From contig CAUYUJ010000272.1 in assembly GCA_963575745.1 (NCBI GenBank), positions 1 to 64,000 on the forward strand: a stretch of 64,000 bases of DNA, written 5' to 3'. Source of the DNA: Prorocentrum cordatum. Taxonomy: Eukaryota. Positions within the stretch are counted from its first letter, which is position 1, and each line of letters begins with the position of its first letter. Below the pieces are notes generated by a model. That model ran no database searches, was not told the DNA's origin, and saw nothing but the letters and a program-made list of their open reading frames with translations. The position numbers were made by a program, and so were the translations under genes. Below, one piece after another: positions 1 to 64,000 of the stretch.

Positions 1-25505: not shown

Positions 25506-26864
25506 TTGTGATACGGGTTGATGGTCTAGTTCTCCCGATGGATGCCTCCTCCTCCTCCTCCTCCTCCTCCTCCTCCTCCTCCTCCGCCTCCCTCCTCCTC
25601 CTCCTCCTCCGCCTCCTCCTCCTGGGGAGGGGGGGGAGGTGGGAGGGCCGCCCCGCCCTGCGGCGGTGCGGCGGGAGCGCCCCCCCCCCTCCCGGGAACA
25701 GGCGAGGCGGCTCGGGCGGCGGCGGCCGTGGGCGCGGAAGGCTCGACTGGACGTCAGAGTGGCCCTTCGCCGGAGTGACCTCCTGGGTGCGGGCCCACCG
25801 GGGTGCCCCGATCGCTGAACGCGAGGCGGTAGCAGCGGCTTGCGCGCTTGGGTTTGCCCCCCCCCCCCCCCCCCGCGTCCCCCGCTCAGGCGCGCACCAG
25901 AGGTCACAGTTGCCCAGGGTCACTCTTGCGTGTAGCCGAAAGGGCGCGGAGGCGGAGGGAGGGAGAACGGAGGTCCCCAGAGATTCGACGCCCCGAAAAA
26001 ATCGGAGCGGCGGGATTCGGGCAGTTCTCGGGCTCCAGGGGCCCTCGCCAGGCCTCGAGAGCGTCAAGAGACGACTCAAGACGAAGAACCAGACCTATAG
26101 GGAAGTGGTCTGGACCTCCAGGACCCACGCATCGAAAAAATTTGAGCAGACGGCTGTCTGGGTCACCACAGACATCCAGGTGTCGGAAACAATAAGGCAA
26201 TATTCGTGCAGAACCTATCGTCTGAACTCCCCCCTCCTCCCCCCAACTTCGATTCTGGGCCTCCGAGTGGTCTTCGAGGAACGTGCCAACTTTGAATTGC
26301 GGGGGAACGCCATGCTGTGACATACTACGCTTTGCGGTGCTCTTCTACGCCATGCCATGCCGTGCTCTACAATGCATCCCGTACCCTTTCGGGATCATTG
26401 CCCTGCTCGACATCCGACTGTGCGAGTAGAGAGGGGATCTACGCCATGGTAAGGGATGGGAGGGAGGGGTGGGATGTCAGATATGACGCGAGCGCACCTA
26501 GCTTGCCCCCCCCCTCCCCGTCTCCCCCCCTCGCCTCCCCCCCTCATAACGCCCAAGTGCGGCCGCGAATAAAAAATGCGCTCAAGACATCGGAGGCTCA
26601 CGTGTTGAGGAACTCAAGACGTCGCAGGTCTGGAGCGGAGCCAGGGACCTTGAGATCCGACGTCGCGAAAGAGCTGCAGCATTGCGAGACAGCCACGTCA
26701 GGGGCTATGGACTCCATCTTCGGCGGCGCGCAAAGGGGGTAGGGGGAGGGGGAAGGCGTCTTAAAAAGGAGGCTGCTTCTTGGAAGGCGCCGGCCCTACC
26801 TCTGTAGACAATGCCCGCCCCTTCTAAGAAGCAGCCTCCTTCTAGTCGCCTTAGCCCCTTCCCC

Positions 26865-27068
26865 TACATCCCTCCTCGAAATCAGACGCAAGTGCTTCCC
26901 ACGACATGGCGACGCCCCTGGACCCCCACTTTCAATGTTGACGCCAACGCTGGCGACTGCAGTTCTTTGGCTGACCCCGCGGGCCGCACTGCGCGCGTCC
27001 ATCAGCACTGAAACTCGGAGGCGAGGGGGTCGGATCAAAATTTGCGTTTGATTTCGAGGAGGGTTGTA
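26865..27068. mobile_element. MITE family M6 (~27-bp TIR TACAWCCCTCCTCGAAATCARACGCAA)
   Basis: Near-perfect inverted termini; second copy at ~58854-59100. Confidence 0.7.
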
Positions 27069-27355
27069 CAGTTCGCGCGGGCCAGTGCGTTTCTGGAGCG
27101 ACTTGTCGCTCGCCCCATACACAGCCGTTGGAGGGGAATCGGGCCCAATGGGCGAGCGGGGGCAGGGGGTGGGCGGCCAGGGCCAGGGCGAGAGTGGGCT
27201 TGGCATCGCTCGGACGTGTGCATTTTTCTCGGCGAGGGCCATCGAGGAGCATTTCGGAGCACGGGGAATGTGCACCGCTCCCCCTGGTGCGCGCCGCCAG
27301 CAATTTTCCTGCGGCTTTTCCTGCGGCAGCCTTCGAGGGCCGGCCCGAGCCGTGA

Positions 27356-27455
27356 NNNNNNNNNNNNNNNNNNNNNNNNNNNNNNNNNNNNNNNNNNNNN
27401 NNNNNNNNNNNNNNNNNNNNNNNNNNNNNNNNNNNNNNNNNNNNNNNNNNNNNNN
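27356..27455. other. Assembly gap (100 N)
   Basis: Run of n. Confidence 1.
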
Positions 27456-27607
27456 TTTCTGCTCCCGAATCGTTCCGAAACGTGCTCCCGCTGCAGCGTG
27501 GGTCTCATTTTCGGATCGGTGTTTGGCCTCCGTCGTTCAGGATGGCGTTCTCGCCCCAGCGCGGGCCTCTTTCTCGCGCGCCCATCCGCCCGCCACCACC
27601 GCGCCGC

Positions 27608-28515
27608 ACCACCACCACCACCACCACCACCACCACCACCACCACCACCACCATCACAACCACCACCACCACCACCAGCACCAGCACCACCACCAGCACG
27701 AGCACGAGCACCAGCACCAGCACCAGCACCAGCACCACCACCACGAGCACCACCACCACCACCACCACCACAACCACGCACACACGCACGCACGCACGCA
27801 CGCACGCACGTGCACCACCACCCACTACGCACGCGCGCGCTGAGCCACAGGTCCGCTACGACACGCGTCCGCGGATAGAGAAAATCAGCGCCATGGTAAG
27901 GGATGGGAGGGAGGGGTAGGACATCAGATACGACGCGAGCGCACCTAGCTTGCCTCCTCCCCCTCCCCCTCAACCTCCTCCTTCTCCTCCTCCTCCTCCT
28001 CCCTCCTCCTGCCTCCTCCTGCTCCTTCCTCCTCCTTCCCTCTACTCTTCCTCCTTCCCTCCTCCCTTCCTCCCTCCTCACACCTCCCCTCCTCCCTCCT
28101 CCCTCCATCTCCACTCCTCCTTTCCCTCCTCCTCCCTCCTCACTCCTCCCTCCGCCGGCCCTCCTCCTCCCCTCCTCCTCCCTCCTCCTCCTAACTCCTC
28201 CTCCTCCTCCTTCCTCCTCCTCTCTCTCCTCCTTCCTTCCTCCTCCTCTCCTCTCCTCTCATCCGCCTCCTCCTCCTCCTCCGTCTCCTCCCTCCCCCTA
28301 CCCTCAAACTCCTCCTCCTCCTCCTCCTCCTCCTCCTCCTCCTCCTTCTACTCCGTCTCATCCCTCCACTCCCCCTCAACCTCCTCCTCCTCCTCCTCAT
28401 CCTTCTCCCGTTCCCTTATCAGCTCCTCCTCAAGTCCTCCTCCTCCCAATCCTCCTCCTCCTCCCTCATCCTCTCCTCCTCCTCCTCCTCCTCCTCCTCC
28501 TCCTCCTCCTCCTCC
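27608..28515. repeat. (CAC)n then (CTC)n microsatellites next to the assembly gap
   Basis: Directly visible. Confidence 0.95.
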
Positions 28516-29865
28516 TCGGGTCGCCTACGGCCCCAGGGGAAACCGTGCAGCAGCGCCCCGACCTCGGGTCGGGCGCGTGGTAATCCGACCAGGGGCGAAG
28601 CGCCCTGGCTTGCCTATAAGCCCACCAAATAATGTCGCTAACACTTGTTTGGTCTGCCCGACATGTTCTTATAACACTTCTGGCTGATACAGTCTTGCTA
28701 ATGATATAAGAGCCTGGTTTTTGTTTTACGAACCATCTCTTGGTCTAAGATCATGTCGGGGTAGGCCTATGCAATGCCGGAACGGTCGGTCTCTGTTCAA
28801 ATAATGGGGGGTGACCTAAACTGGGGGTACAGAAAATGACCTGAAAGGGGTGTTTTCTTCCCTAAGGTGTCTTCTTCTTGACCCCCCATGTAGGTCACTC
28901 CACATTACCACCCGCCCGATCAGGGGAGGAGGGAGGGTGGGGAGAAATGGTCAGGTCGGTCGGCTTCCCTGTCCCCCTAGGCCTCCCAGGTGGGGTCCGA
29001 GAGGATGGGGAGAGACGATCGCGCCGCATCATTGGTGCATCGCCAGTGCGGCTCGATGTGGAGCCAGAGTTTCTCCACTTCTCCACGCCTACGGCGCCGA
29101 TGCATCGCCGACGTCGCCGATGCATCGGCGATGTATCGGCAATGCATGGGCGATGCGGCGCAAGCCTCCGACCCCATCCACTCGTACCCCATCTGCTACC
29201 CTCGACCAAATTCACCTCAAACATATGTTGCGCAGTTTCCTTGTCGATGTGATTTTCTGGCTTTGGGTAACATTACGTGCCAAGTACTTGTTGGCGCCCA
29301 CCCTGCAATGTCAGCCATCGTGGAACTTCCGAGTCACACCCGCTCAGGTCGCGTTTCGCCCCCGCGTCGACATCGATTTGGGGCGACATTGAATGGGTGA
29401 ATGGGGGCGACATTGACGGGGGGCGTCAACCATTTTTGAGGTCAACTTAGTCGAGGGATGCAGGAGGTCCCCCAGAGGTTCTGACGGTCCCGGGGCCAGG
29501 AAGCGGCCCCCGGAAGCCGAAAAAGGCAAAAATCTTTCCCGAATCCAGTGCCTCTCACCTCGGACCCCATCTATCTCTACCCACCAAACCACCCCAACCA
29601 TGCCCGAAGGCCCCACTGGGCCCTCCATTCCCAGTGGTGGGGGGGGGCGTCCGGGAACATTGAAAACCGCGTATGGCACCCGTACCCCCTCCCCCCAACC
29701 CGAGATTTGGGTCTTCGGGTTGCGTTGGGGTGGTCTGGGAGGTACAGTCGAGCATCTGATTAAGCAGCCTCCTCCCAAAAAGCTAGGCTAGCGTTTCTTC
29801 GCCAACTTGCCCAGTTTCTTGCGCACCGCACCCTCTCTAGCGCCAACAGGGACGGCTGGCCCAGC

Positions 29866-29973
29866 CTGTCGTCTTGAGAAGCTTCCGGGAAGCAGGCCCA
29901 GATCTCTTCAGCGGTGATCTTCTTCATCGTCCTCTCGGCTGTGGTCAAATAGTCGAATCCGGGAGGCCCCGAC
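29866..29973 (-). CDS. Candidate internal exon of an intron-rich host gene (SGPPGFDYLTTAERTMKKITAEEIWACFPEASQDD)
   Basis: A unique 108-bp island with an AG|G acceptor, an AG|GC donor and an open frame; product not recognised. Confidence 0.3.
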
Positions 29974-31308
29974 CTCCGGAGCCCAGGCCCGGGGGTGTCT
30001 GGGCGGCCGGCCCTGCCCGCCGCGCCCGGCACGCCTCGCTCTGCAGCCGCGCCCCTCGAGAGCAGCCGGCGCGTGCGGGTTCGCGCCTTGCAGGCACTGC
30101 CCGCCCGGCTGCTGCGGCACCGCGGCGGGTGCGCCGCGGGGGGGGCGTTCGGCCACGCGCAGAGGGGAGGCCTTCGTTGGCTTTTGGCGGTTCTCGGCGG
30201 TGCTCGTGGGTTTCCGGCGGTTTTCCAGCCTCGGGAAGCTCTCCGGCACCTGCGCCTCGCCAAGAGCGTTCTGGGGGTGCCCAGATCGTCCCAAACGGCC
30301 GCCTGAGGCCCGAGTTGTGGCCCGAAAGCCTACGTCACGCGCAGAGGGGGGAATGGGGAGGGGGGAAGGCGTCTTCGAAGCACCCCTGCTTCTTAGCAGG
30401 CGTGGGCCTCGTCTACAGATGTAGGGGCGGCGCTTTCCAAGAAGCAGCCTCCTTAATGTAATAGTAGCCTTCCCCCCTCCCCTTGTTCGCGCCGGCAAGT
30501 GATACAGCTCGGCCACACGCGAGAGCGACCCTCTAGGCCTCCCAGGTGGGGTCGAAGTAGACGGGGGTCGGAGGATCGCGCTGCATCGGCGATGCGTCTC
30601 GATGTGGAGCCCGACATTCTTCACGCCGAGGTCGCCGATGCATCGCCGACGCCGCCGATGCATCGCCGATCTATCGCTGATGCGGTGTAATTTTTCCGAC
30701 ATCCACTCGGACCCCATCTAGGAGGCTTTTAGACATCTCTATACCCTTCGCCAGAGCGACCCTTCGTTGCGTGATATTCGACCCTGAGCCAAACCTCAGA
30801 AACGGTTGTGGACGTCGCCGCGGCGAGCGCGGCGGCCACAAATCGGGGCGAGGTGTTCGTCAAGTAGCGACATGCCCCTTACCAGCCCCCCCCCGCTCTG
30901 CGACGTAGACTTTGCTCATGAATAACACTAGCGACAGAGAGTTGTCAATGTATGTCCAACATGGGCAGTCACCTTTCTTTGTTAGGCGTCGACTACCACG
31001 CAACCGAGAGGCGCCTTCGAGGCGGCTGTAGACTGACGGACGATATCGTCTGTTCCTGGAGGCTCTCCCTCGAGATGCGTTCCAGCAGCTGCGCCTCGCC
31101 GAGAGTGCTCCGGGGGGGGGGAGGGGCCGAATGATCCCGAACAGCCTCGCCGGTTCCTGGAGGTTCTCCCGCCTGGGGATGCATTCCAGCAGCTGCGCCT
31201 CGCCGAGAGCGCTCCAGGGGGGGTGGCGTCAGTGGTCCCGCGGGTAGCCGAAAAAACTATGGAAAAAAACATCATGTGGACAAAAACACAAACTGTGTGT
31301 GTGTGCGT

Positions 31309-31375
<67 letters not shown>

Positions 31376-31622
31376 CCACAAACGCGTCTGTTTCCCCCTG
31401 TGTGTGTTTTCCACTGTGCTCTTGTCCACTGCGTGTCTGTTCGCCTGGGTGACCTCTGGCGCGCGGCTTCCGGCGGGGCGCGGAGAGGCCGCGCCCAGGC
31501 ACGCAGGCCCCTGCTGCCGCATCGCACGCAGTGATCGGCGCAAGCCGCGCGCCAGACGCCCGCCCCCTGCCCTGTGGGCGCCCTCGCGTGTGGCCGAGGT
31601 GTGGGCGCTCCGCCGCTGCCAG

Positions 31623-31678
<56 letters not shown>

Positions 31679-31750
31679 TAAATATATACATGCTACGCAT
31701 GTATGTATGTATGCATGCATGTAAGTATGTATGCATGCATGCATGTATGA

Positions 31751-31782
<32 letters not shown>

Positions 31783-31881
31783 GAACCTTCCAAGGAAACC
31801 TATGCGGAGTCCACCTGAGCGTGCGCGACGCCGTTGATGGATAACGGTTGAGTTTCATCCATCTGCCGTAGCTGTGTTGGC
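31783..31881 (+). repeat. Split direct repeat A1 (99 bp, 5' terminus of the element)
   Basis: GAACCTTCCAAGGAAACC...GCTGTGTTGGC reads identical to 39033-39131 (offset 7250). Confidence 0.95.
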
Positions 31882-32121
31882 TCGAGACAGGCAGCGGAGT
31901 CACCGGGCGGTGCCGCCCGTCTGTGGCCGCTGCCGAGCCACTCTGTCTACTGAAAGTTCGCCGCGCCGAGCGCGGCCGCGTGCAGGCCACGCTCGGACGA
32001 CTGATTCTGATCAGCCTCGCTGGCAGACTTTGCGGGCTGAGGGGAGCGAAGACCTGGCTGGGAGACGAGGATCCCGGGCGCGGGTCGCCCCTCTCCCGCG
32101 CCGCTGCTGGCGAGGAGCCCG

Positions 32122-33564
32122 ATGGAGCGGGCAGCCCCGGGTGCCGCCGGGTGGCCCTTCCCGAGAGGGGCCTGGCTCGACGCGGCGCTGAACGGCGACC
32201 TGGTGCCGGGGCTGCCGCTGTGGGCTGGTGCACGGGTCCTGGCGCGCGTCAAGGACGACGACGGGGCGCCGCAGGGCGTCGAGATGCTCGAAGTGGAGGT
32301 CGCCTACCAAGCGGACGCCTTCGGCCGTTTCTTCAAGGGGCGGCACGTGGGCGCCAGCGACCCGTACTTCTCATGGTATGCAGCCTCCTCCGGGCAGCAG
32401 GGCGCGCGCCCCCTGGCCACGGTCTTCCACCTCTGCAAGTGCAGCGCCGCCGAGTGCGGGGCGGTCGCCCCAGTGGGCGCAGTAGTCGAGCACTTGGACG
32501 TGTGGCAGGTGGTGGACCCCCGCGATGTGGCCCGCGAGCAGGCGAAGCTCATCTGCCCGGCCGCGGACCCTGGAGCGCCTGTGCTGGCCGACGCGCCCTC
32601 GGCCGAGCCGATGCCTGGAGAGCTCGGCGGATGGCCGCTCGGGGACGGGGCCAACGAGGACGAGGAGGAGCCTCGCGGGCCACCGCGCAAGCGAGCCCGC
32701 GAGGTGGAGGGCACCCAGACCCCTGGCGGACCAGGAGATACGAGCCCGCTCGACCAGGAGCTTGCTGGGCTCGAGGAGACCGCCGAGGACCCCGAGCTCG
32801 AGGCGCGGCTGGCGCGGCTCGGGGGCAAGGCAGCTCGTGGTGGGCCGAGGCAGGGCACGCCCAAGAATGCCGCGCGCCCAGCAGGGGCCGTGGGCGAGCG
32901 CCTGGCGCAGGTGGTAGCTGGCCGAGCCGCCGCTGCTGCCCCTGCGCGCGCCAGCGCCTCGGGATCGAAGAGCAGGCTGGCGTCAGCGTTGACCGCTGCG
33001 CTCCTGGGGCGCGACGACGACGACGCGGAGGACGGCGCGGAGAGCGACACGGAGCGCCTCGGGGGCCGCGATCGCTACCAGGGCGTGAACATCAAGCGCG
33101 ACTTGTTCCGCAGGATCGCTCGGCAGCGGCCTGGTGCTCTCCTCGAGAATGGGCTCGGCCACCTGCGCAGCCAGTTCACCCAGCAGCTGTCCGCGGGCGA
33201 AGCCGACCCTCTGGCCCCATGCGTCACGCAGTTCCTGAACACGGTGTTCTTCGTTGCTCACCCGCCGCGCACGCTGGGGACAGACGAGGTGCGGGTCCTC
33301 CGCACGCTGGGGCTGGCGCTCGACGGCATCCTGCGCGGAGAGGTCGTCGAGACTGCGGATCTGCTCATGCAGGAGTTCAAGGCGCGGACGATGGCCATCC
33401 GCGACGGGAACTGGCGGTCAGCACGGTGGCTCACGCTGGTCGCACAGGAACAGCTTCCATCAGGCGCCTCTCTGGACGAGGAGAACGCCGCCGAGAAGGT
33501 CGAGGCCCGGGAGCTGAAGGTCGCCGAACTCCGCCAGCGGCTTGCAGACCGCAGGCCGGGCTAG
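32122..33564 (+). CDS. ORF1, putative Gag-like protein of the YR retrotransposon (480 aa)
   Basis: ATG-initiated, non-repetitive and GC3-rich, in the first-ORF position of the element. It has an N-terminal H-x-C-x6-C-x11-H cluster, an acidic/Pro linker and a helical-looking C-terminal block ([30 protein letters not shown]). The Gag call is positional. Confidence 0.8.
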
Positions 33565-34041
33565 GGGTCTGGCCGGGAGCCGTCTCCGTTGCAGGGGGGG
33601 ACGGCACCTGCAGGCCATGGGCGCGCGGAGGCGCGCCCCCCGCCCCCTGCTACCGGGACGCCAGTCTCGGGATCGGCCGAGGCGATGAGGATCCTTGCCG
33701 GACGCGTTCCTGGCGACGGTCCCGCAGCTCCCCCCGCCGAGAAGAAGCCGCCAGCGGCGCGGAGGACCAGCCGCAGTCCCACGCGGTCAGTCCAGCTCCT
33801 GAGCGACTCGGAGGGGGACCTCGACGCAGCAGCCGCCGCCCGCGTGCCACCAGCGGAGGCGGCGGCGAGCCGGAGCTTCTCGCAGCACAAGGCGGCCCAC
33901 CCGAGGCGCGAGGGCGAGACCCAGGCAGCGTGGAAGGCGCGCATCGGGAGGCCGCTGGCTGCCAAGAGCCGCGGCAAAGGCAAGACGGGGAAGAGCCGCG
34001 GCACGGGCACTGCTCGCAGGACGGCCTGGGTTCGAGCGTGA
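33565..34041 (+). CDS. In-frame continuation of ORF1 beyond its TAG (158 codons, Pro/Ala-rich then basic KSRGKGKTGK tail); possible read-through extension
   Basis: Same frame as ORF1, with no stop between TAG 33562-33564 and TGA 34039-34041. It ends just before the likely pol start. Confidence 0.45.
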   Translation, partial: GSGREPSPLQGGTAPAGHGRAEARPPPPATGTPVSGSAEAMRILAGRVPGDGPAAPPAEKKPPAARRTSRSPTRSVQLLSDSEGDLDAAAAARVPPAEAAASRSFSQHKAAHPRREGETQAAWKARIGRPLAAKSRGKGKTGKSRGTGTARRTAWVRA

Positions 34042-34145
34042 GGGCCGACACGGCTAAGGCCGCGGCCCACAGCACGCCCCCGCCTGCCCTCCGCCCGCCT
34101 GAGCGGCAGCTTCGCGGCAGTTCGCAGGCTCGGCGGTGGCGCCAG

Positions 34146-37100
34146 ATGCTAGCCGAGGTGGGCACGGGCGTCAGCTCCAAGTTCAGGCTGGCCCTCGCAG
34201 TCCACGAGGCGGTGCACGGCTCGCCAGGGGCGATCGGGCGGTACGTTCGTAAGATGTGCACTTCGCCAGACCCCACGGCCAGCTTCGCGCGGCTGCGCGA
34301 GGTGTTGCCGTTACCACTGCCCGACGCCCCACTCTTCGAGAGGTACCGCGCCGCCTGGTACCTGCACCAGCAGCTGCCGGAGACCTGCGAGGTGGACGCC
34401 GCCACGGCGCAGGGGTGGGCCCAGCTCGTGGTCTTCAGCCTGAACTACCAGTACACGGGGCACATGCGCAGTCCCACCGTCGCCGCGAGGCGGCCCACGG
34501 CTAGCCAGGTTAGTGCGCTCGGCATTGTGCAGGAGGCCTGTGAGTATTTCGTTCAGGATGCCGCCACAGCCTTCGAGCTCCCGGACTGGGACCGGGTCAT
34601 CTCGTCGAGGACCGTCTCCTACGGGGGCGAGGAGACGGCCCGCGCCTTGCCGCTCTCGCTCGCGGGCATCATGCCAGGCCTCCCCGCGCGCGGCGTTGCC
34701 GCCTCGGTCAAGGCGGTCGACATCGCGGACGCTCAGGTGGGCGCCTGGCTTGCCGACCCCACGCTGGCTTTGCTCCCACGAGATGAGTGGCCTGCAGAGG
34801 TCCCGCGGGCAGCGATCCAGGTCACGTCCAAGCAGGAGTGGTACCGCATCGGGACCAAGCTCGTCGAGCTGGGGCTGGCGGCGCCGATCGCCGACGACCG
34901 CATCTTCAAGGTCGGGAACCGCAAGGTGCTTGCGGGGGCGTTCGGGGTCGCCAAGGGAGGCACGCCGTCACCTGGGCAGGCGTGCGTCCAGCGGTTAATC
35001 ATCAACATGGTCCCGGCCAACAGCTACCAGCGCATCATGAGGGATGACATCGGGACCCTTAGCGCGTCGCCCTCGTGGGTCGCCATCCCGCTCCCAGAGG
35101 GCCACATGCTGCTCTGGTCCTCGGATGACCAAGCCTCCGCTTTCTACTGCTACGAGCTGCCCGAGGCCTGGCAGCCATACATGACCCTCGCGGAGGCGAT
35201 CCCGAACGAGCTCATCGGTGTGCCGGGTCCTGGGAAGACTCACCTCGCGCTGCGCGTCATCCCGATGGGCTGGATCAACGCGGTCACGGTGTTTCAGCAC
35301 TGCCACAGGCGCCTCGGGTTCGGCTCTCGCCCCCTCGCTGCGGGGTTTCCCGCAGAGCTCGAGTGGCGCAAGGACCGGCCGCTTCCGTTCAAGTCGAAGG
35401 AGCTCGAGCAGCAGTGGATCCAGTACTACATCGACGACTGGGACCATGGCGAGGTGGTGCCCAACGCGATGGTCGCGGAGCTCCTCGGCACGATGAGCTG
35501 CGCGCAGGAGGAGCAGAGGGCCGCCTACGGCCGCTCGGGGATCAGCGTCGCCCCCGGCAAGGCCAAGCACCGCGCGCTGGTCCTGGAGCGGATGGGCGCG
35601 GGTCTTGACGGGGCCGTCGGCCGGGTCGGAGTCACGACCGAGAAGCTGCACCAGCTGCTGGCGTTCATCCTGTGGGGCATGGGCAGGCAGGGCCTCTCGT
35701 CACAGGGCATGCTCATGATCCTAGGCAGGTGCGCCAGGGCAGCGGAGTTCAGGAGGCCTTTCATGGGATTCCTCAACAGCGTGTGGGCTGCTGGACGCTG
35801 GACGCGTCCGCAGACTGGTCCCCTTGGCATGTGCGACGAGCTCTTGGGCTTCGCGATGGCGCTGCCGCTGGCCTACACTGACCTGCGCGCGAAGATCGAC
35901 ACTTGTGTCATAGCGACCGATGCCAGCGAGCGCGCCGGGGGCATCTGCCACACGGCCGGGCTCTCGGCGCAGGGCGTTGCGTGCGCGAGAGGGGGGGCTT
36001 CGGCTGTGACGTTGCGGCCTGGTGCAGTTGCGGCCCCTGTGCGGGGTGTGCGGTGGCGTCCTCGCATAGTTCTCATCGAGCTCTTCGCTGGCGCCGCGGG
36101 GGCCGCGGTGGCGGCCTCCAGACTCCCGATCGACGTGATGGCCCATGTCAGCTGCGAGGTCGAGCCCGCCGCCCGGCGACTGGTGCGTCGCCGCTGGGCG
36201 GGCGTGATCGAGCTTGGCAACATCGAGGCCGTCGACACGGCGCGGTTTACTGAGATGCTGAAGGGCTACGCGCGGGACGCCGACTGGGTCGTCCTGACCG
36301 CGGGGAGCCCGTGCCAAGACCTGGCGAGCATCAATGTCGTGGGGACCGGCCTGGAGGGGTCGAGGTCGAGGCTCTTCTTCCGGGTCCCCGAGCTGATCCA
36401 GGCAGCAGAGGCTGCCTTTCCCAAGCGCACCATGTGGTTCGTCGAGAACGTGTTCAGCATGACCTTAGAGTCGAGGGCGGAGTTCACCAGGGCGCTTGGC
36501 GTCACACCCGTGTTCCTCGATGCCAGGTGTCTCACTCACGTCAGGCGGCCCCGCCTGTACTGGTGCTCGTGGCCCGTTACGGCGTTCTTGGCGTCCGACG
36601 CCACCGTCGAGACCAAGGGTGTGGGTGAAGCCACGTACTTCAAGGTCTCGCTTGCGGTGGAGAGGCTCCCACTGAGTGCCTCGCTCCTGGAGGGCTGGTC
36701 GACGCTGGACCCTGAGGCAGACCTCCCTTGTTTCACGAGGCCGATCCCGCGGAGTCACCCGCCGTTTCGGCCCGTGGGCCTCGACCGCGCCTCGGTGAGG
36801 GCTGCAGAGCGCTGGGCTGCCGACAGCTACCGTTACCAGGTCAACAACTACGAGGACGGCAGCCTCATCTGGGATGCAAGGCGTGAGCGGGGCCGGCTGC
36901 CCGTGCCTGAGGAGCGTGCTGCCCTGATGGGGTTCGACCGTCTCTATTTCCAGGCCGCTGTAAAAGATAGTGCACCTGCCGCCGAGCGTGACAGCGTCAT
37001 TGAGTCTCTGATCGGGAATACGTTCTGCGTCCAGGCTGTCATGTATCTTCTCGGCTCGTGGCTCGCTCAGGTGGGGGCGCTAGCGGCCGCCATCCCGGGC

Positions 37101-37826
37101 AGCAGCTGCCTCGCTGTGGGCACGTGCGAGGCGAACTGGAACGTGGTCCCCGACTTCCAGCAGCCGGGACATCGCGACCCGCGGTTGGAACGCAGCCTGA
37201 TCGTGGAGTTCCTGAGGGTCGCGGACCGCGGGGGCACGGACGTCCGGCTTGACACCGGGGCACCCTACCGAGCCCGCGCGTGGCCGCGGGCAGCTCTCCG
37301 TACGCACCTCTGGGCCTGGCGGATCGCCAAAGGGTTTCGCTGGCAGCGGCCCGGGCACATCTCGGCGCTGGAGCTGGAGGCTGCAGTGGCTGGAGCGCGC
37401 TGGAGGTGCCGAGCGGTTGAGAACCACCGCTGCCGCTACCTGCACATACTGGATGCCCAAGCGATCGCGGCAGTCAGCACCAAGGGCAGATCGAGCGCGA
37501 GGGCTTTGCAGCCCGCGCTCCGCCGTCTCAACGCCCTCCTCCTCGCGACGGCAGGGTACCCGCTGTACGGCTACTGCGACACCGACGACATGCCCGCCGA
37601 CACGCCGTCCCGCTGGAGCTTCGGCCGCCGCTGCCTCGCTCCCAGTGCGGCCGCCGGCAAGGGCCAGGAGGGCCGCCCCCAGCAAGCGTGCAGCACAAGC
37701 AGCGGCAAAGGTGAGCCGGGTCACAGCTCAGGCGATGGCGCGACGAGCTGCAGCGAGATCCCAACCGCTGAGGGAGGCGATGGTCACGCCACTCACCCTG
37801 CAGCGGTACCGTGCGGCAGTCGATGA
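34146..37826 (+). CDS. Pol: reverse transcriptase + RNase H interrupted by a DNMT3-like C5-cytosine methyltransferase (~1226 aa from ATG 34146; frame open from 31923)
   Basis: RT motifs: AFGVAK, RLIINM, SDDQASAFY, IPMGW and YIDD (35427-35438). RNase H motifs: TDAS (35916-35927), HISALELE (37356-), ILDAQ (~37452) and PADTPSR (37593-37613). MTase motifs: I ELFAG (36078-36092), IV GSPCQ (36303-36317), VI ENV (36444-36452), VIII RRPRLYW (36543-36563), IX RLPVPEERAALMGF and X IGNTF (37011-37025). The start codon is uncertain. Confidence 0.93.
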   Translation: MLAEVGTGVSSKFRLALAVHEAVHGSPGAIGRYVRKMCTSPDPTASFARLREVLPLPLPDAPLFERYRAAWYLHQQLPETCEVDAATAQGWAQLVVFSLNYQYTGHMRSPTVAARRPTASQVSALGIVQEACEYFVQDAATAFELPDWDRVISSRTVSYGGEETARALPLSLAGIMPGLPARGVAASVKAVDIADAQVGAWLADPTLALLPRDEWPAEVPRAAIQVTSKQEWYRIGTKLVELGLAAPIADDRIFKVGNRKVLAGAFGVAKGGTPSPGQACVQRLIINMVPANSYQRIMRDDIGTLSASPSWVAIPLPEGHMLLWSSDDQASAFYCYELPEAWQPYMTLAEAIPNELIGVPGPGKTHLALRVIPMGWINAVTVFQHCHRRLGFGSRPLAAGFPAELEWRKDRPLPFKSKELEQQWIQYYIDDWDHGEVVPNAMVAELLGTMSCAQEEQRAAYGRSGISVAPGKAKHRALVLERMGAGLDGAVGRVGVTTEKLHQLLAFILWGMGRQGLSSQGMLMILGRCARAAEFRRPFMGFLNSVWAAGRWTRPQTGPLGMCDELLGFAMALPLAYTDLRAKIDTCVIATDASERAGGICHTAGLSAQGVACARGGASAVTLRPGAVAAPVRGVRWRPRIVLIELFAGAAGAAVAASRLPIDVMAHVSCEVEPAARRLVRRRWAGVIELGNIEAVDTARFTEMLKGYARDADWVVLTAGSPCQDLASINVVGTGLEGSRSRLFFRVPELIQAAEAAFPKRTMWFVENVFSMTLESRAEFTRALGVTPVFLDARCLTHVRRPRLYWCSWPVTAFLASDATVETKGVGEATYFKVSLAVERLPLSASLLEGWSTLDPEADLPCFTRPIPRSHPPFRPVGLDRASVRAAERWAADSYRYQVNNYEDGSLIWDARRERGRLPVPEERAALMGFDRLYFQAAVKDSAPAAERDSVIESLIGNTFCVQAVMYLLGSWLAQVGALAAAIPGSSCLAVGTCEANWNVVPDFQQPGHRDPRLERSLIVEFLRVADRGGTDVRLDTGAPYRARAWPRAALRTHLWAWRIAKGFRWQRPGHISALELEAAVAGARWRCRAVENHRCRYLHILDAQAIAAVSTKGRSSARALQPALRRLNALLLATAGYPLYGYCDTDDMPADTPSRWSFGRRCLAPSAAAGKGQEGRPQQACSTSSGKGEPGHSSGDGATSCSEIPTAEGGDGHATHPAAVPCGSR

Positions 37827-38649
37827 AGTCGTTGATTTCTGGATCCAGGAGCACCGGCAGCCGCAGACGCCCGCTCAGGTCGACGCTGGCGTGGCCGCCT
37901 TCATTGAGAGCCGCTGGCTGAGCGGAGGATCTTTGTTCGAAGTTAATAATGCTATTGCTGGCATCACGCACGCTTTCCCGCCCGTGCGAGGGCACCTGCG
38001 GGACAGCTGGCGCTTGGCCAAGACGTGGCAACGACTGGAGCCAGCTGGGCGGGCGCTGCCGATTGGTCCGCTGATCGCGGCAGCATTCGCTGGTGCATTT
38101 GCAGCCGTAGGCCAGCTCGGTGCTGCGGCGGTGCTGGCTGCGGGCTACGATGCTTTCCTCCGGACGGGTGAGATGACCTCGCTCGTGTGGTCCGATGTAC
38201 AGCTGTACCCACTCCGACGAATGGCCGTGCTGCAGCTGCGCAACGCCAAGAGCCAGCATCAGACTGGTGCCCGAGAGTTCGTGCTCGTGCGGAGTGGTGT
38301 AGCGGTCGCCCTCCTTGCTAGAGCAAAGGCTCAGGCGCACGGACAGGACTTGTGCCTCGGAATGGAGCCAAACAGTTTCATGAACACTTTCAGCCGAGTG
38401 CGTGAGCTGCTGGAACTGCAGGATGCTAAGCTCACCCTCTACAGCTGGCGGAGGGGCGGCGCCTCCGCCGACTTCCGCAGCCATGGCTCCATGGAGCAGA
38501 CGCTGCTCCGAGGCAGATGGGCCTCGGCGCGCACGGCCCGCTTGTATGTCCAGGATGCCGTCGCCGAGGCCACTCAATTAAATCTCTCGCCCGCGCAGCG
38601 GAAGCGCTGCGGCCTGCTCGCGTCCCGCCTGCGAGCAGAAGCGAGATGA
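37453..38649 (+). CDS. Tyrosine recombinase (integrase) of the retrotransposon, overlapping the pol 3' end in another frame
   Basis: Catalytic motifs: FLRTGE (R at 38161), NAKS (K), YSWRRGG (38440-, HxxR position), RGRW (38509-38520) and ARLYV (Y at 38545). The first in-frame ATG is 37453, with alternatives at 37735 and 37780; the frame is open from about 37249. Confidence 0.92.
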   Translation: MPKRSRQSAPRADRARGLCSPRSAVSTPSSSRRQGTRCTATATPTTCPPTRRPAGASAAAASLPVRPPARARRAAPSKRAAQAAAKVSRVTAQAMARRAAARSQPLREAMVTPLTLQRYRAAVDEVVDFWIQEHRQPQTPAQVDAGVAAFIESRWLSGGSLFEVNNAIAGITHAFPPVRGHLRDSWRLAKTWQRLEPAGRALPIGPLIAAAFAGAFAAVGQLGAAAVLAAGYDAFLRTGEMTSLVWSDVQLYPLRRMAVLQLRNAKSQHQTGAREFVLVRSGVAVALLARAKAQAHGQDLCLGMEPNSFMNTFSRVRELLELQDAKLTLYSWRRGGASADFRSHGSMEQTLLRGRWASARTARLYVQDAVAEATQLNLSPAQRKRCGLLASRLRAEAR

Positions 38650-38782
38650 ACTTTTCTTGCTTTGTACTGCCTGTCTGTCTGTCCCGCCCATCCTCCACCT
38701 TTCTTCCCTCATTTCATTACAACGAGGTGGAGGGCATAAGTAAGAGCAAGAGGGAGCGGCTTTTGCCAGAGTAGGGACCGTG

Positions 38783-39026
38783 GAGAGAGCTAGGGGGTTC
38801 AGGGGTTGGTGACGTTTAACCTCCCGGCGGTGCAAGTGTGTCAGCGCGTCTGGGACGCAGCGCGGGTGCTTAAGCGCCACGGCTGTGCCAGGCGGGTTGG
38901 GAGGCCCTTGGATGCCGCTGAAGGGACGGGACCTCTCCCAACTCCTGGAATGACCCCTGAGTAGCCCCCAGAGGTCCTGGCCTGACAAGCTCCCTGGCGG
39001 AGTGCACAAAAACAGGTGAGAGAAGC
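38783..39026 (+). repeat. Split direct repeat B1 (244 bp)
   Basis: GAGAGAGCTAGGGGG...GGTGAGAGAAGC reads identical to 39210-39453 (offset 427). Minus-strand ORF-track translations over both copies are also identical. Confidence 0.95.
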
Positions 39027-39032
39027 ATATAT

Positions 39033-39131
39033 GAACCTTCCAAGGAAACCTATGCGGAGTCCACCTGAGCGTGCGCGACGCCGTTGATGGATAACGGTTG
39101 AGTTTCATCCATCTGCCGTAGCTGTGTTGGC
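39033..39131 (+). repeat. Split direct repeat A2
   Basis: Identical to A1 and joined to B1 through ATATAT (39027-39032). Confidence 0.95.
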
Positions 39132-39209
39132 CCACCCACAGACAGGGGGCAGCATTGCTACCGTCTCGCGCGTGGCCGTGCCTGCCTCCGCGCGAGTATT
39201 TGCCAGGAC

Positions 39210-39453
39210 GAGAGAGCTAGGGGGTTCAGGGGTTGGTGACGTTTAACCTCCCGGCGGTGCAAGTGTGTCAGCGCGTCTGGGACGCAGCGCGGGTGCTTAA
39301 GCGCCACGGCTGTGCCAGGCGGGTTGGGAGGCCCTTGGATGCCGCTGAAGGGACGGGACCTCTCCCAACTCCTGGAATGACCCCTGAGTAGCCCCCAGAG
39401 GTCCTGGCCTGACAAGCTCCCTGGCGGAGTGCACAAAAACAGGTGAGAGAAGC
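39210..39453 (+). repeat. Split direct repeat B2 (3' terminus of the element)
   Basis: Identical to B1 and followed directly by (AT)12 at 39454-39477. Confidence 0.95.
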
Positions 39454-39491
<38 letters not shown>

Positions 39492-40098
39492 ATGCGTGTA
39501 TGTACGTGTGTGGGGTATGGCAGTATGTGCAGGTGTATGTGCATGTGCATGTGCATGCATCTGCATGTGTATGACCATATGTATATGTATGTGTGTATGT
39601 AAATGTATATGAAGATGCACGTGTCTATGTGCATGCAATTGTATATGCATGTGTTTGTGTTTATATGTATATGTCTATGCATGTGTATATGTTTCGCAAC
39701 GGCATGTCGATGTGTTTACACGTGTGTGTATACATGTACGCATGTGTGGTTACATGTTTAGTTGTACGCATGTAGTTGTAATTGTATAAATATACAGTTA
39801 GACGTATATGTACGCGTTTATGTATATGTGTATGTATACGTGTTTGTATGCGTTTGTATATGTATGTGTGCGTGTCGATGTATCTGCATCTGACTATGCA
39901 TAGTTGCAGGTGTATGCGTGCGTACATGCGTATGTACATGTGTATGTAAACGTATCTGTATATGCATTTGTACATGTATATGTATATGCATGTGTATGTG
40001 CATATGTATATGTATATGTATATGTATAGGTATATGTAAATGTACATGTATATGTATATGTATATTTATATGTATATGAGCATGCATATGTATGTATA
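39454..40098. repeat. (AT)n/(TATG)n alternating purine-pyrimidine tract, right half of the retrotransposon target (left half 31625-31782)
   Basis: Directly visible; a similar (TATG)n/(TGCA)n tract lies at 42248-42850. Confidence 0.95.
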
Positions 40099-41746
40099 TC
40101 CCTCTTCACACATTTTTGCAAGCTGGGGGGCGGACCCCCCCCACACACCCTCTCCCCGCCCAAAACCGAGCCCCCTGGATCCGGGGCTTCGGGACCCCCG
40201 GACATCCTTGCCAGAGGTCCCCTGGCTCGTCAGGGACCTCCCAGGGCGCCTCGCCGGGTCTTGACCCCAAGCGATCAGAGCAGTGATCAGAGAGGCCGAA
40301 GAGAGACCCAAGACAGCACAAGAGCGCTCCAAGAAGGACCCAGATGGCCTCCAGAGGCCCCCAAGACGGCCGAGGAAGCTCTCAACTTGACTTCCAGAAC
40401 GCAAGAATCGCTTCATTCTCGCTGTTCGGGTCTCCGCAGCGTCCACAACAGCCAGAAAGGCTTACACTATCGCCCCAAGACGACCCAAAAAGCCCCCAAG
40501 AGAGCTTCTAGACGGCCTGGATGGCCCCAAGACTGCGCAAGGAAGCCCCACATGAGCCAATAGGAGGCCCAGCATGCCCCCCAGAAGGCGCCCAAGAGAA
40601 CCCCAAGAAGGCACGGGAGGCCCCAAAAAGGCCATGGGAGGCCACCAGGAGGGCCTACGCACCCCAAGACTGCCCAAGGAAGCTCCGAAAGAGCCAAAAA
40701 GAAGCCCAAGAGGCCCTCAGAAGGCGCACAAGAGAAGCCAAAGAAGGCACGGGGGCCCCCCAGAAAGGCCATGGGAGGCCACCAGGAGGGCCTACGTAGC
40801 CCCCGCAATGTTCCTAGAGGACCCAAGCTCCCTAACATGGCCCAAGATAAGATGCCCCCAGGACGGCTCGACAGGGCGCCAAGCCGGCCCGCCTGGGCTC
40901 CAACAAGACCCACACGGCGTTTTCCTTAAAACTGACCCGAATTTCGTGTTCGCAACCACATTTCCCGAACATTTTTGCGAACCCGGGGTTTGGTCCATTC
41001 TTTACGAGTTACTCACGTGCACGTGCCCCGTTGCGACCCGCTGCAACATGACATCCTCGGCTTGGCATTGCTTTGTATTTTGCAGCATCGCTTGACATTG
41101 CGTCGGTTTGCTTGGCATTCCCTCCCCTGCTCCTCTGGGCCCTCCTCCTCCACCTCCTCCCCCTCCTCATCTTTCTGCCGCTCCACCACTCGTCCTCTCC
41201 CACATCCGCTTCCTTCCCTCGCTCCACGACTCTCCCCACTCCTATCCTTCGCCCTCCACCCAGCGCCTTTCGGGGACCCGTGGAGGCCCTGGGAAGGGCC
41301 AGGGACCGCCCGAACTTTGGAAGACTTCTGCAAACCACCGCAGGGGAGGGGTCAAATCCCCACTGCCACTAGGGATGGCGCGAACGACCAACATATGCAA
41401 AGCCTCAAGGACCAAGGTGCATGGCACGAAGCGCCAATGCAGCCTTGTATTATATATATATATATATATATACATATATAGTTATATCTAGACATGTGTA
41501 TATGTGTATGTGTATGCATATGTAGATGTAAATCTATATGTACAGGTAAAAGGTATAGGTACATGTGTATGTATGATCCCGGGTGCCGGGCTGACGAGCC
41601 CCCCCCCTTCCCCCCTCGGGTGGGATGGGTTTCAGGGTTCCACAAGGCCCCCGCCCTCCCCCCCAAATGGGATGGGGGGGGAGGAGGAGGAAGACGACGA
41701 CGACGACGACGACGACGACGACAACGAAGACGACGAAGACGACGAA

Positions 41747-41781
<35 letters not shown>

Positions 41782-42698
41782 CAAAGAGCCGACCACGAAT
41801 GATTTCTCTGAGCGTGGAGACTCACGCGAACACTTCTAAATCTCGGGTTCGGCACTCTCATGCAATTACTTCGTGCATGCTCCAGCAAGCGTGCATGCCC
41901 CGAAGACGTGGTGGGGAGGAAGAAAGGGAACTCAAGGAATGAAGAAAGAACATTCACATAGCATAACACACTGGAGCGGCAGCACCGTAACACCAAGCGC
42001 GGGGCCTCCCCAGCGCGCCGAAGCACCACGCCGCACCCACGAAAACTGACCACAGCACCAACCCACACCCACACCAACCCACACCACACCCACAGGGGGG
42101 GGGAACCATCGTGGGGGAAGGAGGGGGCCCGATGGCATATCCATTGGTGGGGGGGCCAGGCCCTGGACCATGGATGCCTGTTTGTAGGTAGGTGGGTAGG
42201 TGGGTGGGGGGGTGGGTAGGTAGGTCGGTAGGTATTTAGGCAGGTCTGTATGTATGCATGTATGCTTGTATGTATGTTTGTTTGTATGTTTGTATGTATG
42301 CATGCATGCATGCATGCATGCATGTATGCACGTAGGTGTGTATACATGTATGTATGTATGTAAGTATGCATGCATGCATGCATGCATGCATGTATGTACG
42401 TATGCATGTATGTATGTATGTATGTATGTATATACGTATGTATACATGTATGTATGTATGTATGTATGTATGTATGCATGTATGCATGCATGCATGTAAA
42501 TATATGTATGTATGTATGCATGCATGTATGTATGTATGTATGTATGTATGTATGTATGTATGTATGTATGTATGTATGTATGTATGTATGTGTGTATGGG
42601 TGTATGTATGTATGTACGTATGTATGTATGTACGTATGTATGTATGTATGTATGTATGTATGCATGCATGCATGCATGCATGCATGTATGTATGTATG

Positions 42699-42731
<33 letters not shown>

Positions 42732-43099
42732 GTATGTATGTATGTATGTAAATGTATGTATGTATGTCAGTATGTCTGTATGTGTGTATGTGTATGTGTA
42801 TGTGTGTATGTGTATGCGTGTGCGTATGCTTATGTGTGTATGCTTCTATTCATGTATATCTACACAAAATGTTGCCAGCTCGCTTCGCTTCGCGTGTAAT
42901 CTGTGAGTCGCATTGCGCCAGAGGCTCGTCGCGACTGGTAGTCGCCAGCACCGCGTTGCGCTTCGGCCATGGTGTCATGGGGCACACAGGACTGATGGGA
43001 CCCATGTTCTCTTCCGAGTCAGAGGGCTCAAGGGCTCTCCGCCGCCACTGGGGTCCAAAATCTCGGAGCGCTAATGTGGAAGTGGGGTAACTCAGGCAG

Positions 43100-43830
43100 C
43101 GCGGCTCCTGGGGACCATGAGAGTCCGAGCGCCCGCTGCCGTACTTGGGTTCAGAAAGTTGTTCGGGCTTGTGAGCTCGTTGTGCTTGCAGGTTTGTACG
43201 TTCCGTGGTCTCACAGAATTTGCGGGCTCCTGGGTCCCATGGAGCGGGTTGGCTCAGAAGTCTTGTGATGCTCATGGGAATCATAGGGATCATTGTGCTA
43301 TTTGAGATAATGAGGCTCATCAGGGTCATGAGGGGTCGTCGGGGTCATAGTGTCCAAAGGGCCCATGTGCCTCATACGGTTCACAAGGCTCTTGAGGCTC
43401 TTTGGGGTCGCGTGGCCCGTGGGTCCCATTATGCTGATAGAGCTCATCGGGCTCGTAGGGCTCATGAGGCTCATAGGCGGCGAAGGGCTCATAGGGCTTG
43501 TCGGGCTCATTGGGTTCGTAAGCTCGTCGCGCTTACGAGTCTCATAGGCTCACAGGCGACATTGGGCCCATGGATCTGCTAGGGCTCACAGCGCTCATAG
43601 GGCTCATGCGGCTGGCACGGCCCATCAGGCTCCCAGGGCTCATGGGGTCCATAGGGCTCCCGGTGCCCATGGAGCTCAGAAGGCCGCAGTGCTCAGAGCG
43701 CTCATGGGGATCATAGGGTTCGTACGGCCAGTAGAGCACGTAGCGCTTAAACGGGTGACAGTGACCCCAGCGCTCGCAGGGCCCAGAAGAGTCGCACAGC
43801 CGATGAGGCTGGTAAGGCCTGGAATGGCCC
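43100..43830 (+). repeat. Degenerate ~9-bp GGGCTCATR satellite
   Basis: Recurrent GGGCTCATA/GGGCTCATG units. Confidence 0.75.
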
Positions 43831-44098
43831 TTGAAAGCGCGTCCTGCAGTCCTGGCGTCCGGTCGCCAATGAAAGGGTCGGGGCGTGGGGGGACCCTCAC
43901 CAGGCCCCGATCATCGTTAATCAACGACCGGGTATGAAAAGGTAGTCTTGGGAGAGGTTTTTGGACATTGGGGGGCCGACACTGCGAACAAAATCCTGAC
44001 GCTGGATGTCTGGGACCGAAGGCGAGGCGGCTGGTGAGGAGGAGAGAATCAAGGGGTCGACCCAGGCGGCCGTCGAAGCCCAGGCTCCAGCGGGCCTT

Positions 44099-44130
<32 letters not shown>

Positions 44131-45544
44131 GCTCCTTATGTCTCCTTCCTGGAGATCTTTGGAGGAAAAGCGGCGGCCGGGCCGCGTGGAATTACTGCTG
44201 TCGAAAGGCCTTGTCTTGGAGCTCTTTTGGGCTGTGTTGGGGGGCTTGGGCCGTCTTGGGACTCTCTTGGGGCTCTCCTCGGCCCTCTTAGGGGCCTTCT
44301 CTGGCCGTCTCGGGGCTCTCTTGGGGGCTTTTTCGGACTCTCCGGGGCCCCTCTTCGGTGGTCTCGAGCTATCTTGGGCTGTCTTGGGGCCCTCTTTAGG
44401 GCGTCTTGGACCGTCTCGAGGCGACCATGGAGGTTTCTTGGATCGTCTTGGATGCTGCTGATTAAGACCGAAGAAGCGAGTATGCTAGAAATGTACGTCC
44501 TAAGGGAATGGCACGACTTTCGCCTCTTCGGGGCGCTCTTGGGAGGTGTCTTGGAGCGTCTTGAGGGCCTCGTTGGCCGTCTTGAGGATGTTAGGGGCCC
44601 TCTCTGAACGCACTTGGGCCGTCTTGGGGCCGTTCTGGGGCCGTCCTGGGCTCAGCCCGGGCGTTCTGGAGCGGTCCTGGGCCGTTCTGGTGCTCCGCGG
44701 GGCCGTTCAGTAGCCGAACCAGGGCCCGCTCTGGTGGTGCAGGCTGGTCGGGAGAGCGAGGCACGAATAATTTATGTACGGGGGAGGTGTCCACACAAGA
44801 ATAAGGTCGGACCGAGGTCTAAGGTCGAGGTCGGTTCGGGGAGGGTGCCCCACCCAGTTCTCCTCGTGTGTGTTGGATGCTCCTGTGCATCCTGGGGAGG
44901 GTACCCTTGGCTGTTCTGTGCGTGTTGGCTGGCGGAGGGTCTCATGTCATGTTCGTGAAGGATGCGCTTCTGTCCTAGGTCCGGCTGTCTCGGGGGCCTC
45001 CTGGAGGAGTGGAGTGGTCTCCTGGAGGAGTGGAGTGATTGCGCGTGCTCTGCCGCCCCCTGCGGTCTCGGAGGCCTCCTGGAGGAGTGGAGTGGTTGCG
45101 CGTGCTCTGCCCGCCCCTGAGTGCGGGGGAAGGTACACATTTTTCTTCTGGTCCCCGGGGATCCGGGGCAGCCTTCTCCCCCAAGCCTTGCCTCGCTCCC
45201 TCCCTTCCTCCGTCCTCAGCTTTCATCAGTTCCCCCCTCTCCCATGCTTCCACTGATGCGGAAGAGGAGGAGGAGGAGGAGGAGGAGGAGGAGGAGGAGG
45301 AGGAGGAGGAGGAGGAGCCGGCGGAGGAGCGGCGGAGGAGGAGGAGGAGGAGGGAGGAGGAGGAGGAGGAGGAGTATAATATAATGGAGGAGGAGGAGGA
45401 GAGGAGGAGGAGGAGGAGGAGGAGGAGGAGGAGGACACGGAGGAAGAGGAGACGGAGGAAGAGGAGGACGAGGAGGAGCGAGGAGGCGGAGGAGGAGGAG
45501 GATAATATATTGGCGGAGGAGGAAGAGGAGCAGGAGCAGGAGCA

Positions 45545-45584
<40 letters not shown>

Positions 45585-46540
45585 AGGAGGAGGAGGAGAG
45601 GAGGAGGAGGAGGAGGAGGAGGACGAGGGAGGAGCGAGGAGCAAGGAGGAGGAGGAGGCGGAGGAGGAGGAGGAGGAGACGGAGGAAGAGGAGGAGGAGG
45701 GAGGAGGAGGAGGAGGAGGAGGAGGGAGGAGGAGGAGGAGACGGAGGAAGAGGAGGAGGAGGAGGAGGAGGAGGAGGAGGAGGAGGGGGAGGGGGAGGGG
45801 GAGTAGGGGTTGGAGGAACCAGGACGCGATGGATGCGTGCGTTTCGCCCCCTTTGGCGTAGTTTGAACGACGTTGCTCCGAGAGGACACCGCTGGCTAGC
45901 CCTCCGTGTCAGGGCGCGCTTGCTGTGCAAGATGCGCCGACGGAGCGCGCTGAACCCTCAGTGACTCAGAAGAGGAACACGTATCCATGCCGCTACGTTT
46001 CGCTCGTTTTCCCCTTTTTGAGCCTCGTGGGAGGCCCTCGTCGCGACGGCTGGAGTCGCATCCCAGGAGAGGTCCGGGGAGTAGCGCTATCGGTACCGCC
46101 GATTGGAGGCATTGGTGACAGCGCTGCATTGCTACTTCGGCGGCAGTGCATGCCCTGCGATTTCGGATCGGCTGCCGCTGTGGAAGAGGAGGGGCGGGAG
46201 GCCGTACGTGGGCGACGCAGAAGCACGGGGCCGTCCGCGCCGACTCTGGCGCGTGAGCTGCCCGCGTCAGGTCGCGCGTAAGCGCCCTCGCGCTGGCGGC
46301 CCGCGTACACCGCCGCGCAAGGTCGCCTCGCCATCTAGCGCAGGACGCCTCTTTGTCCAGACCCCCGACGTCGACCCCCAGAGGTCTGGACTCCTTCCCC
46401 AGGACCGGTTTTTCATCCCGAGTCGTTTTCTGACGGCCCCGAGGCCCGGGAAGGGCCCCCAGCCCAGGGGCCGAAAATGGCGAAAAGCCGCCCGTCGTGT
46501 TTTTGTCGCAGCTCTAGGGGGTCTGGGTGAATCGTTCACC

Positions 46541-46698
46541 ACCCACCAAACCACCCCAACCTAACCCGAAGGCCTCAATGTGCCCTCCCTTTCCAGTGGG
46601 GTGGGTGGGGTCGGGAAACATCGACAAAACACATATCCCGTCGTCCCCCCCCCACCCGAAATGCGGGTTTTCGGGTTGGGTTGGGGTGGTCTGGTAGG
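46541..46698. mobile_element. MITE family M5 (CCAAACCACCCCAACC..CCCGAA inverted termini)
   Basis: The right end TTCGGGTTGGGTTGGGGTGGTCTGG mirrors the left end; copies lie at ~29578-29742 and ~59926-60082. Confidence 0.7.
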
Positions 46699-61500: not shown

Positions 61501-64000
61501 GACATCGACATCGTCAGCAGCATCGTCATATTCAGCATCATCATCATCAGCAGCATCATCATCATTCATATCAGCAGTATCCTTATTACTAGTAGTGTTT
61601 CACCTTTATTGGCATGTTCATTATTCGCGCGTTTGTTATGTGTAGGCGTATTGTAGTGATTGTTCTAGCACGTGTTGTCGGTATGCTTGTTCCTATTAGA
61701 TATATGTTCATTCGCATTGGTGTGTTATTCGAACTTGTTATTTATAATCAGTATTGGTATACTCATTCGAATCATTATCATCATGAATAGCACTGCGAGT
61801 TGTATTATTGCTGTTATCAGTATTATGAGTATCCGTATTGTTCGCAGTATGAAGATCAATAGTAGTAATCAGAGTATTGCTAATACTACGAATCAGTTTC
61901 AATAGGTGTATAGCAAGTACTCGTATTATGTATTATTGCCAGTATTCGTGTTACTAATACATGTCGGCGCTATTACCATTAGTATGAATAGTAGAGTTGT
62001 TGTTATTAAAATCAGTACTATTAGTTTTTTATTACTAGTAGTAGCATGATTCATGGTCTTACTTTCTATTGCTATTAATGGTATGCTATATCATTATAGG
62101 TATTCTCCTCCGCCTCATTATCCTCCTCGTCCTCTTCCTCTTCCTCATCCTCATCCTCCCCCCGTCCTTTGCGATCGGGGAAGGGGCTCAGCACGCGTGC
62201 GACCTTTTCGACTGAGCTCCGCTGCTTTTTGGGGTCGTGCAGCAGTCGATGGATCTCGCCCAGCCGTTCCAGTGCGGTCCGCACCTCCTCCTCCTCCTCC
62301 TCCTGCGGCACTGCGGGCAAGGCGGTCTGTTCCGCCGCAGCCCACGCCGCGCCCCGCGCGCCGCCGCGTTCGGCGCGACGTATTCTGGGAGCCTCTGGGC
62401 AGGCGGCGGGCCGCCGCGGCCTGTCGTTACTTGTGGATCTTCATCTCCTCCCCCTCGCTCCAGCGAGGGGGCCTTCATGATGGTGAAGGGCGCGTGCAGG
62501 TGATTGCTCGGGGCGATCGCGTAGCAGTTGCCGCCGTGGTCGTTCATGTGCCCATGTTACAGGCAGGTGAGGATGTCTCCAGCCCTGTCGTTTTGGCGTT
62601 CGTTGTTGCCGCTGGCTGCTTGAGTTGGTCTCGTTGTGGCAGCAGTCGTTGGCGATTCCGTTGTTTTCCGAGCTGTGTGGCGACGATAATCCAGGTCGCG
62701 GCTCGAGGAGCACCGCGCCTGGAGGTCCTAGCACACAGCAAAACGTGGCGTCACCAAAAATGTCGCCGAGGTGGTTGTACTCGTTCTGGTGGTGGTTGGC
62801 GCTGACGATAAGTCTTCTGTTTTCGTCGTAGTAGCTGTTGTAGTGCCACCCTCTTGCTGCAATGAGAGCGTCCGCTGTACTGCGCATGACCATGCCTATG
62901 ATGTCGTCGATCTCGCTTCCTCCTCCTCCTCCTCCTCCTCCTCCTCCTCCTCCGCCTCCTCCTGTTGCTTGTTGCCTGTTGGCTGGAGTGTCGTACCGAC
63001 GCAGCCCTCCTCCTCCTCCTCCTCCTCCTATTCCTCCTCCTCCTCCTCCTCTTCATCCTCCTCTTCCTCCTCCTCCTTCTCCTCCTCCTCCTCCTCCCCC
63101 TCCTCCTGCCCTCCCTCCCCGCCCCTCCCTCCCCCCCCTTCGCCGCTGGCCGTTACCTTGCGGCCCGAGCGGCAGGCGCCCAGGGGCCGCGCCGCCCCGC
63201 CGCCCCCGAGGCCTCCCCGCTCCGCCCGGGGGCAGGGCGGCCATGGGCCGGCCGCCCGGGGCGCCGCGCCGCTGCGCAGCCCCATGCGGCGAGCGGCGGC
63301 GTGGGCGCCGCGGCGGCCCGCGCCTGCCGCCGCCTCGCCGCCGGAGCCGCGCGCGCCGCCCGCCGCCGCGAGCGAGGCTCACAGTGGGCGTCACGCCGGG
63401 GAGGAAGGATGCACCCATACACCGCTAGCTTTCGCCCGTTTTTCCCTTCCCTTTTTGGGCCTCCTGGGAGGCCCTCGTCGCCACCGCTGGATTCGCCTCG
63501 AGATTCTGGTCAGAACGCACCCCAAGAGAGGTCAGAGGGGTAGCGGTAGCGGCGCTTCTTGGTTTCCCCGGTCACAGCAAGCAGTACAGTCGGACCGAGG
63601 TAACCCAGGGATGTTGTCAGTTTTGAACCCCCTTTTCATCTCTCGGCGGGAAACAACACTGGTCCACATCGTCGCGGCGGAAAGTATTTTCCCTCTACTG
63701 GGGGGTTTAAAGACTCCTAGGGAGGTCGGTTCGGGGAGGGTACCCTGATGTTTCCCGTGTTCGTTGGACGTTCTTGCGCATCCCGGGGAGGGTGCCCTTG
63801 CATGTCCTGTGTGTTTTGGCCGGCGGAGGGTCTCACATTCTTGAAGGATGTTACTCTGTCCTGGGTCCGACTGTAGATCCGTTAGTCGTTGTGGCTCAGT
63901 GGGTGTCTTGAGGCCAATCTCAGTAAGTGGCGCTCCACCGGGCCAGGCCCACCCACATCACTGAATCTTCATCTGTGGATTTCCGGCGGGAAGAAGCGGT

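Follow-up and report, generated by a model that had tools for sequence, protein, structure and literature searches.

DIRS1, PAT-like and Ngaro elements belong to the DIRS order of retrotransposons, the features of which have reportedly been set out by Goodwin and Poulter. In place of a DDE integrase they have a tyrosine recombinase, their reverse transcriptase (RT) and RNase H are of the retroviral/Ty3 type, and split direct repeats occur in the PAT and Ngaro elements. In the established model, a closed DNA circle is copied from terminally redundant RNA. When a methyltransferase is present in classical DIRS elements, it is a Dam-like N6-adenine enzyme placed after RNase H (PMC5890265, part of which is used here and below). 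A C5 cytosine methyltransferase is found in SymbioDIRS-Dnmt3 of Symbiodinium, which has an A-coding-B-A-B layout, a Pol ORF that includes a Dnmt3 domain, and the recombinase in an ORF of its own (de Mendoza, 2018; PMC5890265). For two S. kawagutii DNMT copies, de novo CG methylation was shown in yeast (PMC5890265). In the part of that paper used here, it is left open whether DNMT retrotransposons came before or after the unusual dinoflagellate methylome, and data from other dinoflagellates are asked for.

The locus described here lies in a window of 64,000 nucleotides, the whole stretch of DNA that was analysed, from contig CAUYUJ010000272.1 of Prorocentrum cordatum. It very probably holds a complete and recently inserted DIRS-order (tyrosine-recombinase) retrotransposon of the SymbioDIRS-Dnmt3 kind, in a host that is P. 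cordatum by database labels. Its extent, repeats and flanks are:

31783 to 39453 (TA-ambiguous ends 31777 to 39459), complete element with the layout A1-ORF1-Pol-YR-B1-A2-B2
31756 to 31782, no strand, left flank, a (TA)13T microsatellite adjoining the element, presumed half of the target tract
31777 to 31881, plus strand, repeat A1, 105 nt, 100% identical to 39027-39131
38783 to 39032, plus strand, repeat B1, 250 nt, 100% identical to 39210-39459
39027 to 39131, plus strand, repeat A2, copy of A1
39132 to 39209, plus strand, unique spacer of 78 nt between A2 and B2
39210 to 39459, plus strand, repeat B2, the unique part of which stops at 39453
39454 to 39477, no strand, right flank, (AT)12, presumably the second half of the target tract

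These are split direct repeats in the order A1-ORFs-B1-A2-B2, like the A-coding-B-A-B repeats of SymbioDIRS-Dnmt3 given in the Fig. 1 legend and the peer-review file of PMC5890265. The first 6 nt of A1 are TA-ambiguous, and its unique part starts at 31783. When the flank sequence is read, the first and last non-TA bases of the element are 31783 and 39453, exactly the ends given in the original prediction, and the single intact element claimed there is borne out by the identical split repeats and the open Pol and YR frames. Unlike DIRS1, the element gave no inverted terminal repeats or ICR of DIRS1 type in a repeat search. The 355 nt of identical repeats and the many contigs at least 99% identical to the element indicate recent movement. 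Of the contigs of run X1, the kind of which is not known, 640 fall on the element, 324 of them at 99% identity or more; they comprise many variant copies, including one deletion variant (36912..37331), and the element family is multi-copy.

The insertion sits within a (TA)n microsatellite, a presumed target known from this single copy, and the TA repeats on both sides are able to mask any target-site duplication. No neighbouring gene was recognisable, the 12 long flanking ORFs having only sub-threshold, low-complexity Pfam matches and the flanks only sub-threshold microsatellite matches in Rfam. The G+C content of the window is about 0.58-0.60, which fits the 59.7% given for P. cordatum in the part of PMC10666404 consulted. 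Among 25 long related loci, self-BLAST found no clear A/B repeats; the repeat search gave only diverged candidates in L027, L004 and L012, with a TATG microsatellite to the left of L004, and near-identical locus pairs yielded no element boundary.

Two frames of the element encode its enzymes:

34146 to 37826, plus strand, Pol ORF, 1226 aa from the first ATG, uninterrupted
34818 to 35921, plus strand, reverse transcriptase, Pol aa 225-592, located by fold search
35895 to 35987, plus strand, N-terminal piece of RNase H, Pol aa 589-606 (strands 1-2), TDAS containing the catalytic D592
36042 to 37085, plus strand, C5 cytosine methyltransferase domain of Dnmt3 type, lying within RNase H, Pol aa 633-980
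37299 to 37625, plus strand, C-terminal piece of RNase H, strand 3 through helix E, Pol aa 1056-1157
37735 to 38649, plus strand, tyrosine recombinase ORF (YR), its frame open from 37216 and overlapping the end of Pol

As had been stated from the sequence, neither Pol (open over 34146-37826) nor YR (open over 37216-38649) contains a frameshift. Profile searches were weak for the RT: RVT_1 and other RT families were not matched by Pfam in the window Pol, no RT or RNase H family was matched at E<=0.01 in 31 Pol relatives, and a PDB profile search reached HIV RT only at E 0.22-0.46. A fold search was therefore needed. With an AF2 model of Pol aa 225-640, of moderate confidence (pLDDT 70.6), the best 8 of 48,161 chains were all RTs (Z 8.8-11.9), MMLV at Z 11.9 and Ty3 at Z 10.9 among them, with 261-291 residues aligned. 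Together with motifs A (LWSSDDQ, 323-329), B (VIPMGW, 371-376) and C (YIDD, 428-431), this confirms the RT that had been recognised from its YIDD. For the N-terminal 224 aa of Pol, Pfam gave sub-threshold low-complexity matches only.

RNase H is split. D592, A593 and S594 of the first piece are invariant or nearly so in 31 sequences, and E1076, D1103 and D1152 of the second (motifs LELEA, ILDAQ and PAD) are candidate catalytic residues. The best RNase H fold match is 3u3g_D (Z 13.1, rmsd 2.5, 130/140 residues). RNase H chains align with 120-130 residues over model residues 10..589, DNMT matches occupy residues 59..406, and the order of secondary structures is b1 b2 (DNMT) b3 aA b4 aB aD b5 aE. 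Strands 2 and 3 of the RNase H fold are thus separated by the Dnmt3 domain, which is nested between them. In DNMT-less relatives (L038 and L060), TDAS and HIN.LE are about 80-90 aa apart in one frame, and the RNase H halves are adjacent. The RNase H of the original prediction is therefore present, but not as a unit before the methyltransferase, which it flanks in two pieces; likewise, of the Pfam families expected in 34146-37826, PF00145 was matched (E 8e-8), whereas RT and RNase H were found by fold instead. This arrangement differs from that of classical DIRS elements in that a C5 Dnmt3 domain is inserted within RNase H. As for SymbioDIRS-Dnmt3, the nesting, the (TA)n site and the UAG/stem-loop site considered below do not appear in the text of PMC5890265 consulted, of which Fig. 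1e may show the domain order.

PF00145 is the only Pfam family found in the three window proteins. It matches Pol aa 643-772 with 32.5 bits against a cut-off of 22, and 27 of 31 relatives match it too. The best solved relatives are DNMT3A/3B, at 1.4e-11 with the single sequence and 1.6e-28 with the family profile. Profile E-values are 1e-26 to 1e-28 for DNMT3A/B, 3e-21 for DRM2, 2e-8 for M.HhaI and 1e-2 to 1e-6 for Dnmt2, and the fold matches are DNMT3B (6u8p_A, Z 28.9, rmsd 2.9, 276/291 residues), M.MpeI (24.0) and DNMT1 (17.3). By both measures, the enzyme is closer to Dnmt3 than to other DNMT families, in agreement with the DNMT3-like spelling of its motifs noted earlier. GSPCQDL, ENV and RRPRLYW align with DNMT3A motifs IV, VI and VIII. 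Across 31 relatives, conservation is complete or no lower than 90% at F647/G649, P722/C723, E767-N768-V769, R801/R803 and G957/N958. Catalytic motifs I, IV, VI, VIII, IX and X are all intact, and the claim that the main motifs (PC, ENV, RxR and the GN of motif X) are preserved holds on both the DNMT3A alignment and this conservation. Mammalian DNMT3A and DNMT3B are the best matches in sequence and fold and have motifs I, IV (PC), VI (ENV), VIII (RxR), IX and X in common with it, but fold-level identity is just 20-21%, Pfam found no PWWP or ADD domain in the window Pol, motif X is GN as in bacterial enzymes, and about 110 aa lie between motifs VIII and IX. By analogy with the S. kawagutii homologues assayed in yeast, the domain may be a de novo CpG methyltransferase. 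Its place within RNase H would make the newly made cDNA of the element itself its most likely substrate, and a new copy would thereby enter the heavily methylated genome already marked.

Judged from its sequence, the product of the separate ORF is a tyrosine recombinase. Its frame has ATGs at 37453, 37735 and 37777, and R143, K172, R240, W262 and Y271 are invariant in 10 sequences. PF00589 is matched weakly by 6/10 homologues and, among 60 close relatives, by 31 at E<=0.01 and by 6 above the gathering score; the alignment with Cre, at E 0.12, covers the R and K region. The window protein itself stayed below threshold, with no direct Pfam match, so that the phage-integrase match anticipated for 37453-38649 was obtained from relatives but not from this copy. 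The tyrosine recombinase domain nonetheless stands on the invariant R-K-R-W-Y and the PF00589 matches of relatives, and the DIRS-order assignment on these residues, the RT and RNase H folds and the split repeats. The B1/A2 join reads GAGAAGC-ATATAT-GAACC and is presumed to be an internal copy of the circle junction. On the established DIRS model and this internal junction, terminally redundant RNA would give rise to a closed DNA circle with the junction ...GAGAAGC-(AT)3-GAACC..., and a crossover of its (AT)3 core with a (TA)n tract in the genome, made by the recombinase, would leave no target duplication.

Upstream of the first Pol ATG, the element has the following features:

32122 to 33564, plus strand, ORF1, ATG at 32122, 480 codons and then TAG (33562-33564)
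33562 to 33564, plus strand, in-frame UAG, conserved, probable recoding site (read-through and/or -1 shift)
33571 to 33616, plus strand, RNA stem-loop predicted by RNAalifold, starting 6 nt 3' of the UAG
33565 to 34041, plus strand, 0-frame ORF1 extension, 158 codons, ending in TGA
33561 to 34145, plus strand, Pol frame upstream of its first ATG, -1 relative to ORF1, open from the UAG onward

ORF1 is gag-like by position only; it gave no Pfam match and no usable ESM Atlas match. Its conserved regions are at about aa 33-131 and 315-470, tblastn recovered it with 34 HSPs over related loci, and the P. cordatum gene model P0057 is identical to it except for a skipped stretch. In all 13 related loci whose ORF1 alignment spans the UAG site, there is a single in-frame stop at this site (TAG in 11, TGA in 2), and TAGGG is invariant across 19 aligned sequences. 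A disabling nonsense mutation at TAG 33562 is ruled out by the conservation of the stop. The stem-loop has 12 pairs, 8 of them with compensatory changes; 96.1% of its cells are paired against 75.6% in shuffles, none of 500 shuffles reaching the real value, and its covariation score is 0.542 against 0.163. No Rfam family matched at the site.

The 0-frame extension has a basic tail and a PRReGEt..W.aR motif that is conserved. It keeps to the frame of ORF1 at no fewer than 14 of 23 sites, lacks a start codon (Met) of its own in several relatives, and accumulates differences mostly at third codon positions (675, against 447 and 363 at the others). Within the extension, the -1 frame has zero stops in 12/12 loci, where codon shuffles expect 3.1-7.7. 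Within ORF1, the -1 frame has 5-10 stops per 100 codons in 11 relatives and none in this high-G+C window, because here no stop interrupts the Pol frame from 31872 on. Since the ATG at 34146 is not conserved (Leu in L001) and the -1 frame is open from the UAG, translation of Pol probably does not start at that ATG.

The UAG/stem-loop is probably a recoding site, because a conserved UAG is followed 6 nt on by a covarying stem-loop, the 0-frame extension is under selection and the -1 frame is free of stops. The sequence features of a recoding signal are all present: the stop is conserved, the spacer is short, the RNA structure downstream is conserved, and the sequence past the stop is coding. Ribosomes reaching the end of ORF1 would terminate, read through or slip by -1, the last giving an ORF1-Pol fusion in which Pol does not start at ATG 34146. 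An X XXY pattern precedes the UAG at 10/19 aligned sites and is missing in the apparently intact L009 and L010; simple P-site slippage as the universal sole mechanism is ruled out by the 9/19 sites without it. Read-through plus frameshift at one and the same site would be unusual. The read-through signal between gag and pol of murine leukaemia virus is likewise a UAG with a G after it and, past a short spacer, a stable structure, but there Pol is reached in frame; in the present element it lies in the -1 frame, and reading on in frame gives just an extension of 107-158 codons.

Dinoflagellate introns have AG/G acceptors, and the Pol of foamy viruses is translated from a spliced subgenomic mRNA. 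It is conceivable, if unlikely, that YUAG/GGACUCGG serves not in ribosomal recoding but as a 3' splice or spliced-leader acceptor, and that a spliced or trans-spliced subgenomic mRNA is translated, in the foamy virus manner, to give Pol and the ORF1 extension. The motif end UAG/G would fit such an acceptor, the absence of slippery X XXY from 9/19 sites would find an explanation, and model P0057 cuts out 33520-33741 (GT..AG, 222 nt, containing the TAG) as an intron. The end of that intron, however, is not at the UAG; it is the sequence downstream of the AG that is conserved, not that upstream, and a pyrimidine tract is absent. A stop followed 6 nt on by a covarying stem-loop is the classic layout of a recoding stimulator, and an extension that keeps the ORF1 frame at the majority of sites, in several of them with no Met of its own, speaks for recoding as well. 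No joint at 33520-33741 or at the UAG occurs in the run X1 contigs, but these are not known to be RNA, and the result bears on neither reading.

The element as a whole can also be read in other ways. The copy may be structurally intact but silent, its methyltransferase having no present role and being carried along, or mainly hitting host DNA when it leaks. CpG observed/expected is 0.96 in the element against 0.85-0.87 in the flanks, which leaves no deamination footprint of self-methylation, and this fits a silent copy; CpG depletion is likewise absent from SymbioDIRS-Dnmt3, the majority of DNMT retrotransposons are silent, and DIRS elements expand to the same degree whether or not they carry a DNMT (PMC5890265, in the part used). 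We nevertheless consider a silent copy rather improbable, since the catalytic motifs are invariant in relatives down to 28% identity, Ka/Ks is <0.2 for the DNMT domain (PMC5890265), and the identical repeats and near-identical contigs speak for recent movement. Far less credible still is a host Dnmt3 gene or a domesticated Pol in place of a mobile element: the methyltransferase shares a reading frame with RT and RNase H, the locus is flanked by a recombinase ORF and perfect split repeats, and it is intronless, multi-copy and set in microsatellite DNA without a recognisable neighbouring gene. In favour of a host gene, several relatives are named just 'DNA (cytosine-5-)-methyltransferase' in UniRef, and DNMTs are enriched in the nuclear proteome of P. 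cordatum (PMC10449503, in the part consulted); DNMT terms do not occur in the supplements of that paper, which leaves these nuclear DNMTs without a link to the element family.

The element kind and its enzymatic activity have already been published as SymbioDIRS-Dnmt3, as the original prediction suspected for the class, and the text of PMC5890265 used here likewise places a Dnmt3-type DNMT beside RT and RNase H in one Pol ORF, the recombinase having an ORF to itself. Novelty lies in the host, labelled P. cordatum (Prorocentrales) and not Symbiodiniaceae, and in a clade of its own. Among 43 Pol matches at E<=1e-3, 17 are labelled P. cordatum, the best at 96% identity, and 4 are S. kawagutii (Skav) proteins with 37-42% identity over 91-98% of the query region. 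Skav model P0031 is colinear with Pol (39% over 864 aa), although these homologous gene models are not necessarily the copies analysed in PMC5890265. In the Pol tree, 16 P. cordatum-labelled Pols and that of the window fall into a clade of their own (support 1.0) that is distinct from the Skav clades. The comparison with Symbiodinium elements thus returned the same kind in a separate clade, and the suggestion that family and host may be new is sustained. The same P. cordatum accessions are labelled 'Polarella glacialis' in NCBI nr, and the host name depends on database labels.

An intact multi-copy family with its own clade in a free-living bloom-former makes the kind broader than coral symbionts, and an old origin is indicated when the relatives from Polarella and metagenomes are considered with it. 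A wider reading, which we put forward tentatively and at somewhat less than even chances, is that DIRS-Dnmt3 elements are an old core-dinoflagellate lineage with Dnmt3 in the RNase H beta2-beta3 loop and a family-wide recoding module. The lineage would span Prorocentrales, Suessiales including Polarella, and many marine metagenome contigs, and would be no speciality of Symbiodiniaceae; the Dnmt3 insertion would couple cytosine methylation physically to cDNA synthesis; and the undescribed module, Y-UAG-GGACUCGG with its covarying stem-loop, would yield from one site ORF1, a read-through extended ORF1 and a -1 shift ORF1-Pol fusion. On concrete structural grounds, the nesting of Dnmt3 in RNase H leads one to expect that nascent cDNA is methylated, and the UAG/stem-loop is a compact and testable recoding signal in dinoflagellates, whose translation control is poorly known. 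Loose ends with TA repeats at the A and B termini also occur among the X1 contigs, and these may stem from this same copy.

The element is built in the order A1-ORFs-B1-A2-(78 nt)-B2, where A and B are split direct repeats, from the following parts:

31777-31881 and 39027-39131, repeat A, a perfect direct pair of 105 nt
32041-33564, + strand, ORF1 frame, first ATG at 32122
34146-37826, + strand, Pol ORF of 1226 aa, the true coding part of a long frame at 31872-37826
37216-38649, + strand, third (recombinase) frame, open throughout
38783-39032 and 39210-39459, repeat B, a perfect direct pair of 250 nt

Both pairs came from a repeat search, with which self-BLAST agreed; self-BLAST also found one copy of the element in the window. 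The element borders TA repeats at both outer ends, (TA)13T at the left-hand one and (AT)12 at the right-hand one, and inspection of the sequence confirmed that the ends first proposed, 31783 and 39453, mark exactly where non-TA sequence begins and stops. The internal B1/A2 join reads GAGAAGC-ATATAT-GAACC. The original prediction of one intact tyrosine-recombinase (YR) retrotransposon with a C5-cytosine methyltransferase (DNMT) is borne out by the perfect split repeats, the open ORFs, and matches to PF00145 and to the DNMT3 fold. In X1, a contig run aligned to the element, 640 contigs lie on it, 324 of them at 99% identity or more. Because the repeats are identical, three ORFs are open and so many X1 contigs are nearly identical, the sequence points to a young, multi-copy family. 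The contig ends of three related metagenome loci (L010, L016 and L052, about 7.2-7.3 kb) repeat each other over 77-88 nt at 90-100% identity, as would be expected from assembler collapse of A-B-A-B repeats or from sequenced circles.

It was also predicted that the element is of DIRS type with a Dnmt3-like enzyme, a kind known from Symbiodinium. The accessible text on SymbioDIRS-Dnmt3 (de Mendoza et al., 2018; PMC5890265) describes the same layout, with A-coding-B-A-B repeats, Dnmt3 sharing the Pol ORF with reverse transcriptase (RT) and RNase H, and the tyrosine recombinase in an ORF of its own. It also reports that CpG depletion is absent and that two S. kawagutii copies cause de novo CG methylation in yeast. 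P0031, a S. kawagutii protein, is colinear with the window Pol at 39% identity over 864 aa that take in the N-terminal region, RT, TDAS and DNMT. At E<=1e-3 the window Pol has 43 protein matches, of which 17 are labelled Prorocentrum cordatum (its own subfamily at 53-96% identity, a second at 39-45%), four are S. kawagutii gene models (29-42%), one is from Polarella and 21 are unnamed. The FastTree phylogeny took 42 of 44 sequences, leaving out P0037 and P0043 at less than 70% coverage; it is rooted at the midpoint, and no direction is claimed. The window Pol, 16 P. cordatum-labelled Pols and two unnamed ones form one clade (support 1.0), and the S. kawagutii models fall in two others, which upholds the suggestion that the host may be new. 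The G+C content of the window fits the 59.7% given for P. cordatum in the accessible part of its source (PMC10666404). The element belongs to a published kind and, by database labels, its host lineage is new. A caveat on the host name is that the source labels conflict: NCBI and UniRef assign the CAK08... accessions to Prorocentrum cordatum, but the naming column of nr gives 'Polarella glacialis' for them.

In the literature searched, with subscription journals and figures beyond its reach, the family is not described outside Symbiodiniaceae, and the accessible part of a 2026 preprint still calls such elements Symbiodiniaceae elements. The P. cordatum genome paper does not mention methyltransferase, DIRS, retrotransposon or methylation in its main text. 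The accessible part of a P. cordatum nucleus proteome paper (PMC10449503) mentions DNMTs in the nucleus and cites the 2018 study with no link between them; in its supplements nothing was found on DNMTs. The element adds three structural details worth specialist follow-up.

ORF1 stops at TAG 33562, and the same frame runs on for 158 codons. A metagenome scan gave 68 related loci, and all 13 with an ORF1 alignment across this TAG carry a single in-frame stop at this point (TAG in 11, TGA in two). Each of 20 loci has one + strand copy of the motif TAGGGRNTYKG; the - strand matches number four. Across 19 aligned sites TAGGG never varies and C-TAG-GGACTCGG hardly does, and the elements behind them share only about 25-30% ORF1 identity. 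A stem-loop starts 6 nt 3' of the UAG, with 12 pairs, eight of which show compensatory changes. Its cells are paired in 96.1% of cases versus 75.6% in shuffles, none of 500 reaching the observed value, and 56-61% when slid; of 18 single folds, 15 fall below z = -1.5 against mononucleotide shuffles. At window 33562-33616 and at sites among loci L001-L034, Y-UAG-GGACUCGG with the covarying stem-loop marks the ORF1/Pol boundary, throughout a family of dinoflagellate DIRS-Dnmt3 elements in which both the extension in frame 0 and the Pol frame at -1 are kept open. No Rfam family matched the site, and a literature search on DIRS and read-through found nothing relevant.

The 0-frame extension has a conserved PRR.GESR..WK.R motif, ends in a basic tail, often lacks Met, and differs between copies mostly at third codon positions (675 vs 447 and 363, in an alignment guided by that same frame). 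Relative to ORF1, Pol lies in the -1 frame, which in 11 mid-G+C loci becomes open 7-33 codons ahead of the UAG, and in one more 116 codons ahead of it, and then continues for about 1400 codons. Within the extension, all 12 of 12 loci are free of -1-frame stops, where codon shuffles expect 3.1-7.7 and are stop-free in a fraction of at most 0.024; in ORF1 of 11 relatives such stops number 5-10 per 100 codons. The high-G+C window ORF1 has none, its Pol frame being open from 31872. The closest relative has Leu in place of the ATG at 34146. From these sequences we read the UAG as a predicted recoding site, from which three products would arise: ORF1, ORF1-extension and ORF1-Pol. The slippery pattern X XXY precedes the UAG in 10 of 19 sites; it is enriched but not universal, and simple P-site slippage would therefore not account for every site. 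A splice acceptor at the UAG is a less likely rival to recoding. In P0057, a public P. cordatum gene model, the TAG falls inside a 222-nt GT..AG 'intron' (window 33520-33741), which may be the gene-caller's device for dodging the stop. Between the extension and the conserved Pol N-terminus, the Pol frame of eight loci (L004, L009, L010, L012, L013, L014, L018 and L027) has one to four P-V-x-A-G motifs per element (PVVAG, PVLAG, PVSAG, PVRAG), which might serve in processing or docking; in the window copy there is only a weak VSVAG.

RT, a DNA methylase and RNase H had been predicted in Pol. In Pfam the sole match is PF00145 (aa 643-772 from ATG 34146, E 8e-8, above cut-off), and the other two domains were recovered by fold search instead. 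The nearest solved sequences to the methyltransferase are DNMT3A/3B (1.4e-11), and a 31-relative profile finds DNMT3A at 1.6e-28, DRM2 at 3e-21 and M.HhaI at 2e-8. Two AlphaFold models were built, each from a 27-sequence alignment. In that of aa 225-640 (pLDDT 70.6), the eight best matches among 48,161 chains are all reverse transcriptases (Z 8.8-11.9). The model of aa 575-1170 (pLDDT 86.3, pTM 0.84) matches the DNMT3B fold at its residues 59-400 (Z 28.9) and RNase H1 chains over a range of about 10 to 589 (Z 13.1-9, 109-133 residues aligned); its DSSP order is b1 b2 [DNMT] b3 aA b4 aB aD b5 aE. Because the RNase H1 match spans both model ends and the strands follow this order, the model means that the RNase H fold consists of Pol 589-606 and 1056-1157, with the Dnmt3 domain inserted between strands 2 and 3. 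In the DNMT-less metagenome relatives L038 and L060, TDAS..GG and HI..LE lie only about 80-90 aa apart in one frame, which fits such an insertion. The Pol of these loci (L038:1632-3818, L060:394-1743) has contiguous RNase H halves (TDAS..GG, HI..LE..DS..KGRSS..MPMD), and by sequence they resemble a state before the insertion or a precise DNMT loss. One X1 contig, a deletion derivative belonging to the family, swaps window 36912-37331 (418 nt, DNMT end and linker) for 34 other letters.

The recombinase prediction failed in Pfam for the third ORF's own protein and held in its catalytic residues and its relatives. R, K, R, W and Y are invariant at the expected places in this ORF and nine word-search relatives, and Cre aligns to its R/K segment (E 0.12). 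A profile search gave 8706 representatives at E<=1e-3; in 60 of the 150 best relatives, PF00589 was found at E<=0.01 in 31, and six passed the gathering score. No family match was found for ORF1.

The flanks are compound TG/TA/TATG microsatellites, dense at window 31294-31374, 31626-31783, 39523-40093, 41693-41780 and 42247-42811, and include (TG)40, (AT)31, (ATGT)n, (TATGTA)27, (GAC)29 and (TGTA)140. Rfam miRNA matches in them were sub-threshold and were rejected as composition artefacts, and the long flanking ORFs examined yielded no recognisable gene. The window has 100 N letters, and a 137-nt tandem duplication at 40525-40796 (two copies, 85% identity) has Pro/Lys/Glu-rich frames on both strands.

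Follow-up and report, generated by a model that had tools for sequence, protein, structure and literature searches.

In this study, we analysed a 64,000-nucleotide stretch of Prorocentrum cordatum DNA (contig CAUYUJ010000272.1; here called the window) and conclude, with a probability of roughly 85%, that the element at about 31777-39459 is a young, intact DIRS-like tyrosine recombinase retrotransposon in which a DNMT3-like methyltransferase is nested within the RNase H of Pol, whose two halves are predicted to reassemble. Elements of this kind are already known as SymbioDIRS-Dnmt3 (de Mendoza 2018).

All features of the element lie on the forward strand. It carries split direct repeats in the order A1-coding-B1-A2-B2: the 105-nt repeat A1 (31777-31881) is 100% identical to its pair, A2 (39027-39131), and the 250-nt repeat B1 (38783-39032) is 100% identical to B2 (39210-39459), with 78 nt separating A2 from B2. 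ORF1 (32122-33564; 480 codons from the first ATG) is called gag-like, a function assumed from position only, and it matched no Pfam family at E values of up to 10. The pol ORF (34146-37826), whose 1,226-codon reading frame is uninterrupted, encodes a reverse transcriptase (RT), the N part of the RNase H, the DNMT, and the C part of the RNase H; it has 16 homologues at an E value of 1e-5 or better, 12 of which are named Prorocentrum cordatum, and the best is 97% identical. The RT, including the thumb, occupies 34821-35894, with the motif YIDD at 35427-35438, and was aligned by BLASTP (HSP1; E = 8e-17) with P0236, a relative without a DNMT. Pfam did not detect an RT in the window's own pol protein; the relatives P0231 and P0244 score for RVT_1, which supports the RT identity by homology. 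A tyrosine recombinase ORF (37216-38649) overlaps the end of pol in another frame, and its conserved part begins near 37795. The region from 37750 to 38646 aligned with residues 702 to 957 of P0244 (BLASTP; E = 3e-20), a segment overlapped by a Pfam Phage_integrase match in that protein (residues 807 to 958; E = 1.1e-9); the window recombinase itself gave no direct Pfam or PDB sequence match. Across the three ORFs, Pfam matched neither a protease nor a DDE integrase, and the latter result, together with the RT-RNase H Pol, the separate tyrosine recombinase, and the split direct repeats, identifies the element as DIRS-like.

An earlier note on this DNA had proposed that an RNase H loop following the first strands had received an entire enzyme as a graft, and the structural model, the alignment breaks, and the fold of a DNMT-less relative all support that proposal. 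Read in the frame of 31923-37826, the motifs on which it was based lie where it had placed them: TDAS at 35916-35927, HISALELE 480 codons later at 37356-37379, and PADTPSR at 37593-37613, with the C5-methyltransferase motifs between TDAS and the downstream RNase H motifs. ILDAQ spans 37446-37460, and the position previously given for it, 37452, is the start of its Asp codon (37452-37454). The premise that TDAS and HINxLE are normally only a few tens of residues apart is true of the DNMT-less relatives that were found: among 76 such proteins with all three motifs, from 108 examined, the spacing is 41 to 104 residues in 75 (median, 61) and 215 residues in one.

An AlphaFold2 (AF2) model of 35820-37640, built on a 99-row alignment (A3), had a mean pLDDT of 89.5 and a pTM of 0.88. 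In this model, the RNase H N segment (35895-35990; E31-35, E39-48, and H50-57; pLDDT of 96 to 97) is made up of strand 1 (35910-35924), strand 2 (35934-35963), and a short helix (35967-35990), and the Asp codon of the catalytic position within TDAS (35919-35921) falls on strand 1. A poorly conserved, variable linker (35991-36044; pLDDT of 51 to 82, with residues 61 to 64 under 50) leads into the insert. After the DNMT there is a return helix (37179-37217; model H454-466), which the DNMT-less P0069/P0081 group has as well, and then the RNase H C segment (37311-37634), delimited by the AF2 secondary structure and by a second BLASTP segment to P0236 (HSP2; E = 1e-6). The C segment consists of strand 3 (37311-37340), helix A (with a Glu at 37371-37373), strand 4 (with the ILDAQ Asp), two helices, and strand 5 (37557-37574), modelled as E498-507, H514-529, E538-544, H547-555, H561-577, and E580-585; its last Asp is at 37599-37601.

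The model was searched with VIA-align against 48,161 chains; the spans quoted run from the first to the last aligned residue. The best RNase H match, 3u3g_D (Z = 12.7; rmsd, 2.8), aligned 130 of its 140 residues with model residues 26 to 605, drawing on both halves, and 4e19_A (Z = 12.5; 124 of 133 residues aligned) and 3aly_B (Z = 12.2) also bridged the two halves. Human RNase H1 (8swc_A) and HIV-1 RT (6uir_A) matched with Z scores of 10.9 and 9.9, respectively; the structural RNase H matches begin at model residue 26 and end at residues 603 to 607. The C segment comprises about 108 residues; therefore, at least some 20 of the 130 aligned residues must be contributed by the N segment. The predicted model has the five-stranded sheet of a type-1 RNase H, with matches over most of the domain, and D34, E518, D545, and D594 lie on strand 1, helix A, strand 4, and the C-terminal helix, with their catalytic roles assigned by position. 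As the earlier note had anticipated of a structure prediction, the halves form one RNase H, with strands 1 and 2 before the insert and the remainder after it, and the modelling thus predicts that the two segments come together as a single, ordinary type-1 fold bearing all of the DEDD residues.

The DNMT is inserted into the strand 2-strand 3 hairpin, which is already a length-variable loop in DNMT-less relatives. In the BLASTP comparison of pol with P0236, HSP1 stops at TDASERAGGI and HSP2 opens at strand 3, leaving 457 residues of pol between the two, compared with 42 of P0236. An hhalign alignment of A3 with A6 (probability, 100; E = 1.2e-39) stops at the same break point. When the insertion point was compared across the family, the DNMT-bearing proteins were found to share this site: strands 2 and 3 are 449 residues apart here and 420 to 445 residues apart in five other DNMT-bearing proteins, as against 65 to 70 in four proteins of the P0069/P0081 group and 30 to 38 in three outgroup proteins, all of which lack the DNMT. 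The DNMT-less P0069 provides a natural control; its AF2 model (pLDDT of 86.4) has the identical order of elements, and its top matches are those of the pol model, with 3u3g_D (Z = 13.2; 130 of 140 residues aligned; model 103 to 299) again aligned from the TDAS strand onwards.

The same division was seen in a census of 339 proteins scored with N-piece, C-piece, and DNMT HMMs, 124 of which matched both pieces. A DNMT match lies between the pieces in 52 of these (gap, 311 to 542; median, 432), and 67 have no DNMT match and a gap under 150, the median gap of all 72 proteins without a DNMT match being 35. The other five have larger gaps and no clear DNMT. Some relatives carry unrecognised inserts at the RNase H insertion site. 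The DNMT-less RT-RNase H(-YR) elements (P0230-P0343 and the P0069/P0081 group) have a homologous RT, TDAS strand pair, strand 3-to-end RNase H, and recombinase; however, their RNase H is contiguous and no DNMT HMM match is present. The tree is compatible with the DNMT-less condition of the P0081 group being either the ancestral state or a secondary loss.

The RNase H might instead lie wholly downstream of the DNMT, with a conserved G-T-D-V-R-L-D motif providing the first-Asp strand and the TDAS pair being a vestige of an old RNase H or part of the RT connection; we regard this as quite unlikely. The motif opens a G-T-D-V-R-L-D...A-W-P-R loop (37236-37286), and its D474 is an Asp in 95 of 97 rows and is positioned 44 residues ahead of the helix-A Glu, the canonical RNase H spacing. 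This is also the model's least confident stretch (pLDDT under 50 for residues 473 to 489 and 37 to 42 around D474), and the model is therefore unreliable exactly where a strand would be sought. Nevertheless, residues 473 to 489 are predicted to be unstructured and the C part has only three strands; a first-Asp strand of its own in the downstream part, which the earlier note would have taken as evidence against a split domain, is thus represented by an Asp motif in a low-confidence loop. Furthermore, the full-length structural alignments need the N part, and the TDAS Asp is invariant, which would be unexpected of a vestige: it is an Asp in all 39 covering rows among 41 aligned family members and in 34 of 34 rows of A3, in which the N segment is covered by only 34 of the 99 rows. 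Outgroup relatives shown in full retain TDAS, yet divergent or low-complexity sequence replaces their DVRLD, and in P0069, where the RNase H match opens at the TDAS strand, the DVRLD stretch is again modelled as a loop. The D474 stretch may have a structured role.

Alternatively, the split RNase H may fold but be catalytically dead or structural, acting as a scaffold for the RT and the DNMT while a host RNase H removes the RNA. An insert of 450 residues could disturb folding, and searches with HMMs and against PDB sequences yielded no RNase H; however, the fold match is on a par with that of the contiguous relative P0069, and the DEDD residues are nearly invariant, which makes this explanation very unlikely. 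Besides the TDAS Asp, the helix-A Glu, the strand-4 Asp, and the last Asp are conserved in 98/98, 97/98, and 96/99 rows of A3, respectively, and in 41/41, 41/41, and 39/40 of the family members mentioned above. Judged from this sequence conservation, the RNase H motifs exceed chance occurrence. It is extremely improbable that the arrangement is an artefact, whether a chimeric assembly or a dead copy into which a DNMT gene landed by chance, for although the window has many repeats and an N run, and deleted variant copies are known (joint 36912 to 37331), the pol frame is intact, the terminal repeats are identical, the order N piece-DNMT-C piece recurs in the 52 proteins, which come from several sources (among them a 'Skav' gene model and records named Prorocentrum cordatum and Amphidinium carterae), and contigs from independent runs bridge the junctions at 35951-36074 (X1 and X3), 36855-37351/37394 (X1 and X3), and 36924-37351 (X5).

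The insert in the split RNase H is a DNMT3-like C5 cytosine methyltransferase (36045-37085), in which what we take to be motifs I (IELFAGAAG, starting at 36075), IV (PCQ, 36306), VI (ENV, 36444), VIII (RPRLYW, 36546), and X (GNTFCV, 37014) are intact. It matched Pfam PF00145 (DNA_methylase; E = 1e-08; 35.4 bits; cut-off, 22). Foldseek matched the insert with DNMT3A (6f57_D; E = 3.3e-17; TMt, 0.83), and VIA-align matched it with DNMT3B (6u8p_A; Z = 28.5; 275 of 291 residues aligned; model 76 to 416) and with 4u7t_C (Z = 27.5), compared with Z scores of 23.5 or below for bacterial methyltransferases. As modelled, the fold of the insert is nearest to the DNMT3A and DNMT3B catalytic domains, and it accounts for about 345 of the approximately 450 residues that separate RNase H strands 2 and 3. 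According to the text of the SymbioDIRS-Dnmt3 study, isolated DNMT domains from two distant copies carried out de novo CG methylation in yeast (PMC5890265).

The earlier note also held that the insertion would cause domain scanners to miss the RNase H. Pfam does miss it; neither half matched any family at E values of up to 10, with RNase_H, RVT_3, and RT_RNaseH all failing to score, and RNase H was not recovered by a PDB profile search. An Atlas lead was a cluster with RT_RNaseH in 10% of its members (score, 0.92). However, Pfam also misses the RNase H of contiguous, DNMT-less relatives (0/3 at E values of up to 10 and 0/11 at E values of up to 0.01); therefore, the main cause of the miss is sequence divergence and not the split.

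Among known systems, the one that comes closest in how such an arrangement works is the RuvC domain of Cas9 and Cas12, an RNase H-like fold that is interrupted by whole inserted domains yet reassembles to form a single active site. The parallel is one of resemblance only: the proteins are unrelated, and both the insertion points and the inserted domains are different. We are aware of no other retroelement RNase H that houses an entire enzyme. Goodwin and Poulter reportedly described, in 2004, DIRS1-group elements with a Dam-like N6-adenine methyltransferase. These are likewise tyrosine recombinase retrotransposons whose Pol has an RT, an RNase H, and a DNA methyltransferase; however, the adenine enzyme is unrelated, and the text of Muszewska 2013 (PMC3783388) lists it as a domain of its own, the order being RT, RH, MT, and does not describe it as lying inside the RNase H. 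The SymbioDIRS-Dnmt3 elements, as presented in the text of PMC5890265, are alike in being DIRS-like with A-coding-B-A-B repeats, in having a divergent RT that Pfam misses, and in encoding a DNMT3-type enzyme in a Pol ORF with RT and RNase H alongside a separate tyrosine recombinase ORF; they differ in their host, which is Symbiodinium rather than Prorocentrum. The same text presents KnitGypsy-Dnmt3 from Klebsormidium as an independent capture of a DNMT3-type enzyme into a retrotransposon Pol, in that case of the Gypsy type. The text of that study and three of its four supplementary files give the domain order of the Symbiodinium elements and do not describe a DNMT interrupting the RNase H fold (PMC5890265). 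The order TDAS, DNMT, HIN seen in the window pol also occurs in a Skav218343-labelled protein (P0204). The nested topology is found across the element family, and we found no description of it in print.

In E. coli RNase HI, the hairpin between strands 2 and 3 is at the sheet end distal to the active site; thus, both enzymes could work while fused. To our knowledge, DIRS elements encode no protease, and consequently the RT, the RNase H, and the DNMT would remain in one polypeptide. The new DNA copy might then be CpG methylated in cis by the fused DNMT, as was suggested for the elements of Symbiodinium by de Mendoza et al. in the text of PMC5890265. Methylation may, as the earlier note proposed, be coupled to degradation of the RNA:DNA hybrid. 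A more speculative view, which we consider doubtful, is that the nested DNMT and RNase H constitute one functional machine rather than a pair of neighbours that tolerate each other. When one enzyme bound the nascent duplex or the RNA:DNA hybrid, this would then position or gate the other, with the G-x-D-V-R-L-D...A-W-P-R loop at the return junction possibly serving as a hinge or a nucleic acid clamp. The minus-strand cDNA would be CpG methylated while the RNA template was being removed, and the fresh copy would gain a host-like methylation mark ahead of integration.

In conclusion, these results correct the domain layout assigned to an abundant, already known family of dinoflagellate retrotransposons: its RNase H is predicted to be split by a domain-in-domain insertion, rather than the RT, the DNMT, and the RNase H following one another in a row. 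They partly explain the incomplete Pol architectures that sequence-profile annotation yields in such genomes, and they provide leads in the conserved G-T-D-V-R-L-D loop and in the relatives with unrecognised inserts at the insertion site. If no protease separates them, the RNase H and DNMT activities would be inseparable, and the proposal that the cDNA is methylated in cis could thereby be tested directly.

The RNase H domain of pol is predicted to be interrupted by an intact DNMT3-like methyltransferase (DNMT), as the earlier note had claimed. Three independent lines support this nested arrangement: the predicted structure, homology to relatives that lack the DNMT, and a natural control, the DNMT-less relative P0069. 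The evidence for the topology of the fold, the site of insertion, the conservation of the DEDD residues, and the integrity of the methyltransferase domain comes from prediction or homology. The motifs lie where they had been placed, with TDAS at 35916-35927, HISALELE at 37356, the Asp of ILDAQ at 37452, and PADTPSR at 37593-37613; TDAS and HISALELE are 480 codons apart, and the C5-methyltransferase motifs run from 36075 to 37031 between the two RNase H halves. The four putative catalytic acids (the TDAS Asp, the helix-A Glu in HISALELE, the strand 4 Asp in ILDAQ, and the last Asp in PADTPSR) are conserved in 34/34, 98/98, 97/98, and 96/99 rows, respectively, of a 99-row family alignment and in 39/39, 41/41, 41/41, and 39/40 members of a 41-protein set. 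The layout of the RNase H and methyltransferase motifs is therefore confirmed, and a chance motif match is ruled out.

An AlphaFold2 model of 35820-37640, built from the 99-row alignment, had a mean pLDDT of 89.5 and a pTM of 0.88. Before the insert, the model contains a thumb helix, a strand (residues 31 to 35, with TDAS at 33 to 36), a second strand (39 to 48), and a short helix. The methyltransferase (approximately residues 76 to 422) comes next, reached through a weak linker, and is followed by a helix (454 to 466) and an unstructured stretch (473 to 489; pLDDT below 50). The C-terminal part of the RNase H comprises a strand (498 to 507), the helix that carries HISALELE (514 to 529), a strand (538 to 544) that is followed by Asp 545, two helices, another strand (580 to 585), and a final helix, which carries Asp 594. 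Based on this order of secondary structure elements, two strands would precede the insert and three would follow it.

When the model was aligned with 48,161 solved chains, DNMT3B ranked first (Z 28.5; model residues 76 to 416) and was followed by RNases H, whose alignments ran from model residue 26 to residues 603 to 607. These matches included LC11-RNase H1 (3u3g_D; Z 12.7, rmsd 2.8, 130 of 140 residues aligned), Halobacterium RNase H1 (4e19_A; Z 12.5, 124 of 133 aligned), Sulfolobus RNase HI (3aly_B; Z 12.2), human RNase H1 (8swc_A; Z 10.9), and the RNase H domains of foamy-virus and HIV-1 reverse transcriptases (RT) (Z about 10). The structural aligner reports only the first and last aligned residues. 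With its roughly 108 residues, the C segment alone is too short to account for 130 aligned ones. A BFVD fold search returned viral C5-methyltransferases only.

DNMT-less relatives served as a natural control for deletion of the insert, in place of an artificially joined sequence. The model of P0069 (pLDDT 86.4) has the same order of elements as the split RNase H and matches the same RNases H at equivalent scores from the TDAS strand on (3u3g_D; Z 13.2, 130 of 140 residues aligned, model residues 103 to 299); in a Foldseek search, it matched retroviral RT-RNase H chains at E values of 6.9e-5 or weaker, with poor TM scores. Comparison of pol with P0236, another DNMT-less relative, by BLASTP gave two pieces: the first (E 8e-17) extends through the RT and stops at TDASERAGGI, and the second (E 1e-6) begins at strand 3. 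Between them lie 457 residues in pol versus 42 in P0236, and a profile-profile comparison (probability 100, E 1.2e-39) breaks off at the same point. In a joint alignment, strands 2 and 3 are separated by 449 residues in pol and 420 to 445 in five other DNMT-bearing proteins, versus 65 to 70 in four proteins of the DNMT-less P0069/P0081 group and 30 to 38 in three outgroup proteins.

The only Pfam match in pol was DNA_methylase (PF00145; 35.4 bits versus a cutoff of 22), and at E values up to 10 no Pfam family was found for the N half, the C half, the RT part, the gag-like open reading frame (ORF), or the tyrosine recombinase (YR) ORF. A search of the PDB with the family profile gave no RNase H and only weak matches to the DNMT C terminus, and a PDB sequence search with the YR ORF gave nothing meaningful. 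Likewise, an RNase H profile matched none of three natural contiguous relatives at E values up to 10 and none of 11 relatives at E values up to 0.01. The absence of an RNase H match to the joined halves, which the earlier note had held to count against the insertion, formally obtains at the sequence level; however, it is uninformative, because contiguous relatives that fail in the same way have a clear RNase H fold. The expectation that scanners would miss the RNase H was borne out for both halves, but its attribution to the split was not, since the contiguous relatives were missed too; divergence is the main reason.

An alternative is that the downstream part has a first-Asp strand of its own, supplied by the G-T-D-V-R-L-D motif, a reading that we regard as very improbable. 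The return junction of the insert (37236-37286) does carry a nearly invariant G-[TS]-D-V-R-L-D-x-G-x-P-F-R-x-x-A-W-P-R sequence, in which Asp 474 is conserved in 95 of 97 rows and sits 44 residues N-terminal to the helix Glu. A conserved Asp motif therefore exists downstream, but it is predicted as a loop rather than a strand, where model confidence is lower than anywhere else in the protein (pLDDT 37 to 42), and it is again a loop in the P0069 model (pLDDT 56 to 71). Furthermore, the TDAS Asp is invariant, and outgroup relatives compared in full keep TDAS, whereas the motif is replaced by divergent or low-complexity sequence. The whole G-T-D-V-R-L-D...A-W-P-R motif is also present in the DNMT-less P0069/P0081 group.

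An assembly artifact was rejected on the basis of the intact frame, the identical repeats, and the bridging of both insert junctions by contigs from separate public sequencing runs (N side, 35951-36074 in X1 and X3; C side, 36855-37351 or 36855-37394 in X1 and X3 and 36924-37351 in X5). Contigs of all four sequencing runs compared join 36912 to 37331 via 34 other letters; they represent DNA copies from the family that lack the DNMT C terminus along with the return helix and conserved loop.

The split RNase H lies in a long open frame of 1967 codons (31923-37826, forward strand), of which pol was taken as 34146-37826 (1226 codons) because homologues start near the ATG at 34146. The frame is open for approximately 2.3 kb 5' of this likely start (31872-34145), where the GC content is about 0.73 and the translation is rich in Arg, Gly, and Ala; this stretch is probably noncoding read-through, so ORF callers may produce an inflated protein of 1967 residues. 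On the same strand but in other frames, the gag-like ORF (32122-33564) overlaps the upstream third of the long frame, and the YR ORF (37216-38649) overlaps the end of pol. Two pairs of 100% identical repeats, A (31777-31881 and 39027-39131) and B (38783-39032 and 39210-39459), surround the coding part in the order A1, coding, B1, A2, B2, which matches the arrangement in the legend to Fig. 1e of de Mendoza et al. 2018 (PMC5890265) for SymbioDIRS-Dnmt3. B1 overlaps A2 by 6 nt, and 78 nt of unique sequence (39132-39209) separates A2 from B2, a small departure from strict B1-A2-B2 abutment. Among the closest proteins of pol, 12 of 16 matches are named Prorocentrum cordatum (best identity, 97%), and tblastn against the 64-kb window found no second copy of pol, gag, or YR. 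Outside the element, long imperfect trinucleotide arrays with strong GC skew (TGA, GGA, GAG, GAT, GGT, and others; up to 288 copies) take up a large part of the window, at 102-3880, 20453-21017, 25154-25338, 27953-28517, 45260-47539, and 56276-57140. There is also a tandem array of an 83-nt unit (19856-20335; 5.8 copies, 82% matches) and an assembly gap of 100 N (27356-27455), and no Rfam family reached its gathering score anywhere in the window.

With the C segment as query, 2158 representative proteins matched at an E value of 0.001 or better. Among 339 retrieved proteins, 124 matched both the N-piece and C-piece HMMs: in 52, a DNMT HMM match lay between these two (gap 311 to 542, median 432), 67 had no DNMT and a gap below 150, and 5 had a gap of 188 to 390 without a clear DNMT, one of which (P0151) revealed a degenerate DNMT remnant once filters were off. 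DNMT-bearing members come from records labeled Prorocentrum cordatum and Amphidinium carterae and from a "Skav" gene model; the nested layout is therefore family-wide and extends to the published Symbiodinium kind. In P0187, P0207, P0228, and P0301 (and P0235), 188 to 390 residues separate the TDAS strand pair from strand 3, with no Pfam family and DNMT HMM E values above 0.05; these inserts may be very degenerate DNMTs or different inserts, and in the latter case the strand 2-3 loop would be a recurrent insertion site. The DNMT-less outgroup family gave 109 matches, some of them fusions with a Pfam Phage_integrase domain. In 75 of 76 of its proteins, TDAS and HIN lie 41 to 104 residues apart, so the strand 2-3 connection was already a loop of variable length. 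In a quick LG+G4 tree of 41 rows with the insert columns removed, the DNMT-less P0081 clade is part of a polytomy at the base, and long-branch warnings apply to the tree.

This kind of element is already published; for its interruption of the RNase H fold by a DNMT, we found no description. No such statement occurs in the main-text passages and supplementary files searched of PMC5890265, although the topology could already be drawn in its figures or its one remaining supplementary file, which lay outside the search. SymbioDIRS is named in one other paper, which likewise lacks such a statement. The searched portions of PMC9998398 and of a 2026 preprint (10.64898/2026.05.21.726589) do not mention it. 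Literature searches found no paper on DIRS retrotransposons in Prorocentrum and, among the matches listed, nothing relevant to nested domain insertion in a retrotransposon RNase H.

Taken on their own, the DNMT domains from two distant SymbioDIRS-Dnmt3 copies carried out de novo CG methylation in yeast, as reported in PMC5890265. By analogy, the insert would be an independently folding, active unit. Presumably, from the geometry of Escherichia coli RNase HI, the strand 2-3 hairpin lies far from the active site, so that both enzymes could work with the DNMT at this position. We know of no protease in DIRS elements, and without one RT, RNase H, and DNMT would stay in a single chain. It can be envisioned that the cDNA would then be methylated in cis by the chain-linked DNMT, as de Mendoza et al. 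have proposed for SymbioDIRS-Dnmt3 (PMC5890265).
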